From IMG/VR virus record IMGVR_UViG_3300033066_001173, positions 4,880-68,879 of that record: DNA of 64,000 bases; one strand, given 5' to 3'. Positions 1-64,000 of the stretch are shown here, in pieces (the first letter of the stretch is position 1; every line of letters begins with the position of its first letter). The position numbers were made by a program, and so were the translations under genes. The notes under the pieces are model-generated. The model saw nothing but the letters and a program-made list of their open reading frames with translations. It was not told the DNA's origin and did not search any database. Source of the DNA: a virus (Duplodnaviria; Caudoviricetes).

Positions 1-380
1 TCAAATACGCTTATCAATAAAAAGTATGCTATAATTATCAGTTGCGCTCCTAATATTCCAAGCATCATTTGAGTCAATTCGCTTCTGATTAATGTAGCCA
101 ACCATAAAAAAAATCCGAGAATTAGCACTACGCTCATTGCCATTAATATTGTAACTATAAACTTGTTCAAGTTTGCATTTCGTGTTTTTAGTTTCCATAT
201 TAATTCCTTCACCCTCTTCTCCGCCCAAGTTTGCTTGTAGTCGCAATTAACATACTCAATCATTCCTAATCTCATTGGGCTTGCTATCTCTATTCCAATT
301 GATGATTTTATATGAAAGTCGGCAAAATCTACTTCTAGTAACACAGGGTGCGAAGTAATTAAATTTTCTGTCTTTTTCAT
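1..380 (-). CDS. Hypothetical membrane protein, truncated by the window edge
   Basis: Read by hand from ATG at 380: MKKTENLITSHPV...FIVTILMAMSVVLILGFFLWLATLI...MMLGILGAQLIIIAYFLLISVF, open to position 1, with two hydrophobic helices. More plausible than the overlapping 1..246 track ORF. Confidence 0.5.
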   Translation of the reverse strand, partial: MKKTENLITSHPVLLEVDFADFHIKSSIGIEIASPMRLGMIEYVNCDYKQTWAEKRVKELIWKLKTRNANLNKFIVTILMAMSVVLILGFFLWLATLIRSELTQMMLGILGAQLIIIAYFLLISVF

Positions 381-458
381 TTATTTTTTATGTTCGTTAT
401 GCCAGTCGATGAATTGAAGCCAACCCCCTTCTGCTAACTTACTTTAATTTTTTTCTAT

Positions 459-794
459 TTAACTTAATAAGTATGTCAAGCAATTCCTCTGCTGTATTAG
501 TTTTTTCAAGTCGGGATTGTTTGAATAATCCTTCGGAGGCTTTAATCCTTTGGACTTCCTCTCTTCAATCACCGGAAGAAATCGAGCCCTTATAAATTCT
601 ATTTTAAAAACAACTTCGTCAAGCTGCCTCCTAAGAGATGGCTCGTCTTGCTTTAGCTCCAAATAATTACGCAGAGATCCAATCATAGCGATACGATTTA
701 GAATTTTCTTTTTTTCTCTTGGCTTAATTTCTTCTCTTTTTGCGTCAGAGGTTAAGCGTTCAATCTCCTTGTCTACTTCTTGGATAGATTTCAT
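459..794 (-). CDS. Hypothetical protein (basic, helical)
   Basis: 111-aa ORF in the leftward operon with an A-rich leader; no motif recognised. Confidence 0.6.
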   Translation of the reverse strand: MKSIQEVDKEIERLTSDAKREEIKPREKKKILNRIAMIGSLRNYLELKQDEPSLRRQLDEVVFKIEFIRARFLPVIEERKSKGLKPPKDYSNNPDLKKLIQQRNCLTYLLS

Positions 795-845
795 GTTTAT
801 TTTTTATAGTCAATTATAGAATAAATCATTTGCTTTAATTTAATT

Positions 846-1094
846 TCAAGTCCAATCTTTCGTTGAAAAAATTTCTCTAAGTTTTTCGTAATCACTGCAA
901 TCATCCCATATATTACTCTTGTCCGCCCACCTTTCATTTACCGATATTCTTTCAAGAATATTAATTCTATCGTCTATTGCTCGAATCATTAAGTATTTTT
1001 CATCATCAGTAAACAATTTTTTAATTACCCAAAATCGAATATTTCGAATTAATATTTTTAATAACTTTTGTTTTTTAATAAAGTATTTTTTCAT
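846..1094 (-). CDS. Hypothetical protein
   Basis: 82-aa ORF directly downstream of DnaB on the same strand. Confidence 0.55.
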   Translation of the reverse strand: MKKYFIKKQKLLKILIRNIRFWVIKKLFTDDEKYLMIRAIDDRINILERISVNERWADKSNIWDDCSDYEKLREIFSTKDWT

Positions 1095-1101
1095 ATTTCA
1101 C

Positions 1102-2481
1102 CTAGAATTGACTATTAAAATCCCTAAATGTTGTTGTTCTTCCCTCAAATTCACACATAATTGTATCCAACGATCCGTTCCTGTTTTTTGCTATTATTAT
1201 TTCAGCTATTCCTTTTAGCGAAGCTCCTTCTTCGTCTACAGCATTCTGATCATAATACTCTGGGCGGTGTATAAATAGAACAATGTCTGCATCTTGCTCT
1301 AAGGATCCAGACTCTCTAAGGTCTGACAGAACTGGCTTTTTAGCTCCTCCTCTTTTTTCAACATCCCTGCTAAGCTGAGAAAGCGCAATAACTGGAACAT
1401 CCAAGTCTTTTGCTATTCCCTTTAATGCCCTGGATATATTGCCAATCTCCTGGTCTCTGTTTATTTTTCCACTGCTATTGTCGGTCATTAATTGGATGTA
1501 GTCTATTACAATAAGGCCTATCCCCTTTTCTCTCTTTAATTTAGAGGCCTTCGACCTGAGTTCACGTATAGACAAAGAACTGGTGTCGTCAATGAAAATA
1601 GGGAGTTCTCCTACTTCTTTAGAGGCCGACTTAAATTCACCAACCTCCTGTTCTAGTAAATGCCTTCTTCTTATTCTCTCAACAGATAACCGGCTTTGCT
1701 GGGAGATAATTCTAACAGCAACCTGCTCTGCGCTCATCTCGCAAGAGAATATAGCTACCGGTATTCCATGTTTTTGTGATGCAACTTTTGCAAACCCTAT
1801 TGCTGCGCTTGTCTTTCCCATTCCAGGCCTAGCTGCTATTAATATCAAATCCGACTTTTGCCATCCTCCAGTTCTTTTGTCAAGATCAAGTATTCCGCAC
1901 GGAACTCCAGTTACTCCCATTCTCAGCGACTCCTCGTAATTAACAACAGCGGAGTTAGATATTTCTGATATATGCTTCACATCCCTAGATTGAAGTTCAC
2001 CAGAAATACTTGTTAGCTTCTTCTCTAAAGATCCTAGCGTATCAAATACGTCAACCGTTTTTCCATAACATTCTTGTATCGTCTTTGTGCTTATTTTTAT
2101 AAGCTCACGCTGTATGTGCATTTGCCTTAAAATAGCAACGTGAAATTCTACATTAGAAGAAGATGCTACGCTGTTCGCTAAAGAGGAAATGTAAAAAGGA
2201 ATAGTCATTCCTTTCGGAGGAGATATTCCACTTTTTTTACAGGCATTGCAAACAGTTATAATTTCTATTGGCATTTTTCTGTCAAACAAAGACAGCATTA
2301 CTTTGTAAACCTCGTGGTGTATCGATAGGTAAAACGCCTCCGCAGACAATCCTGACGCCATGTAGATAGCGTCAGAATCTATAAGAATAGCCCCCAAAAT
2401 GGCTTCTTCTAGTTTTATGTCGTGCGGAGGCATCCTTCCTGCCTCAAAAGAATCAATCAATATTTTATTTCTATTGTTCAT
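1102..2481 (-). CDS. dnaB: Replicative DNA helicase DnaB
   Basis: N-terminal PPHDIKLEEAILGAIL, Walker A AARPGMGKT, IVIDYIQLM, ALSQLSRDVEKR, LSDLRESGSLEQDAD. Start moved to ATG 2481, downstream of the promoter box. Confidence 0.97.
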   Translation of the reverse strand: MNNRNKILIDSFEAGRMPPHDIKLEEAILGAILIDSDAIYMASGLSAEAFYLSIHHEVYKVMLSLFDRKMPIEIITVCNACKKSGISPPKGMTIPFYISSLANSVASSSNVEFHVAILRQMHIQRELIKISTKTIQECYGKTVDVFDTLGSLEKKLTSISGELQSRDVKHISEISNSAVVNYEESLRMGVTGVPCGILDLDKRTGGWQKSDLILIAARPGMGKTSAAIGFAKVASQKHGIPVAIFSCEMSAEQVAVRIISQQSRLSVERIRRRHLLEQEVGEFKSASKEVGELPIFIDDTSSLSIRELRSKASKLKREKGIGLIVIDYIQLMTDNSSGKINRDQEIGNISRALKGIAKDLDVPVIALSQLSRDVEKRGGAKKPVLSDLRESGSLEQDADIVLFIHRPEYYDQNAVDEEGASLKGIAEIIIAKNRNGSLDTIMCEFEGRTTTFRDFNSQF

Positions 2482-2497
2482 TGTATGAATGAGGTTG

Positions 2498-2528
2498 CAA
2501 ATATACAACAGCTATTTTAACAACGCAA
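2498..2528 (-). promoter_or_regulatory. Bacteroidota-type promoter for dnaB
   Basis: Minus strand TTGC-N19-TATATTTG, followed by CAACCTC. Confidence 0.75.
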
Positions 2529-2540
2529 GTAAAATCGTAT

Positions 2541-3251
2541 TTATTTTTCGTATCTAGATTTATATGGGAATAATTCCTCTAGTTTGTTTTGTAGTTTCCA
2601 GCTCAATCCAATATCGTTAAACCCAAGAAATGACTTGTTATCAAGGACAGACAAGTCCATGCCCTCTTGATTAAAAAACGCCCTGTAGTTGTCTGGCATT
2701 TTAATTGGATTTTTTATTATATTATTAAAGTACAGGCTGTGCGTTGGGTATTGTACATTAACCCAATCATACTTATCCATAACAGACTTGAAAAGAGATT
2801 TATTGATAATCTTTGGTGTGTGCGTTTCGTAATTAAGGCACGGAAGCTTTTCTTTTCTAAGCGCTCTTCTTGTATTAACCAGGCATTTTTTCCAAAACTT
2901 ATTATACCCATTAAATCTATTTCCAATAAGGTCGTATGTGTAATAGGGATGGATATCTTCTTTGAACATGGGCTTTAACATAATCTGGTCATCAGAGCAG
3001 AATAAAAAATCATCAGATATAAATTTTGCATCAATAGAGGATAGTATTTTATTTATGATACAAGCCCCTTTGTTGTTTTTATAAACGTCCTCGGCTGGGA
3101 AATTAATTACCTTTTTTGTCCACGCAGGAGAATCACCAACAATGTATATATCACGAAGGTCCATGAAGTTCGTTTCCAGAGCTCTTAAGCAATACCTAAG
3201 CTCGTTGCACTCCCAATAAGAGGAAGTGTTGTGCGGGATTATTACATCCAT
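2541..3251 (-). CDS. Stealth-family-like (CpsY/XcbA-type) sugar-phosphate transferase
   Basis: ELRYCLRALE..IYIVGDSPAW and ISDDFLFCSDDQIMLKP resemble Stealth CR2 (ELRYSLRS...FLYFNDD); ETHTPKII resembles CR3. Confidence 0.65.
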   Translation of the reverse strand: MDVIIPHNTSSYWECNELRYCLRALETNFMDLRDIYIVGDSPAWTKKVINFPAEDVYKNNKGACIINKILSSIDAKFISDDFLFCSDDQIMLKPMFKEDIHPYYTYDLIGNRFNGYNKFWKKCLVNTRRALRKEKLPCLNYETHTPKIINKSLFKSVMDKYDWVNVQYPTHSLYFNNIIKNPIKMPDNYRAFFNQEGMDLSVLDNKSFLGFNDIGLSWKLQNKLEELFPYKSRYEK

Positions 3252-3802
3252 TATTCTGCGGTAATAAACAAAGCCCCAACCCTGGCTCCTGTTGCTTCTT
3301 TATTAAAATAGTATTTGTAGTTCTTTCCATACACAAGTTCTATATACGGCTTAATGGCTTCAAGTGTATATTCTTGGTCATCGTAAGTGTCATATTTCAT
3401 TGTGGGATCATCCGGATTCTTCATGTCGTGAATACAAATGACAGCCGGCCTTCCGTGTTTAGCAATAGCCTCGAACTCTCCTTTTAATGGAGTTGGGTAG
3501 CCCCAGTGAGAGTCTAGAAAAATCATTAGTGGCTGTAATATATTGGGCAGAATTTCATCAAGAACCTTTGGAGCGTCCCCTAAGTGCATTTCTACATTGT
3601 GGCATCCGATTAATTTATTCTTCGCCTGAACATAAAAATCCTCACGGATTTCTATCGTTACAACATTTCTACATATTTCAGAAAGCCGCTTGGTGGTTTG
3701 CCCTAAATATGAGCCAGTTTCACAAATTGTCTGTATGTGAAATTTGTCAATCAAATGAATAAACTCTTTTTCTAAATATTCGTCTCCGTTAAATGCTTCC
3801 AT
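3251..3802 (-). CDS. Class I SAM-dependent methyltransferase
   Basis: ICETGSYLGQTT (motif I), VVTIEI, IFLDSHW, ICIHD. Confidence 0.8.
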   Translation of the reverse strand: MEAFNGDEYLEKEFIHLIDKFHIQTICETGSYLGQTTKRLSEICRNVVTIEIREDFYVQAKNKLIGCHNVEMHLGDAPKVLDEILPNILQPLMIFLDSHWGYPTPLKGEFEAIAKHGRPAVICIHDMKNPDDPTMKYDTYDDQEYTLEAIKPYIELVYGKNYKYYFNKEATGARVGALFITAE

Positions 3803-4314
3803 GTTTCTCTTCTTTTTATTTTATTTATTGCTGATCTATTGATATTAAACTTAATGGCAAGTTCTTTTTCACTCAAATCGCTACTCCTGATAAAGTAAAT
3901 ATCTTCATTTACAAGTCTAGCCTTGATGCTGTTTTCTCCACTGATGTTTGGCTTTAGCCCACAGTCGATTGAGTGTTTTATATTTTCCTTAGGAGTGCAC
4001 CATTCTAAATTCTCAACACGATTATCAGTCTTAACTCCATTAATGTGGTTTACTTGCGATTTATTCTCAATATTAGGAATGAAGGCCGTGGCAACAAGTC
4101 TATGAACCGAGCAGTACTTTCTGTTGTGGTTGTGTTGAAGGCAGACAAGCCTATACCCGCTAGAATTGATAGGTGCCTTTAGGATTTTATCAGGACTCTT
4201 GCGAAAAAACCTGCCACGTAATTTTCTTATTGACAAAGCCTTGACTCTTCCAAAAGAGCTAATTTCGTATATTCCGACAAATCCCTTAATTGGCCTAAAC
4301 ATCTCTTCCATCAT
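3772..4314 (-). CDS. NUMOD4-HNH homing endonuclease
   Basis: RPIKGFVGIYEISSFGRVK (NUMOD4); VHRLVATAFIPN..VNHINGVKTDNRVENLEWCTPKENIKH (HNH). Confidence 0.93.
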   Translation of the reverse strand: MMEEMFRPIKGFVGIYEISSFGRVKALSIRKLRGRFFRKSPDKILKAPINSSGYRLVCLQHNHNRKYCSVHRLVATAFIPNIENKSQVNHINGVKTDNRVENLEWCTPKENIKHSIDCGLKPNISGENSIKARLVNEDIYFIRSSDLSEKELAIKFNINRSAINKIKRRETWKHLTETNI

Positions 4315-4325
4315 AGCTATGTGTG

Positions 4326-4946
4326 TTAATATTTCACCCAATCCGTTCTACTGGATGGTTTATGATCGTGCCTTTCTGTATATGTGTTATTATAAGGCCC
4401 ATCTAGCTCAATGTCATTTCTAAGTAAAAATAAATTCAAGCCATTGTTGTCGACAATTCTATATCCGTGATCTGACCCAAGACAGCCAAATGCCTCGAAG
4501 CTGGCCCCATAGTAATCATCGTTATTCCATTCGTGATCTGGATTATATTCGATTGTTTGATTAACCCCGACCGGAATAGCCGGATTAAATTCTGCCACTA
4601 TTATTCTTGGAGAATATTCTTCTAAAATAGCACCCAAAATCCATAAATCATTTCCATCAAGATCAATAGACAAAAGATCAAACACATCCGGAACTCTGTG
4701 TTTTCTAAAAAGATCGCAAATGTTTTCCGCAGTAATAAATTCCTTATGCCTGTTTTCATCGATGTTGCCATCGAAAAATCCATCCATCATTAATCCATTC
4801 CACCCTTTTTCTTTTAGATGCCTGGTGTTAGAATTAGAGTATCCATTACCAGATCCAAATTCAACGAAATACTTATTTGTGGTTCCTGCGTTTTGGAATA
4901 TTTTTTTTAATATCTCCTCTTCGTTAAGCTGCGAATATTTTCCCAT
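4326..4946 (-). CDS. FkbM-like SAM-dependent methyltransferase
   Basis: KYSQLNEE, FVEFGSGNG..SNT..L...GWNGLMMDG, DLLSIDLDGND, RIIVAEFN. TAATG overlap with the upstream gene. Confidence 0.8.
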   Translation of the reverse strand: MGKYSQLNEEEILKKIFQNAGTTNKYFVEFGSGNGYSNSNTRHLKEKGWNGLMMDGFFDGNIDENRHKEFITAENICDLFRKHRVPDVFDLLSIDLDGNDLWILGAILEEYSPRIIVAEFNPAIPVGVNQTIEYNPDHEWNNDDYYGASFEAFGCLGSDHGYRIVDNNGLNLFLLRNDIELDGPYNNTYTERHDHKPSSRTDWVKY

Positions 4947-6595
4947 TACTTTTCGTTTAAATATTCCAACCACTCTTTGTTTGTAAGTGGAGTTAAAGCA
5001 AATTTATCTTTCATTTTTTCTTTTTTCTGAGGGAAACTCGCAATCTGCTCTATTATTCTTTTACTGCTAGCCCATCTAAAATTATCCTGAACCAATTTGC
5101 AGCCCTGCTCGGTTATTTGTATTCTTTCGGCCTCGTTCTTTAGATAATGATTTATCAAATATACCATTTCGTCTTCATCCTTAAACGTTCTTAAATGAAC
5201 TCCGTCTATAAAATCTTTCTCTATTCCTGGGTACCACCTTGTCAAACAGAATGCGCCACTACCCATTATCCTAAATATCCTGTCAGAAGAAAATCTTTTG
5301 TGAATAAAGTGATTTGAGTTGATGGCGATCTTGCAGCTGCGATAAACCATAGCCTCTTTTTTAGGCTGATTCATTAAATTGATTGCAGGAATTTCCCATC
5401 CATTTCCACATAATAGAAATTTAGGCCCATAGGTATCATAAAGCTTTTTTGCAATATCACGCCTCTCTTTTGATAAAGGGAATTTATTCCCATAATTATT
5501 GGCCATAAACACAACTTCCGGATGATCCCATATTGTATTTTTAGTTGTTAGCTTGGGGCCGTTTGGATTGAATATCTTGTGCTCAAATCCTATTTGAAAA
5601 AACCACGAACCAACTCCCTCTCTTCTTAGATACTCAGTGTCTGTCTCATTTGACAAGCAGGTTGCATCCACATAGGGTGCTAAATTACTCATCCAAGAAA
5701 TATCTTCACGAACATCTCCACTCCAATTCATTACAAACCCTTTTAGTTGGCTGGCCACAACAGGAGTAATTATGTCTGCTGTTTGAATCTGCATGAATGT
5801 AAAATCAGGATTAAACCGGTTGCTGATTTTAATTATCTTTTCCTGAATTTTTACAATGTCTGTCTTCCTAAGCTCTTCACTCCAGTCGATGTAAACATAT
5901 TCACCGAATGATTTTAACATTGAACTTAACTCAGGCTGACCTGGAAGTGCTATGTGTAAAACCTTTTTAATTTTTTTGTCAGAATAATAACAGCAAGGAA
6001 CCCTTAAATACGGAGGGGGTATGGCATCTTTTGATTTGTAGTTCCTGATATTTGAAGAATGGAGGTGGTAGGACTTTATGTCGATCGATGGATTTACTAT
6101 ATTGTAATTAAGCCCTATCTCGTAAGCTATTCTATTGTCGCACCCCGCCTTCCCTAACTCAAAATTTCCATTCACATTTATTTTTCCTTTGAATATCCAG
6201 CAGTCCTGGCTGTCCTTGTGTGAATGATGGACTGACTTTCCGCTCTTTAAAACATCCCACCTTGAAAGAGATACTACCGTATTTGTATAATCTATTTTTT
6301 TTAACTTCTCTATGTCGTCTTTCTTAAAGAATATATCAGCATTGGCTATTATATTAAGGCCTTCTGGGTTTATGCTCTCTGCAATCCTAAACAAGTCATC
6401 ATATTTTTGTCTTCTACCGATATTAATTACGGTTAATTTTTTATCGTATGGAAGTTTTATTTCAGTGTCGCACACGGCAATCACCCTACTGATCGATTTA
6501 TTTTTCAAGTTCTTTTCGAACAAGCATTCATTAATTTCATTTCTCCTGTGCCTATTTTTATCTAAATAGTACGGAATGATTAAACATACCTTCAT
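4946..6595 (-). CDS. Two-domain glycosyltransferase (N-terminal GT-A-like, C-terminal GT-B CgeB/YkvP-like)
   Basis: N-terminal IIANADIFF and GCDNRIAY; C-terminal YRSCKIAIN...SDRIFRIMGSGAFCLT...LINHYLKNEAER..I...G. Confidence 0.82.
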   Translation of the reverse strand: MKVCLIIPYYLDKNRHRRNEINECLFEKNLKNKSISRVIAVCDTEIKLPYDKKLTVINIGRRQKYDDLFRIAESINPEGLNIIANADIFFKKDDIEKLKKIDYTNTVVSLSRWDVLKSGKSVHHSHKDSQDCWIFKGKINVNGNFELGKAGCDNRIAYEIGLNYNIVNPSIDIKSYHLHSSNIRNYKSKDAIPPPYLRVPCCYYSDKKIKKVLHIALPGQPELSSMLKSFGEYVYIDWSEELRKTDIVKIQEKIIKISNRFNPDFTFMQIQTADIITPVVASQLKGFVMNWSGDVREDISWMSNLAPYVDATCLSNETDTEYLRREGVGSWFFQIGFEHKIFNPNGPKLTTKNTIWDHPEVVFMANNYGNKFPLSKERRDIAKKLYDTYGPKFLLCGNGWEIPAINLMNQPKKEAMVYRSCKIAINSNHFIHKRFSSDRIFRIMGSGAFCLTRWYPGIEKDFIDGVHLRTFKDEDEMVYLINHYLKNEAERIQITEQGCKLVQDNFRWASSKRIIEQIASFPQKKEKMKDKFALTPLTNKEWLEYLNEK

Positions 6596-6795
6596 TTCTT
6601 TTTTAAATAATTAATCCATCCTTCATTGCTTAGGGCGGGTTGCGCAATCCTTAATTCATGTAGTTCGGTCAAAAGAAGATTTATAAGCCTTTCCTTTCCT
6701 ATTGGCTTTCCAGACTTTGCTCTTCGTGATTGTTCGTCAAGTATAATCTGAAGGGCCTTCCCCTCTAATTCTACTAATACTTTTATAGATTCCAT
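6592..6795 (-). CDS. Small putative DNA-binding protein (ribbon-helix-helix-like)
   Basis: First gene of the leftward operon; beta-strand IKVLVEL followed by two helices. ATGA overlap with the glycosyltransferase. Confidence 0.5.
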   Translation of the reverse strand: MESIKVLVELEGKALQIILDEQSRRAKSGKPIGKERLINLLLTELHELRIAQPALSNEGWINYLKKK

Positions 6796-6799
6796 TTCA

Positions 6800-6873
6800 C
6801 AAATATATGTAATATTATATTACAGCAAATGCCTTCATAATAAATTTATTAACAGGCCATTATATTACATTTG
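6800..6873. promoter_or_regulatory. Divergent promoter pair with palindromic operator
   Basis: Minus TATATTTG at 6800-6807; plus TACATTTG at 6866-6873; perfect inverted repeat TGTAATAT-T-ATATTACA at 6808-6824. Confidence 0.7.
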
Positions 6874-6894
6874 TTGAAACTAAAAATAAATAAC

Positions 6895-7128
6895 ATGGCA
6901 CAACTAATTAAACTTTTGGTAGTAAAACGAAACGGGAAAACATTAACCTATCCTACATACGAAGACATCAATCCTCTTGAAATGGAAGGAATTGTAAGTC
7001 TTTCAACAGGAGGGTCTAGATTTACAGCTCTTTCAAAAAGAGTTATTCCTGTGGTGTATGAAGTAGAGCAAACGATTTCTCAAATTAAAGCCCTGGCTAA
7101 TCAACCCGGAACTAACGTGAGTGCGTAA
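6895..7128 (+). CDS. Hypothetical protein
   Basis: MAQLIKLLVVKRNG...; lies between its own promoter and a terminator. Confidence 0.65.
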   Translation: MAQLIKLLVVKRNGKTLTYPTYEDINPLEMEGIVSLSTGGSRFTALSKRVIPVVYEVEQTISQIKALANQPGTNVSA

Positions 7129-7146
7129 TTTTATTTACGTTCAATG

Positions 7147-7175
7147 AAAAGCCCTTCAACATGGAGGGCTTTTTT
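7147..7175 (+). terminator. Rho-independent terminator
   Basis: AGCCCTT-CAACATG-GAGGGCT followed by a T-tract. Confidence 0.85.
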
Positions 7176-7212
7176 ATTTTACTCCGTTTAATTGTTTTTT
7201 ATATATTTGCGC

Positions 7213-7290
7213 ACCCGCTATAAAGTGAGTGAATCACATAGCGCAGAGCACCATTAGTCATTATGTATTTAATGATTACATGGTGCTTGT
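7213..7290 (+). ncRNA. Candidate two-hairpin small RNA
   Basis: Follows TATATTTG (7202-7209). Hairpin CGCTAT..GTGA/TCAC..ATAGCG and hairpin AGCACCAT-TAGTCATTA/TAATGATTA-C-ATGGTGCT; no ORF. Confidence 0.45.
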
Positions 7291-7337
7291 CTATTAAAAT
7301 AAATTTGGAGATATAAAAATCTTTTTTACCTTTGTTC

Positions 7338-7680
7338 CGTTATTGAACTTTTGACGAGGTTCGGAATAACAATAAAAAAACAATTTTTATCGGTATAACA
7401 CCGAGCAAAGCCCTTACTAAGAACCTCGTCAAGTAACATTGGTGGGGTTTTGTGTTTTTAGGGATTAGCAGAAAAACCTTACTGCATTGCGGGTTGAAAT
7501 AGCCTCGGAGAGTTTTTGGTCGCACTGGAAAGAAAGTGGCTGTTACTCTAGAAAGAAATGTTTAAATTGTTGAATGGATGGTAACATTTTCCGCAACAAA
7601 CATACGGCAGCGACAACTCAATGCATGTGTACAAAAGTGTTAATCTCTTTTAGGGGTAAGGGGTTAACATTTTTTTAACA
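7338..7680 (+). ncRNA. Candidate large structured non-coding element
   Basis: Follows TTTG-N19-TACCTTTG (7304-7334). Several stems, a 12-nt complementary pair (7351-7362 with 7421-7432) and no credible ORF. Confidence 0.4.
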
Positions 7681-7722
7681 CCGTCTCGCTCCTCCTCCTG
7701 CAATTAAGATTATAAATATTAC

Positions 7723-7753
7723 TTGCATATATGCAATATAATTACTATCTTTG
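7723..7753 (+). promoter_or_regulatory. Promoter overlapped by a TTGCA-N4-TGCAA palindrome
   Basis: TTGCATATATGCAA-N9-TATCTTTG. Confidence 0.7.
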
Positions 7754-7776
7754 TTGTAACCTTAAAAACTACTACT

Positions 7777-8244
7777 ATGAAAACTATAAAAATGTTATCA
7801 GTAATAATGTTTGTAAGCTTACAATTGCTATCTCAAAGTAACTTAGATATACCGGAAAAGAATCAGATTGTACTTGATGCTGTAGAAGAAGTTATTGGAA
7901 CTAAGGTTGGAAAGGGTATTTGTTTTAATCTAGTTGACTATGCATTAAAAAAAGTTGACGAAAATTGGGATAAAAGATCTGACAGCAAGCATGTTTATGG
8001 AAAAAAAATAAAGAGTAAAAAAATTCTACCTGGAGATATTATCTTGTACAAAGAAGTTCGTTATAAAAATGGGCACCAGACATACAGTCATATAGCTGTG
8101 GTGTATTTTATTCTAGACGATGGAATTTTCAAAATAGCAGAGCAAAATACAAAGGGTAATATACGAAAAAGCATTGTCGTATTAAACAAAGAAAACATAA
8201 ATGAAATAGTCGATGGGAAAGTGGAGTTTTACAGACCATATTAA
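7777..8244 (+). CDS. Exported CHAP/NlpC-P60-like cysteine hydrolase
   Basis: Signal peptide MKTIKMLSVIMFVSLQLLSQ; GKGICFNLVDYAL (Cys), PGDII, SHIAVV (His), AEQN. Confidence 0.7.
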   Translation: MKTIKMLSVIMFVSLQLLSQSNLDIPEKNQIVLDAVEEVIGTKVGKGICFNLVDYALKKVDENWDKRSDSKHVYGKKIKSKKILPGDIILYKEVRYKNGHQTYSHIAVVYFILDDGIFKIAEQNTKGNIRKSIVVLNKENINEIVDGKVEFYRPY

Positions 8245-8336
8245 ATTTGGTAACTATATACTTATTCCACCAAAAAAATGTGGTGTGGTAATGGTTACTT
8301 GCTTGTGGCAGTACGGATAAATTAACTAAATATAAT

Positions 8337-8573
8337 ATGGAAAAAGAATTAAAAGAAATTGATGAAAAATTGTTAAATATAATCAATGACCAAAATGGGG
8401 ATTATGATTATATAGTACGACAAGCTGAAAAAGCAAGAATAGTCCTACAAGATATATTACGAGTATTGCGCCAACCTGATGTTATAAAATCGGTTTGTGA
8501 TAAGCACGATTTTTCGATACTTGATAAGTACGGATATAAATGTAAGTGTGGAGAAAGGGAGAGACTATTTTGA
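8337..8573 (+). CDS. Hypothetical protein with C-terminal Cys/His motif
   Basis: 78 aa; CDKH...YKCKCG. Confidence 0.55.
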   Translation: MEKELKEIDEKLLNIINDQNGDYDYIVRQAEKARIVLQDILRVLRQPDVIKSVCDKHDFSILDKYGYKCKCGERERLF

Positions 8574-8728
8574 ACAAACTGTTTTATAACTACGGGATTG
8601 TCGCAACAATACTAAAGCATGAATATTTCATTATCAAAGGGGAATGGGGTTCGGTTGTTGAATTCCTTTTTAGAGCAAAGGAAGTGTATGGTTGTAAATT
8701 TTAATTATATTTGTAAAAAAAAATTAAC

Positions 8729-9022
8729 ATGACACCTACATCAGTTAAAATGCCAGGAGGTGAATTCTGTAAAGGAGGAACCTGCAAGAAAGTATCTCAG
8801 ATATTAAGGGCAAAACCAAATTCAAAGAAAAGATATTCTATAGATAAAAAAAAGAATAGTCCTAAGCCTCCGGAAACTGATGACGACTATGTTAAAAAGG
8901 AGGAGCCAAAAATTCTTCTTTCTATAACTAAACATTCTTATGGAGAGCCGGAAGAAAAATTATATGACGGAGAAGATACTCCTGCGGCTAGAAAGAAATT
9001 TGGAACAAAAACCGTAAAGTAA
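8729..9022 (+). CDS. Hypothetical Lys-rich protein
   Basis: 97 aa, with TATATTTG at 8706-8713 just upstream. Confidence 0.6.
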   Translation: MTPTSVKMPGGEFCKGGTCKKVSQILRAKPNSKKRYSIDKKKNSPKPPETDDDYVKKEEPKILLSITKHSYGEPEEKLYDGEDTPAARKKFGTKTVK

Positions 9023-9095
9023 TAAACGGCCATTAGATTAATAGAGTCCTTGGTTAACCGGACATCGATGTAACTAATGGCTTTTATTTTAAAAT

Positions 9096-9797
9096 ATGTC
9101 TCATCTTATAGTAGAGGATTTATCTAGAGTAAGGACAAGTATAGGACAGGTTTTAATAAAGCCGGGACCAGAAAATGATCATGTAGTTATTGGAGAAGAA
9201 AATCATCAGCTTAAAGTTTGGCTAGACAGTTCATACGACCCATTAAAATTCTCTGTAACATTTGGAGAAGTAGTTTGTGTTCCTCCAAGGATAGACGACG
9301 TTCTTGAAACTACAATAGAAATAGAAAAAGGAGACACTGTTTTTTTTCATTATCTATCATGCGCAAATGCCATTCGTGATAAAAAATACATCATTCACAA
9401 TAATCAATTTTACTACATAGTAAATTACTCTGCCTTATTTTGTGCAAAAAGAAACGATCAGGTTATAACTCTTAATGGTCATATTCTGGTAGAACCAATA
9501 GATGATAGTTTAAATGATAAAACGGATTGGGGATTTATTATTCCTGAGAATATAAGAAAGAAGAATCACTGTAATTTAGGCAGGGTAGTATATGCAGGAA
9601 ATCCACTTTTGGGACAAAAAAAAACATGCAATGAAGGGGATTTAGTTTTCTTTAGGACATTCTCAAATACCCCGCTTCAATACGAATTATTCTCTAACTT
9701 CAAAGAGAAAAACACGTACTATAGAATGAAGTATGAAAATATTTATGGAATAAAAAATGAACATCAAGATAGAGGACTTCAGTCAATTACAGTATAA
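9096..9797 (+). CDS. Tandem GroES-like co-chaperonin domain protein
   Basis: Two GroES-like repeats: VLIKP...GEVVCVP...IEKGDTVFF and HILVEP...KTDWGFIIP...GRVVYAG...NEGDLVFF. Confidence 0.7.
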   Translation: MSHLIVEDLSRVRTSIGQVLIKPGPENDHVVIGEENHQLKVWLDSSYDPLKFSVTFGEVVCVPPRIDDVLETTIEIEKGDTVFFHYLSCANAIRDKKYIIHNNQFYYIVNYSALFCAKRNDQVITLNGHILVEPIDDSLNDKTDWGFIIPENIRKKNHCNLGRVVYAGNPLLGQKKTCNEGDLVFFRTFSNTPLQYELFSNFKEKNTYYRMKYENIYGIKNEHQDRGLQSITV

Positions 9798-10452
9798 TGT
9801 TAAGTCGTTAAAGCCAAAACAAAAAGTTTTGGAAGTATTCTCTGAGCTAGAAAGATATAGTGAATTCAATGTTGTTCTTAGAGAGGCGAAGGTTTTTTTA
9901 AAAAAGAATAAAGATGAGGAATCGGAGGAGGCTCCAAAAATTATAGACAAGGACAAGTTTATAAAATACATTATCTATTGTTATGATAAAAAGAGCCCTT
10001 TTCTTATGGAGAAGAATCTATATAAGAGAAAAGTTCTGTGCGCTATTGAGGCTGGATTCGAATTAAATAAAGACGGGAAGTTTTTTCCTCACATAGAAGA
10101 TGCTATTGCCGGAAGGAATGAATTGGCAAACAGGATGATTATTAGGTATGTTAGAAATCAGAGGGATCTTAGGTATTCGCTGCTAGTTTCGGGTCTAGAA
10201 AATTATTATGATAATATATCAAAGCTAGAGGAAAGAAGAAAGGGTGACGATGCGGAGGATAGCACAACTAAAACAGATTTATTTGCGAAGACAAAAAAAA
10301 TGCTGGATGATTTAGAGGTGCTGGGGGATGACTTATTTCAAGGAGACATAGAGCTAATTTATACTGCAGATGAAGTTGGGCAGGAGGAGTCTGGTAATAT
10401 TGTGAGTTACCCGGAGTGGATTGCTAAACAGAGGGATAATGGCGAATCTTAA
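9757..10452 (+). CDS. Putative terminase small subunit
   Basis: Position immediately before TerL and a helical/coiled-coil sequence; assignment by synteny only. Confidence 0.4.
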   Translation: MNIKIEDFSQLQYNVKSLKPKQKVLEVFSELERYSEFNVVLREAKVFLKKNKDEESEEAPKIIDKDKFIKYIIYCYDKKSPFLMEKNLYKRKVLCAIEAGFELNKDGKFFPHIEDAIAGRNELANRMIIRYVRNQRDLRYSLLVSGLENYYDNISKLEERRKGDDAEDSTTKTDLFAKTKKMLDDLEVLGDDLFQGDIELIYTADEVGQEESGNIVSYPEWIAKQRDNGES

Positions 10453-13400
10453 AAAATATTCAGACTTCAAGCAGGAGATAATTTTATTCGAAGGAATTGA
10501 TGACATACATCCAGTATCAATCATACTTCCAGATCCCCCAAATAAAAATACAATAGCAAATTACAATAGGCCTGCTTCTTCACAGAAATGGGAAAAGATT
10601 CCATTGCCAAAAGATTTTTCGAGGTTTAGTAGAATGGACAAGGAGGATATCCATAAGTTATTAAGGCCAGACGAACATAAGTATATTGTAGGAGAGTATA
10701 AAAACATAGAAAACGGAAAGTGGTTTTATAATAATGGAGATCTAACATACATAACCGGCAATCATTATTTTTATCTGAACTATTGGGTGCCTGATTTTGG
10801 AAAGCCAAACTATAAACAAACGGATAGAAATGTTTTTTTGCATTGGGAAAAAATTGTTAAAGATGAAGGCTGTCATGGGCTTGTTGAGATGACTCGTAGG
10901 CGACAAGGAAAGTGTTTTGGGTTGAATACTCCTATAAGGATGTACGACGGATCCGTTAAAATGGTTCAGGATATTAAAGACGGAGATTTTGTTATGGGCG
11001 ATGATTCTGAAAAAAGAATAGTATCTGGGATTACTTCCGGGAGAGAAGAGATGTTTGAAATTATTCCACACAAAGGGGATTCTTTTTTGTGCAATAAATC
11101 ACATATTTTGTCCTTGTATTATAATAAGCAATGTGGTAATTTAAAAAGAGGCTGGAAGAAACAGTCGATAATAAATATAAGCGTAGGCGATTATTTGAAT
11201 TTAGAAGACCACGAGAAAAGTCATTTAGTTTTGTTTAGGGCTGGCTGGGGCGATAATTTTAAAGAAAATAAGCATTACATACCTCCATATTTATTGGGTG
11301 TTTATTTAGGAGATGGAAATAAATATGATGGAGGTATAACAACAGTAGATTATGAAATCGTAGATGAGCTTAATAAGTTTTGCGACCGAAACAACTTAAA
11401 TCTACATAATTATAAATTATCATACAGATTATTAAGAAAAGAAACTGATGGCGGAAAGTCATTATCAATATGTAAGGAGGGGAATATATTGTTTTTTAAA
11501 ACAATAAAAGAGCTTAATGATTTTTTTGGATGGGGCCATGATAGTCGTAGGCATTTAAGAAGTTGGTTTAAAGAAAAATACAACCCCAAATACCTATATC
11601 TGGATGAGAAAAATCCATATAGAAAAGGGTTGGCTAAGATCGGAGTGCTTTTCAATAAAAATATACCAAAAGAATATTTGATTGATTCTGAAAAAAACAG
11701 ACTAGAATTGTTAGCTGGACTTATAGATACGGATGGTTATCTTCAGAGCGAGAAAAGGAAGCCAACTCCGTCATATTCTTATGAAATAATTCAAAAGAAT
11801 AAAAATATAGCAACAGGGATAGTCGAGCTTTCAAGGAGCCTTGGGTTTTATACTAGTATAAATATTAAAAAATCAACACTTAAAAGAAAGAATAAAGAGG
11901 ATTATTCGTGTAATGTTTATAGAATAAAAATACATGGAAGTATAGACAGAATACCTGTTAGAATAAAAAGAAAGAAAATCAATCATGTATACAAGCCACG
12001 GGTCAATTCTTTGAATACCGGATTTGAGGTAAGGCCTGTTGGAATGGGTGATTATTATGGGTTTTCCGTAGATAAAAATAATTTATTTTTATTGGCAGAT
12101 GGAACTGTTGTTCATAATTCTGCAAGAGCTGGCTGCATCGCTTACTACAGAACGTTTTCGCATAAAAATAGGTATTGTGGAATTCAAAGCAAAACAGACG
12201 ATGACGCATCAGAATTCTTTCAAAAAACAATAGCTCTTCCTTGGAAAAAACTTCCATTTTTTTTCCAGCCACACTACGATAACACAAATAATCCAAGGCA
12301 CGAATTACGTTTTTATACTCCTACAAAAAGAGGAAAGGAGAGTCAGCTTGAGCTTGGGAATGAAGACGCACTAGAATCATGGATACAGGTTAGGGCATCT
12401 GGAGAAACTGCTTTTGATGGAGCAAAGCTTCACACTAGCATAGAGGATGAGATAGGTAAAACTGTGGTTGCTAATGTTTCTAAAAGATGGGATATAAAAA
12501 AGTTTTGCCTAGAGGTGGATGGAGAAATTATTGGAAAGGCCCTGATGACGACTACCGTTGAAGAGATGGAAAAAATGGGGGGGAAATTCTTTAAGGATAT
12601 ATGGGACGCAAGCGATATTGGATCTAAGCTTTATAAGGACACAGGAAGGACTGAGAGTGGATTGCACAGGCATTTTACACCGGCATACGAAGGATACCTT
12701 GTAGACGATTACGGGAATAGTAAAGTTGAAGAGTCTAAAAAAGATTTAATATCAAAAAGAGAGGCTCTTAGAAGTAAGTCGGCAGCCTTGACTTCTTTAA
12801 AAAGAAAGATGCCGTTTACGATTAAAGAGGCTTTTAGGTCAGCAGGGAAAGAGTGTCCATTTAATGTGGAAATAATAGATTCTCGATTAGAGTTTTTTAC
12901 TTTTGATAATCCATACGTGAGCTATGGAAATTTCAGATGGAAGGACAATCAAAAAGACACTACAGTAATATTTGAAAAAACAAATAAAGAACATGCAAAG
13001 TTTATAGTATCGTACTTATTCGAAAATCCTATAGAGGCAAACAAGATTATTTATAGGTCATCAGAGAGATTTCCCGGAAACACTACATTCGGAATAGCCG
13101 GGGCTGATCCATTTAAGTACAATGAAACAATTGGAAGTAAAAAATCAAAGGGTTCTGGTGTTGTTTTTATGAATCATAATATATTAGTTGACCCCGAAGA
13201 TAAAGATGTGTCCGAATGGAAGACAAATAGATTTATTTGCTCCTACAATAATCGAACCTCAGATAAAAGGGAGTATGGCGAGGACATGATAATGATGTGT
13301 GTTTATTATGGTATTCAAATGTTTCCAGAGGTTAATGTGGATTTTGTTTGGGACTACTTCCTGGAAAGAGGATATGGAGGTTATTTGTTTTACCAAAGGA

Positions 13401-13681
13401 ACTCCCATCATAGAATATCTAAGACCCCCGGAGCGAACACAAATGATAAAACAAAAGATGCTATATTTGCAGAGTTTGAATCGTATATAAATTTACATGG
13501 ATCAAGAGATGTTCATCCGGAAATACTTGAAGCAGCAAGAGAGGTTGATTTTATGAATCTAGGGCCAAGTGATTTATTTGTTGCATCGGGATATGCTTTG
13601 CTTGGTGCTAAAAAAAGTTTTAAATTGCGTCCTGATACAAAAAAGATATCCGGGAAGCTATTTCATACATACTCAGTATAA
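10439..13681 (+). CDS. terL: Terminase large subunit, intein-containing
   Basis: After removing the intein: Walker A TRRRQGK|S, Walker B-like SIEDEIGK, nuclease AGADPF and GPSDLFVASGYA. Lies upstream of the portal. Confidence 0.92.
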   Translation: MANLKKYSDFKQEIILFEGIDDIHPVSIILPDPPNKNTIANYNRPASSQKWEKIPLPKDFSRFSRMDKEDIHKLLRPDEHKYIVGEYKNIENGKWFYNNGDLTYITGNHYFYLNYWVPDFGKPNYKQTDRNVFLHWEKIVKDEGCHGLVEMTRRRQGKCFGLNTPIRMYDGSVKMVQDIKDGDFVMGDDSEKRIVSGITSGREEMFEIIPHKGDSFLCNKSHILSLYYNKQCGNLKRGWKKQSIINISVGDYLNLEDHEKSHLVLFRAGWGDNFKENKHYIPPYLLGVYLGDGNKYDGGITTVDYEIVDELNKFCDRNNLNLHNYKLSYRLLRKETDGGKSLSICKEGNILFFKTIKELNDFFGWGHDSRRHLRSWFKEKYNPKYLYLDEKNPYRKGLAKIGVLFNKNIPKEYLIDSEKNRLELLAGLIDTDGYLQSEKRKPTPSYSYEIIQKNKNIATGIVELSRSLGFYTSINIKKSTLKRKNKEDYSCNVYRIKIHGSIDRIPVRIKRKKINHVYKPRVNSLNTGFEVRPVGMGDYYGFSVDKNNLFLLADGTVVHNSARAGCIAYYRTFSHKNRYCGIQSKTDDDASEFFQKTIALPWKKLPFFFQPHYDNTNNPRHELRFYTPTKRGKESQLELGNEDALESWIQVRASGETAFDGAKLHTSIEDEIGKTVVANVSKRWDIKKFCLEVDGEIIGKALMTTTVEEMEKMGGKFFKDIWDASDIGSKLYKDTGRTESGLHRHFTPAYEGYLVDDYGNSKVEESKKDLISKREALRSKSAALTSLKRKMPFTIKEAFRSAGKECPFNVEIIDSRLEFFTFDNPYVSYGNFRWKDNQKDTTVIFEKTNKEHAKFIVSYLFENPIEANKIIYRSSERFPGNTTFGIAGADPFKYNETIGSKKSKGSGVVFMNHNILVDPEDKDVSEWKTNRFICSYNNRTSDKREYGEDMIMMCVYYGIQMFPEVNVDFVWDYFLERGYGGYLFYQRNSHHRISKTPGANTNDKTKDAIFAEFESYINLHGSRDVHPEILEAAREVDFMNLGPSDLFVASGYALLGAKKSFKLRPDTKKISGKLFHTYSV
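10913..12118 (+). mobile_element. Intein (402 aa) with LAGLIDADG homing endonuclease
   Basis: Starts CFGLNTPIRMYDG and ends LLADGTVVHN before Ser+1; blocks YLLGVYLGDG and LELLAGLIDTDG; inserted in Walker A. Confidence 0.95.
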
Positions 13682-13693
13682 AAAGTTATCAAC

Positions 13694-16189
13694 ATGGCCG
13701 ACATTAATTTAAACCAAAAAACAACCTCCTTCCCAAGCGACTGGATAGATCCAAAATTAAAACAGGAAAAGGCGTATAATATTCAATATGCAAAGGCTGC
13801 GTATGACTTATATAATTCGGATAATGTTTTAATACCGGCAAACAGAAGGGTTGATTATATTAACAACAGACTTTACGCCGAAGGCAATCAGGACAATACA
13901 AAGTATAAAAAGTGGATGTCTTTTAAGGATGAGGATGGGGCCCAAAAATCTTATGTCGATCTTGATTATTCTCCTGTTTCTCCGATTGTAAAATACAGAA
14001 ATATAGTTTTAGGACTTCTAGAGAAGCAGGATTATGAAATAGATCTTTCTGCTATTGATCCAGCCTCAGACGAGGAAAGGCTTCAGATAAAATACAATAT
14101 TTGGGCAAAGAAAAAGGTTGATGAAATGCTTGTTGCGGAAGGCCTTATAGCAGATGTTAGTGGAGAGCAAGAGGAAATAATGCCGGAAACAAAAGAAGAG
14201 CTTGAGATTTATATGGATACCATAAAGCTATCTACGGAGATGGCTATGTCCGGTATATTAGATTTAACTTTTTATCACAACGATTGGACTGAAATAAGAA
14301 AAATGATTTGGGCAGACTTGTTCGACAATGGAATAGCAGGAACAAGAGAGTATGTAACAAAGCAAGGAGAGCACAAAATAAGATATGTTGATCCAGTTAA
14401 TTTGTTTGTTAGGAGAACAAGAAGAAATGATTGTAAGGGGTCTAACGCCATTGGGGAAATAGTTGAAATGACGTTGTCTGAGCTATATGCAGATGCAGGA
14501 GATCAATTGTCTATAAAGGATTATAAGGATGTTGTTGGGTATAGTTCAGGAAAATACAACAATCCAATCGCTTATTTTAGTGATTTTATTGACACTGATT
14601 CTGATGAATTCAGGATGTATGGACAGTACGGATTTTTAAATCAGTATGGGGAGAACAAAATAAAAGTCATGGATTTAACTTGGCTTACTGTAGATGAATC
14701 TTTTTATGAACAAAAAGAAAATGTTGCAGGAGACACTATGACGTACCCCAAGGAATATGGGTACAAAGCAAAGAAGTACGAATACTTTACCAGAGATTCA
14801 GATAGTGGAGTGGAGTATATTAAAAAAGATGATTCCGGAAAAGAAAAGAAGATAAGCAAAGATGTTTATTACAAGGAAAGAAACAGAAAGAGCCGGTCGT
14901 CTTCATCTGCGGCTTGTGTTATGTCTTATGGGTGTAAGTGGATCATTGGTACCGATTGCGCATACGACTACGGAAAGCTTAAGGATATGCCAAGAGAAAA
15001 GTCTAATCTAAAAGAAACGAATTTACCATACCATATCTACAGGCTTACAAATAAGTCTTACATCGAGCAGACGATTCCGTTTATTGATGGATTTATGTTG
15101 TCTTGGATGAAGCTTCAGAACGCAAAAGCGAAAGCTAGGCCAAATGGACTTATTATAGAGCTGGATGCATTAGAAAACATGAGCATAGGCGGAAGTGAAT
15201 TTACTCCACTACAAGCTCTAGCAGTATATGATGCGACAGGAAATCTTATTTATAAAGGAACCGGAGTTAATGGAGATCCTACTAGGCACAGGCCCGTGGA
15301 AAATGCCATTGGAGGAATGGGGCAAATATGGCAAGAGCTTGTTGGGGACATTAACTTCAATATAGAAATGATAAGAAGTGTCACTGGATTTAATGAAGTT
15401 TTTGACGCATCTTCTCCTCAGAAAGGACAGTCTGTTACAGGAAGTCAAATAGCATTAAATGCGTCGGCCAACTCTTTGGAGCCACTGATTAGTGCATATA
15501 AAAACATATTTACAAGGACTGCAAAGTCGTCTGCGCTTAGGCTTCAGATGATGTCTAAGTATAATAAATTAAAAGGATACGAGTACGCTATTGGAGAGGC
15601 TCCTAGAAAAATAATTGAAATCACCCAAGACTTAAGCTTAATGGAGTTGGGAATAAAAGTTCAGGCCAAGCCTTCTCAGGATCAAAAAGCAAAAATTGAA
15701 TCAGCTGCATTAACAGCACTCAATACAAGAGATGAATCTGGATTCGGACAAATAACATATCCGGATTATTTATTTATAATGAGAATTTTAGATGGCGGAA
15801 ATTTGAGGTATGCGGAAAAGGTTCTTGCATTTAGAATAGAAAAACGTGTTAAGGCGAAGATGGAAATTAACCAACAGAATTCAGAGGTGAATGCCCAGAT
15901 ACAAGAAAGATCGATATCCTCTAAGGCCCAAGTTGACAATGAAAAGATGGATAAAGAACATGCGTTTAAATTAGAGGAAATTGATAGGGCTGCCGACGCA
16001 GAAATAAGGGTTAATGAACATAAATATACAAAGCAAGGGCAAGCACAAATTGCTACCACGCAAATAAAAGCAGGAGCCTCTCAATCAAAGGATCAGTCTG
16101 ACATACAGAAGAAAGAGATAGAATCTCAGTCTAAAATTCAGGTTGCTGAAATGGGTATGGTTAAAGAAAAAATAGAAGAAAAAGTTTGA
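13694..16189 (+). CDS. Portal protein
   Basis: 831 aa directly after TerL; PVSPIVKYRNIV, DNGIAG, IRYVDPVNL; C-terminal coiled coil. Confidence 0.85.
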   Translation: MADINLNQKTTSFPSDWIDPKLKQEKAYNIQYAKAAYDLYNSDNVLIPANRRVDYINNRLYAEGNQDNTKYKKWMSFKDEDGAQKSYVDLDYSPVSPIVKYRNIVLGLLEKQDYEIDLSAIDPASDEERLQIKYNIWAKKKVDEMLVAEGLIADVSGEQEEIMPETKEELEIYMDTIKLSTEMAMSGILDLTFYHNDWTEIRKMIWADLFDNGIAGTREYVTKQGEHKIRYVDPVNLFVRRTRRNDCKGSNAIGEIVEMTLSELYADAGDQLSIKDYKDVVGYSSGKYNNPIAYFSDFIDTDSDEFRMYGQYGFLNQYGENKIKVMDLTWLTVDESFYEQKENVAGDTMTYPKEYGYKAKKYEYFTRDSDSGVEYIKKDDSGKEKKISKDVYYKERNRKSRSSSSAACVMSYGCKWIIGTDCAYDYGKLKDMPREKSNLKETNLPYHIYRLTNKSYIEQTIPFIDGFMLSWMKLQNAKAKARPNGLIIELDALENMSIGGSEFTPLQALAVYDATGNLIYKGTGVNGDPTRHRPVENAIGGMGQIWQELVGDINFNIEMIRSVTGFNEVFDASSPQKGQSVTGSQIALNASANSLEPLISAYKNIFTRTAKSSALRLQMMSKYNKLKGYEYAIGEAPRKIIEITQDLSLMELGIKVQAKPSQDQKAKIESAALTALNTRDESGFGQITYPDYLFIMRILDGGNLRYAEKVLAFRIEKRVKAKMEINQQNSEVNAQIQERSISSKAQVDNEKMDKEHAFKLEEIDRAADAEIRVNEHKYTKQGQAQIATTQIKAGASQSKDQSDIQKKEIESQSKIQVAEMGMVKEKIEEKV

Positions 16190-16241
16190 TAAATAAAAAC
16201 ATCTTGTATATTTGCAAATGAATATGCAAGAAAGAAAGTAA

Positions 16242-17378
16242 ATGGAAAAAAGAGATGATATAACAAGGGATGCTTCGGATGATATCGCTGCTTTAATCAA
16301 AGAGCAAGGGTACTCAACGTCTCCTCCATCGGATGTCGAAACGGCACCAGATCCAATAGCTAATTCAGCAGCAGAACCTGCGGCAGAAACTACGAAAGTG
16401 GCAGACGAAAAGGATCCTGTTATTAAAGAAAAAGAAGTTGAAGTAATAGCACCTTCTGAAGAACCTAAGCAAGAAACTCCTGTAGAGGTAGACTACGAAA
16501 AAATACTAGGCGAAATGTCTGGCGGGTCTATTAAAAGCAAGGATGATCTTAGTAAGATTATTCAGGAGCACCAAGAGGCGCAAGAATTGTTGCAATCTGA
16601 TACATATCAGTATGCGGCTAAACTTTCTGCTTGGGAAAAAGAAGGACACCCTACGGAGCTTTTCTCTCCTATACAGAGCTTAACCGCTGAAGAAATTTCG
16701 GCAATGGAAAGCTCAGATGTTGTGGCGATTAAATTAAAGTTGGAGAATCCTGACTGGACAGAAGAAGATATCTCATTGCTTATAAAAGAAGAGTATAAGC
16801 AGAATAAGGATATTCATTCCGAAGACTCTGTGAAGGCCGGGTCATTAAGAATGCAAAGAGAGGCAAATCAATTTCGTAGTAAGCTAAATGAGTTAAAGAA
16901 CATGACTTATGTGCCTACTTCGGAAAACAAAAAAGCGGAAGCACAAGCAATAGAGTCACAGAGAGTTGAGTCTTGGAAAAAGGCGGTTCCTAGTTTTGTT
17001 TCAGATCTAAACAAAATATCGGTTTCGCTAGATGAAAAAGGTACAACTTTTGAATATACGCCTACAAAAGAACAGAAAGAAGAAATAGCAAGGGAGATGG
17101 AAGACATAATGTCCAGAGCTCCGGTGAAATTTAATGAAGATGGAATAAAAGCATTTAAAGCGATCATGCAAGAGAAGTTTATTAACAGAAATATTAACCA
17201 CATCTCTAAGGCAATCGCTCAGAAAGTGTCGTCTAAAAAAGAGGAAGAAAAAATTCTTCAGATACACAATCCAACAGGAGCTAAAGCAGAGCATGTTCCA
17301 TCGGCTACTAAAACAGTTAGAACGGAAGATGACGCTGTTAAGGCAATAATGGAAGCAGAGGGTATTCGCAAGAGGTGA
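16242..17378 (+). CDS. Putative scaffolding protein
   Basis: Acidic, Pro/Glu-rich N-terminus and helical body; lies between portal and MCP; promoter TATATTTG at 16207-16214. Confidence 0.65.
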   Translation: MEKRDDITRDASDDIAALIKEQGYSTSPPSDVETAPDPIANSAAEPAAETTKVADEKDPVIKEKEVEVIAPSEEPKQETPVEVDYEKILGEMSGGSIKSKDDLSKIIQEHQEAQELLQSDTYQYAAKLSAWEKEGHPTELFSPIQSLTAEEISAMESSDVVAIKLKLENPDWTEEDISLLIKEEYKQNKDIHSEDSVKAGSLRMQREANQFRSKLNELKNMTYVPTSENKKAEAQAIESQRVESWKKAVPSFVSDLNKISVSLDEKGTTFEYTPTKEQKEEIAREMEDIMSRAPVKFNEDGIKAFKAIMQEKFINRNINHISKAIAQKVSSKKEEEKILQIHNPTGAKAEHVPSATKTVRTEDDAVKAIMEAEGIRKR

Positions 17379-17394
17379 TAAAATAAATTAAAAA

Positions 17395-18738
17395 ATGGCA
17401 ACACCAAGTGCAGTAACCGCAGTGTATTCAGATGCTTACATAAGTACATTTGACATACACAAACCTGAATATAGAAACACTTTATTCAGAAAATATGGAG
17501 ATCAAGGTCTAGGATTTTATCAAATCATGGACACTCTAGGCTATATTGAGCCAGTAGCTCAAACACAATACAGCCACTTTGAAGAAGACTGGATTCATGT
17601 TCCAGTTCACGTTAGAGCAAACGTAGCATCTCCTGGTGCAGGAAATCCTGTTTTGTTTACCTTAGGTACAGAAGATTTGGATTCTAACAACAGGTTTTAC
17701 ATCCAACTTGGAGACAACGTAATGTTTACAAATCAAGTAACAGGAACTGTTACAAACGTAAATATTACAACTCCATCAGCTCCGATCATAACCGTTCAAC
17801 CTCATCAATCTACCGATAACATCGGGGCGTTGGTTGCAGGTGATACTGTTATCATCTACTCTAATGATTTCGCAGAAGGAACAGGACAGCCTTCAGGAAA
17901 AGTTGCTCGTCAGATTAAGTACAGCTTCAATACGAAGATCGTAAAAGAAACTAACGAGTATACCGGTTCGGAAGCAACAAACCAATTGTGGTTTGATAAA
18001 ACTTCTGATGGACAATCAATCCCTGCTATTTATTTAAAAGGACAATTAGATACAGATTACCGTATGTCTTTGAGAATGAATGGAGCTATGTTATTCGACC
18101 GACCAACTACAAATACTACTTTGGTAGCATCTGGAAACAGAACTACTACCGGTTTAGTTCCTTGGGTTAGAGGTGGTGGTAACGTAGATACTTACACTTC
18201 TGGTTTTTATGCGTTGCCTGATTTTGATATTATGAATAATATCTTGGATCAAAATTTTGCTCCTGCAGAATTATTGGCAATGCTTGGGTTTGGTTTGCAT
18301 ACAGAATGGGATAACCTTTTTGTAAACAGCTTTACTCAAGGTGCGATTGTGTACGCTATGTTTAAAGAAGCTCGTAAGGCAGAAGATCTTACTATCGGCT
18401 TTAAATCTTTCACAAAAACCGAAAGAACATGGCACATCAAAAGAATGGCAGGATTTAATCATCCTCAAACCTACGGAGCTCCAGGATATAAAATTCCAGG
18501 AATGGGCGTAGTTATGCCAATGGATGCGAAGAAAGATTCCGTAACAGGAAACATCATCCCTTCTTTTGGACAACGTTATAAAGCCCTTGGCGGTTATAAC
18601 AGAAAGATGAAAGTTTGGTTGACTGGTGGTGCGAAAGCGTCTACCAATCAAGTGGATAAAGATGAATTGAACATGAGAAGTGAATTTGGAACAGAATTCA
18701 TTGCTTCAAATCGATTCTTCTTAATCGAACAAGCATAA
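17395..18738 (+). CDS. Major capsid protein
   Basis: 447 aa after the scaffold, followed by a strong terminator; KPEY..L.RKYGDQ and YSHFEEDWIH resemble Bacteroidota podophage MCPs. Confidence 0.85.
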   Translation: MATPSAVTAVYSDAYISTFDIHKPEYRNTLFRKYGDQGLGFYQIMDTLGYIEPVAQTQYSHFEEDWIHVPVHVRANVASPGAGNPVLFTLGTEDLDSNNRFYIQLGDNVMFTNQVTGTVTNVNITTPSAPIITVQPHQSTDNIGALVAGDTVIIYSNDFAEGTGQPSGKVARQIKYSFNTKIVKETNEYTGSEATNQLWFDKTSDGQSIPAIYLKGQLDTDYRMSLRMNGAMLFDRPTTNTTLVASGNRTTTGLVPWVRGGGNVDTYTSGFYALPDFDIMNNILDQNFAPAELLAMLGFGLHTEWDNLFVNSFTQGAIVYAMFKEARKAEDLTIGFKSFTKTERTWHIKRMAGFNHPQTYGAPGYKIPGMGVVMPMDAKKDSVTGNIIPSFGQRYKALGGYNRKMKVWLTGGAKASTNQVDKDELNMRSEFGTEFIASNRFFLIEQA

Positions 18739-18742
18739 TTCC

Positions 18743-18777
18743 AATTAGCACCACCTAAGACGTGGTGCTAATTTTTT
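18743..18777 (+). terminator. Rho-independent terminator after MCP
   Basis: 12-bp stem AATTAGCACCAC/GTGGTGCTAATT running into a T-tract. Confidence 0.9.
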
Positions 18778-18800
18778 AATAACAAAAAAACGAAAGAGAA

Positions 18801-19811
18801 ATGATTCTAATTAATGGGGTTAAGCTGGATGCTGAAAAGATTCCAGTGATGAAAAAAGCTGCGCTATTTGAACTAAATAGCCTATATAGTAGAGATCGGG
18901 TTGACACGGACACTGGAAAGGTTTACAAAACAAAGGCCGGATATTACAGTATACCAAGTTCTTATGTGGTGTATGATAAATCAAAAAACGAAAACGTAGA
19001 AATTAGATATGTAAAAACAGACACTCCGTTTATGGATGCCTCCGGGAAAGAGGTGAGAAGATATATGCCACATAAAGTTTCTTTTGTTGGAGGAATTTTG
19101 TTGGTCCAGGTTACAGATCCTGATTTGCTTTATTGGTTAAAAAAACACCCGTTCTTAGAAAAAGAAGGGAATAATGATTCTAGATTTAGATTGGTTGATG
19201 CAGCGTTAAATGCATCTGACAGGCAGTCGTCTCAGCTTCTTGAGTATCGTGCAATGTCTCTGCTTATTGGAGATAAGCAAAAAGCAATTTATGAGCAAAG
19301 AAACTTCCTGAAGTCATTGAGCTTAGGAAATAATGTTGATAACATTTCTGATGACGAAGTTACAGATGCGCTAATTACAGAAGCCAAAAAAGATCCATCA
19401 GCGTTTATTAAAAAATTCTCTAGTGCAGAAACAGACATGAAGTCCATGATATACGATGCAGAAAAGGCGGATTATATCAAGGTTGGGTCTGAGTCAGAAA
19501 AATGGGTTTGGGGAAATAAGGCTGGAATTTCAGCAGGGTCCACGATTGTTAACATTCCTTCCGGAAGAGTTCCGCTAGACTTCTTTATGGAGTGGTTAAT
19601 GAGAACAGATAACTCAGGAGTTTTAAATGAATTGCAGTTATTGACAAAAAGAATAGGCCATTCGGCTTCAACTCCAAAGGCTAAGGAAGATACGATTAGG
19701 GAGCTTATTGAGCAAGCAAAAGAGCTTGGAGTTGAGATGCTTGGAATAGCAAAATTAAGTGAAGCTGAGTTGAGAAAAAAGATCAAAGAAGCTCAACTAG
19801 TTCAGGACTAA
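18801..19811 (+). CDS. Conserved post-capsid protein with C-terminal Rho-N/HeH-like tail
   Basis: 336 aa; C-terminus LIEQAKELGVEMLGIAKLSEAELRKKI. Confidence 0.55.
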   Translation: MILINGVKLDAEKIPVMKKAALFELNSLYSRDRVDTDTGKVYKTKAGYYSIPSSYVVYDKSKNENVEIRYVKTDTPFMDASGKEVRRYMPHKVSFVGGILLVQVTDPDLLYWLKKHPFLEKEGNNDSRFRLVDAALNASDRQSSQLLEYRAMSLLIGDKQKAIYEQRNFLKSLSLGNNVDNISDDEVTDALITEAKKDPSAFIKKFSSAETDMKSMIYDAEKADYIKVGSESEKWVWGNKAGISAGSTIVNIPSGRVPLDFFMEWLMRTDNSGVLNELQLLTKRIGHSASTPKAKEDTIRELIEQAKELGVEMLGIAKLSEAELRKKIKEAQLVQD

Positions 19812-19884
19812 AAAAAAATAATTTTGTATTTAATATTTTTTATCTTTGTCAGGAATTCCCTGATGAGGATAAAAATATTATATA

Positions 19885-21690
19885 ATGGCACTTCCTGCAG
19901 ACCTCTCCACGCTAGTAAAGTTTAATAGAACAACAACTCCGGCATCGTTTCAATTTCAAGATGACACAGATTATACTTCTTTGTCTATCTCTGCTAATGA
20001 CATTAGGGGGGTCTATAAGGTAACTGATCCTCTAGGGAATATTATTCACAATAATACAAGCTTTGGAACGCCTGATATATTAGGAAGTACTTCTTTGTAC
20101 TTTTCTGGATTGGCCATGCCAACCGATATAAATAGCGATCCAATAGAAGGAACTTATTTAGTTGATTATAGCGTTGTTGTTGACAATCCAATAACTGCTA
20201 TAAACCAAGGTTCAAAGACATTTACTATTGCAGGAGATGTCGCATCTCTGATTCCTAACGGAAGCACAATTACAATCGTAAGGTCGTCCACTGGAAATAA
20301 TGGATCATACACGGTAGTATCTGCAGTGTATGGAGTTAGTACCGTGGTAACTGTTGTTGAGGCCATTCCTAATTCAGGAATAGGCGGAGCAAGTATGCAG
20401 TATGCAAATCAAGCGGTGTACAATGAAACTCAGGTGTCGGCAACATATTCAGACGACCTTCCTGAGTTACAAATAGAGTCGGAGGTTGATTGTTTTTGTG
20501 GAACTCTAAAAAGTATTGATTCTACCAACTATGGAAATGCTACTATAAATAGCAGAGTTCATAAGGTATATTATCCGGTTGCATTAAATTTTGCCCCAAT
20601 AACGTCTAGTAATGTTGAGGTTTTGGTTAGTCCTATTTATACTCAAACATGGACAACTACTCTTGAGGTTAATATAACCTATACGCTTCCTGATGGAAGC
20701 ACTATTGATGCAATATTGACTGGATCTAAAGAGACTATTGTTGATTGTGATTTAAGTCTTTGCCAAATATCATGCTGTGTTATTGCGCTAAATAACAGAT
20801 ATAAAAATAATAGAGTTGATAATCCTCAGCAAGCGGCACTGGACCTCGCTTCTCTTAACAGAATATTTCAACTTGTCGAGCTGTTTCAAATGGCTCAGTC
20901 TTGTGGTCAAACTACGGAGGCATCCATTGCGTTAACAGAAATTAAAACTATAGGAAATTGCGGAGATGCATGCTCTTGCGATGATAGCGATCTTCCTCAG
21001 CAAGTCGTTCCTTTGTGTACAAGTGGCAGCGGAACTAATGTGGTTGTTTCTGCTGGAACAGGAATTTCTATTAATACAACTGTTAATGGTAATACTGTAA
21101 CATACGAAGTTTCTATTTCGTCAAGTGTAATGAGTATTATAAACTCATTAGCCCCGGTTAATGTTGTTGGAGGAGTTGGAATAACGGTAGTAAAAACAAC
21201 TCCTGGTGGAGTAGATACATATACAGTAACTAATACCCTTCCGTTTAACCCTCTTGATACACAGCAAGCAAAATGCTTAATTGAGTATAGTAATTTTGCT
21301 GCCCCAACAGTTGCGCTAACAACTTCAAACATTGTAAGCGAGGGTCCGAATATGGCTCCTATGACTGTTGCAAGTTCCGGAAGTGTTGGCGTAGGATTAT
21401 GGAAGTTTGAAGAAAATTTGTTTGTTGTTTCTGGATTTCAAACATCTCCAAATTCTACCTATAAGCCTATTTTAAGTTTCACTCAATTAGAGACACAAAC
21501 CCTATCGGGTTCCATAACAACTCAGGCAAACCAATTTTCATCGGCCCAGCCGGTGGATATTAGGATACTTGATATTGGTTCAGGTACTTTTAAGTTTCAG
21601 TTTGTTGAAAAGGTTTCCGGAAATCCAATATCAAATTATGCAATGGTGTACAACTATAAAATAATGGTAAACATTGAAATTAAACAATAA
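19885..21690 (+). CDS. Virion structural protein with Cys-rich segment
   Basis: Thr/Ser/Val-rich beta composition with a Cys cluster in the middle; promoter TATCTTTG at 19841-19848. Confidence 0.6.
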   Translation: MALPADLSTLVKFNRTTTPASFQFQDDTDYTSLSISANDIRGVYKVTDPLGNIIHNNTSFGTPDILGSTSLYFSGLAMPTDINSDPIEGTYLVDYSVVVDNPITAINQGSKTFTIAGDVASLIPNGSTITIVRSSTGNNGSYTVVSAVYGVSTVVTVVEAIPNSGIGGASMQYANQAVYNETQVSATYSDDLPELQIESEVDCFCGTLKSIDSTNYGNATINSRVHKVYYPVALNFAPITSSNVEVLVSPIYTQTWTTTLEVNITYTLPDGSTIDAILTGSKETIVDCDLSLCQISCCVIALNNRYKNNRVDNPQQAALDLASLNRIFQLVELFQMAQSCGQTTEASIALTEIKTIGNCGDACSCDDSDLPQQVVPLCTSGSGTNVVVSAGTGISINTTVNGNTVTYEVSISSSVMSIINSLAPVNVVGGVGITVVKTTPGGVDTYTVTNTLPFNPLDTQQAKCLIEYSNFAAPTVALTTSNIVSEGPNMAPMTVASSGSVGVGLWKFEENLFVVSGFQTSPNSTYKPILSFTQLETQTLSGSITTQANQFSSAQPVDIRILDIGSGTFKFQFVEKVSGNPISNYAMVYNYKIMVNIEIKQ

Positions 21691-23603
21691 TGGCTGCACT
21701 TTCTGACTTAGGCAATAACAGTGGATTTCTTTACATCGTTGATTACGATGGTGTAAGTGTTATATCTTCACTAAAAAACAATACACTTAACGTAAAAAAA
21801 CTTCTTACAGACGCTTTAACGTCTGGGCCTCTTCCTCCAAATACTGGAATTTTTAGCACCTCTTATGGAAGAAGATATTTTATTAATTCTGCTGGAGGTG
21901 CAGTTCAAGGGGACTTAACTGGAGCAACAGAGATTTCAAGGAATGTTATATTGCGTGGCCTAGAGTCATCTCTGCCGGTAAATAACTATACAATAGCAAC
22001 TGGAGCTCTTACTCCGCTAAGAGATGCGAGTGTGATGGTTGTTAATGTTGATACAGAAGGATTGGCAGCCTCTGATAATCTAGACTCAATTTCGACAACG
22101 GATTTTAACACCGGAGACATTGTAATTTTCAGAGGTGTTAACGCAGCTAGGATAGTTACATTCCGAAGTGGAATGGGGAATATAACCCTAACAAGCGGAG
22201 TAAATTTCTTAACTGGCAATCAGGCATTTTCAATTTCTTTGCAATATATTTCAGGATCTGGATGGTTTGAGATTAGCAGAACCCCAAGTCTTGCAATAAG
22301 CGTGTCTGCTTTGAGAAATGCGGGTCTTGCAATTCCTGTTCAAGGGGTTGAGCTTACTGCTTTAGCATCTGGAGGCGGGACCATTAATTTAGAGCCAGGA
22401 GTTGATAAAGGCTATCAGGTATTTAATGGAACTGCAACCTTGGCGGCATCCTGGGTTATACAAATTCAAGGAGCCCCAGCTACTCCATATTTAGATGGGG
22501 ATGAAATGATTGTTGATTTTAGGGCCCTTCTTACAGTTGGAGCAAATTCTGTAACAATATTCGGAATCACCTTAACTGACATTCAGGCTCTAGAAGGAAG
22601 AATTATTCTTTATGCTAAATACAAGCTTTCAAACACCACTTGGTACTATAAATTAGTTTATGATGCATCCGGTGTTGATGTAACAAATAAAGCATACGTA
22701 GATACTACATTTGAGCCAGACGCAGGACTTCCTGCTGCTGATGGGTATATATGGAGTTCAAGTGCTGCTGGGGTGAGATCTTGGATTCCAAACACGGCGG
22801 GTGGAAGTAGTTACATAAATCCAGCATCAATGCCTTCGGCGGTTGGTGGATATCCGGCAGGAACCAGCTTCCCTGTTGCACAGTCTCTTCAGGAAATGTT
22901 TGATGGACTTCTTTATCCATATCAAAATCCTGCATTTACGGCCTTTTCTATAAGTGGACAGGCGACAACAATAGAGGCGGGTGCTTCTGTTGCAGCAGGC
23001 ATAAAGACCTTTAATTGGAATACTTCGAATGCTGCAAACGTGGCGGTTAATTCTGTTTATATAAGTGATTTAACTGCAGGGTCTCCTTTGGCTGGACCAA
23101 TTGCGAATGATTTTACTGAAGCAATAACTTTCGCATCTGCGATAACAATTGCTGGAGCAGGAAGTTATCAATGGAAAATTCAGGCAACCAATACACAGAG
23201 CGGAATATTTAATTCTCTTTTTACGGTAACTTGGTTGTTTAAAAAGTACATAGGCACTTCTGCTAACGTTGTCTTGACGGAAGCTCAAATAGAAGCCCTT
23301 GTAGATGCTCAGTTGTCTGCAGCTCCAGCGGGAACATATTTAATGGCAGCAGGGGGGTATAAATATTTTGCTTGGCCTGACAGTCTTGGAAGTCCTGTTG
23401 CATCAACCGGATTTAAAGATGCAAGTACTTTGTTGCCTATTTCAATGGCCACTGTTTCTGATAATGCAGCATATTCAAATATCCAAAATGGATGGTCGTA
23501 TGCGCTAATTAGTGTAACAAATGCACTTGGCGTAACAACAAATTATAGATTGTACAGAAGTCAGTTTACGTTGGGAGGAAGCATAACTATTATAGTTAGT
23601 TAA
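21690..23603 (+). CDS. Virion structural/fibre protein
   Basis: 637 aa, Gly/Ala/Thr-rich and beta-rich, in the structural operon. Confidence 0.6.
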   Translation: MAALSDLGNNSGFLYIVDYDGVSVISSLKNNTLNVKKLLTDALTSGPLPPNTGIFSTSYGRRYFINSAGGAVQGDLTGATEISRNVILRGLESSLPVNNYTIATGALTPLRDASVMVVNVDTEGLAASDNLDSISTTDFNTGDIVIFRGVNAARIVTFRSGMGNITLTSGVNFLTGNQAFSISLQYISGSGWFEISRTPSLAISVSALRNAGLAIPVQGVELTALASGGGTINLEPGVDKGYQVFNGTATLAASWVIQIQGAPATPYLDGDEMIVDFRALLTVGANSVTIFGITLTDIQALEGRIILYAKYKLSNTTWYYKLVYDASGVDVTNKAYVDTTFEPDAGLPAADGYIWSSSAAGVRSWIPNTAGGSSYINPASMPSAVGGYPAGTSFPVAQSLQEMFDGLLYPYQNPAFTAFSISGQATTIEAGASVAAGIKTFNWNTSNAANVAVNSVYISDLTAGSPLAGPIANDFTEAITFASAITIAGAGSYQWKIQATNTQSGIFNSLFTVTWLFKKYIGTSANVVLTEAQIEALVDAQLSAAPAGTYLMAAGGYKYFAWPDSLGSPVASTGFKDASTLLPISMATVSDNAAYSNIQNGWSYALISVTNALGVTTNYRLYRSQFTLGGSITIIVS

Positions 23604-23624
23604 TGTTGATATATAAAATATAGT

Positions 23625-24491
23625 ATGAGTGTAGTAGTAACCGGAACATTAGCCACCACATCTCCACTTGATGTATACGCAACGCACGATTCTTTTATAG
23701 GTCTTGGCGGAGCCAGAGAAGCAGCGACTATAGCTATAAGAAACGCTATTCCTGTTGAAAGAAGAACCTTTGGAATGTTGGTAACTGTAAATGCCGACGG
23801 ATCTCCTGGAAATAACAAAACGTATCAACTTCAAAACGTAGCACTTGGAGGTGTAAACAACACCCTTTCGGACAACGCTAACTGGATTGATTTTTTAGCC
23901 GGAAGCGCAGGGATAGGAGGAGGAGGAACGTTAAATTATATTCCAAAATTTACTCCTAATGGAACAACTGTAGGTAATTCTCTTGCATTTGACAACGGAA
24001 CAAACATTGGAATAGCAACTGTTTTGCCAACGGCCAGATTACACATCTTTGGATCTACGAGCGATAATACCGCTTATTCATTCAAGGCGGCAAATCTTGC
24101 CGGTGCTTTAAGTTTGTGGGCGTTAAATGATAGTACGGCTGGAGCTACTTCTTCTTTTGCGGTAGGCGGGGCTTTTGCAACGACTCCAGGAAACTTATTT
24201 TTTACGGCAGGGACGTTCAATAATTTTGCGGTAGGAAATACTAGCCTTAAGCCTCTTGGAAATCCAACTCCGCTGACAATTACCGGAATGATTCCATCTT
24301 TTGATGGACAGCGAGTTATCTTATTTAATTATGCACTATCAACGGTAAGTTTTACTCACCAAGATGCTGGATCTTCTGCGGCAAATAGATTTTATAATAG
24401 GACTGGTGCTACTGTAACTATCACTAATGGACAAACAATTGAGTACGTGTGGTTTAGCGCAGGATCAGCTGTTGGTTGGTATCAAATATAA
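23625..24491 (+). CDS. Fibre-like virion protein, paralog 1
   Basis: Shares an N-terminal ~95-aa module with the next gene; GTLNYIPKFT fibre motif. Confidence 0.65.
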   Translation: MSVVVTGTLATTSPLDVYATHDSFIGLGGAREAATIAIRNAIPVERRTFGMLVTVNADGSPGNNKTYQLQNVALGGVNNTLSDNANWIDFLAGSAGIGGGGTLNYIPKFTPNGTTVGNSLAFDNGTNIGIATVLPTARLHIFGSTSDNTAYSFKAANLAGALSLWALNDSTAGATSSFAVGGAFATTPGNLFFTAGTFNNFAVGNTSLKPLGNPTPLTITGMIPSFDGQRVILFNYALSTVSFTHQDAGSSAANRFYNRTGATVTITNGQTIEYVWFSAGSAVGWYQI

Positions 24492-24496
24492 TTAAA

Positions 24497-26368
24497 ATGG
24501 GAGTAGTAGTAACAGGAACCATATCTCAAACATCGCCCTTAGACACTTATCCTACCCATGACGCTGCTATAGGTCTTGGCGGAAAGAGGGAGGTTATTGA
24601 TGTTGCGGCTAGAAATAACATTCCGGTTGAGCAGAGAACCTTTGGAATGCTAGTTACTTGTAATGCCGATGGAACACCTGCTAATAATGTAACGTTCATT
24701 TTGGCTAATGTTGCCTTGGGAGGAACTAATAATACTCTTTCAGACAATGCTAATTGGATAGATTTTTTAGGAAGCAGCGGGGGAATAACATCATTAAATG
24801 GTCTAGCAGCCTCTTCTTATCCATCTCAATTATTTGCAACAGGAACCTCAGGAACGGACTTTGCGATTGTATCAGCCACTGGAACTCATACATTTAATCT
24901 TCCTGTCGCAAGTTCATCGAATACAGGAAAGCTATCAAATACGGACTGGAGTGCTTTCAATAGCAAAGTGGGAGGTTCAGGGACTTTAAATTATATTCCT
25001 AAGTTCACCCCAAGCGGAGTGTTGCTTGGAGATTCGTCCATACAGGATGTAGCTGGTGTTGTAACTATGGGAGCTAATTTTACTTGGACACCGACTACGG
25101 GATTGCTGAATTTAAAACACATGGGAGTTGGTGCAAACTCTTCTATCAGCGACCAATATATGTTGCACGTTAATGAAACGACAGCAGCTGTCAGTCCAAT
25201 AGGTGTTTATTCAGACCTAACACACACTTCAACTTCTTTAGCAACTAGTATAATAGGTATATCGAGCAGAGTTACGCAATCAGGCGGGGCAAGTTTAGGA
25301 GGTCTAACAGCTGGTATTTCTTCTGAGTTAGTTCTCAATAGTGCAGTAAATTTCCCATCAAACACAGTAAATGGATTGATTCTTTCAGCACAAAGCACGG
25401 CTTCTCAAACAGGAACAATAGCAACTTATTCGCATCAATTATTTTATACGCCAGTGTGGACAGGCTCAAAGCCAACTACCATGTATGGTTCGTATTATCA
25501 AAATATAGGACATTCAGGAACAACTAATTCTTATGCCATATATATCGCTGCGCAATCAGACTCAACAGCAAATTATGGATTGATTTCTTTAGCAACTAGA
25601 AACGGTTTTGGAATAGCTGCGCCAACATCAACGGTAGAAATATTAGGTGAGGGAACATCTTCAGCATTTTTTGGATTAAAGGTACATAACTCGACAGGTT
25701 CATCAAACTCTTTAATGGTGAGAAACGATGGTCATATAGGCATTGGAACATCAAGTCCTGACAATAAGGTTAGTATAGTTACAACTGGTGAGTTTTTCTT
25801 AGGAATGAGAAATACAACATTCTCTGCATCAGATGAAACTTTGGGCACTAGAATGTCTCAAAGTACAGCTGGCGAATTCTTATTATCAAATAACAATATA
25901 ACGTGTATAAGGATCGACAGCACCAGCTGTTTGGGATATAATATAGCTCCATTTTCAAGTGTATTATTCAGCATTGCAGGTAACGCAGCTATTGCCAATG
26001 TTTTTTATGTTCAAGGAAGCGGAGCTGAGCATTGTATGGCAATTAAGAAAACTGGAGAAATAGGAATGGGCATAGCATCACCAGTTGGTACAAAATTAAC
26101 CGTTCAAGGGCAAACATTAACAGCTTCAACTATAACTGCCGTATTCCATAATTCCAGTGGCACAAGCAACACATTAATAATTCAAGACGATTTGAATGTT
26201 GGTATAAACTCAGTGAGTTGGGCCGATGGAGTGAAAGTTATCGGCATTGGAAATGCAACAACAGTTCCAACTACCAATCCATCAAACGGCGGTATCTTAT
26301 ATGCAGAAGCTGGTGCGTTAAAGTGGCGCGGTAGCTCTGGAACAGTAACAACATTAGGGGCAGCTTAA
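24497..26368 (+). CDS. Fibre-like virion protein, paralog 2
   Basis: Same N-terminal module; repeated G.IGIGT..P motifs; C-terminal ILYAEAGALKWRGSSGTVT. Confidence 0.7.
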   Translation: MGVVVTGTISQTSPLDTYPTHDAAIGLGGKREVIDVAARNNIPVEQRTFGMLVTCNADGTPANNVTFILANVALGGTNNTLSDNANWIDFLGSSGGITSLNGLAASSYPSQLFATGTSGTDFAIVSATGTHTFNLPVASSSNTGKLSNTDWSAFNSKVGGSGTLNYIPKFTPSGVLLGDSSIQDVAGVVTMGANFTWTPTTGLLNLKHMGVGANSSISDQYMLHVNETTAAVSPIGVYSDLTHTSTSLATSIIGISSRVTQSGGASLGGLTAGISSELVLNSAVNFPSNTVNGLILSAQSTASQTGTIATYSHQLFYTPVWTGSKPTTMYGSYYQNIGHSGTTNSYAIYIAAQSDSTANYGLISLATRNGFGIAAPTSTVEILGEGTSSAFFGLKVHNSTGSSNSLMVRNDGHIGIGTSSPDNKVSIVTTGEFFLGMRNTTFSASDETLGTRMSQSTAGEFLLSNNNITCIRIDSTSCLGYNIAPFSSVLFSIAGNAAIANVFYVQGSGAEHCMAIKKTGEIGMGIASPVGTKLTVQGQTLTASTITAVFHNSSGTSNTLIIQDDLNVGINSVSWADGVKVIGIGNATTVPTTNPSNGGILYAEAGALKWRGSSGTVTTLGAA

Positions 26369-26390
26369 TAATCAATAAAACCAAAATAAA

Positions 26391-26723
26391 ATGAACTTAA
26401 AAATCACATCACAAATTCCATTAAGTACGGGGCAAACAGTAACTAATGCAATAGCTATGTTAGAGCCCACATTATCTCAAACACCATCAGGAGGACTATC
26501 AGGTCCTTGCGAAATTACTACTTATGTTAGCTTAGCGCTTAGAACAGCTGGGGCAGATAAGATATCGCCAGTTATAGCAAATACGTATACTAAAATAACA
26601 GCTTGTTCTATAACATTAACTCCAGAGCAAGCAGCAGCAGCAGGATTGCCATATACAATTTATCAAGTGGTAGCAGCTTATTTGACAGCTACTTATGGAT
26701 GGACTGTAACGGTTGAAATATAA
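26391..26723 (+). CDS. Hypothetical protein (possible fibre assembly factor)
   Basis: 110 aa following the fibre genes. Confidence 0.5.
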   Translation: MNLKITSQIPLSTGQTVTNAIAMLEPTLSQTPSGGLSGPCEITTYVSLALRTAGADKISPVIANTYTKITACSITLTPEQAAAAGLPYTIYQVVAAYLTATYGWTVTVEI

Positions 26724-26730
26724 CAGCATA

Positions 26731-27435
26731 ATGGCGTCCATAAATGACATAAAAGATATAATAAATATTATCGTAAGACAAAATACGACAGGTGGAAACT
26801 TGGACCCAAATCAATTTAATCTTATTATAAATAGGGCTCAAATTACTAAGTTCATGCGGTCTTATGGAAACCCTCAGGAATACCAAATAGGGAATCCTGT
26901 TCCTAGAATTGCATTCCAGACTACACAGGCAATTACTGATGAGCTTGGGATATTTATTAAAAATACGGACATTATAGTTCCTTCTACTGGGCAGTTGTCG
27001 TATCCTTCAGATTACGTTCATTTAATATCGCTTGGATTTGTTACAGGAGTAAATTCAAATGGATCGGTTATATCGTTGCCTAGACCAATAGAAATAGTTA
27101 ATAAAGAATTTGAATGGTACAGAAGGAGCAGTAAAATAGTTCCTCCAACAAAGCTAGACCCCATTGCAATTGAAGAGAATACTTACATTCAATTATATCC
27201 GGTAAATTTAGGGTCGGTTAAGTTCTCTTATTTGAGACAGCCAAGAGAAGCTAAGTGGGCCTATACAATAGCTAGTGGAAGGCCTGTTTATGATTCGGCG
27301 AACAGCGTAAATTTAGAGTGGAGGGATAACGACATTAATAGTATTATTTCTTTAGCGGTCTCCTATATAGGAATAAGCATAAAGGATCAAGAGGTTTCTC
27401 AATATGCAGAACTTAAAAGCCAGCAAGGAATATGA
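26731..27435 (+). CDS. Tail ring/adaptor-type protein 1
   Basis: About 234 aa, first of three similar-sized genes before the large tail gene; LSYPSDYVHL, FSYLRQP..KWAY. Confidence 0.6.
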   Translation: MASINDIKDIINIIVRQNTTGGNLDPNQFNLIINRAQITKFMRSYGNPQEYQIGNPVPRIAFQTTQAITDELGIFIKNTDIIVPSTGQLSYPSDYVHLISLGFVTGVNSNGSVISLPRPIEIVNKEFEWYRRSSKIVPPTKLDPIAIEENTYIQLYPVNLGSVKFSYLRQPREAKWAYTIASGRPVYDSANSVNLEWRDNDINSIISLAVSYIGISIKDQEVSQYAELKSQQGI

Positions 27436-28046
27436 TTACAAAAGAAATATTAGCTGAAAAGGTTCTTCGTAAATTAAGTGGCGGAGATTACTCGGCCAAT
27501 AACAAAGTTAAAAGGCAGGATGTTTATTTAGAAATGGAATCTGCATACGGGCTGGTTGTTCAGAATTATTTGAACGAATATGGAGAAGATGCAATGGGAG
27601 AGTTTATTACTACCTATGATTCTGTTACTGTTTCTAAAAACACTAATAGAGAAAGGCTTTATTCTGTATTACCGGCGCAGCTAGTTTCTTTGGATGGTGG
27701 CCGTGGAATAAGACAAATCTCTGGAAGCAAAGACGAAAAGAATGTGTTCATACCAATGAATGCAGGGGATGAAGGATTGTTTTATGGGCTGGAAGCAGAA
27801 AGTATTTATGGAAAAGTTGGGTATTGGCTAGAGGGCGTTAATGTTATTTATAAGTCATTGCCGGATTATTATGAAGGAAAGACGGTTATGATAAAAATGA
27901 TTTCATCTATTTACTCTTTGCCTGAGGATGCTTATATTCCAATTCCGGCTGGATTGGAAACGACATTTGAGGATGAGGTAATGAAAAGAATGGGAATACA
28001 AAAGCAGGTTCCGCAAGATAAGGTTGCAGATAATTCAGACAAATGA
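27432..28046 (+). CDS. Tail ring/adaptor-type protein 2
   Basis: 204 aa; ATGA coupling; synteny. Confidence 0.55.
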   Translation: MITKEILAEKVLRKLSGGDYSANNKVKRQDVYLEMESAYGLVVQNYLNEYGEDAMGEFITTYDSVTVSKNTNRERLYSVLPAQLVSLDGGRGIRQISGSKDEKNVFIPMNAGDEGLFYGLEAESIYGKVGYWLEGVNVIYKSLPDYYEGKTVMIKMISSIYSLPEDAYIPIPAGLETTFEDEVMKRMGIQKQVPQDKVADNSDK

Positions 28047-28813
28047 AGCTAGTTAGTTTAGATTACATTGTTAAGAATGCCATGATACAAATTGACGGAA
28101 GCGTCAATATGAGGCATTATCAAACATACCTTCAATATGCTATTCGTGGACATCGTGAGCTTAGGCTTTTTGCAACAACTAGCGTTAAGGTTGCCTTTTG
28201 TGAAATGCTTCCGAATAAGGCAATAAACCTTCCTCCTGATTTTGTGAAATATACTAAAATAGGGTTGTGTATAAATGGCCGTATTTTAACTCTTGGATTG
28301 GACAACTCGCTTTGTGTTGGAAATTCTTTCAGTGAATGCGGAGATCCTCTTCCAGTAGCAATTGACAATCTTCAGAATACAGATGCGGTAGAGTTAGGAA
28401 TTATTGCGTGGCCGTTTTTAGATCAGTTTAGAAATGGACAATATGTTGGCGGATTATATGGAGTTGGTGGAGGATTTAATAGTAAAGGTTATTACAAAGA
28501 AGACTACGCTCATAATAGAATACAGTTTTCTTCTGAGGTTCCGTCTGAAACAATTGTCCTTGAGTATATATCTGATGGATCTAGTCCGGACGGAACAGCG
28601 TCTGTACCTGTTCAGGCGGTTGAGCCTCTTATAGCATTTGTTCACTGGAAAAGATTAGAGTTTGATAGAAAGGCGAATCAGTACGATAAGTCAGAGGCAG
28701 AAAGAAAATACATTGTTCAGTTTAGAAAAATGAAACATTTTGATACCATGTTTACTGTTAAGGAGTACTTAGATTCTCAGGCCGTAAATGTACATCAAGC
28801 TCCAAAAAGGTGA
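28043..28813 (+). CDS. Tail ring/adaptor-type protein 3
   Basis: 256 aa; INLPPDFVKYTKIG, IVLEYISDG. Confidence 0.6.
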   Translation: MKLVSLDYIVKNAMIQIDGSVNMRHYQTYLQYAIRGHRELRLFATTSVKVAFCEMLPNKAINLPPDFVKYTKIGLCINGRILTLGLDNSLCVGNSFSECGDPLPVAIDNLQNTDAVELGIIAWPFLDQFRNGQYVGGLYGVGGGFNSKGYYKEDYAHNRIQFSSEVPSETIVLEYISDGSSPDGTASVPVQAVEPLIAFVHWKRLEFDRKANQYDKSEAERKYIVQFRKMKHFDTMFTVKEYLDSQAVNVHQAPKR

Positions 28814-28814
28814 T

Positions 28815-31800
28815 ATGTCTATTCAAGATAAAAAGATATTTACAAAGCTTGATCAGGATTCTGATTTTAGGGCCATGCAGCCGGGTAGCTATCGGTATGC
28901 TCTTTGTTGTAGAATAGGTACAACAGAAAAGGGCAACAAAGGAGCTGTTGAGAATGCAAAAGGATCTATTTTAATTGCCAATACACTTCCTTCCGGAGAC
29001 AATATAAATATAGGGGCCTTAGAAGATAAGAGAGGAAACAGTATAATTTTCTTCAACTACAATTCTTTAGGAGGTCATGGAATATACAGATACTTCCCAG
29101 ATACAGGAATAATCAACCCTGTTCTTGTGAATTCTGTTTTGAATTTCAACAAGGACTTTCTTATAACAAGCGCATCGTTAATCGACGATCTTTTGTACTG
29201 GACTGATAATTATAACTCGCCAAGAAAAATAAATATAGGAAAGGCAAATCGCATTGGAAAAAAGTTAAAAACTGAAGTATATTTTTCAAACAGGCAAATT
29301 GTAAATGGAAGAGACTATTCTATTGGATATGCTGTTTCTTATAGGCCTCCAGGATCTTTGCTTTTTTCTACTGAAACATTGCCATTCCCAATAACTCCAG
29401 GAAGGGGAAAGAGCGGCCAGCCAGCTCAAACATTGGCAGACGTGGCTCAGAAATTTGTAGAGCTATGGAATAACAATGCTGTTTTATCTTCGTTTTCTTT
29501 TGCTTCCTCGTGCGGTCAAAGTGCAACGATAGAAGCATTGGCTGAAAACGAAGAGACCATGTATGAAATATCGGTTTCGGTAAGCGAGGAATCAGAAGAA
29601 ATTGATTTGAATGCTATTGCTGATAATTATTATCCAACTCCATTTAAAGAAGAGTTTATAGAGAAAGTAAAATATCCTCTTGATTGTGAGCCTACAGTTG
29701 TTTGTCAGCAAGATTTAAGCAGAAAGATAAATCTTATTCAGAATAAGGTATTTCAATTTAGGGTTCAATTGATTTATGATGATTACGAAAAAAGTGCGCT
29801 GAGTCCAATTAGTGCAATAGCCTCTATTCCTGTTTTTTGTGGAGATACGGAAACCCAAACAACATTTAATTATATAAGCGTAGGATTTAATACCGACAGA
29901 TTTCAGGATGCAGGATCTCTTTCTATAATAAGAGAGGTTATTATTATGGTAAGGGAAGGAAATTTGGGCAAGTTTAAATACGTAACCTCATTAACCAAAG
30001 AAGAGTTTTTGGCAAATGAAAATAGTTATAATTTTTATAACGACGGATTTTATACAGAAATAGCGGATTCGCTTTCTAATAAAAACTATGATTCGGTTCC
30101 GCTTTTGGCTAAGTCTCAGGCAATAGGAGATAATCGATCCTTTGATGCTGGAATCACAGAAGGATACGATCCGGTTTGTGTGGATTCTAAATTGTCAGTA
30201 TCTTATTCCAGCAGTGTTTCTAATAAAGCGTACACTATCAATGGAAGGCTGTATATAAAAAACTTGTTTGCAAATAGCAGCAGTTTTGCGAACTGCCAAA
30301 TAGTTATTTCATACGATAGTGGAACAACTTTTGGCTGGGGGGGTGTTGGCCCATTGAACGCATTTAACGATGCGGTATGGTCTAATTACGACGACTATAA
30401 GCAAACATTTGGACTTAAAGACCCTTCAACTGGTGAGACTCTTAGGGGGTTTACGGTTTATTTGGCAGGTACAAATTTTAGGGCTACTTCGGTTCAGGGT
30501 AATGGAGTAGATACTTTTTCGTACTATCCATTTCCAACAGGGGGTGGGAGCTCTGAAAAGGCGAAAAGAAGGCTTGCATCAAAAGCTATCAGCGATAATT
30601 CCCCTTTTTCTAATTACTCCATACAAGGAGTTCCTCCGGGGAAGTACATACTTAGGGTTGCCAGCCATTTGGTTACACAGGCGCAATTAGATTCCGGAAA
30701 CCTTGATTGGCAGAAGACTAGCACAAACGTACTCGCAGTTGGTGGCGTTAATGGATTTGAGTGTGAGTTAGAAGTCATGGATGATGGAAAAATAAAAATA
30801 GGCTCTACGACTTATAGCAAAGATTCTGATATAGGAGATACGGCAATCGCTGATTTAACAAACAATAATCTTATTCAGCCTGGCAATATTCTTATTCAGC
30901 CCAGAACACTTGGGCTTTGCGGATATATGTGTGATAGCGATACGTCAAATACGGGAACTGACGTATTAAATGACACTAGAATAGAATTGGCCGATATAAA
31001 TGTTCCGATAATACAGAATCCGTATAATTCATTAATTAATTTTTACGGAATATCTAGCATGGCTTTTGGGTCTATAAAAACAGATCACAACGGGTATTTC
31101 TTTTATTGTATGAGAAAGGATTATATTCTGTTGCAGCCAGGACAAGAGCTTAAAATAAATTACATTAGAATTGGGGCGTTTAATTCTACAGGATTCGGAT
31201 CTCTTGATATAAATGGATCTGCATGGACATGGCCAAAGGCGATTGGATTTACCGGGACAAAAATTGGAATATTTAGAAATGTAAATAGTTCCATAAAGCT
31301 GTATTCTAGAACCAAGATAAATGGGACTGTTGAGTCTGGCGGACTTGGAGTTAAAAATGTGTCTGTTATTTCTACCAGAGGGAAGGTTGCTTCAACAGAT
31401 TCTAATGGAGATTTCTCCATGTATATTTATGCTGATGGAGCAGGAAGAAAAGACTATTTAATTTATAATTTACAGGACGCATGTGTTGGATCATTTTCTC
31501 CGAACAGGGATTATTATGATATAGCTATTGGATCTCCTGGATCTGCTCAAGCTAATTTTAATTCTCCATACTCTGGCTCTCAATATAATACAGCCAATCC
31601 GGATAACGAGCTTCTTGTAAGAACTTCAACTCTCGTTATAACCAGCCAGGGATCATTTGATACTCTTAAGAGAGGTGGAAAATACAGGTATGGTAAAATT
31701 TATTTGGATCAGGCGAATAGAAGTACTTCTGTTAATACAATTGACGCACTTAATTTATATATCCCATTTTATACTCAGGAAGGAGATGGGTATAAAAAAG

Positions 31801-33788
31801 GAATGGCCTCTGTTTCTTGGAGTACATTTAGTCTTCCTCCGGACTGGGCTACTCACTGGATGTGGTGCAGGACATTGAATGGGAATCAAGAAAAATATTT
31901 ACAATGGGGTGCGAAATCAATTGCCTATACAGATAGTTATGGAAATCCTGTTATAAGGGACGATGCTAAATTAATTGAAATTGACATTACAAATATTACA
32001 GAATACAAAACACAAAATGCGGATTCTTTGGTGTCGTACACATTTGAAGATGGAGATAGGATAGCATTTATAAAGGATAGTTCAGGGGCTTATTATGACG
32101 AGTATTTTGATTTTAAGATTAAAGGAACGAAGTCGGATAATCCTTTAATATTAATAATAGAAAACATCCTCGCCCTTCCTAATATAGGGCCGGGTGTTCT
32201 GTTCGAAATTTACAGATCAAATAAAACCAAGGATGTTGAGGTGTTCTATGAAATCAATGAATGCTATCCAGTTTTATTAAACAAGTCTTCGGTAAAGGTT
32301 CACGGAGGGCAGATTAATCAGGAGTATTGGGAATTTGATACTAATTATTGGAATCCAACCCCTGGGCCTACTAATGGATATTGTGGTTTTGTTGGAACAA
32401 AAGAGCATGATTTTCATGTTGGAGACACAGTGCAGATATCTCAAGACCCAGGATTTGATAATGAGACATTTAATGGGCTTCACACGATAATAGAGGTATC
32501 GTCAAAAAAAATAGTTATAAACGTTTTACATGGCGCCACGGGGCCTAATCCTGGAAAAGCGATAAGGCCGTCATCCGGAGTATTTAAAAATGGAGATGCG
32601 TGGAATAGAAACAGATCCATTCCTATAACCTCATCTACAAATTCAACCACTTTAATAGAAGACCAGTCTATCTCTGATTTTTATGAATCAGAGTCAATTT
32701 CTATAGGAAGGGTTAATGTTGTTGACAATACCTTCGGAAGACTGTATAGGCCGTCTACTTTTAGATTTTCAAACAACTATATATCTGGAACAAAAATAAA
32801 TGGACTAAGCACCTACGAGCCTTTAAATGAAAAAGTTTTACCGGTTGATTATGGGCTTATTAATAGTATATTGTTTATAAAAGCATACCTTATTTCAATT
32901 CACGAAAACAGTGAAATTATAAGCATAGAGGTTGGTAGAAATACGTTAAGGGACGCAGGAGGAACTCCTCAGTTAGTGGCGATAGCAAACCAGGTCGTGT
33001 CATCTGACTATGAATATCAAGGAAGCCTAGGCACCCAGCATCCAGAATCGATTGTTGTAGACGACAACGATGATATATTCGGAATCGATGTTAGTAAGGG
33101 TGTTGTGTGGAAAAGGACTGGGCAAGGAGTTGTACCTATTTCAGAGATTGATAATAAAAACTATTTCCGAAATAAGTGTAATGACATAAAGGGTCTTGGT
33201 CATAAAATAAAAATACCGGCAGTTTATGACAGAGGATTTAATCAATATTTATTAACATTTAGCGAGTCAAATCCAGAGACAATAGCATTTAATTCTGCGG
33301 AGAATGTTTGGGAAGGCTATTGGCCATTTATACCAGAGTTTTATGGCAGAGGAAGAAACAATGAAGTCGTTTCTTTTTTAAATGGACAGCTATGGAGGCA
33401 TAATATTAATCCTGTTTACAACAATTTCTATGGAGTCCAATACACTCAAAAGATAAATCCGGTATTCAATTTGTCTGGAAGTATAATGAAGTTGTTTATA
33501 AATGTCAGCGTTGAGGCTTCGGATATTTGGTCGATGCCGGCTATAAGAACACTAGAGGGACAGCTGAGCGAGCTTTCGAAGTCAGACTTTACTAAAATAC
33601 AAAATGTGTTTTATGCGGATTTATTGAGGGATAAGAATACTCCGAATGTTAGCGATCCATTGATATTTGGAGATGATCTTATAAGTAGCGTTCTTGATGT
33701 AACAATGGAGAATGACTCCACTAATTTGTCGGTGTTATTTGCGACTAATGCGTACTTTATACAATCAGAAAAAACAAACAGAACATGA
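28815..33788 (+). CDS. Large tail stabilisation / muzzle-like protein
   Basis: About 1657 aa; LDQDSDFRAMQPGSYRYALC, LYWTDNYNSPRKINI, GSLGTQHPESIV, beta-propeller-like repeats. Confidence 0.7.
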   Translation: MSIQDKKIFTKLDQDSDFRAMQPGSYRYALCCRIGTTEKGNKGAVENAKGSILIANTLPSGDNINIGALEDKRGNSIIFFNYNSLGGHGIYRYFPDTGIINPVLVNSVLNFNKDFLITSASLIDDLLYWTDNYNSPRKINIGKANRIGKKLKTEVYFSNRQIVNGRDYSIGYAVSYRPPGSLLFSTETLPFPITPGRGKSGQPAQTLADVAQKFVELWNNNAVLSSFSFASSCGQSATIEALAENEETMYEISVSVSEESEEIDLNAIADNYYPTPFKEEFIEKVKYPLDCEPTVVCQQDLSRKINLIQNKVFQFRVQLIYDDYEKSALSPISAIASIPVFCGDTETQTTFNYISVGFNTDRFQDAGSLSIIREVIIMVREGNLGKFKYVTSLTKEEFLANENSYNFYNDGFYTEIADSLSNKNYDSVPLLAKSQAIGDNRSFDAGITEGYDPVCVDSKLSVSYSSSVSNKAYTINGRLYIKNLFANSSSFANCQIVISYDSGTTFGWGGVGPLNAFNDAVWSNYDDYKQTFGLKDPSTGETLRGFTVYLAGTNFRATSVQGNGVDTFSYYPFPTGGGSSEKAKRRLASKAISDNSPFSNYSIQGVPPGKYILRVASHLVTQAQLDSGNLDWQKTSTNVLAVGGVNGFECELEVMDDGKIKIGSTTYSKDSDIGDTAIADLTNNNLIQPGNILIQPRTLGLCGYMCDSDTSNTGTDVLNDTRIELADINVPIIQNPYNSLINFYGISSMAFGSIKTDHNGYFFYCMRKDYILLQPGQELKINYIRIGAFNSTGFGSLDINGSAWTWPKAIGFTGTKIGIFRNVNSSIKLYSRTKINGTVESGGLGVKNVSVISTRGKVASTDSNGDFSMYIYADGAGRKDYLIYNLQDACVGSFSPNRDYYDIAIGSPGSAQANFNSPYSGSQYNTANPDNELLVRTSTLVITSQGSFDTLKRGGKYRYGKIYLDQANRSTSVNTIDALNLYIPFYTQEGDGYKKGMASVSWSTFSLPPDWATHWMWCRTLNGNQEKYLQWGAKSIAYTDSYGNPVIRDDAKLIEIDITNITEYKTQNADSLVSYTFEDGDRIAFIKDSSGAYYDEYFDFKIKGTKSDNPLILIIENILALPNIGPGVLFEIYRSNKTKDVEVFYEINECYPVLLNKSSVKVHGGQINQEYWEFDTNYWNPTPGPTNGYCGFVGTKEHDFHVGDTVQISQDPGFDNETFNGLHTIIEVSSKKIVINVLHGATGPNPGKAIRPSSGVFKNGDAWNRNRSIPITSSTNSTTLIEDQSISDFYESESISIGRVNVVDNTFGRLYRPSTFRFSNNYISGTKINGLSTYEPLNEKVLPVDYGLINSILFIKAYLISIHENSEIISIEVGRNTLRDAGGTPQLVAIANQVVSSDYEYQGSLGTQHPESIVVDDNDDIFGIDVSKGVVWKRTGQGVVPISEIDNKNYFRNKCNDIKGLGHKIKIPAVYDRGFNQYLLTFSESNPETIAFNSAENVWEGYWPFIPEFYGRGRNNEVVSFLNGQLWRHNINPVYNNFYGVQYTQKINPVFNLSGSIMKLFINVSVEASDIWSMPAIRTLEGQLSELSKSDFTKIQNVFYADLLRDKNTPNVSDPLIFGDDLISSVLDVTMENDSTNLSVLFATNAYFIQSEKTNRT

Positions 33789-34072
33789 TCGAAAAAAATA
33801 TTTTATTTTTCCTTGGAACAATAGGGCTTACTCTTTTGATAGTTAAGTCGAAATTATTCATATCATTAAGATCCAATGTAACATTGTGGCATGATAAAAA
33901 AAGGTGGAAGATATTGTGGTTCTTTGATTCGATATTAAATTGTCCAATGTGCTTTTCGGTTTGGGGTGCTATTCCTTGTTATTTATTGAATTATTATGGG
34001 TACAATGTCGTTCTTTATATACTTTCTGCGGTAGCGGCAACGTCTTTATATTTTAGTGTATGGAAGAGATAA
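33785..34072 (+). CDS. DUF1360-like small membrane protein
   Basis: ILNCPMCFSVW motif between hydrophobic helices. Confidence 0.65.
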   Translation: MIEKNILFFLGTIGLTLLIVKSKLFISLRSNVTLWHDKKRWKILWFFDSILNCPMCFSVWGAIPCYLLNYYGYNVVLYILSAVAATSLYFSVWKR

Positions 34073-34383
34073 AGTTTAATTGCTCTGGATGCGGAGCATG
34101 CTGTAGAAGGGTTGGGACGGTGATTCATAAGTTTAAAGAAATGGGATTCCCTTATGATGTAAAAGAAAATGGGGAATGCGAAATGTTAAAAGACGGTAAA
34201 TGCAAGGTGTATAATAACAGGCCGGAAGTTTGCAATGTTGAAAAGATGTATGAGAAAAATTGGAGGCACTTAGGTATAGAAAAAAAAGTGATATATTTGC
34301 GAGAATCGGAGATATGTAATGCTTGGATAAAAGAGGACAAGATGGATGAAAAATATTTAATCAATCTTAATAGTTATAAGTAA
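34060..34383 (+). CDS. YkgJ-family (CxxCxxCC) putative Fe-S/Zn protein
   Basis: FNCSGCGACC...CEML..GKCKVYNNRPEVC. Confidence 0.85.
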   Translation: MEEIKFNCSGCGACCRRVGTVIHKFKEMGFPYDVKENGECEMLKDGKCKVYNNRPEVCNVEKMYEKNWRHLGIEKKVIYLRESEICNAWIKEDKMDEKYLINLNSYK

Positions 34384-34985
34384 TGGATCCATTGACAGCC
34401 ATAGCATTAGCCGACACGGCTTATAAAGTAGGAACAGGAATTAAGCAAGGAATACAGGCGAATAGGCTAAAGAAAAATCTTGGAGAGAGGCCGGTATATA
34501 CTCCTCCTTCTGCGGCTCAGATGGCATTAGAAAATGCTAGGTCAAGAGCGAGTCAAACTAGATTTCCTGGACAGGCTGTTGCTGAAGAAAGACTTGGTGC
34601 CGCATCTTCTAATGCATATAGGATGGCGCAAGAGGGCGCAAATTCTTCTGCTGGATTGCTAGCTGCAACATCTGCTATTAATGCGAATCAGGTTGCCGGA
34701 GAGCAGGATTTGTCAACTAAGGCATCAGAATACCAGCAAGCCAATCAAGACAAATACAATCAAGCTTTAATGAGCTACGCTTCTTATGAAGACAATGCGT
34801 TTAAGTACAATCAAGCTGATCCTTATGAGAGCTCTCTTAATACGATCAATAATTTAAAGACAGCTTCTCAGGCAAATATATCAGGCGCAACTTCTGGTGC
34901 CGCATCCATAGCCTCTAGCCAAGCTGGAAATGATGATGAAATAGAGAAATTAAAGAATAGAATACTAGCACTTCAGTCTAAATGA
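34383..34985 (+). CDS. Putative ejected cargo protein 1
   Basis: MDPLTAIAL N-terminus; Ala/Gln-rich helical sequence typical of podovirus internal proteins. Confidence 0.6.
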   Translation: MDPLTAIALADTAYKVGTGIKQGIQANRLKKNLGERPVYTPPSAAQMALENARSRASQTRFPGQAVAEERLGAASSNAYRMAQEGANSSAGLLAATSAINANQVAGEQDLSTKASEYQQANQDKYNQALMSYASYEDNAFKYNQADPYESSLNTINNLKTASQANISGATSGAASIASSQAGNDDEIEKLKNRILALQSK

Positions 34986-36373
34986 ATCCAGTAGCACTAA
35001 AATCTGGCCAAGGAGATGCATATATTTTTGATGCGCCCAAGAATGATGTGTACGACTATCTTAATGCCCAAACCCAAGAGCGAAAAAAACTTGCTGCAAT
35101 GCAGGAGAAAGAAAGGGCATTACAAGAAAAGTCTAGGCTAGAAGATTTAGAGGACTTGGATAAACTCGCTATAACTGGAGATGTTGAAGCAGCAGATTAC
35201 TTATCGAAGCAAGTTGCCGATATGAGAGAAGAGGGTGCTAAATATTTGTCGGAAACAAAATTTTCCGGGAATCTAAAGAATAAGCTGTACCCTAAGATTC
35301 AGGAGTATAAGAAAAAAGCTTTATTTGCAGAGGACCTTCAAAAGGATAAAATGGCAAAAGCCGAACTTATTAATAAGAATGGAGATAAGATTAGTGATGA
35401 TCAGAAGCAGGAGTATAAAGCATTCTTGGCTCTTCCATTTGAACAACAATATACTTACGTTCTAAAGAACGGAAAGATTCCGCAGTTAGGATATAAGCCA
35501 GATGCTGTTAATTACGAAACTGATTTATACAATATAGGTTCAAGAAGTAAAGTAAAGAATCCTTATTCTGGAGACGAGCAGTGGGATTCAGCATCTGTTA
35601 AATACAATGCAAGTAATTTTGTTAATTCGGGATTAAAGGCAGACGGATCAAATCCAAAAGCAGAGAAGTTTTTAAGGGACGTGCAGATTGATTTTGATAA
35701 TGATCCCACATCTAGAAACCTTCCGGAAGATCAGAAGGCTGAAGTATTTAAGCAAAAGGCTATCGATGAGGCTATATTCCACATTACAAAATCACATTCA
35801 CTAGAAAAAGGGCGAGTAGAAGAAGATAAAGAAGACAAAATTGCCGCAAGGGCGAGATATGCTGTTGACGGAAATAGGTTCTCTAATAATAAGTGGAGCT
35901 TTGTTAATGAAGGAAATGGGGTTGTAAGGGTTAGTGATTTGAGAGGTGCCGGAGAAAACAAGCCAATGAAATTTATTTATTCCGGAGTTCCTAAGAGGGA
36001 CAAGGAAGGAAAGGTTGTGAAGGACGAATCTGGAAATATTGTTCATAAAACCTCGGAAGAGGTATATGGTATTCCAATAAGCATTGATTATAAAAATGGA
36101 GTTGTTTCTGTTTCGGTTACAGAAAAAAAAGGAGACAAACAAATATCGACAATTGAGAAGATACCAATTAGTGCGGCAAAATCAACTATAGAGGGAGAGT
36201 CGTTGACTTCTTTAGAGGAGGTTAAGAATGCTTTTGGTGTGAAAACTTTGAGGGAAGAGAAGGAAGGAAAGCCTTCTGATTCTAAAATAAAGGAAGCTCC
36301 GCATGGACAGATTGTTTCTCAAGGTGGCAAAAAATATAAGTGGAACGGAGCAGAATATAAAGAAATTAAGTAA
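34982..36373 (+). CDS. Putative ejected cargo protein 2
   Basis: 463 aa, charged and helical; C-terminus GQIVSQGGKKYKWNG. Confidence 0.55.
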   Translation: MNPVALKSGQGDAYIFDAPKNDVYDYLNAQTQERKKLAAMQEKERALQEKSRLEDLEDLDKLAITGDVEAADYLSKQVADMREEGAKYLSETKFSGNLKNKLYPKIQEYKKKALFAEDLQKDKMAKAELINKNGDKISDDQKQEYKAFLALPFEQQYTYVLKNGKIPQLGYKPDAVNYETDLYNIGSRSKVKNPYSGDEQWDSASVKYNASNFVNSGLKADGSNPKAEKFLRDVQIDFDNDPTSRNLPEDQKAEVFKQKAIDEAIFHITKSHSLEKGRVEEDKEDKIAARARYAVDGNRFSNNKWSFVNEGNGVVRVSDLRGAGENKPMKFIYSGVPKRDKEGKVVKDESGNIVHKTSEEVYGIPISIDYKNGVVSVSVTEKKGDKQISTIEKIPISAAKSTIEGESLTSLEEVKNAFGVKTLREEKEGKPSDSKIKEAPHGQIVSQGGKKYKWNGAEYKEIK

Positions 36374-39300
36374 TGTCATTCGACCCTAACAAACCATTTG
36401 ATGTATTAGAAGATAGCTCTTCGTTCGATCCCTCTAAGCCATTTGATGTATTAGATGAAGGGGTAAAAAAAAAAGAACAAGAAGTTCCATTTTTGAATAC
36501 GCCATTAATAAAATCAAAGGAGTCTGCCTATCAGCCAGACGAATTAGGATTAGAAGCCCCTTCTATTTCAAATAAGCCGTTTGAGTTTAAATTTGGAGAG
36601 CCGTCAGAGGTTTCTTCTCCTAAATCAGTTACTACATTATCCGGGGCCGTTCAAACTTCTCCGGGATATAAGCCAACTCCAATAACCGAAAAGGAGTTAA
36701 AGGATCTTGAGAAGATAGGAATTTATAATGAAGGAATTTTAAATAAAGAAAAACAAAAGCTTTCTCAGTTATATCAAAACTCAAGCAAGAGCTATAAGAA
36801 TACCCTTAATGATTTTAATGTAAAAATCAGGGACTTAAATAAGGATATTTCCGAATCGGAGTTCATTAAAAATTCAGATCCTACTTTTGAGCAAAACCCC
36901 AACTATATTGATCTTCAAAAACAGATAGAAGAAAAATCAAAATCGATAGAGCCGGTTAAGAAAAATCTTGATTCGTGGTACAGTCTTAATTCAAATACAG
37001 AAAAAAGCCTTAGTGATATTGAGCAGAAGCTAAATAAAATAACCACTAAAGAAACTGATTTAGTAGAAGGAATTGGGAAGACGTTTGTGAAGGCAACTTC
37101 TGATTTCTATAGAACACTTGACGGATATTCCAGGTTATTGTCGGATGTTACGGGACTTCCAAAGTCGGATTACTTTAAAAAGGTAGTGGAGGCAAATGAT
37201 AAATACGCAGACACGAATCTAAAGGATCTTCCGGACAATGTAGGAGGAGATATCGTAGGAGGTGTTGTTGGTATGGCTCCATTAATTGCAGAGACATTGC
37301 TTCCTATAAAAGTAAAGGGATTTGGAGGTGCTACGATTTCACATCCTGTATCTACAGCATTGTCATTTAATGATTTTGGTAAAAAATATTCTGAAACAGG
37401 TAGTTTATCTCAGGCATCGGATGCTGCGCTAGAAGGATACAAAGAAGGCTGGAAGCTTCATGCAATGGGGTATGTTGGAGGAAAGGCGGGGGAGGCCGTT
37501 GGAAAGGTAACAGATAAATTGACTGGAACATTGGCTGGAATGGTTGCCTCTGGAGGAATATTTGGATCTGACGAGGCATTAAGGGAGTACTTAGCGACCA
37601 AAAAGATTGATGCAAGAAAAGTAGCTGCTGCAGCAGGAATGGGTATTGCTTTCGAATTACCAAAACTCGCAGAAGCAAATTATACAAAAGCCGTTGATAA
37701 AACATTTAGCTCTTCTCCGGAAGCTATTGAAAGTGCAAATGCTATCAATCAAACTCCTCAAGAGTTGAGAGAGAAGGCAGCAGAGATGATGAAGCAAGCC
37801 TCCGAGACAGACAACAAAGACCATCAGCAACAATTAATATTAACAGCAAAAACATTAGATGCCGCTGCCGATATAAAGGTAATTACAAGCGATATAGTTG
37901 ATGATCCTTCCTTAGTAATAAAAAAGATAGAAGAGTCAGGGATTACTCCGGAAGAAAAGTCGGAGTCTATCGACAAGGTAAATAGAATTGTTGCAGATAA
38001 TGATCCAGCTGTTAAGGAAACTCAGCCTATAAGAGATGAAATAACGGATGTTAAGTCTCAGTTAAAGACAATAAACGACAATCCCTATTTAGACTCTCAG
38101 GTGAAAATTGCGCAGTCGGAGCCGTTGAATAAAAAGTTAAATGAATTAAATAGTAATTTAAACAAACAAGTTCAAAATGTCGATGCCAGTAAAACCAAAG
38201 AAGCCGAAGAGGCCGTGCGGGTGTTAACTCCTCGTGCACAAGAAGTACTAGACAACTCCCTGAAAGAGTTTGAATCCTCTGGCGAGGAAAGAAAAGTAGA
38301 GTTAATCAACAAGGTTAAGTCTGAATTAGAAAAAAATGATCAGGGAATAGAAAGGATAGGAATGGGATTGGATGCCGATATGGTGTCAGCCGGAAAAGAA
38401 TTTATATCTCAAGTAGAAAAATTAAAACCAATAGAAGATGCCATTCGCAAGCGAATCTCAGAGGAAATTCCTTTGGGCGAAACACCCGGAGATAGCACAG
38501 AGGTGGTCGGACGAGTATCCGAATCAAAAGAACTTACCAAAGAAGGTGAAAAAGATCCTGTCATCCAAGAAAAAGAAAACTTCTTAAGGAAAGCAGCAGA
38601 TTTACTAGAAAAGGGAAAGCTTGGGGATATAACTATGTCTGGCGTCCCCTTTTTTAAGGAGACCTGGAATGGAGCTATCGACATAACTGCTGCTGCTTTG
38701 AGGGCAGGTGCTGATGTCGGAGATGCTTTAGTAAAAGGACTGGAGTACATTAAAAATAGCGATTGGTATAAGGGGCTAGATGAAAAATTAAAGGCAAGAG
38801 CAGAGGATAGATTTAAAAAACATTGGGATGAATCAACTCGTGAACTTCCAAAAGGAATTATAGAGACAATAAAGTCGTCTGAAAAAACATCAGAAGGATT
38901 AAAGAAGAAAGTTGCTGAATTAGATGAATTTTATAAAGTTCTTACTAATAAAGAGGCGATTGAAAAATCGGACAAGAGAATAGAAAAAGATCCATACAAG
39001 GCAAAGGAGGAGGTGTTGTCAAACTCTACTCCAGACGCTATAAAGTCTGTAATGGCCATTAGGCTAATAAAACATTTTGAGGCTACTAAGGATTACGATT
39101 CTGCGCTAGAGTTGATAGATAATTATGATAAGCAGCTAAGGGAGGCCGGTAGATTTATTCAAGCGGCTTCTTTGTGGAATAAAATGGACCCTGCTACTGT
39201 TGTTCGATTCGCAACTAAGGAAGCAACAAAGTTAGGGAAAGAGCTTCCAAAGGAAGTGCAAAAAACCATCCTTGTTAAGATGGAGGAAATTGGAAAGATG

Positions 39301-40809
39301 GAGGAGGGAGAGGCTAAGGATAAAGCAACACTTGAGGTTCTTAATTATATAGCAGATCAAATGCCTCCTACAAAAGGAGAGCTGTTTGATGCCTTTCGTT
39401 ATCAAAATATTCTTTCGAATCCAAGGACTCATATGAGGAATATTTACGGGAACGCATTTAATATGTTGATATCAAGGCCTCTTGATATGATAGCGGAGTC
39501 TACAATCGATTACCTTAAAAATCCACTTAATCCCATAGAGAGAGAGATGAGATTTTCGGGAGCTCCTAAGTACTTATGGGAGATATTTAAGAATATACCA
39601 GAGGCTTCTGCCGGATTTATTGAGGCATTTAGGAACGGTTACATTTCAGAGAATGTAATTGAAGGAGGCTTTGATAAAGGGAGTATAGAGACGATAAGAA
39701 AATCTAAGTATCCAAAAGCATTAACCGTTGTTCCTCGTTTTATGGAGGCGCAAGATAAGTTCTTTAGCGTATTAATAGGCCAAGGGGAAAAGTCCAGGCT
39801 AATGGCCAATGGAGTTCCTGAATTTGAGGCAACGGCCAGGGCTAGAATTCTAGGAAAAAAATACTTATTACGTGAAAAATTGGGGGAAAACTTAGAAGAT
39901 CAGGCTGTCGTATCAAGGGCGATAGAGTTCATTGCAAAGATGGCTACTAAGGCTAGGGATTATTCTTATATAACAAAGGATGGGAAAAAGGTAAATAGTG
40001 GAAAGTTTGTAGGATGGTTTATCCCTTTTATCACTACTCCGGCTAATGCTGCTAAAATGTCAATAGAGAGATCGCCTTTTGGTTTTATTGGCGGGTCTTA
40101 CAGTAAAGAGCAGATTGCAAGAGCTACATTGGGAAGCATTGTATCTGGAGTTGGTCTTTCTTTGGCAATGAACAACATGACATCATGGACGCCTCCTAAA
40201 GACAAGAAAGAGAAGGAGTTATTTTATGCTTCCGGAAGAAAGCCGTTCTCTGTTAAAATAGGAGACAAGTGGGTGCCAATGATTTACTTTGGTCCATTTT
40301 CTTTAGCATTAGCACTTCCTGCTGCACTAAAGCACTACCACGAAGACACTGGAGAAAGTGTTTCTCAGTCAGAGATAGAAACTATTACGGAGGGAATATT
40401 GAGTATTGGTGGCTATATCTCTTCTCAAACTGCGTTGTCTGGAATTGGAGGAGTTGTAAAAGCTTTTGAGGGAGATGTAGACTATAAAAATCTACAAAAC
40501 TTCGGTATGATTTCCGAGCAGGTAATACCGCTAGTTGGGCTGGTTAAATATATAAACACTATTATGGACCCTGTATTTAGAAAGGCTAAAGGATATAAAG
40601 AATCTATTTATAAGGATCTTCCGGTTTTATCCAAGCAATTGGAGGGCATACAAACACCAGATGGGGAAGATGCAACTAGGGATGTGTTTAATTATTTTAT
40701 GCCATACGACTTAGGAAAGGCAGATAAAGAGTATGAAGAAGCTCTTGGAGAAAGAAGAGATGATATAAAAGAATCCAAGCAAGAAAAACTAGACGATCAA
40801 GAAGAGTAA
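36373..40809 (+). CDS. Large putative ejected cargo protein 3
   Basis: 1478 aa with Gly/Ala hydrophobic helices and a large polyvalent-like C-terminus; no RNA polymerase motif seen. Confidence 0.6.
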   Translation: MSFDPNKPFDVLEDSSSFDPSKPFDVLDEGVKKKEQEVPFLNTPLIKSKESAYQPDELGLEAPSISNKPFEFKFGEPSEVSSPKSVTTLSGAVQTSPGYKPTPITEKELKDLEKIGIYNEGILNKEKQKLSQLYQNSSKSYKNTLNDFNVKIRDLNKDISESEFIKNSDPTFEQNPNYIDLQKQIEEKSKSIEPVKKNLDSWYSLNSNTEKSLSDIEQKLNKITTKETDLVEGIGKTFVKATSDFYRTLDGYSRLLSDVTGLPKSDYFKKVVEANDKYADTNLKDLPDNVGGDIVGGVVGMAPLIAETLLPIKVKGFGGATISHPVSTALSFNDFGKKYSETGSLSQASDAALEGYKEGWKLHAMGYVGGKAGEAVGKVTDKLTGTLAGMVASGGIFGSDEALREYLATKKIDARKVAAAAGMGIAFELPKLAEANYTKAVDKTFSSSPEAIESANAINQTPQELREKAAEMMKQASETDNKDHQQQLILTAKTLDAAADIKVITSDIVDDPSLVIKKIEESGITPEEKSESIDKVNRIVADNDPAVKETQPIRDEITDVKSQLKTINDNPYLDSQVKIAQSEPLNKKLNELNSNLNKQVQNVDASKTKEAEEAVRVLTPRAQEVLDNSLKEFESSGEERKVELINKVKSELEKNDQGIERIGMGLDADMVSAGKEFISQVEKLKPIEDAIRKRISEEIPLGETPGDSTEVVGRVSESKELTKEGEKDPVIQEKENFLRKAADLLEKGKLGDITMSGVPFFKETWNGAIDITAAALRAGADVGDALVKGLEYIKNSDWYKGLDEKLKARAEDRFKKHWDESTRELPKGIIETIKSSEKTSEGLKKKVAELDEFYKVLTNKEAIEKSDKRIEKDPYKAKEEVLSNSTPDAIKSVMAIRLIKHFEATKDYDSALELIDNYDKQLREAGRFIQAASLWNKMDPATVVRFATKEATKLGKELPKEVQKTILVKMEEIGKMEEGEAKDKATLEVLNYIADQMPPTKGELFDAFRYQNILSNPRTHMRNIYGNAFNMLISRPLDMIAESTIDYLKNPLNPIEREMRFSGAPKYLWEIFKNIPEASAGFIEAFRNGYISENVIEGGFDKGSIETIRKSKYPKALTVVPRFMEAQDKFFSVLIGQGEKSRLMANGVPEFEATARARILGKKYLLREKLGENLEDQAVVSRAIEFIAKMATKARDYSYITKDGKKVNSGKFVGWFIPFITTPANAAKMSIERSPFGFIGGSYSKEQIARATLGSIVSGVGLSLAMNNMTSWTPPKDKKEKELFYASGRKPFSVKIGDKWVPMIYFGPFSLALALPAALKHYHEDTGESVSQSEIETITEGILSIGGYISSQTALSGIGGVVKAFEGDVDYKNLQNFGMISEQVIPLVGLVKYINTIMDPVFRKAKGYKESIYKDLPVLSKQLEGIQTPDGEDATRDVFNYFMPYDLGKADKEYEEALGERRDDIKESKQEKLDDQEE

Positions 40810-40811
40810 AC

Positions 40812-41357
40812 ATGAGAGAAGTCGATATTTGGTATAATGAGATTAGGCACACCATAGGAAGTGGGTGGATTGTTTTATTTAGAGGAAAGTCTCTTTTGTC
40901 TAAGACTATTCAGTTTTTTGACAAAGCCTATTTTAATCATGCCGGTGTCGTTGTTAAATACGGAGATAGATTATTTATAATTGACTCTAATGCAAGAGGA
41001 GTTCATCCGGAATTTCTGAGTCATCGAATATCTCAATACGAGGACGTATGCTTCTTGCAACCGCTGTATAGTAAAGAGATATTGGATAGCGCAGTTGAAA
41101 AAGTTCTTTCTAAGGCAGAGGAGGGAATAAAATACGACTTTTTACTGCTTCCGCAGATAGCCATTAAAAGGTATTTCGGCATTAAAATTAAAATGAACGA
41201 CAACAAAAGGAGGGACATCTGTAGTGAGTTTGTCCGGAGATACACTCTCGAAATAGGTTCGAATACTTATTCTCAAGAATCATTGGGGTCTGTCGAGATA
41301 TCTCCGCAAGATTTCGTTAGAAATATTGACCTTGAATATGTTATTCACAGAAATTAA
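40812..41357 (+). CDS. Permuted papain-like NlpC/P60 (YiiX/YebB-like) hydrolase
   Basis: GWIVLFRGKSLLSKTI, FNHAGVV (His), ICSEFV (Cys) in permuted order. Confidence 0.8.
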   Translation: MREVDIWYNEIRHTIGSGWIVLFRGKSLLSKTIQFFDKAYFNHAGVVVKYGDRLFIIDSNARGVHPEFLSHRISQYEDVCFLQPLYSKEILDSAVEKVLSKAEEGIKYDFLLLPQIAIKRYFGIKIKMNDNKRRDICSEFVRRYTLEIGSNTYSQESLGSVEISPQDFVRNIDLEYVIHRN

Positions 41358-41408
41358 ATAAATTAATTTACATTTGTATCAAAGTAGAAATTTTTAATAA
41401 AAAACAAC

Positions 41409-41879
41409 ATGGCAACAAACACTGGAAACTCTGACTTATTTCTTGTAACAACAAAGAGAACCGTCCCTGCTAGTACATCACCATCTGGAACCTTAAGTTC
41501 AAACAACACGGAGCTTTATGGAGCGGGAACCTCATTTCTTTCTGTTATCAGGCCTGGAGATTGGATAGTTGATTTGACTAATAACGAGAAAAGGGCTGTT
41601 GTTAGTGTTCAGTCTGACACATTGGCTCAAATTGAGTCTGCATTTACAACTCCACTTTCCGGAACTACATTTATAGCTGTTGCTGGATCTAGATTGGTTG
41701 AGATTGCTTTTTTAAATGCAGGAGGTGGGATTGCTCAAATTAATGGGGTAAATATTCCGGCCAATGCATACGGATCTTGGGGTAAAAATTCTAGATCACA
41801 GACTGAAGGCGGTAGATACATAGACCCAATAATCGTTGACGGCAGTACCTCCAACGTTCTAATGGAGACATTGAAATAA
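41409..41879 (+). CDS. Virion structural protein (hypothetical)
   Basis: 156 aa, beta-rich; promoter TACATTTG at 41369-41376. Confidence 0.55.
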   Translation: MATNTGNSDLFLVTTKRTVPASTSPSGTLSSNNTELYGAGTSFLSVIRPGDWIVDLTNNEKRAVVSVQSDTLAQIESAFTTPLSGTTFIAVAGSRLVEIAFLNAGGGIAQINGVNIPANAYGSWGKNSRSQTEGGRYIDPIIVDGSTSNVLMETLK

Positions 41880-41908
41880 TATTAATACGTGGGCATACCT
41901 GAAATTAC

Positions 41909-44653
41909 ATGGCATTAGGAATAAATAATTCATTTGGATCTCCTGGGACTGTTTTTAACTTCTCATTCACCAATGCCAATGGATTTACTGGAGTCGTAAC
42001 TAGCCCAACAACTAGCCCTAATTTAACGCTGTCGATATCTGATTCAAGAATTACGTCGGCCTTGTTGACGGGATATGTAGTTGGAGCAAATACCGCAATT
42101 GCTGCTTCAGATAGCATATTGTCTGCCTTTGAAAAAGTTCAATCACAAATAAATGCAATCAATCTAACAGGAAATGTATATAAAATCGCATATTATGAGG
42201 AAGTTAGTGCAACAAGCGGCACAATCACAATTCCGACTGGATCAACAATCCTCCTTAATCAACTCCCCGCCGGTGCCGATGCCCTTGTCTCAAAAGTCAA
42301 CGTTAAGCCGACTGGTGAAAATCCTACAACAGCAGGTGGAGCTCAAGTGGATGTCTCTTCCTTTGATGCGCTGGGGAATTATTCTCTTAATGGCACTCCA
42401 AGTGCTTATCCTGTTGCGATAATATTTTGGCTTGCAGTTCCTGCCGATCAGTACGATAATTTAAACATACAGAACATTTTAGAGGAAGAAATAGGGTATT
42501 CTCAGCAAGTGAGAGACACTTTATTGACTGGATATGTTTCCGGATCAAACACTCCAATAACTTCAGCAAATAGCGTTCTAACAGCATTTCAGGATTTACA
42601 GGCGCAGATAACTGCTGGAGGTGGCGGCCCAACTGGAAGTGGAACAGCAAATTTTGGAACTAAATGGACTGGAACTACAACGCTCGGAAATTCACTATAC
42701 CAAGATAACGGAACAGAAACATCAATAGGAGTTTCCCCTGTTTCGGGAACAAGATTCAATATACAAGGTGTTGGTACAACAAGTGCAACCTTTGGAATAA
42801 AAGTTCAAAATTCATCCGGAACAAACAATGCTTTTTTGGTAAGGAACGATGGCTTTAGCTCTATGGGTAGTGCGGTTGTAACATCAACTAGATTTAACAT
42901 ACAGAGTAGTGGAACATCAACAACAACCTTTGCTTTAAAGTTAGATAACAGTACACCAAACCCTATTGCGTATTTTAGAAGTGACAGGAGAATGAGTTTA
43001 GGTACATCTACATTTGCAAGCAACACAGCCTTTACATTAGATGCTAATGCTACTTCGGTAGGGATGAATATTAGCAATTTCACAACTGATGGTTTATATA
43101 TAAGTTCTTCCGCCAACTCTACAAGAGGTTTTGAATCTAGCATGACTGGTGATAGTTCAATATCGGCACTCCTATATAGTGCAGGTCTAGATAGCTATGG
43201 GATGTTTATGGAAATGACTGGAACTGGGACAGGCGGAGCAGGTGTTTGGATTGACAATCAGTCGAGCGGTTCGCCTTCTATTCATTGCGTAAGCCCCGGT
43301 GTTGGCTCTAATTATTTTATGATAGACAGCAATTCAGCTATTGTTTATCAAGATGGAACACAAGGTGTAGGAAAGTTTTTAACGAGTGATGCAAATGGGC
43401 TGGCAAGTTGGGGAAGTGCTTTAGCCCCTGTATCATTAAGTGCTAACTTCATGTTGTATTCGACAGGCACAGGCACGTTTACAGGAACGGCAAACGCTAA
43501 TTTAGATTCGGGAGGAAGTATAAGTATAAATGGAGACCTGACATTAGCTGATTCAAACAAAATTATAAGATTAGGATTAGACCAAATAATAGATTATAAT
43601 GCTGGAAGTGGAGAGTTGCGAATAGGAGATTGTATTAATCTTACGCACGACTTAACGCTATATGGAACAGCAGCAACTTTTTTTCTTGATACAAAAAGCC
43701 TGATCGCTTGGGGAGATGATGGATTTCATGTATATAGTGGAGATGGCTCTCTTACATATATGTCAGCGAGTAGCACCAACGTAATTGCTTACAACAATCT
43801 CATTGTTGGAGATGGAACTGCTGCGGATAGGTCGCTAACATTCAGTAGCTCTGCAAATGATGGTAAGCTAACATGGAAAGAATCACAAGGAACTTTAAAT
43901 TTAACAAGAAATTCGGTAGCTTATTTTGAATATCCTACATGGAATGCTTTGTTTACCGTTAACGAAGAATCGGGATTAGGCTCTGCATTTACAGCATGGT
44001 TAAAGCCAACAACAGCAGCGAGTTATTACTCAGCCTTTTTTGGCGGAATGCAAGATAGTGGAGGTTCGGCAGTATCAACAGCGTACGCAGTTGGATTAAC
44101 AGGTTATAATTACATTAACGGAACGAATACACGTACACATACTTTTTTATGTGGCGGTGAAAATACAACAGAATTCGGCTCTTCTGCAAACAACTTAACG
44201 GTTACAGAATTAATCGGTACACATACTTTGGCTGGTTCTAAATTTGGAGGTGCAGGAACGGTAACGGTAACGACCGCCTATGGTATAAAGATTGATAATG
44301 TTAGCGGATTTACACCAACAACTCATTACGGACTATACATATCTGCGATTTCAACAGGAACAACGAAATACGCTATCTATACAAATGCTGGTGATATAAG
44401 ATTTGGAGGCAATGTTACGTTGGCTGATGTTAATTTAGTTTTAGGAACAACAACAGGCACTAAGATAGGAACGGCAACAACTCAAAAGATAGGCTTTTGG
44501 AACGCAACGCCAATAGTACAGCCAACAACAGCGGTTGCCGGAGCAACATTCACAGTAAGTGCCGGAACGGCTGTAAACGATGCGAGTACATTTGATGGGT
44601 ACACAATTAAACAAGTAGTTAAAGCATTAAGAAACGAAGGGCTTTTAGCTTAA
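41909..44653 (+). CDS. Tail fibre / receptor-binding-like protein
   Basis: 914 aa, Gly/Thr/Ser-rich; C-terminus GTKIGTATTQKIGFWNATPIVQP...VVKALRNEGLLA. Confidence 0.7.
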   Translation: MALGINNSFGSPGTVFNFSFTNANGFTGVVTSPTTSPNLTLSISDSRITSALLTGYVVGANTAIAASDSILSAFEKVQSQINAINLTGNVYKIAYYEEVSATSGTITIPTGSTILLNQLPAGADALVSKVNVKPTGENPTTAGGAQVDVSSFDALGNYSLNGTPSAYPVAIIFWLAVPADQYDNLNIQNILEEEIGYSQQVRDTLLTGYVSGSNTPITSANSVLTAFQDLQAQITAGGGGPTGSGTANFGTKWTGTTTLGNSLYQDNGTETSIGVSPVSGTRFNIQGVGTTSATFGIKVQNSSGTNNAFLVRNDGFSSMGSAVVTSTRFNIQSSGTSTTTFALKLDNSTPNPIAYFRSDRRMSLGTSTFASNTAFTLDANATSVGMNISNFTTDGLYISSSANSTRGFESSMTGDSSISALLYSAGLDSYGMFMEMTGTGTGGAGVWIDNQSSGSPSIHCVSPGVGSNYFMIDSNSAIVYQDGTQGVGKFLTSDANGLASWGSALAPVSLSANFMLYSTGTGTFTGTANANLDSGGSISINGDLTLADSNKIIRLGLDQIIDYNAGSGELRIGDCINLTHDLTLYGTAATFFLDTKSLIAWGDDGFHVYSGDGSLTYMSASSTNVIAYNNLIVGDGTAADRSLTFSSSANDGKLTWKESQGTLNLTRNSVAYFEYPTWNALFTVNEESGLGSAFTAWLKPTTAASYYSAFFGGMQDSGGSAVSTAYAVGLTGYNYINGTNTRTHTFLCGGENTTEFGSSANNLTVTELIGTHTLAGSKFGGAGTVTVTTAYGIKIDNVSGFTPTTHYGLYISAISTGTTKYAIYTNAGDIRFGGNVTLADVNLVLGTTTGTKIGTATTQKIGFWNATPIVQPTTAVAGATFTVSAGTAVNDASTFDGYTIKQVVKALRNEGLLA

Positions 44654-44666
44654 TAAAACTAAAACT

Positions 44667-45176
44667 ATGTTTACAGGATTCACAGAGGTAACAGTTAAAA
44701 ATCAAGATGGTACAGATGCCATTGATGTAGTAACAGGGTTGAAATGTAAAAGACGTTGTATAGGTTTTTATCCAAACGGTGATACGGCTAAATTGCAAGT
44801 TGATTACTGGCAATGGCTTGTAGGTCTAAACGGGGAAATAAAGGATTTGACTAAAAAGAATTATTATGTTTACGATTCGCTAGACATTTATTATTCTTCG
44901 AGAGAGGTTAAAACGCCTGCAACTTTTTATGAGGCTGGCGAGACAATGACAGATGGTACTATAGCTTTGGGAGGTGAAATAAAAACACCGACTATAATGC
45001 ACGATGGCACAGAAATAAAAGTTCCAGCGAAAAATAATTTTACAACTTGGGCAAATTACGTAATAACAGAACAAATGGTAGGGCTAACGCTTACTCAACT
45101 TTTCATTGACGCTCAAATCAATCCGAGGCTGACTTTGTTGCCTATTGATGTTAAAAATAGTTACGACAATACATAA
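44667..45176 (+). CDS. Hypothetical protein after the fibre gene
   Basis: 169-aa ORF. Confidence 0.55.
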   Translation: MFTGFTEVTVKNQDGTDAIDVVTGLKCKRRCIGFYPNGDTAKLQVDYWQWLVGLNGEIKDLTKKNYYVYDSLDIYYSSREVKTPATFYEAGETMTDGTIALGGEIKTPTIMHDGTEIKVPAKNNFTTWANYVITEQMVGLTLTQLFIDAQINPRLTLLPIDVKNSYDNT

Positions 45177-45522
45177 ACGCATGATAGCAATGATAATGAG
45201 CGATGAAAGAGTGATAGCTCTTGCGATATGGGTTATAACTGGGTTGCTGTGTCTTATATCTGTTATGGGGGCTTTTGGAATTAAAATATACATTGCAATT
45301 CAAAAGAGAAGGAGCGCAAAAGTTGCTGAATTATTCGACGAAATAAGGGAATTTAGAGATAAATTAGTTGATGTTAAAGAAGAAGTGGCAGATATGAGCA
45401 CTAAGCTTCATGTGTTTATAGAAGAGGTTGTTAGCCTTAAAAACAATGTTTCGAAGATTACAGATGATATGCATAATGTAAAAGCAGACATAAGGGTAAT
45501 TAAAAGCACTTTAAAAATATGA
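45145..45522 (+). CDS. Holin-like protein (one TM helix plus coiled coil)
   Basis: VIALAIWVITGLLCLISVMGAFGI followed by heptad repeats; start codon uncertain. Confidence 0.5.
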   Translation: MMLKIVTTIHKRMIAMIMSDERVIALAIWVITGLLCLISVMGAFGIKIYIAIQKRRSAKVAELFDEIREFRDKLVDVKEEVADMSTKLHVFIEEVVSLKNNVSKITDDMHNVKADIRVIKSTLKI

Positions 45523-45971
45523 AAGAAGCAACCAGGAATACATTATTATCAGTATGGTATTTTATTTGGTATTGTATGACTCCGGCTGCGGTAGCTATAG
45601 TCTTATTCAAAGAACCGATTTTAAATGCATTATGGGAACACAAGTGGATTATGTTTCTTTCTTTCGCTGCGATGTTTAACGCCGTAATGGACTCGGTTGA
45701 GAATGAGCATATTTTAAGCACCGTATTTAAAAATTTAAAGGTTTCTTTTTGGAGTAAATTGAATAGTTGGGATAAAGCTAAAAAATTGTTCAATTATAAA
45801 TTTGATGCATGGCATTTGAGTAAGTCGGCCATGATAATTTGTTTTGCATTCTCTTTATGTTACTACGATACAACTTTGGGGTTTTGGCAAGATTTTATTT
45901 TGGCTGGTTGTATTTGGAACCACACATTTAATGGATTTTATTCACATTTATTTATAAGTAAAAATGGATAA
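45519..45971 (+). CDS. Multi-pass membrane protein of the lysis region
   Basis: Several hydrophobic helices; FNAVMD...DAWHLSKS motif. Confidence 0.6.
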   Translation: MKEATRNTLLSVWYFIWYCMTPAAVAIVLFKEPILNALWEHKWIMFLSFAAMFNAVMDSVENEHILSTVFKNLKVSFWSKLNSWDKAKKLFNYKFDAWHLSKSAMIICFAFSLCYYDTTLGFWQDFILAGCIWNHTFNGFYSHLFISKNG

Positions 45972-46476
45972 GGTAACGCTCGAAAGGGTGAAATTAATTC
46001 ATCCTAAATTAAGGAGTGAAGTAGAGGAGATTTACAAAGAGATTTGCGAGGCATTAAAGGGGAGGGTTCTTTGTAGATTTGCGTATACCTTGCGTTCGTT
46101 TTCTGAGCAGGATGCTTTGCATGCCCAAGGAAGAACTATTCCTAACACCAAGATTGTTACCAATGCTAAGGGAGGCCAGTCGTATCATAATTACGGGATG
46201 GCCATTGATATTGTTATGATATATGACAAAGATGGCAATGGATCTTATGAATCTGCGTCATGGGATACAAAAATAGATTTTGATGGAGATGGTAAGAGTG
46301 ATTGGCAGGAAGTAGTAGCTATCTTTAAAAGATACGGATGGGAGGCCGGAATAGATTGGCATGGATTTCCGGATGCCCCTCATTTTCAAAAATCACTAGG
46401 ATTCTCTATAATGGAGCTTCAAAAAAGATACAATGAAAAGAGGTTTATTCAAAACACTAACTATATATTAATCTAA
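45964..46476 (+). CDS. Endolysin, peptidase M15C (L-Ala-D-Glu) type
   Basis: TLRSFSEQDALHAQGRT, AKGGQSYHNYGMAID, DAPHFQ. Confidence 0.92.
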   Translation: MDKVTLERVKLIHPKLRSEVEEIYKEICEALKGRVLCRFAYTLRSFSEQDALHAQGRTIPNTKIVTNAKGGQSYHNYGMAIDIVMIYDKDGNGSYESASWDTKIDFDGDGKSDWQEVVAIFKRYGWEAGIDWHGFPDAPHFQKSLGFSIMELQKRYNEKRFIQNTNYILI

Positions 46477-46480
46477 TCCC

Positions 46481-46660
46481 ATGGACTATTTCTTTCCAAT
46501 TATGATGATATTGATGTCAATAACAGTTTCTGCATGGTATCTATACTCTGCCCCTGGTATTATTTTAGGAGAAGGGTGGAATAAAACATTTCTTAGGCTG
46601 TTTCTTATTGAGGCTTTCATAACAATCGTGGTACTAATATTTTCAATGCATAGTAAATAA
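46481..46660 (+). CDS. Small two-TM holin candidate (59 aa, not in the ORF track)
   Basis: MDYFFPIMMILMSITVSAWYLYSAPGIILGEGWNKTFLRLFLIEAFITIVVLIFSMHSK; fills the gap after the endolysin. Confidence 0.6.
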   Translation: MDYFFPIMMILMSITVSAWYLYSAPGIILGEGWNKTFLRLFLIEAFITIVVLIFSMHSK

Positions 46661-46662
46661 AC

Positions 46663-47010
46663 ATGTGGAAGGCAATAGTATTCCCCTTTAAGTGGTTTTT
46701 TTCTGCTTTTAATGTAAAGGAGGATGGCGGCCTAAGCATGAGAAAGGCTATCGTTATTTGGTGCATGATATTGGTTCAGCGAATGAATAATAAATACCTA
46801 GATGCGCAGAAAGATATTTTGGGTAATAGGGATGTTATATCGATTGGAGACTTCTCTTTAATCCCTACGTTAACGCTATATGCTTACATAATGATAGGAA
46901 TTTGTCTTGGAATGATAATGATCCCTCAGATATTGTCTGGACTGTCTATAATATTGAATAGAAATAACAAGGTTGATGAAAAAGAAAGTTCTAGTCCTAG
47001 CGTCAGTTAG
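46663..47010 (+). CDS. Holin candidate
   Basis: 115 aa with hydrophobic helices and a charged C-terminus. Confidence 0.5.
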   Translation: MWKAIVFPFKWFFSAFNVKEDGGLSMRKAIVIWCMILVQRMNNKYLDAQKDILGNRDVISIGDFSLIPTLTLYAYIMIGICLGMIMIPQILSGLSIILNRNNKVDEKESSSPSVS

Positions 47011-47329
47011 CGTAATAATAGCAATTTCAATTATAGCTTATAATTTATTACAGCTATTTGACATATCCGAGGATTCTGCCGAATACTATAAAAAACTTCA
47101 TAAAACAAATGATTCATTAATTCAGTTAAACATAGAAATTGATTCTAAGTATAGGATTTTGGAATTAAAATCTGACAGTGTAAAAAATATCATAACGGCC
47201 TCTAAAGAAAGAATAATTTATATAAAACAGAAACAGGATGAAGAAATTAAAACTATTAGTGGCTTTAATGGCAATCAGCTTTATGAGTATTTCTCAGGAC
47301 TTAAAACCCCTGATTATAGTTCAAAATAA
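46973..47329 (+). CDS. i-spanin-like protein
   Basis: N-terminal TM helix followed by a coiled coil; overlaps the next gene. Confidence 0.6.
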   Translation: MMKKKVLVLASVSVIIAISIIAYNLLQLFDISEDSAEYYKKLHKTNDSLIQLNIEIDSKYRILELKSDSVKNIITASKERIIYIKQKQDEEIKTISGFNGNQLYEYFSGLKTPDYSSK

Positions 47330-47651
47330 AGTTGATACATTGTATGGCTTTACAATACCGCAGTCAAAGTATATAGCGAAGAAAATATCTAATTCTATAC
47401 ATTGCGATTCGCTTGTTGTTGAGTTAAGTACAAGGATAAGATCATTTGAATACTTGGATGGAGTATGTGATGAAAAAGTCCGACTATTTCAACAAAAGGA
47501 GCAAAATTATAAGTTTTTATTGGTTAATAAAGACAAAGAAATAGCTGGATTGGGCAGTGATATTGTTATCTACAAAGATAAAATCAAGAAACAAAAAATA
47601 GTTTTTGTGGTTGTTGGATTGATTCTGTCTGCTATTATCGTAGGGAAATAG
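47238..47651 (+). CDS. Spanin-partner-like protein (signal peptide, coiled coil, C-terminal TM)
   Basis: Overlaps the i-spanin-like gene by 92 nt; no lipobox Cys. Confidence 0.5.
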   Translation: MKKLKLLVALMAISFMSISQDLKPLIIVQNKVDTLYGFTIPQSKYIAKKISNSIHCDSLVVELSTRIRSFEYLDGVCDEKVRLFQQKEQNYKFLLVNKDKEIAGLGSDIVIYKDKIKKQKIVFVVVGLILSAIIVGK

Positions 47652-47774
47652 CTAAAACCTGCCTTGGCCGACATACTTTTTACCTGAAGAGTGTTTGTTG
47701 GTATGTTTCTTTGCAATTCCTTTTCTCTTTTTCTTTTTTAGTACTACAGCTGTAGTTGCTTTTCCTTTGGCCAT
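47652..47774 (-). CDS. Small very basic protein (40 aa, not in the ORF track)
   Basis: MAKGKATTAVVLKKKKRKGIAKKHTNKHSSGKKYVGQGRF; its stop abuts the stop of the spanin-partner gene. Confidence 0.65.
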   Translation of the reverse strand: MAKGKATTAVVLKKKKRKGIAKKHTNKHSSGKKYVGQGRF

Positions 47775-47839
47775 TTCATATTAATTTCCTGTAAAAATAT
47801 ATATTTATTCAAATCGTAAGTATTTTTTTAGTAATAAAC

Positions 47840-47881
47840 TATGCAATAACTATTGCATAAATGGAATAATTATTATATTTG
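47840..47881 (+). promoter_or_regulatory. Promoter with palindromic operator
   Basis: TATGCAATA-AC-TATTGCATA overlaps the -33 box; TATATTTG at 47874-47881. Confidence 0.7.
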
Positions 47882-47897
47882 AGCAAAATTATTAAAC

Positions 47898-48281
47898 ATG
47901 AAAATAAAGAACTCTGAAATTAACGTATTATCAAGCGCATTAGTAGAATTAGCTAGTGTAAAAACAGGATTTAAAATTGGGTATGCGGCAGTAAAATCCA
48001 TAAGAAAATTAGAAGGAGCAGCAAAAGACTATGAGAAAGCAAGAATTTCTATAGTTGAGAAGTATGCCCAAAAGGGGGAGAATGGAGTTCCAAAAGTAGA
48101 GGACAAGCAGTATGTTTTCGAAACTCCGGAAATAAAAGAAGTAGTTGAAAAAGAAGTTGCTGGCCTTAATGACATGGAAATAGAGGTAGAGATACATTCT
48201 TTGCCATCAAAGGATTTCGAGCTAGTTGCTGATATTACCCCGGCTCTTATCTACAGGCTAGGAAAATTCATAGAAGAATAA
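47898..48281 (+). CDS. DUF1617-like phage protein
   Basis: MKIKNSEI...GFKIGYA..KSIRKL...YEKAR..IVEKYA.K.ENG pattern. Confidence 0.55.
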   Translation: MKIKNSEINVLSSALVELASVKTGFKIGYAAVKSIRKLEGAAKDYEKARISIVEKYAQKGENGVPKVEDKQYVFETPEIKEVVEKEVAGLNDMEIEVEIHSLPSKDFELVADITPALIYRLGKFIEE

Positions 48282-48290
48282 TTTAACACG

Positions 48291-48329
48291 AGTTGCATAA
48301 TTAAATTAATTGTTTTATCTTTGCAACCT
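48291..48329 (+). promoter_or_regulatory. Repeated promoter, copy 1
   Basis: AGTTGCA-N15-TTTTATCTTTGCAACCT, same as copy 2. Confidence 0.8.
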
Positions 48330-48342
48330 AATTATAGTTGTG

Positions 48343-48621
48343 ATGAGAAATAAGAACAAAAGCAAGTTTGTTAAAGTAGATGCAGTCTTTACCCCAAGCA
48401 TAAAGACACTTAAAGAGGCCACCATTGAAGCCAATGGGAGATCTAGGCAGTATATAGAGCAGCAAGATTTGACGTGGGGAGTTATTCTTTATAACAAGAA
48501 TACCGGGGATAATGGAACCAAAGTCATTGTATGCGACGATAAATACAATGACTTCATTGAAGTATGCCACTCCTACGACAATGCCAGGAGCATTAAGAAG
48601 AGAAGAAAATCAACAAAATAA
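48343..48621 (+). CDS. Hypothetical protein
   Basis: Start refined to ATG 48343, downstream of the promoter. Confidence 0.55.
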   Translation: MRNKNKSKFVKVDAVFTPSIKTLKEATIEANGRSRQYIEQQDLTWGVILYNKNTGDNGTKVIVCDDKYNDFIEVCHSYDNARSIKKRRKSTK

Positions 48622-48660
48622 TTTATTTTTAATCCGCACTAAAATAATAGTGCTAAAAAT

Positions 48661-48699
48661 AGTTGCAAATAAACAATATTTATTTTATCTTTGCAACCT
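48661..48699 (+). promoter_or_regulatory. Repeated promoter, copy 2
   Basis: AGTTGCA-N15-TTTTATCTTTGCAACCT. Confidence 0.8.
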
Positions 48700-48705
48700 C
48701 GTTTT

Positions 48706-49080
48706 ATGGCTAGTGATAAATTAATATTAGGGTTTCTGAAAGTTGTAGAGGATCATTATAAGATACGAGGCGGGTACCTGTACGATCAGTGGGGGAAATA
48801 CAAGGAGAAGTACGAAAAAAAGAAAGTCGCTAAGAATAAAAAATCGATACCGGATAATCAACAAGAGGTTTTGGAGTATATGAAATCTTTAAAAATAGTA
48901 AGCCCAAATGAGAATTCAGAGAGATTTTATAATCATTATAAGGCCAATGGGTGGGTTCAGGGAAAAGGGGCAAAGCCAATTGTAGACTGGAAGGCTTGCG
49001 TTAAAACCTGGAGTTTTGAAAAAGAAGGAAATGCAAAAAGCGGAATTAGTATAAGAAGGTATAAAGAAAACAACAAATAA
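48706..49080 (+). CDS. Replication-organiser-like C-terminal domain protein
   Basis: FYNHYKANGW..GK..PIVDWKACVKTW, the helical C-terminal domain seen in phage initiators. Confidence 0.6.
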   Translation: MASDKLILGFLKVVEDHYKIRGGYLYDQWGKYKEKYEKKKVAKNKKSIPDNQQEVLEYMKSLKIVSPNENSERFYNHYKANGWVQGKGAKPIVDWKACVKTWSFEKEGNAKSGISIRRYKENNK

Positions 49081-49105
49081 AAATAAACCTAAAAACCAAA
49101 TCAAA

Positions 49106-49288
49106 ATGAAACAGGAAATCGAAGAGATCATCAAGAAGCACTTATCCCAAGAGGTAGGTGAGACGTTAAAAAAGACTTTACAGCAAGCCGAGATAGATGC
49201 TGTTACGGTAAAAAATCAAGCTAAGTTATTAAGCGACAAAGACTTTACCATTAAAAACAAAGTTTATTTGTGGAGCAAACAGAGTTAA
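49106..49288 (+). CDS. Hypothetical protein (possibly truncated)
   Basis: 60 aa. Confidence 0.45.
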   Translation: MKQEIEEIIKKHLSQEVGETLKKTLQQAEIDAVTVKNQAKLLSDKDFTIKNKVYLWSKQS

Positions 49289-49363
49289 TGGAGATAAAAA
49301 ATGCGAAATTCAATGTGAGCAATGCGAAGAGCTGTACCCTACTAACTAATAAATATAAAGAAG

Positions 49364-49759
49364 ATGGAAAGAGAAATAAAGTTTAAAACTATTTTACAAT
49401 ATAAGGACGGAACAATACAATCATTTTTTATTTATCCATTTAACGATTTATTAGATGACGAGGATTCAAATAAGCCCATTCCGAGTGGAGCAAAACACTT
49501 AGCTATTGGATTGCAATACACAGGCTTAAAAGACAAGAACGGAAAAGAAATTTACGAGGGGGATATTTTGCAAGTTGCTGGAAATAAAAAATATGAAGTT
49601 AAATACTGTACTGGCGGAGAATCTAATTTTGAATGGTTCGGAGGAATGTTTATTCTTCATTTAAATGAAGAAAACTTTTTTGGATTTGATGAATACGCAA
49701 TGAAAACTGGTGGAATTATCGGAAACATTTACGAAAACCCTGAATTACTTAACCCCTAA
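49364..49759 (+). CDS. YopX-family protein
   Basis: MEREIKFK, QYTGLKDKNGKEIYEGDIL, IIGNIYENPELL. Confidence 0.93.
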   Translation: MEREIKFKTILQYKDGTIQSFFIYPFNDLLDDEDSNKPIPSGAKHLAIGLQYTGLKDKNGKEIYEGDILQVAGNKKYEVKYCTGGESNFEWFGGMFILHLNEENFFGFDEYAMKTGGIIGNIYENPELLNP

Positions 49760-49770
49760 CCAACCAACCT

Positions 49771-50136
49771 ATGATGCCAAAAGAAATAGAAGAAGGAAAT
49801 AAATTGATTGCTGAATTTATGGGAGGAGTTTTTTATGAAAAAGGTAATGTATGGAAGTTTCCAATAAAGATGGAAGTATTGGCTAATACAGATAAATGCA
49901 ATCCAATTTTTATTAAATATCACTCCTCATGGGACTGGCTTATGCTAGTTGTTGAGAAGATAGAAACATTTAGTAATGGATATAGTAATTTAATAGGAGT
50001 TAATATGTTTTTAAATTCCTGCACTATAAGAGATAACAAAAATGAAATATCAAGAGCTCATTCAGATACAAAAATTAATGCAACTTATCGAGCGGTACTA
50101 AAGTTCATCAACTGGTACAACAAGAAAAATAAATGA
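49771..50136 (+). CDS. Phage ABA-sandwich-like domain protein
   Basis: NKLIAEFMG, YHSSWDWLMLVVEKI. Confidence 0.55.
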   Translation: MMPKEIEEGNKLIAEFMGGVFYEKGNVWKFPIKMEVLANTDKCNPIFIKYHSSWDWLMLVVEKIETFSNGYSNLIGVNMFLNSCTIRDNKNEISRAHSDTKINATYRAVLKFINWYNKKNK

Positions 50137-50303
50137 AGATGATAAAATGGTTTTGTAAGCACAAATGGAAAACTCATACTAAAAAAGTTTACGGGTGGAC
50201 TCAAAAAGTTGAAGGAACATGGGATAGAACTGAAACTGTTTCTGAAACAACAGAAATACTTATATGCGAAAAATGCGGTAAAATAACTAAATTAGAATAC
50301 TAA
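50133..50303 (+). CDS. Small Zn-ribbon-like protein (DUF1660-like, 56 aa, not in the ORF track)
   Basis: WFCKHKW ... CEKCGK. Confidence 0.6.
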   Translation: MKMIKWFCKHKWKTHTKKVYGWTQKVEGTWDRTETVSETTEILICEKCGKITKLEY

Positions 50304-50304
50304 C

Positions 50305-50652
50305 ATGGCAACACTTTTATGGCTTGATGACGCAAGAAATCCACACGAAAACGACTGGCTTGTTTTTAGTCCAATAGAACAACCATTTGAAACTATTTGG
50401 GTAAAGTCTTATCAAGAGTTTAAAGAATATATTTATGATAATGGATTGCCAACAGCTATTTGCTTTGACCATGATTTAGGAGAGCCGATAGGTGAAGATG
50501 AAAAAACAGGGATGGATTGTGCTAAATGGTTAGTTTGGTGGTGTCAAGAACATAATCTCAAATTACCATTGTATAATATACAGTCAGCTAATCCAGTTGG
50601 AAAAGACAATATAGACAGTCTGTTGAAAAATTTCATTAAACATTGCAACTAA
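50305..50652 (+). CDS. Cyclic-phosphate-processing receiver-like domain protein
   Basis: LWLDDARNP, WVKSYQEF, ICFDHDLG, TGMDCAKWLV, QSANPVGKDNI. Confidence 0.8.
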   Translation: MATLLWLDDARNPHENDWLVFSPIEQPFETIWVKSYQEFKEYIYDNGLPTAICFDHDLGEPIGEDEKTGMDCAKWLVWWCQEHNLKLPLYNIQSANPVGKDNIDSLLKNFIKHCN

Positions 50653-50653
50653 C

Positions 50654-50824
50654 ATGGCAACATTCGCAGTAATCTGTTTGGTGGTAATTAACAATGGAAT
50701 ATGGATTTATATTGGGTATAAAAATAAGGAACTTAAATTTTGGCAAATTTTTTTATTAGAATTTATTGCTGGATTATCAGTGATTTTAATAATCCTTTGG
50801 GGCTATCCTTTATTAACTAAATGA
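50654..50824 (+). CDS. Small two-TM membrane protein (56 aa, not in the ORF track)
   Basis: MATFAVICLVVINNGIWIYIGY...FWQIFLLEFIAGLSVILIILWGYPLLTK. Confidence 0.55.
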   Translation: MATFAVICLVVINNGIWIYIGYKNKELKFWQIFLLEFIAGLSVILIILWGYPLLTK

Positions 50825-50825
50825 G

Positions 50826-51020
50826 ATGACTACAGAAAAAAAAGAAGCAAATAGATTGTTTGAAATAGAATTGATAGAGAAAGCAATAACATTGCTAAAT
50901 GAATCGTTTTTGCCACAAAACTTGGAATGCGATGGGGCATATTGCATGGGTTGTTGGAAGGATAAAGTAAAGGAAGCTATTGAATTTCTTAAATTGGCAA
51001 CAAGTAAAATAGGAAATTGA
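50826..51020 (+). CDS. Hypothetical protein
   Basis: 64 aa with C.GAYC.GC. Confidence 0.5.
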   Translation: MTTEKKEANRLFEIELIEKAITLLNESFLPQNLECDGAYCMGCWKDKVKEAIEFLKLATSKIGN

Positions 51021-51046
51021 GAAGTTGTAAACTTAATAATTAAAAA

Positions 51047-52057
51047 ATGAAATCAAAACTAACAAGAACTAACATTGCTTTGTATTCTCCGGAATGGTAT
51101 GCGTACCGAGATAACTTCGTAAATGCATCTGAGGTTGGTTCAATTCTAGGACTTTCTCAATACAGTTGTGCAGCAAAAGTATTTGGAGAAAAGCTCCATA
51201 TGGTGGAGCAGTTTAACGAAGACAATAAATTCACATTCTGGGGAAAGAAAATGGAATCTCTTATTGCTGACTCATGGAAGTATTATGATGGTAACGAAGA
51301 CTCTTACATTAAGAATCAGAACGAAGGAAATCTAATCAGAAACTGCAAGAACATAAATGGATATGTCTCAAATCCGGCGTTTCCCTGGTTGTCTATGAGC
51401 CTAGATAGGGTAATTAATAAAGGAGCGTTTAATCTTATTAACCGGGAGATATTAAATGAAGAGTGCCCTTTAGAAATAAAGAGAATACACTCTATGGAGC
51501 TTAAAAAGTGGGAGTCAATTCCTCCGGCTTATTTGGCCCAGGTTACTACACAGATGATTATTTCTGAAACTAAATACTCTGAGATGGTTCTTCTTGATTC
51601 AGACAACAACCTACACGTTTACCCCATAGAGTATAATGAATCGTTGGCAGAAACTATTATCGAATCTACAAAAGAATTTTGGTACAATAGAGTTGTTCCA
51701 GCAAAGAAGTTAATGGAAATGTATAAGCAGGATATGGATGAGTCTGTAATGGTTGAAATTAACAAACTGGAGCCACCTCCGGATGATTCTGAAGCGTATG
51801 AGCAGTTTGTCAAGGAAAAGTATAGAGCATCAAATATTATAAATAGCAAACCAGGATCTCAAGATGACTTTTCAAATTGCATAGACTATGTAAAAATAAA
51901 CAAAGAGATAAAGGAGAAAGAGAAAGAGAAGCAGCGATATAAAAACCTTATCATTCACAGCATAGGAGACTTAGAAAGGATAACCTTTGAAGACAACTAT
52001 GCTAGCTATTCCAAGGATAAAAACGGATCAAGGACTCTTAGGGTATCTATAAAGTAA
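51047..52057 (+). CDS. YqaJ/lambda-exonuclease-like recombination nuclease
   Basis: EWYAYR..FVNASEVGSILGLSQY, WGKKME, PWLSMSLDR, LEIK, YLAQVTTQM. Confidence 0.88.
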   Translation: MKSKLTRTNIALYSPEWYAYRDNFVNASEVGSILGLSQYSCAAKVFGEKLHMVEQFNEDNKFTFWGKKMESLIADSWKYYDGNEDSYIKNQNEGNLIRNCKNINGYVSNPAFPWLSMSLDRVINKGAFNLINREILNEECPLEIKRIHSMELKKWESIPPAYLAQVTTQMIISETKYSEMVLLDSDNNLHVYPIEYNESLAETIIESTKEFWYNRVVPAKKLMEMYKQDMDESVMVEINKLEPPPDDSEAYEQFVKEKYRASNIINSKPGSQDDFSNCIDYVKINKEIKEKEKEKQRYKNLIIHSIGDLERITFEDNYASYSKDKNGSRTLRVSIK

Positions 52058-52060
52058 GCT

Positions 52061-52510
52061 ATGAATAAATCACCATTAGAAGAAGAAATACAGTTACTAA
52101 TAAATAGAACGTATAAAACAATAAAAATGGCGGAAGTTGCAATTGAAGAATTAGAAGAGATTAAAAAGAAATCCATGTCGTATAATTTTTATACTGACAA
52201 AAAAATAATTAATTCAGAAAAAATACTTCTATACATCTGCCAAAAAATGGATGCTGAGCCAAGCAAAATAAAGGCAAGAACTAGAAAGAGAGAGATTTCA
52301 TTTATTAGGCAGCTTTATTTTTATTTTGTAAGGAGGATAGACCCGTCTATTTCTTTGGATAAAGTAGGGTATGTGGTTGACAGAAATCACGCAACTGTTC
52401 TTCATGGAGTAAGTGCCATAAATAACCTCATGTATTCAGACAAGAAAATATTGGCAATAGTTAACGACATAGAAAGTGAGATACCATTAATTAAAGAGCT
52501 TTTGATATGA
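52061..52510 (+). CDS. Protein with DnaA C-terminal-like HTH domain
   Basis: ARTRKREISFIRQ...SLDKVGYVVDRNHATVLHGV. Confidence 0.8.
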   Translation: MNKSPLEEEIQLLINRTYKTIKMAEVAIEELEEIKKKSMSYNFYTDKKIINSEKILLYICQKMDAEPSKIKARTRKREISFIRQLYFYFVRRIDPSISLDKVGYVVDRNHATVLHGVSAINNLMYSDKKILAIVNDIESEIPLIKELLI

Positions 52511-52851
52511 AGCACCCAGAAAGCGATCTGCAACAATCATGTGTAAAATGGTTTCGATATCAATACCCCGAATTAAAAAGACTACTATTCTCTATACCTA
52601 ATGGAGGATTTACTGATTTTCAAAGAAAAATTAAATCTGCCGAAGGAATGGTTTCCGGTGTGTGTGATTTATTTTTATCATACCCATCAAATGGATTTCA
52701 TGGAATGTATATAGAAATGAAGTCAGGCAAAAATACGCTATCTATTAATCAAGAAGAATTTATTAGCGACGCTTCTAGTGCAGGATATAAATGTGTTGTT
52801 TGTTATTCTTTCGACGAATTTGAAAAAGAAGTAAATAATTATCTACAATAA
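52507..52851 (+). CDS. VRR-NUC domain nuclease
   Basis: ESDLQQSCVKW, FSIPNGG, GMVSGVCDL, YIEMKS, LSINQEEF. Confidence 0.9.
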   Translation: MKHPESDLQQSCVKWFRYQYPELKRLLFSIPNGGFTDFQRKIKSAEGMVSGVCDLFLSYPSNGFHGMYIEMKSGKNTLSINQEEFISDASSAGYKCVVCYSFDEFEKEVNNYLQ

Positions 52852-52904
52852 ATTGCTAATAAAAATATTAATTGTAGCTTTGCAATAATTATTCATTCAA
52901 TACA

Positions 52905-53111
52905 ATGGCTGGTATAATCGCATACGTTTTTTCTTGGTATTTCTTCGCAGTTATTTATCTTCACAGAAGCGGAGAGGTAAAGAGATTAGAGGTGTTATTT
53001 TATTGGATAATGGGCGTAATTTTCCCTATTTCACTGCTTGTATTAATTGGCATATATATTCACAATAAACTAGAAAAAAGAAAATGGTGGAACAAGAGAT
53101 GCATGTGGTAA
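52905..53111 (+). CDS. Small membrane protein
   Basis: Two hydrophobic helices; promoter TAGCTTTG at 52875-52882. Confidence 0.5.
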   Translation: MAGIIAYVFSWYFFAVIYLHRSGEVKRLEVLFYWIMGVIFPISLLVLIGIYIHNKLEKRKWWNKRCMW

Positions 53112-53368
53112 AAACAGTTAAAAATAGGATTATCATCCTGCCAGACGAGGTGTCTAATAAAACAGACTCTGGATTTATTCTTCCAGACGAGGCAAAGCAG
53201 CCCCCTATGTATGGATCTGTAGTTGACGCAGGTCCAGACTGCAAGTATGTAAAGAACGGAGATAAGATAATATTCCCGAAGGGCTACGGATCAAAATTAG
53301 ATATAAACAAAGTGGAGCACATTATAATGTCCGAAGAGGATGCGTTCTGCGTAATTGAATACAAATGA
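53084..53368 (+). CDS. groES: Co-chaperonin GroES
   Basis: NRIIILP, KTDSGFILPDEAK, GSVVDAGP, VKNGDKIIF..YG. Confidence 0.9.
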   Translation: MVEQEMHVVKTVKNRIIILPDEVSNKTDSGFILPDEAKQPPMYGSVVDAGPDCKYVKNGDKIIFPKGYGSKLDINKVEHIIMSEEDAFCVIEYK

Positions 53369-54930
53369 AAACAGCGAAGAAAATTTACTTTGACAGCGAG
53401 TCAATACTCAAACTAAAAGAGGGTGTTGATATTTTAGCGAATGCAGTATCAAGCACCCTTGGTCCGAAAGGAAGGGTTGCAATACTTCAAAATCCTTATG
53501 GATCTCCAATTCTAACAAAGGATGGGGTAACGGTTTCCCGGCATATTAATTTATCTGACCCTATGCAAGATATGGGGGCTTCTTTAATTAAAGACGTAGC
53601 CGAAAAGACTGTTTCTCAATGCGGGGATGGTACGACTACTTCATGCATACTCGCACAGGATATTCTTGAAAGAGGGGTTAAGGCAATTCAGGAAGGAAAG
53701 AATCCAATAGAACTTAGAAAAGAAATGGACGAGGCTGTTGAGGTGGCTATTAAGTACATAAAAGAAAACGCAATACCGGTTGGAGAGGATTGGGATAAAG
53801 TTAAAAACATTGCTATTATTTCTACTAACAACGATATCCAATTGGGAACCCTAATTTCTGATACACTAAAGAAGGTTGGAAAGCATGGTGCCTTAACTGT
53901 AAGTACAGGAACTGGCCTAGAAACTACAGTAGATTATGTGGAAGGCATGCATTTTGACAAAGGATTTATTTCTCCTTACTTTATTACTAACCCGGACAAA
54001 AATACAGCTGAATTAGATAATCCTTACATACTTATTTTCGATAAAGACATTGAGGATTTAGCGGAGCTATTGCCAATAATAGAGCAGTGCTATAAGCAAA
54101 AAAAGCAGTTACTGATCATTGCAAATGATGTTATTGGGTCAGCATTATCTGGGTTGGTAGTTAACAAGGTTCAGCAAGGATTCCCTGTGTGCGCTGTATA
54201 CGCCCCAAGCAGACTCAATGAAAGAAAAGAGATATTTCAGGACATAGCCACAGTAACCGGGGCTTCAATTGTATCTGAGGAGTTTGGAAAGAAGCTTAAG
54301 CAGGTTGTAATATCTGATTTAGGGCAATGCGAAAAGGTAATTGTTACGCACAACAATACTTTGATAATCGGAGGAAAAGGAAGTAGGGCTAAAATATCTG
54401 ATAGAGAGCTACAGTTGGAGGCTCAAATTAATCTGACAGAGCAGGAGGAATTAAAAGAAGGTTTAAGGGTTAGATTAGCTAAAATGGCATCTGGGGTAGC
54501 TATAATTAAAGTTGGAGGCAAAACGGATGCAGAGGCAAAAGAAAGGAAGGACAGGGTGGACGATGCAGTTGGCGCAACCAAGTCTGCTATTAAGGAGGGT
54601 ATTTTAGCTGGCGGCGGAAAGTCTTATATAAACGCAGCAACCGAGGTGTACAAAATTAAAACAGAGGGGGCAGACTTAATTTCAAAGTCTTTATTTTCTC
54701 CAGCAAAAAAACTACAGCTAAACTGTGGGATACTAATTGACGATGTTAAATATGAAAGCGACCCAAGTATTGGATTCAACGCTTTGACAGGAAAAAATGA
54801 AGACCTTATAGCTTCAGGAGTAATAGATTCTGCTATGGTTTTAAGATGTTGTCTTGAAAATGCAGCCAGTATAGTTGGATTAATGCTGACCAGTAATGCT
54901 TCTATAATCTACGAAAATCTACCTGAATAA
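53365..54930 (+). CDS. groEL: Chaperonin GroEL
   Basis: TLGPKGR, TKDGVTV, GDGTTT, EGMHFDKGFISPYF, RLAKMASGVAIIKVGG; lacks the C-terminal GGM tail. Confidence 0.97.
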   Translation: MKTAKKIYFDSESILKLKEGVDILANAVSSTLGPKGRVAILQNPYGSPILTKDGVTVSRHINLSDPMQDMGASLIKDVAEKTVSQCGDGTTTSCILAQDILERGVKAIQEGKNPIELRKEMDEAVEVAIKYIKENAIPVGEDWDKVKNIAIISTNNDIQLGTLISDTLKKVGKHGALTVSTGTGLETTVDYVEGMHFDKGFISPYFITNPDKNTAELDNPYILIFDKDIEDLAELLPIIEQCYKQKKQLLIIANDVIGSALSGLVVNKVQQGFPVCAVYAPSRLNERKEIFQDIATVTGASIVSEEFGKKLKQVVISDLGQCEKVIVTHNNTLIIGGKGSRAKISDRELQLEAQINLTEQEELKEGLRVRLAKMASGVAIIKVGGKTDAEAKERKDRVDDAVGATKSAIKEGILAGGGKSYINAATEVYKIKTEGADLISKSLFSPAKKLQLNCGILIDDVKYESDPSIGFNALTGKNEDLIASGVIDSAMVLRCCLENAASIVGLMLTSNASIIYENLPE

Positions 54931-55262
54931 TGGAACTAATAGCACTAAAAGACAGGGTAAAGTACCTACTAGAGGCTTACCCTAAAACTAGAGAAAACGA
55001 TAATCATTTATTGGCATTAATTTGGAAGCACGAGCTTTCTAATATCTACGAACACGCATCATCTGGAGTATTTTTTAATGCGCTGATGAATGGGGAATTA
55101 ACTTCTTCGGAGAGCATACGAAGGAACCGGCAAAAGATGCAAGAAATTTATCCTGAGCTCAGGGGGCTGAATTATAGAGGAAGGCAGATAGAGCAACAGA
55201 ATGTAAAAGATCAATTATTAGAAATAAATTTAGACAAAAATGGAGAAGGATATAAGCCTTAA
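54930..55262 (+). CDS. Conserved phage hypothetical protein
   Basis: YPKTRENDNHL...SSESIRRNRQKMQE..PELRG. Confidence 0.65.
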   Translation: MELIALKDRVKYLLEAYPKTRENDNHLLALIWKHELSNIYEHASSGVFFNALMNGELTSSESIRRNRQKMQEIYPELRGLNYRGRQIEQQNVKDQLLEINLDKNGEGYKP

Positions 55263-55383
55263 AGAGGACTACAAGGATAAGCTTAAAAAGCTAAAGGATC
55301 AAATGGAAAAACTTGAAACTCAAGAGCCTCCATATAAAAGGCCAGAGCAAGCAAAAGAAGAGAAACAATTAAACCAACAATAA
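55240..55383 (+). CDS. Small charged protein (47 aa, not in the ORF track)
   Basis: MEKDISLKEDYKDKLKKLK...; its stop is directly followed by the next ATG. Confidence 0.45.
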   Translation: MEKDISLKEDYKDKLKKLKDQMEKLETQEPPYKRPEQAKEEKQLNQQ

Positions 55384-55731
55384 ATGCAAGGAACAATAAT
55401 ATGGCTAGGGGAAACGGTAACTGTTAGCCCCAAGTTTAAGAAGAGGGAGTTTGTAGTAGAGACCGATGAGAAGTATCCACAAAAGATACTTTTTCAGGTT
55501 AGCAATGATAAATGCGAACACATGAACAACTATCAAGTAGGCGACTACGTTGAGTTAGAATATAATTTGCGAGGCCGTGATTGGAAAGGAAAGGATGGTG
55601 TTGTTAAGTATTTCAATACTCTAGAGTGCTGGAGGATTGCGAATTTCGCAAAGGAAGGTCATTTAAAAAAGGAAAAAGAGGCGCCTAGTGGCAATAGTTC
55701 GGCTTCTGAAGAAAAAGACTTACCATTTTAA
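55384..55731 (+). CDS. DUF3127-family SSB-like protein
   Basis: FKKREFVVETDEKYPQKI.F, YNLRGRDW, YFNTLECWRI; acidic tail ending DLPF. Confidence 0.88.
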   Translation: MQGTIIWLGETVTVSPKFKKREFVVETDEKYPQKILFQVSNDKCEHMNNYQVGDYVELEYNLRGRDWKGKDGVVKYFNTLECWRIANFAKEGHLKKEKEAPSGNSSASEEKDLPF

Positions 55732-55778
55732 TAAAAAACAATCCATTAAAAGGAGAAAAAACATTTAATTAAAAAAAC

Positions 55779-56669
55779 ATGAACGAAAACAAAACACTTA
55801 CAGTATCAGGATTATTCTCTCAGAAGAATGTTCAAAAGAAGTTTCAGGAGATTCTTGGAAGTAAATCGCAGGGGTTCATCACTAGCGTTTTGCAAATAAC
55901 ATCAGGTAATTCTTATTTGGCGAACGCAGATCCAATGAGTATTTACAACGCAGCCGCAACTGCAGCAACATTAGACCTGCCGATAAATAACAACTTAGGA
56001 TTTGCATGGATAGTTCCTTACAAAGGCAAGGCGCAGTTCCAAATTGGTTGGAAAGGTTTTGTTCAGTTGGCCCAAAGAACCGGGCAGTATTTAAAAATTA
56101 ACGTAGTAGAGGTGTACGCCAATCAATTCAAATCATGGAACTCATTAACAGAGGATTTGGATGCTGATTTTTCATTAGACGGCGCTGGTGATGTTGTTGG
56201 ATATTGCGCTTATTTCAAATTGCTAAATGGATTTGATAAGACTTCTTATTGGAGTAAAAGCAAAGTTGACTCGCATGCTAAGAAATATTCACAAGCTTAC
56301 GCTAGCGAAAAAGGTGTAAGCCCTTGGAAGGATAAAGACCAGTACCATGAAATGGCCAAGAAGACGGTTCTAAAAAACACACTAAACAAGTGGGGTATTT
56401 TATCTATTGAAATGCAGAAAGCGGTTTTGACAGATCAATCTGTTATTAACAACCCAGATACTGTTGATGTAACATACGTTGATCATAATGAAACAGAAAC
56501 ATCCTCAGACAAATCAGCTTCGATTAAAAATCTTGCAGAGGATTCCGCAAATAAAATCAAGAGAGGAAAAGTTATGAGCAGAATAACCACCCTAAAGGCA
56601 AAAGAGAATAGGACTGAGGATGAGTCATTAGAGATTGAAATGCTAGAGGCTGAACTTAAAGGTATGTAG
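55779..56669 (+). CDS. recT: RecT/Bet-family single-strand annealing protein
   Basis: ATLDLPINNNLGFAWIVPY, AQFQIGWKGFVQLAQRTGQY, EMAKKTV. Confidence 0.93.
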   Translation: MNENKTLTVSGLFSQKNVQKKFQEILGSKSQGFITSVLQITSGNSYLANADPMSIYNAAATAATLDLPINNNLGFAWIVPYKGKAQFQIGWKGFVQLAQRTGQYLKINVVEVYANQFKSWNSLTEDLDADFSLDGAGDVVGYCAYFKLLNGFDKTSYWSKSKVDSHAKKYSQAYASEKGVSPWKDKDQYHEMAKKTVLKNTLNKWGILSIEMQKAVLTDQSVINNPDTVDVTYVDHNETETSSDKSASIKNLAEDSANKIKRGKVMSRITTLKAKENRTEDESLEIEMLEAELKGM

Positions 56670-56814
56670 ATATCACAGCCAATAAGATCGTTCGTGTAAT
56701 GCGTCCTAATGAGGCAGATTTCTATTTAACATAATACATGAACCGCTTAATTTGTTAAATTTCGATGTTTATAACTTTTGGTGTGGATTCTGAGGAATTG
56801 ATATATTTGTAATT

Positions 56815-56890
56815 GCAACCGCTTTATGCGATTGTTTCTCTTCGTTTCTTTTTGTTCTAGTTAGTCCGGTTTAATAGCCGGACTTTCTAT
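56815..56890 (+). ncRNA. Candidate small RNA with its own promoter and terminator
   Basis: TTTG-N21-TATATTTG (56777-56809), a 5' hairpin, a CU-rich stretch, then the terminator stem AGTCCGG/CCGGACT; no ORF. Confidence 0.5.
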
Positions 56891-56891
56891 T

Positions 56892-57113
56892 TTAGTTGAG
56901 TTTGTAATTAGGGAGGTCTGCTTTAATCCTTCTGCTCCTTTTGGGAAATTTCATCATTCTTTCTTGGGACAGAAGCTGTTCTAAAATGTACAAACAAATA
57001 TCGAATCCAACAACGCCATCTTTTGGAATACCGGTTACTTTGGATACTTTATTGATGTGCGCAACAACTATTTCCGGAGGAATTCTGTCTACTATCCTAG
57101 AAATGGGTTTCAT
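56892..57113 (-). CDS. Hypothetical early protein
   Basis: 73 aa with an A/C-rich leader and an upstream promoter-like box. Confidence 0.55.
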   Translation of the reverse strand: MKPISRIVDRIPPEIVVAHINKVSKVTGIPKDGVVGFDICLYILEQLLSQERMMKFPKRSRRIKADLPNYKLN

Positions 57114-57215
57114 AAATTAGGGGTTTTGTGTTTTTAGTTTCGGTATATCCAAGTTACTTATCAAATATAGGATATAAAAAATAAGGTTTTTATGATGTGG
57201 AAGTTAAATGTTAAC

Positions 57216-57286
57216 AAATAGAGTGCGGGGCGAAATAACCACTGGTCTGTAGAAACCGAAAATCCTCCCCGCCTTTTTCTCTATTT
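57216..57286 (-). ncRNA. Candidate structured intergenic RNA
   Basis: Stems AAATAGAG/CTCTATTT, GCGGGG/CCCCGC and an inner GGTTT/AGACC that pairs only on the minus strand. Confidence 0.45.
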
Positions 57287-57321
57287 CAATAATCAACGAG
57301 CCAAGTTACTTAAAGTTTTGT

Positions 57322-57504
57322 TCATTTTTTTATGTAAGCTGAATTATATTTTAGAGCGCTTTCGCTTATTATTGTTAGTCTGCCCTTTTGAAATTGAGCC
57401 TCTGCTTTTAATTGGGATTTCTTAAACTGCATTAATCCAGCCGGACCTCTTAATATTTCTTGAGACTTTCCATTATACCAATAGATTAAAATATATGTTT
57501 TCAT
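57322..57504 (-). CDS. Hypothetical early protein
   Basis: 60 aa with an A-rich leader. Confidence 0.6.
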   Translation of the reverse strand: MKTYILIYWYNGKSQEILRGPAGLMQFKKSQLKAEAQFQKGRLTIISESALKYNSAYIKK

Positions 57505-57509
57505 GGTAT

Positions 57510-57662
57510 TTATTTTTGGTTTATATGTATTTTAGCTAGCTCCAATATCAACGGCAAAAGTATTTCAGTTGGCTGTTGGTTTATGTTAACGCATTTTGCC
57601 ACAGCTGTTGCGGCGTCTACTATTGAGTTCCATTTTTTTAATGATTCTTCTCGCTGATTCAT
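57510..57662 (-). CDS. Small early protein (50 aa, not in the ORF track)
   Basis: MNQREESLKKWNSIVDAATAVAKCVNINQQPTEILLPLILELAKIHINQK; fills the gap exactly. Confidence 0.55.
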   Translation of the reverse strand: MNQREESLKKWNSIVDAATAVAKCVNINQQPTEILLPLILELAKIHINQK

Positions 57663-57673
57663 ATAGTTTGGTT

Positions 57674-57877
57674 TTAAAGCGTTGAAATATTGCTGTTAGC
57701 CCAGGATAATATATCATTTAAGTGAGTAGCATCCTTAAAACAGGTGCCTATTAATGGTAATTTATTCGACCCCTTAAATATATGAGCGAACAGCCCGTAA
57801 TTATCATTTGTTATCCTTTGACTTATTTTAACTCTGTAAGTTACGTCTCTGTGTTTTATTATTCTTACGGTTTTCAT
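57674..57877 (-). CDS. Hypothetical early protein downstream of hammerhead 2
   Basis: 67 aa. Confidence 0.6.
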   Translation of the reverse strand: MKTVRIIKHRDVTYRVKISQRITNDNYGLFAHIFKGSNKLPLIGTCFKDATHLNDILSWANSNISTL

Positions 57878-57892
57878 GGTGCGTTGGGATTT

Positions 57893-57944
57893 GGTTTATA
57901 CTCCCCTAAGGGAGTTTCACGGATTAACCGATCTTCAGTAAACC
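57893..57944 (-). ncRNA. Type I hammerhead ribozyme, copy 2
   Basis: GGUUUA-CUGAAGA-U CGG uuaau CCG U-GAAA-C UCCC uuag GGGA G-UA/-UAAACC. Core and all three stems present; predicted cut between 57899 and 57898; U-U at the base of stem II is atypical. Confidence 0.8.
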
Positions 57945-57952
57945 TTTTAAAA

Positions 57953-58309
57953 TTAATACTGTATTTTTTCTATTTTACCCCCAAACATTCTGGCTTTTTT
58001 AATTGCCTCTCCCCTGGTATATTCGAACACTTCATTGTATGGCTCTCCAAGCCTCCCTAAATAGCCACCGAATATTTGATTTTTTTTAGCCGTATGCCCT
58101 TTTAATAAACGTACACGGTACATATCTTTTGGTTTAAATTCTGTTATTCCTGCGGCTTCTAATAATTCAATATCATTTGCATCAATAAATTTAGATAACG
58201 ATTGAAGTTCAATTAATTCGCCGTAGCTTATGCATTGGCCTCTTAGTTCTTTTCTAAGATATTCTAGCCTGTTTTGTATTTTTCTAGTATTAATTTTTGT
58301 TGTTTTCAT
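57953..58309 (-). CDS. Hypothetical early protein flanked by two hammerheads
   Basis: 118 aa; RLEYLRKEL...ISYGELIELQSL...DIELLEAAG. Confidence 0.75.
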   Translation of the reverse strand: MKTTKINTRKIQNRLEYLRKELRGQCISYGELIELQSLSKFIDANDIELLEAAGITEFKPKDMYRVRLLKGHTAKKNQIFGGYLGRLGEPYNEVFEYTRGEAIKKARMFGGKIEKIQY

Positions 58310-58324
58310 GTTATTAGGTTTTTT

Positions 58325-58381
58325 GGGTTTGACGGGGGAGCTATTCCCCCGTTTCGGCTATTTAAGCCTCTTCAGAAACCC
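58325..58381 (-). ncRNA. Type I hammerhead ribozyme, copy 1
   Basis: GGGUUU-CUGAAGA-GGCU uaaau AGCC-GAAA-C GGGGGA auagc UCCCCC G-UC/-AAACCC. Canonical core with a GUC site; predicted cut between 58331 and 58330. Confidence 0.92.
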
Positions 58382-58383
58382 TT

Positions 58384-59253
58384 TTACCATTTTAGTTGTA
58401 TTGCTAGAGCCTTTATTTCGCTAATCTTAATAACGTGGCACCCTATTGTTATTTTTTCAGTATCCAGGCTCTTTACTTCATAATCCATTATCTTGTATTT
58501 GCACTCTCCTTCGCACCCTCCCAGTACAAGTGTATTAAGAATCCAAGTAAAAGCCCTTTTTGCTATTTCGGTCGGTATTTCTACGCCTTGACTAGTTTCT
58601 ACTCTTTTGCCATTGTGCCTTAAATAATCAACATTCTCGTTTCGGCTGTATAGCCTTTCTCCTTTGCCGGCTCTCCATTTATCTAGGCTTTCAAAGTGCA
58701 TTTTTAATGCTTCCTTTTCTCTTTTTATCCTTTCTTTGTTAATTCGTGCACTTTCTTTCTTTAAATATTCAGAGTATTTTCCACTCTCTGCTTTTTTAAT
58801 TATGTTTTTAATGTTCGCAGGAACCTTGATACCAAAAAATTTGCAGTACTTGATACATTCATTGAAAAAGTAGTTTGCCGGATTAATATATTTCTCAGGC
58901 TTTTTAGCCGTTGCCAGTCCGCTTAATTCTCCTTTTATTGCATCAAAGTATTTCTCCAGGTTAATTATGTGTCCTTCGCCTGGGCAATAGCACAGTATTT
59001 TATTGAGGTGATTTATAGACCTGTCGACTATTCCTATTTGTTTTGCTGTGGTATTGCCATATTTACGGAAAGTAAAAAGAACAGCATTGTCACCTCTTTT
59101 ATTAGTAACATGTTTTGCTATTGGGAAATGCGCCCCGTAGCTGAAGATGGTATTACCTGTGAAATAAAAGTTTCCGCCGGCGTTTCTTCCCTCTTGTTGA
59201 ATTTGATTAGCCCACATGTGAGCTACATCATCCTTTTTAAATACTAGTTTCAT
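58384..59253 (-). CDS. Conserved-looking phage early protein
   Basis: 289 aa; IFSYGAHFPIA...YGNTTAKQ motif; function unknown. Confidence 0.7.
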   Translation of the reverse strand: MKLVFKKDDVAHMWANQIQQEGRNAGGNFYFTGNTIFSYGAHFPIAKHVTNKRGDNAVLFTFRKYGNTTAKQIGIVDRSINHLNKILCYCPGEGHIINLEKYFDAIKGELSGLATAKKPEKYINPANYFFNECIKYCKFFGIKVPANIKNIIKKAESGKYSEYLKKESARINKERIKREKEALKMHFESLDKWRAGKGERLYSRNENVDYLRHNGKRVETSQGVEIPTEIAKRAFTWILNTLVLGGCEGECKYKIMDYEVKSLDTEKITIGCHVIKISEIKALAIQLKW

Positions 59254-59279
59254 GGTTTTGGGTTTTAAGGGTTAATATT

Positions 59280-59322
59280 ATTTTGTATTGGGTACTTCCT
59301 TTCGGTTTCCCCTCCACAAAAC
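59280..59322 (-). ncRNA. Intergenic hairpin with loop-E (bulged-G) motif and GAAA tetraloop
   Basis: UUUUGU..GGG-GAAA-CC-GAAA-GG-AAGUA-CCC..ACAAAA. Confidence 0.6.
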
Positions 59323-59326
59323 GTCT

Positions 59327-59719
59327 TTATACTGTTTCTTTGTTGTTTATCAATTCAATTAAGCTATTTATATCTAATTCCTCGTTTACGTACTCATCCA
59401 ACGCTGCATAAGCTAACTGGCTAATATTATTGATCTCTCCAAAATTATCAAAACAGGTAAAATCAGTAGAATTCAATTCCATTGCTATCTGAAAACAAGT
59501 ATAATAATAAATACATGCGTTATCTATGTCGCTATTTATATACTCTCTTATTCCGTCTTCATCCTCAATATTGCCGTTCTTAATCTCATTGATAATATCT
59601 AACTCCAAAGAGTTGATAAAATCATATTTATTAAATTCTGCTTTTTTGTTATTTCTAACTTCCTGTAATTGGCTTTCTAATCTCTCGATTTGTTGCGCCA
59701 TTTCTTTTTTAGTTTTCAT
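59327..59719 (-). CDS. Ocr-like acidic protein (putative DNA mimic, anti-restriction)
   Basis: IKNGNIEDEDGIREYINSDIDNACIYY aligns by eye with T7 gp0.3 [25 protein letters not shown]/E-rich; near the start of the early operon. Confidence 0.55.
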   Translation of the reverse strand: MKTKKEMAQQIERLESQLQEVRNNKKAEFNKYDFINSLELDIINEIKNGNIEDEDGIREYINSDIDNACIYYYTCFQIAMELNSTDFTCFDNFGEINNISQLAYAALDEYVNEELDINSLIELINNKETV

Positions 59720-59745
59720 TTTGCTAGTTTTTTTAAGTTATTAGG

Positions 59746-59886
59746 TTAGTTTAATCCTATTAAATTAGTTAGTGTTTCAGTACTACCGAACAGATGCCCG
59801 GTTAATACGTGGATGACTCCTTTAAATTCGAGTTCGTAGGTTCCTAGAACCTCGCTGAACTCTTTTGGGTTTAGATTGTTTAACAT
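59746..59886 (-). CDS. Small ORF at the head of the early operon (may be non-coding)
   Basis: 46 aa from ATG 59886; overlaps a hairpin and a duplicated leader. Confidence 0.35.
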   Translation of the reverse strand: MLNNLNPKEFSEVLGTYELEFKGVIHVLTGHLFGSTETLTNLIGLN

Positions 59887-59908
59887 GTTTTTTGGGTTTA
59901 GATTGTTT
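59863..59908. repeat. 19-nt direct repeat
   Basis: TTTTGGGTTTAGATTGTTT at 59863-59881 and 59890-59908. Confidence 0.9.
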
Positions 59909-59916
59909 CTACGCCT

Positions 59917-59947
59917 CAAAGATATGTCAACACTTGCAATAATGCAA
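59917..59947 (-). promoter_or_regulatory. Early promoter overlapped by a TTGCA-N4-TGCAA palindrome
   Basis: Minus strand TTGCATTATTGCAA-N9-TATCTTTG, the same geometry as 7723-7753. Confidence 0.75.
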
Positions 59948-60131
59948 GTATGTGAATGCATTGATATTACTGATGTTTGACAAAAGCAGATAAAACTCCG
60001 TGCTATCTAAATGTGTTGATTTTATTGATATCTCAGTGTGTATTGCAAATATGCAAGTGAAGTACAAATAAATCTTTTGCAAAAAATGCAAATAACCGCT
60101 GTATGTGCAGTAATATCAACGAAAAATAATT

Positions 60132-60383
60132 TTATTTATTCTCTAAAATATACTCCATGTGTAGTTTTTGGAAGTAGGAAAAGCCTAGTATGTGAGAATC
60201 TGTTGGTATTAAATACCTCCATCCAAACGTAGTATAATAAAAGAATAGTAAGTATTTCTTGTTGCTGTTGGATAGTATGGCATAGCCGGAGGCGTCGGTA
60301 AGCATTCCAAAGCCATCCACCTCCATTTGTTCCTTAAAGTCCTTTGCGGCTACCCTTTCAATACATATTCTTATATCGATCAT
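60132..60383 (-). CDS. Hypothetical protein
   Basis: 83 aa; ATGA-coupled to the HTH gene. Confidence 0.45.
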   Translation of the reverse strand: MIDIRICIERVAAKDFKEQMEVDGFGMLTDASGYAILSNSNKKYLLFFYYTTFGWRYLIPTDSHILGFSYFQKLHMEYILENK

Positions 60384-60592
60384 CGTATTATCTTTGAAAA
60401 CGTTATGTTATACCCCAGGGCTTCGATCAGCTCAATCAGCTTTGGAGCCATTAGGGCGTTTCTTCCCTTCATTGTGGCACAATAGTGCTGTGGACTCATC
60501 CCGACTATTCTAGCTAGCTTACGCTGAGTTATATTAAGTTCCTTGCGTGTATTCTCTATCTCTATTAGTACGTTTTTATATCCCATTGTCAA
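60380..60592 (-). CDS. XRE/Cro-family HTH regulator
   Basis: RKELNITQRKLARIVGMSPQHY...KGR...LIELIEALGY. Confidence 0.85.
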   Translation of the reverse strand: MTMGYKNVLIEIENTRKELNITQRKLARIVGMSPQHYCATMKGRNALMAPKLIELIEALGYNITFSKIIR

Positions 60593-60655
60593 GATTTATT
60601 ATATAACCCCTACTTTAGGGCTACAAAGTAACTTAATTTTATTATTCAAGCCAAA

Positions 60656-61135
60656 TTAAAGTATCTTTCTAAAGCCCATTAAACCGTATATCTCTTTTAA
60701 CTCTCTATCAATGCGATCAGTGAAGTAATTAGCTTTATACCATTTGAGCATTAACCGGCTATACTCTTCGCAGATCAAATAAGCCTTTGGGTCTAATATG
60801 TATCGCTTGGAAATGACCCCGCGTTTATTGCGCTTAAATTCTTTTATGATTAAATACCCCTTTTCAACCAGTCGACCCATCATTTCATATGTTCTGTTAG
60901 ACCTGTATTTATGTCCCAGCCATATACTAACCCGCTCCCCTGTTACATAGTTATACCGCACCCCCTCCCGAAGGGAGTCAAGCAAGTCAACCGAAGCCGA
61001 TATAATCTTTATTTCATGATCGCATAAATTAAATTTATCCCGCAATCCTTCAAACACTTTATATTGATTAGCTATGTAAGAAATATGAAACGATCTAAAA
61101 GCGTTAACAACCTCCAAACTATGTCTTGTCTTCAT
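60656..61135 (-). CDS. Winged-helix-like DNA-binding protein
   Basis: TYEMMGRLVEKGYLII...KRYILDPKA. Confidence 0.55.
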   Translation of the reverse strand: MKTRHSLEVVNAFRSFHISYIANQYKVFEGLRDKFNLCDHEIKIISASVDLLDSLREGVRYNYVTGERVSIWLGHKYRSNRTYEMMGRLVEKGYLIIKEFKRNKRGVISKRYILDPKAYLICEEYSRLMLKWYKANYFTDRIDRELKEIYGLMGFRKIL

Positions 61136-61486
61136 TTTTTAAGCGATTTTAAATGTTTTTAATGTATTACAGGTGAAAGATAGTGAAATGAATGGTAGCT
61201 ATTATTGCTTATTCTTTCTTGTTTAAACGAATTTAGGCGAATTATCTCGAATATTACCATGTCGACCATCCAAAATAAATAAAAGGTCGTTAAATCTAGC
61301 GTAAATAAGCTTAATCAATAGCGTTATTCTTGTCGGCTTACTCTGTCTTATAAAAATAATTATGTTAAATAGACCTCGTGGCATGCGATGTATATGACAC
61401 TTTGACCCCTCCCCTACCCTATCGATATTTTGCTTTAATGTTAATTTATCCCTCATTTTTATGTTATTATGCACATCAATTTATAT

Positions 61487-61723
61487 TTAGGATTTGATAA
61501 ATAGGTTATCTATCGTGTTCGTGATTAGGTTTGCATGCAATCGTTTGTGAATCAGAACCATAGAATACATGGGTACACGGTGCCGGAAAGTCGTTTTTGG
61601 TCTGAGTTTGGCGTAGGCGTCTGAATATCGGTAATCACCCACCTTCATTCGCTCGCACCTCCCTATGCATTTCTTACACAAGAATGCCATTATCACACCG
61701 TATAGACAAATGATTATCAGCAT
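61487..61723 (-). CDS. Possible hypothetical protein
   Basis: CKKC..RC motif; start and frame uncertain. Confidence 0.3.
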   Translation of the reverse strand: MLIIICLYGVIMAFLCKKCIGRCERMKVGDYRYSDAYAKLRPKTTFRHRVPMYSMVLIHKRLHANLITNTIDNLFIKS

Positions 61724-61774
61724 ATTAGTGTTTTTTACCTATTAAAAGGTTCATTGTTTGTGTGGTTTGTATTT

Positions 61775-61990
61775 TCAAAAATTCGAAGAGATTGGGCGGA
61801 TCATTTGTAGTGTTTTAAGGGCCATAAGTATTTCTTTTATTTTCTGTTTGCATTCTGTGGTGTTTTCTTTTAGTATTACGCATGGAGTAACCTTTTGTTC
61901 TTTAAATGAATCTAGCATGTAGTCATTTTGTTTGTCGTACATGCTTAGGGTATCTAGTTCTTTTTTTAGTGTTAAGATTGCGTAGTTCAT
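61775..61990 (-). CDS. Hypothetical protein
   Basis: 71 aa; ATGA-coupled. Confidence 0.55.
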   Translation of the reverse strand: MNYAILTLKKELDTLSMYDKQNDYMLDSFKEQKVTPCVILKENTTECKQKIKEILMALKTLQMIRPISSNF

Positions 61991-62679
61991 TTTTCTAATA
62001 GATTTTCTGTTTTATCGTTTACGGAGTAGAAGAAGTCTATGTTGGTTATTTTTTCTAGGGAGTCAATTGAGATTTTGTTGTTTTGGAGTGGGTCTTGGGA
62101 TTCTTTATTTTCGAAGATATAGGCCCAGGATTTAGTTATTTCCTTGTTGATGAATGTGGCGTAGAAGTATTTTGGTATAGATATGCCTCCTGGGATTCTT
62201 TTGTTGTTTTCTCCCAGTATTGTTCCCTTTACGATGTAAAGAGCCTCCTCTTCAATTGCGGTAGTTCTTATGAAAGATTCAAGATGCTTCCAGATGCCTC
62301 TATTAAACTTCGGTGCCTGAGGAGAAATATTGGTCATTACGAAGGTTTCATCCATTGCTTTTTGTGAGTGATCCATGTCTTCTGCTGGGCATAGGTGTCC
62401 TCTATCGTAACCTGTTCCTGCGTAGTTATCGCTTGATGGAGTACAACTATTTAAAAGATCGTCTTCGTGGAAGTTGTTTCTTCTTTCTGCTTGTTCTTCT
62501 AGAACTTGATCTTTGGTTAATTTATAGTAAACCCATACAGGGCAATTATGCCTACAGTCGTAGGCTATTTTAAAATACCTGTGATCTAATAAAGATTCTG
62601 TAACGTCTATGCTTGGTAGATATTCTTTCTCTGGAGGCTGAAAGCAGAGTAACAATGGGATTAAATAAAGTATCTTCAT
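61987..62679 (-). CDS. Exported DNA/RNA non-specific endonuclease (NucA/Serratia type)
   Basis: YDRGHLCPA, FVMTNISPQ..KFNRGIWKHLE; N-terminal signal-like MKILYLIPLLLCF. Confidence 0.93.
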   Translation of the reverse strand: MKILYLIPLLLCFQPPEKEYLPSIDVTESLLDHRYFKIAYDCRHNCPVWVYYKLTKDQVLEEQAERRNNFHEDDLLNSCTPSSDNYAGTGYDRGHLCPAEDMDHSQKAMDETFVMTNISPQAPKFNRGIWKHLESFIRTTAIEEEALYIVKGTILGENNKRIPGGISIPKYFYATFINKEITKSWAYIFENKESQDPLQNNKISIDSLEKITNIDFFYSVNDKTENLLEK

Positions 62680-62846
62680 TTTTTTGTTATTGCTTTAGCG
62701 AATGCTTTGTGGTACTCTATGTCGACTTTTGGAACTTCAATCATAGGGTATTTATGCTTCATTCTCCAGTAGTTTGTTTCAACTAACGTATCGTATTCTT
62801 TCTGAGAAAGATCGTAGTATTCTTTGTATTTTTCACTGTTATCCAT
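62676..62846 (-). CDS. Small protein (56 aa, not in the ORF track)
   Basis: MDNSEKYKEYYDLSQKEYD...; overlaps both neighbours at start/stop junctions. Confidence 0.55.
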   Translation of the reverse strand: MDNSEKYKEYYDLSQKEYDTLVETNYWRMKHKYPMIEVPKVDIEYHKAFAKAITKK

Positions 62847-63154
62847 TAGGCCTGGGCAATTGGTTTTTTTAATCCTGTTTTTATTGTTTCTTCCGGAGAC
62901 ATTTTTAAAACTTCATCGAATATAGGTCCGGCTATGTCCATAGGAATTTCGCTAGTAGCTAATACTGTTTGTATAAACTTTCCTTGAATTTCTCCTGCTT
63001 TTTTCAAGATAGAGTGGACAAACTTAGTTCGATCTTTATAGTCGTGCTTTTTATACTCTGCATGCTTTGGATCCAGCGCAGCTAGCATTAATACCACATG
63101 GAAGTAATCCCTTCTTATTTCTAGCAAGACGGACTTGAGGTTTTCGTTTGTCAT
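62846..63154 (-). CDS. Hypothetical protein
   Basis: 102 aa; translationally coupled. Confidence 0.55.
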   Translation of the reverse strand: MTNENLKSVLLEIRRDYFHVVLMLAALDPKHAEYKKHDYKDRTKFVHSILKKAGEIQGKFIQTVLATSEIPMDIAGPIFDEVLKMSPEETIKTGLKKPIAQA

Positions 63155-63528
63155 TGTTTTATTTTTGATTTATAATAATCTATTTTATCGATCAGCTCTA
63201 GTCGCTCTACTTTGTAGAAGAAATGCCTTTTGCACCTTAGCTTTTCCGAATAGCCTTCTGCGTGCTTTTTGTCTATTTCCTCTGCGAATTTAATAAGATT
63301 GCCAGAGTCAAACTGGTTGCAATTTATACACTGTAGATAAGCGTTTGTCTCATCCCACCTTGTAGCATACACCATCCTTGGCACATAGTGTCCGCAATCC
63401 ATTTTTCTGTAATCTCCAACCTTAGAACAGGTAATACACTTTCCTTTCCCGTTTTCGTCAGAATCCCTTTGTCGTATAAACAAAGAAAAAACACGGTCTA
63501 GCTCTTTTATTAATTCTGATAATTTCAA
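63151..63528 (-). CDS. ninG: NinG/Rap-like recombination endonuclease
   Basis: LDRVFSLFIRQRD, CITC, MDCGHY, TRWDETN..LQCINCN. Confidence 0.88.
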   Translation of the reverse strand: MKLSELIKELDRVFSLFIRQRDSDENGKGKCITCSKVGDYRKMDCGHYVPRMVYATRWDETNAYLQCINCNQFDSGNLIKFAEEIDKKHAEGYSEKLRCKRHFFYKVERLELIDKIDYYKSKIKQ

Positions 63529-63779
63529 AATGGAACGTCTTTGTCTTTTATTACTTCAATCGATACACTTATCCTTCCAGTTAATTGCTGTAATTGATAC
63601 ACAGATAATTTATCTCTTTTACACCGGTAGCCAATTTGATTTCCTACAGTTATTGGCGTCAATTTCTTAAATCCAAAATACCTTAAATCACTTTTAGATG
63701 GAAGGCGATACAATTCCTTTTCAAACCAGCCATATTGAAACCCCTTGTGCTCGAATCCATATTTAAAATAATACATCAT
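63525..63779 (-). CDS. Hypothetical protein
   Basis: FKYGF...YGWFEKELYRLP. Confidence 0.6.
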   Translation of the reverse strand: MMYYFKYGFEHKGFQYGWFEKELYRLPSKSDLRYFGFKKLTPITVGNQIGYRCKRDKLSVYQLQQLTGRISVSIEVIKDKDVPF

Positions 63780-63863
63780 TGTGTGCAAATGTGAGTATAA
63801 TTATTTATATATACAAGTGTTTTGTAAAATATATTTACCACATTGGTTTCGTATGTCTGCGAG

Positions 63864-64000
63864 TTACCTGCAATGCCTTTCGACACTTGCGATAGTATCG
63901 TGTATTGCTCCACCGTGAGAAAACAAACACACTTTTTCGACAGTAAAGCCACGACCTGCACCCATTGTATTTGAATGGTAGCCAAACGTAATTACTTTAC
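63864..64000 (-). CDS. C-terminus of a putative phage DNA methyltransferase-like protein (partial)
   Basis: Frame from 63998 reads KVITFGYHSNTMGAGRGF...HGGAIHDTIASVER; the N-terminus lies outside the window. Confidence 0.55.
   Translation of the reverse strand, partial: KVITFGYHSNTMGAGRGFTVEKVCLFSHGGAIHDTIASVERHCR

Follow-up and report, generated by a model that had tools for sequence, protein, structure and literature searches.

Introduction

Self-cleavage of a hammerhead ribozyme leaves a 5′-OH and a 2′,3′-cyclic phosphate end. Two successive intergenic gaps in the genome of an uncultured bacteriophage raise the question of whether they encode such ribozymes and, if so, what these would do for the genes behind them. 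The DNA analysed here (the window) is a stretch of 64,000 nt from an IMG/VR virus record of 68,879 bp, with an estimated completeness of 96%, which encodes terminase, portal, DnaB and GroEL-like genes. A first-pass annotation of this DNA had read the gaps as two hammerheads that cut an early polycistronic transcript into uniform single-gene mRNAs. For the two copies, denoted HH-A and HH-B in the following, the monocistronic-mRNA idea is the standing hypothesis of the field. Perreault et al. (2011, PLoS Comput Biol, PMC3088659) proposed that long transcripts are divided by phage hammerheads into mRNAs of one gene each, and described in vitro cleavage of other clusters of such ribozymes within polycistronic RNAs of ~2 kb; a 2019 review (PMC6765202) repeated the hypothesis as unproven.

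Structure and position of the two hammerheads

The elements of the region, in the order of transcription, are the following.

58384..59253, minus strand: 289-aa gene (phrog_7247) upstream of HH-A; stop codon at 58386-58384, 2 nt before HH-A
58381-58325, minus strand: HH-A, type I hammerhead; predicted cut after C17, between 58331 and 58330
58310..58330, minus strand: leader after the HH-A cut, 21 nt, A/C-rich, without Shine-Dalgarno motif
57953..58309, minus strand: 118-aa gene between both ribozymes; ATG at 58309, stop codon at 57955-57953
57944-57893, minus strand: HH-B, type I hammerhead of the U10.1-U11.1/A17 subclass; predicted cut after A17, 57899/57898
57878..57898, minus strand: leader after the HH-B cut, 21 nt, without Shine-Dalgarno motif
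57674..57877, minus strand: 67-aa gene 3′ of HH-B; ATG at 57877

Direct reading of the sequence bore out the first-pass annotation in the type, place, coordinates and spacings of two complete hammerheads in minus-strand gaps. Both are assigned to type I, as stem I is open and stems II and III are closed by loops. Each ribozyme fills one intergenic gap, and the copies lie 432 nt apart on the coding strand with one gene between them. The annotated start at 2–8 nt after a stop codon corresponds to 2 nt for HH-A and 8 nt for HH-B, each counted from its own upstream gene, and the annotated 21 nt from predicted cut to ATG was recovered for both copies (58330 to 58309 and 57898 to 57877, respectively). 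Stem I contributes its 3′ strand as the first 6 nt of the HH-A leader. Taken together, the arrangement is that of a clustered gene-flanking layout, i.e. at least two hammerheads in gene orientation within successive gaps of a phage gene block.

HH-A is composed of a stem I of 6 bp, the CUGAAGA segment, a stem II of 4 bp with a 5-nt loop, GAA, and a stem III of 8 bp that opens with the A15.1-U16.1 pair, followed by C17 (GUC). In HH-B, a stem I of 6 bp and CUGAAGA are followed by a stem II consisting of a U·U apposition and 3 bp with a 5-nt loop, GAA, and a stem III of 6 bp; here the A15.1-U16.1 pair precedes A17 (GUA). The core (C3 U4 G5 A6 N7 G8 A9 and G12 A13 A14) is complete in both copies. 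N7 is A in either case, likewise in 10/113 members of the phage hammerhead family described below, and the cleavage base after A15.1-U16.1 is a non-G residue (the H17 rule), namely C in HH-A and A in HH-B. Stems II and III differ between the copies and stem I is shifted by one base, with pairing kept in both, which confirms the annotated combination of unlike stems and retained pairing.

The minimum-energy fold of HH-A is the three-helix hammerhead, with z between -3.7 and -4.2. For HH-B, the hammerhead is the minimum-energy fold in an 83-nt context, with a stability that is not significant (z -1.1), and folding of the 52 nt alone resulted in an alternative fold. The 10.1-11.1 pair is G-C in HH-A and U·U in HH-B, the latter without the G10.1 metal ligand. 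Owing to the absence of this ligand and to a fold that is marginally favoured, HH-B may cut slowly.

Detection with covariance models

The first-pass annotation had proposed a search with Rfam hammerhead models, the outcome of which was mixed. At gathering score, neither copy was matched by the families RF00163, RF03152, RF00008 or RF02276. The sole weak Rfam match is that of HH-A to RAGATH-1-hammerhead (RF03152), with 30 bits versus a threshold of 56.3 bits, while Hammerhead_1 (RF00163) returned nothing even at E<=10. HH-A can be aligned with the RAGATH-1 model over the full length and has its catalytic core and stem III/cut-site layout, but the 5′ hairpin of the model is not formed in HH-A and HH-B is unmatched. 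The catalytic core and the stem III/cut-site layout are common to Hammerhead_1 as well. Ten other loci with unmistakable family members are likewise missed by Rfam, so that the lack of a match does not count against the motifs. A permissive Rfam scan of 56600-64000 revealed no other ribozyme class in the operon.

Because Rfam is blind to obvious relatives, an independent test was built in the form of R1, a covariance model of 33 equal-length hammerheads from other IMG/VR phages in a gapless alignment free of window sequence. Members from other phages, all equal in length, were chosen since MAFFT misaligned stem III of HH-A and HH-B. The training members were picked for pairing, so that pair counts among them are partly circular and are not leaned on here. 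R1 scored HH-A with 58.5 bits (E 6e-15) and HH-B with 44.7 bits (E 1e-10), and at E<=10 no further matches were observed, whether the two strands of the window or those of the complete genome were searched. The scores of other family members (E<=0.001) range from 26 to 83 bits. A simple descriptor scan of the 68.9-kb genome gave HH-A and HH-B and no further sites. HH-A and HH-B are more than chance matches. A pattern derived from the stem I flank common to both copies was discarded, as it returned chance matches alone.

Family features and the U·U subclass

Scanning IMG/VR with a pattern of the core and a GGC/GCC stem II resulted in >120 loci, and 102/133 matches are complete type I hammerheads. 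A very large phage hammerhead family, as sampled by this one narrow scan, escapes current Rfam thresholds. Multiple hammerheads (2-6) per locus are present in 30/115 family loci. In contigs L031, L103, L099, L094 and L059, between 5 and 7 type I hammerheads are crowded into 2-4 kb, a density far above that of the window.

Three unpaired features recur across the family. Stem I is directly preceded by an A in 97% of members and directly followed by AA (93% and 76%, respectively), and loop II has the form U-N-A-N-U. HH-A and HH-B each carry all three. These unpaired residues probably form the contact between stem I and loop II that natural hammerheads need for fast cutting at cellular Mg.

The U·U apposition at the base of stem II had been named in the first-pass annotation as a ground for doubt about the second copy. 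A pattern scan for the U·U form gave 21 IMG/VR loci, of which 15 are complete type I hammerheads that vary in stems I and III. In the aligned family set, A17 and an A2.1-U1.1 pair are found in 17/17 U·U members, as in HH-B, and A17 in 15/108 of the G-C members; these figures, like those of the spacing survey below, are biased by the search patterns used. The stem I of HH-B recurs in one U·U member and its stem II hairpin in another. Moreover, U10.1-U11.1 hammerheads are natural and active, showing the most cleavage of any mismatch at this position (Perreault et al. 2011, PMC3088659). The recurrence of the U·U form and this earlier report identify HH-B as a member of a maintained subclass rather than a decayed copy, and the doubt is largely removed, although HH-B may still cut more slowly than HH-A. 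The link between U·U and A17 could have arisen by common descent or because the two features co-vary structurally within the core. For reference, the U·U hammerhead loci are L031 and L132-L151 (e.g. L145:7953-8008), plus the window at 57893-57944.

Gene context

Both hammerheads are located in a minus-strand gene run from ~64000 to 56892, which consists mostly of small genes without assigned function. Pfam and PHROGs searches provided no function for the hammerhead-flanked genes. Between 60095 and 56592, no terminator-like sites were found on the coding strand. A polycistronic precursor is plausible given this result and the location of the motifs on the coding strand. Promoter scans of the sigma-70 type and of the Bacteroidota -33/-7 type were both at chance level.

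Relatives of this phage were sought at several levels. A blastn search of the region against GenBank phages matched nothing, and close relatives were not found by a peptide-pattern search with the portal protein. The same phage is present in sequencing runs from three studies, and other contigs in these runs bear similar hammerhead cores. The homologues found for the 118-aa gene (L001, L002) are distant and correspond to its C-terminal part alone, with no hammerhead seen in their vicinity. Homologues of the genes downstream of the ribozymes were not found travelling with a similar ribozyme.

Three further genes of the window are recorded here. A 115-aa gene at 50305-50652 (+) matches cREC_REC (PF20274, cyclic-phosphate processing receiver domain; E 2.4e-21), i.e. 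a domain predicted to act on cyclic-phosphate ends is encoded in a phage with predicted cyclic-phosphate-making ribozymes. A Cpn60/GroEL-family chaperonin gene is located at 53365-54930 (+; PF00118, E 2e-57) and a gene for a non-specific DNA/RNA endonuclease at 61987-62679 (-; PF01223, E 7e-47).

The slot behind the 289-aa gene in related phages

Homologues of the 289-aa gene were retrieved from 34 IMG/VR loci. At 7/34 of these, the 5′ end of a type I hammerhead lies at the stop codon or in the final few codons, and an A/C-rich leader of 18-23 nt follows the cut; the hammerhead subclass at this slot varies between phages. At the other 27/34 loci the slot is without ribozyme, being either minimal (1-34 nt) or filled with a different hairpin. 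The ribozyme is therefore recurrent at the slot but dispensable. Comparison of the loci suggests that the hammerhead and other slot elements may be interchangeable. Among the slots of L152-L185, an unrelated hairpin-containing insert of ~66-72 nt was noted in e.g. L170-L174, L152 and L159.

Ribozyme-less genes in this phage group show A/C-rich leaders of repeated AAACC/UUAAAACC-like units, seen upstream of 289-aa homologues (L153-L169) and in the window at 59254-59280. The 3′ strand of stem I (UUAACC, UAAACC, AAACCC) resembles this AAACC/UUAAAACC leader unit, so that the strand may double as leader sequence. A third gap, upstream of the 289-aa gene, holds a hairpin with internal loops (59254-59330, -), which was considered as a processing element and rejected: it is not significantly stable (z -1.35) and lacks conservation upstream of 289-aa homologues.

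Spacing between predicted cut and start codon

The distance from predicted cut to ATG was compiled for 167 unique family members from 115 loci, this window being excluded.

All members: median 27 nt, IQR 23-33
Leaders with a Shine-Dalgarno-like motif: median 27 nt, IQR 25-30
Leaders without a Shine-Dalgarno-like motif: median 21 nt, IQR 19-25.5

Leaders with and without the motif differ in this distance (Mann-Whitney p 4e-8). About half of the family ribozymes begin -6 to +10 nt from the upstream stop codon. Where >50 nt of slack is available upstream, the median from cut to ATG is still 28 nt, which indicates that the ribozyme is anchored to the start codon behind it. Still, mere compaction of the genome could account for part of this tight spacing.

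As to the two copies in the window, two random leaders without a Shine-Dalgarno motif are equal in length 7% of the time, which makes the agreement of 21 nt in both a slightly uncommon outcome at most. Nor is a leader of 21 nt a peculiarity of this phage. The first-pass annotation, which had emphasised a distance of exactly 21 nt and suggested that related genomes be checked for conserved spacing, is accordingly upheld in part: the value holds for HH-A and HH-B and a regular short spacing extends across the family, but 18-23 nt at the slot in related phages shows that it is not a fixed rule. Its interpretation otherwise stands with regard to real, rightly placed type I motifs and a plausible polycistronic precursor; the early timing, the independence from host RNases and the effect of the 5′-OH ends are conjectural parts of it.

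Proposed mechanism and alternatives

The motif, its fold, its membership of the family, its placement and the family-wide spacing are observed. We consider it probable that HH-A and HH-B are genuine phage-family hammerheads that cut themselves out of one multi-gene RNA, each being a 5′-UTR element of the gene behind it. HH-A and HH-B would be transcribed within a single leftward multi-gene RNA, and each ribozyme would fold once the 3′ strand of its stem I is made and then self-cut after position 17. The upstream piece would carry the compact ribozyme fold and a 2′,3′-cyclic phosphate at its end, and the downstream gene would begin with a 5′-OH, followed by a short leader of 21 nt that is unstructured and A/C-rich; by providing this end and leader the ribozyme would act as the 5′-UTR element of that gene. 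The adjoining cistrons would be separated and the downstream one given a single defined short leader, similar to the engineered RiboJ insulator. Cleavage in vivo, co-transcription and a benefit to the phage are what we infer.

A different purpose of the same cleavage would be dosage control via RNA decay, with the 5′-OH end leading to faster or slower decay of the downstream piece and different levels being set for the genes of one operon. Self-cleavage necessarily yields 5′-OH and cyclic-phosphate ends, and the product of the glmS ribozyme is targeted by RNase J1 in Bacillus. The two subclasses present in the window, G-C/C17 in HH-A and U·U/A17 in HH-B, could moreover differ in their predicted cutting rate, and differing stabilities are named as a possible outcome in the 2019 review (PMC6765202). 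However, neither a ligand-sensing domain nor any other sign of regulation was seen, and the anchoring to the start codon across the family is explained no less well by a function in translation or in defining the leader. We regard decay control as unlikely. Even less probable, by a wide measure, is an excision of the 432-nt cassette 58330-57899 followed by circularisation, or a unit of ribozyme, leader and small gene that is a mobile module aiding its own spread. The 5′-OH and cyclic-phosphate ends of the fragment are ligation substrates, and the patchy distribution of the ribozyme (7/34 loci) with different subclasses at the same slot among related phages is in line with mobility. Paired in register by hand, however, the excised ends match at 4/6 stem I positions, so that a good hammerhead for self-ligation is not rebuilt; spliced or circular products of clustered phage hammerheads have been sought and none found (Perreault et al. 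2011, PMC3088659), and the downstream genes lack homologues found travelling with a similar ribozyme.

The view that either motif, or both, is an inactive remnant or a chance look-alike draws on the missing Rfam match at curated thresholds, on the fold of HH-B, which is not significantly stable, and on the use of a 10.1-11.1 mismatch as a ground for rejecting candidates by Perreault et al. (2011, PMC3088659). HH-B would be the likelier candidate of the two on account of the U-U mismatch beside its core. Against this, the R1 E values of 6e-15 and 1e-10 stand out in 128 kb of searched strand with nothing else detected; the U·U form is shared by 15 other complete hammerheads whose stems differ, A17 accompanies it in every one of the 17 aligned members, and the same 2011 study describes the variant as natural and active. 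Decay or chance as the origin of either motif appears highly improbable, and we retain genuine, self-cutting hammerheads as the preferred reading.

Relation to known systems and significance

The functional part of the preferred reading has an engineered counterpart in the RiboJ-type synthetic ribozyme insulators, reportedly introduced by Lou et al. in 2012. In these insulators a hammerhead just ahead of the ribosome-binding region removes variable upstream RNA and leaves a constant short 5′ leader, as the phage copies would do. RiboJ differs in its origin, having been built from a type III hammerhead of a plant satellite RNA with an added hairpin. Natural phage hammerheads may have an insulating role.

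Among natural systems, the closest likeness is to the phage hammerheads of Perreault et al. (2011, PMC3088659) in ribozyme class, topology, coding-strand intergenic placement, several copies flanking single genes, and the proposed cutting of polycistronic phage RNA; the natural U10.1-U11.1 variant was also reported there, and the flanked genes were of unknown or anti-restriction function. What differs here are the new sequences, their source in an uncultured 69-kb IMG/VR phage, and leaders without a Shine-Dalgarno motif. In fungal dsRNA viruses, small intergenic UTRs are taken up by a type I hammerhead whose helix III is long and whose cut lies a few nt ahead of the next start codon; the 5′ ends were confirmed by RACE (NAR 2026, PMC13725137). 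These are eukaryotic RNA viruses for which a link to cap-independent translation has been proposed (PMC13725137), whereas the present case concerns a DNA phage of bacteria.

HH-A and HH-B add no new kind of element, the gene-flanking layout having been described since 2011, and the finding is an ordinary one as far as this window by itself is concerned. The U·U-A17 link and the statistics of the spacing from cut to ATG were not found stated in the literature examined and go slightly beyond it. The regular order in which a stop codon, a ribozyme, a leader of fixed short length and a start codon follow one another offers a testable handle on what genomic hammerheads do in phages, a question under discussion since 2011, and in particular on whether the ribozyme-made 5′ end sets the translation or stability of the next gene. 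A tentative and unlikely extension is that the distance from cut to ATG follows the translation-start mode of the host, with ~21 nt in leaders without and ~27 nt in leaders with a Shine-Dalgarno motif, and that the ribozyme-made 5′-OH end is part of the start signal of internal genes. Bacteroidota do not use Shine-Dalgarno pairing. If this extension is true, the 5′-OH end would be a natural RiboJ-like or 5′-end-dependent loading device and the ribozyme more than a by-product of compact genomes, with the effect being greatest in hosts without Shine-Dalgarno pairing, such as Bacteroidota.

Follow-up and report, generated by a model that had tools for sequence, protein, structure and literature searches.

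Two type I hammerheads of a phage subfamily flank a single gene in an early phage operon and probably process its RNA into linear single-gene mRNAs

Hammerhead ribozymes that flank single genes are found in clusters in prophages, and for three such arrays in vitro cleavage was demonstrated at all sites (PMC3088659). It was proposed by Perreault et al. 2011 that these ribozymes cut long phage RNAs down to mRNAs the length of an operon or a gene, and the idea of a circular product of clustered phage hammerheads, which is not new, had already been raised in the same study (PMC3088659). A 2019 review still gives the purpose of such hammerheads as undefined (PMC6765202). Circles have been observed for retrozymes and viroid-like RNAs, whose units are flanked by repeats of one hammerhead, are non-coding or RNA-replicating, and adopt rod-like or branched folds that join their ends (PMC7229834, PMC7761336). 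Hammerheads that punctuate a phage operon are an arrangement known since 2011, and the window described here (the whole 64-kb stretch of phage DNA analysed) is one more example.

The window holds two hammerheads, HH1 and HH2, on its minus strand (Table 1). The most plausible reading, and one which we consider probable, is that both are active type I hammerheads of a phage subfamily and that they process an early polycistronic RNA into linear single-gene mRNAs. The initial annotation of this DNA had placed two hammerheads of the same orientation around one 118-aa ORF, and this was borne out both by reading the minus strand and by a descriptor scan. It had also predicted a double-cleavage product of 432 nt, and the cut positions give exactly that length (58330 to 57899). 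The predicted ends of this RNA, a 5′-OH and a 2′,3′-cyclic phosphate, follow from established hammerhead chemistry.

Table 1. Coordinates of the two hammerheads, their predicted products and the surrounding genes in the window.
Feature	Coordinates	Strand	Basis or remark
HH1, type I hammerhead	58324..58382	minus	sequence, predicted fold, family model R1
HH2, type I hammerhead, variant with U.U at 10.1/11.1 and A17	57892..57945	minus	sequence, R1
Predicted double-cleavage RNA, 432 nt	57899..58330	minus	leader, ORF and HH2 body as 3′-terminal structure
Leader left by HH1 cut, 21 nt, A/C-rich, 5′-OH predicted	58310..58330	minus	
Leader left by HH2 cut, 21 nt, for the 67-aa gene	57878..57898	minus	
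118-aa ORF, only gene between HH1 and HH2	57953..58309	minus	ORF list
Leftward early operon, about eight small genes, holding HH1 and HH2	56892..59961	minus	
Upstream early gene, 289 aa, N-terminus matching phrog_7247	58384..59253	minus	ORF list, PHROG
Downstream gene, 67 aa	57674-57877	minus	ORF list

Read 5′ to 3′, HH1 opens with A58382 and the first strand of stem I (GGGUUU, 58381-58376), followed by CUGAAGA, stem II (GGCU-UAAAU-AGCC) and GAAA; its 3′ part consists of stem III, GUC up to C58331, the second strand of stem I (AAACCC, 58330-58325) and A58324. HH2 is composed of A57945, GGUUUA (57944-57939), CUGAAGA, a stem II region of U-CGG-UUAAU-CCG-U and GAAA, and then of stem III, GUA up to A57899, UAAACC (57898-57893) and A57892. 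Stems I, II and III measure 6, 4 and 7 bp in HH1 and 6, 3 and 5 bp in HH2; in both motifs stem I is open while stems II and III are capped by loops. The core positions inspected (C3 U4 G5 A6 N7 G8 A9, G12 A13 A14, A15.1-U16.1 and H17) are canonical in HH1 and HH2 alike, at 13/13, with position 17 being C in the former and A in the latter. Cleavage is predicted after C58331 and after A57899, respectively. The released RNA would comprise, from its 5′ end, the 21-nt leader, the 118-aa ORF, an 8-nt spacer and the HH2 body. No terminator-like site was found on the minus strand between HH1 and HH2.

Comparison with other phages provides the principal support for both motifs. A covariance model, R1, was built from 39 other phage sequences with the window copies left out, and it scored HH1 at 59.7 bits (E 1e-13) and HH2 at 54.7 bits (E 2.4e-12), inside the family range of 41-79 bits. 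These were exactly the two R1 matches in the 64-kb window, and HH1 and HH2 were also the only matches when the whole 68.9-kb genome was scanned with the descriptor. The minimum-energy folds of both reproduce all three helices, that of HH1 being the three-stem hammerhead at -26.2 kcal/mol (z -3.6). Rfam at its gathering threshold had no match in the window. HH1 aligned end to end with the RAGATH-1-hammerhead (RF03152) at 30 bits, under the cut-off of 56.3, and E-value Rfam searches of the operon revealed no other ribozyme class.

The subfamily to which the two motifs belong is large. The exact 25-nt core and stem II of HH1 were found in six other IMG/VR contigs, in which stems I and III are wholly different from those of HH1 with complementarity retained. 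With a looser pattern, in which core and stem II were fixed, at least 118 IMG/VR viral stretches were matched, and although the pattern specified neither stem I nor stem III, both are base-paired in almost every stretch. The same looser pattern had 6 matches in 185,579 prokaryotic genomes (one per species), all of them on metagenome-assembled genome (MAG) contigs, and judged by this distribution the subfamily is almost exclusive to phages. A descriptor scan of the subfamily loci yielded 185 complete hammerheads, which represent 135 unique sequences. A stem I of exactly 6 bp was seen in 182 of the 185, and among the unique members an A adjoins it 5′ in 135/135 and 3′ in 134/135. Stem II has 4 bp and a 5-nt loop, with an invariant U at loop position 1 and an invariant A at position 3. 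HH1 and HH2 share the features that define the subfamily, namely the 6-bp stem I, the flanking A's, loop II and a cut some 20-30 nt ahead of the next ATG.

Rfam largely misses these ribozymes: version 15 gave 2 sub-threshold matches among about 28 copies in 8 loci, and nearly all members of the subfamily escape it. The subfamily stem II was not found among the supplementary sequences of Perreault et al. 2011 that were searched.

Changes on both sides were seen in 14 of 16 pairs in a gapless alignment of 39 members. The covariation score in these members was 0.72 compared to 0.15 for shuffles and at most 0.09 for slid partners, and all three helices covary; since the rows of the alignment were picked by a scanner that demands pairing, the percentage of paired positions is circular, while the variety of pair types is not. 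Strict conservation of the catalytic nucleotides combined with covarying stems indicates that selection acts on the RNA.

The position of the hammerheads relative to the genes is equally regular. Between two and six same-strand hammerheads occur on each of 45 locus-strands, mostly 170-1100 nt apart, so that each interval accommodates a single small gene. Measured to the next ATG that opens an ORF of 30 aa or more, the cut-to-ATG distance has a narrow distribution, with a median of 25 nt and most values within 18-32 nt; HH1 and HH2 both cut 21 nt ahead of theirs. The stop codon of the upstream gene usually abuts or overlaps stem I in the subfamily, and in the window HH1 starts 2 nt past the stop codon of the 289-aa gene (58386-58384) and HH2 starts 8 nt past that of the 118-aa ORF (57955-57953). 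Such geometry relative to stop and start codons would be expected if the elements set the ends of mRNAs from neighbouring cistrons. The rigidity of the whole arrangement, in which stem I has 6 bp with an A on either side and the cut falls about 25 nt ahead of the ATG, argues for a role in forming the 5′ leader of an mRNA.

The genes of the operon also have a leader motif in common, AAACCNAA, which closely precedes seven start codons, both in gaps that contain a hammerhead and in gaps that do not. Ten of the 27 matches to AAACCNAA in the window lie on the minus strand within 57515-59899 (2.4 kb), where about 0.35 would be expected on one strand, as scaled from a shuffle mean of 18.6 matches on both strands of 64 kb. 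Seven of these ten operon matches are situated just before start codons. The leader left by the HH1 cut holds AAACCNAA twice and forms no pairs when the product is folded in silico. The 3′ strands of stem I of both HH1 and HH2 are instances of AAACCNAA, and the likeness of GGGUUU and GGUUUA is explained thereby. The near-complementarity of the two stems I was considered as evidence for circularisation and rejected, as AAACCNAA also precedes genes without a hammerhead. A hairpin at 59280-59322 (minus strand), in the gap of the 130-aa and 289-aa genes, is unexceptional (-12.8 kcal/mol, z -1.35), and an Rfam search with E values up to 5 gave no match for it.

Based on these observations one may propose the following course of events. 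HH1 and HH2 occupy two neighbouring intercistronic gaps of the early operon, and during transcription each would fold and then cut itself, such that the polycistronic RNA would be resolved into linear single-gene mRNAs. Each piece would start with a 5′-OH on a short, unstructured, A-rich leader of 21 nt and would have stems II and III of the following hammerhead as its 3′ structure, with the 2′,3′-cyclic phosphate one base past the helix; the mRNA of the 289-aa gene would accordingly have the HH1 fold at its 3′ end. The likely benefits would be that the leader of each small gene is insulated from upstream sequence and that each message acquires a stability of its own. The comparison shows that the motifs are present, that they belong to the family, that its stems covary and that the geometry towards stop and start codons is fixed; cleavage in vivo and its effect on stability and translation are inferred.

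Processing has two observations against it, namely the U.U next to the core of HH2 and the scores of both copies, which are under the Rfam gathering scores. One may speculate that one or both motifs do not cleave, being decayed or structural, and are merely intercistronic hairpins, with HH2 as the likelier case. At the core-adjacent pairs 10.1-11.1, 1.1-2.1 and 15.1-16.1, HH1 is Watson-Crick in all three whereas HH2 has U.U at 10.1/11.1, a kind of mismatch for which candidates were rejected by the strict filter of Perreault et al. 2011 (PMC3088659), and HH2 may therefore be slow. The hammerhead fold of HH2 is moreover marginally favoured (-16.2 kcal/mol, z -2.2 to -1.1), its centroid lacks stems I and II, and HH2 has no Rfam match, E-value searches included. 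However, every core nucleotide of HH2 is intact, the invariants of the family (flanking A's and the U and A of loop II) are kept, and the leader that it would leave, 21 nt, equals that of HH1. The U.U at 10.1/11.1 is also seen in four more distinct members of the family, each of which has A17, and these differ in inner stem II (CGG, CGC, AGC), stem I and stem III, with the inner stem II covarying among the U.U members. Recurrence in four other members with covarying stems suggests that the U.U of HH2 is a tolerated natural variant, kept by selection and not a product of decay. The U.U members are located at 57892-57945 (minus strand) of the window, L013:8592-8659, L026:1770-1823, near 4855 in L119 and near 6580 in L122; A17 is present in 5/5 distinct U.U members compared to 11/121 members with G-C (Fisher p 1.8e-5), and the combination may represent a coupled core variant or a single lineage. 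Loss of cleavage is in our opinion very unlikely, and by comparative evidence at the sequence level HH1 and HH2 are confirmed as genuine hammerheads, Rfam being of little help. A role at the level of DNA, which can coexist with RNA processing, seems unlikely as well but deserves more weight: the hammerheads could also, or mainly, be module boundaries at which recombination swaps, deletes and inserts single-gene cassettes among related phages. Two cassettes of locus L013 (8240-9290) are missing in the related L079 (780-960) with breakpoints inside hammerheads, and the single L079 hammerhead is a mosaic of three L013 copies, with the upstream flank of that at 8334, the body of that at 8652 and the downstream flank of that at 9202. 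Likewise, L004:660-1260 (-) and L078:4120-4720 (+) carry orthologous cassettes of about 390 nt with 91% identity, each between two identical hammerheads, while one phage differs from the other in stem III, in loop II and in the base at the cleavage site, which amounts to concerted evolution. Of 51 unique pairs of adjacent hammerheads in arrays, 29 have stems I whose strands could be exchanged with full pairing, compared to 14% of random different-locus pairs (14/35 versus 5.5% when the consensus GGUUAA is left out), and the cargo modules occur in other phage contexts without hammerheads. The sharing of stem I within arrays could reflect selection for circle-competent cassettes, but DNA-level explanations are at hand; also, as its 3′ strand makes up the first six bases of the leader, stem I may be tuned per phage. 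None of the array stem I sharing, the mosaics or the concerted evolution applies to the HH1/HH2 pair. Aside from the 7-nt CUGAAGA and short runs HH1 and HH2 have no sequence in common, stems I, II and III all being different, and they would thus be poor substrates for homologous recombination. The phage of the window had no match by blastn among 50,697 phage records, and the strict catalytic conservation and covarying stems point to selection at the RNA level.

The initial annotation went further than excision and suggested that the RNA could be circularised: a host ligase of the RtcB type would close the 432-nt RNA into an exonuclease-resistant, translatable circle with a junction that cannot be cleaved again. 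The excision half of that proposal is well supported by family comparison and covariation, while the circle is disfavoured by a stem I that pairs at four of six positions, by ends that lie apart and by the lack of a ligase in the phage; we regard circularisation as very unlikely. It is established that a 5′-OH and a 2′,3′-cyclic phosphate are the end chemistry that RtcB needs, and retrozyme RNAs that have been cut at both ends by type I hammerheads are closed by RtcB in vitro (PMC7229834). RtcB is present in many bacteria, a Bacteroides control genome among them, and a shifted 5-bp pairing of AAACC with GGUUU can be read from the sequence. The junction had been described as GUA-AAACCC with A opposite A at pair 1.1/2.1, which is correct; pair 1.4/2.4 is mismatched as well, with U facing C. 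We also agree that the junction disfavours re-cleavage, since it does not fold as a hammerhead, and a circle, once closed, should be stable against it. The same property, however, means that no helix holds the ends for ligation. The chimeric stem I, formed by the HH1 strand and the HH2 strand, is with its 4/6 pairs typical of random family pairs, and its likeness is accounted for by the operon-wide AAACCNAA. When the 432-nt product is folded as a linear RNA (z -2.0), the ends are apart, the 5′ 20 nt are unpaired and no end pairing is predicted; the circular fold does not join the ends either and is weaker than the linear one (-76.8 compared to -83.9 kcal/mol). HH1 and HH2 are not repeats of each other, in contrast to the hammerheads of retrozymes and viroid-like RNAs. 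A profile search found no RtcB, RNA_ligase or 2_5_RNA_ligase2 and no Rnl-type or other RNA ligase gene in the phage, the absence of a match to RNA_lig_T4_1 being uninformative as its control matched nowhere either. Clustered phage hammerheads have been examined for circular or spliced products and none were detected (PMC3088659). Four DNA contig runs showed neither joints nor ends, as is usual for contigs. An endless reading frame would not arise from a circle, as the ORF is closed by a stop codon. If true, the circle would be the first natural ribozyme-made protein-coding circular mRNA in a bacterial virus, and circles, if ever shown, would matter much more than linear messages; circularisation is unsupported at this locus, where nothing positive points to it.

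The protein encoded between the two hammerheads offers little guidance as to function. No match to Pfam or PHROG was obtained for the 118-aa protein and no function came from the ESM Atlas; 24 homologues were found, none of them named. It consists of two modules, each found separately in other phage proteins. The C-terminal part of about 60 residues occurs at 58-60% identity in other phage proteins, alone or differently fused, and the N-terminal part of about 50 residues resembles viral proteins of about 52 aa and the C-terminus of another protein. The relatives of the modules are not flanked by hammerheads, and the loci L001 and L002, which contain the C-terminal module, hold none at all. The nearest protein relative, P0001 (107 aa, from a 42-kb contig; 94% identity), is near-identical over about 90 residues, after which the C-terminal tails diverge, and it represents a variant that arose by frameshift or by recombination in a phage closely related to this one.

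The virus record is a single contig of 68.9 kb, 96% complete and with 36.5% G+C, and includes genes for terminase, portal, a DnaB-like helicase, RecT and YqaJ. A chaperonin of the Cpn60/GroEL family is encoded at 53365-54930 (plus strand; Pfam PF00118, E 2e-57). It is curious that a 115-aa protein at 50305-50652 (plus strand) matches Pfam cREC_REC (PF20274, 76.7 bits), the 'Cyclic-phosphate processing Receiver domain', in a genome that also has ribozymes expected to make 2′,3′-cyclic phosphates. A tblastn search with this protein against the 122 hammerhead loci gave nothing, which says little given their short flanks. The portal protein had no relatives in the 185,579 genomes, and hence no prophage relatives were found there. 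Among the 69 ORFs of 100 aa or more in the whole genome, only 3 are preceded by a Shine-Dalgarno-like motif, and the leaders are A-rich; this hints that the host, as in Bacteroidota, does not depend on Shine-Dalgarno motifs; the Bacteroidota-type promoter pattern was no commoner than chance.

Linear single-gene mRNAs remain the favoured outcome of the two predicted cuts. The gain from the comparative work is the definition of a large, nearly phage-only subfamily of type I hammerheads that is largely missed by Rfam, and this subfamily constitutes a clean system for asking why phages process their messages with ribozymes.

Among the systems described, the clusters of Perreault et al. 2011 are the most similar. 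Several same-strand hammerheads are situated there in intercistronic gaps of phage transcription units, the flanked gene content is variable and unnamed, and a role in RNA processing was proposed (PMC3088659); here, two same-strand hammerheads flank one gene in one phage transcription unit. The published clusters differ in that they are mostly found in prophages in bacterial genomes and are often type II (PMC3088659), whereas the present subfamily is type I and nearly viral-only, with a fixed 6-bp stem I and invariant A's. HH1 and HH2 have the same catalytic core and type I topology as Hammerhead_1 (RF00163) and the RAGATH-1-hammerhead, but the upstream hairpin of RAGATH-1 is absent and the scores are below gathering. 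The resemblance to retrozymes and viroid-like RNAs is that two same-strand hammerheads release a unit that can be closed by tRNA ligase or RtcB (PMC7229834, PMC7761336). In contrast to retrozymes, the two hammerheads here are unlike each other, the insert is an ordinary phage ORF and no end-joining fold is predicted, and a closed circle would not re-form a complete ribozyme. Synthetic insulators of the RiboJ type employ a hammerhead placed just upstream of a leader, which removes upstream context and leaves a defined leader with a 5′-OH. Compared to these, the arrangement in the phage operon is a natural one and is repeated between genes.
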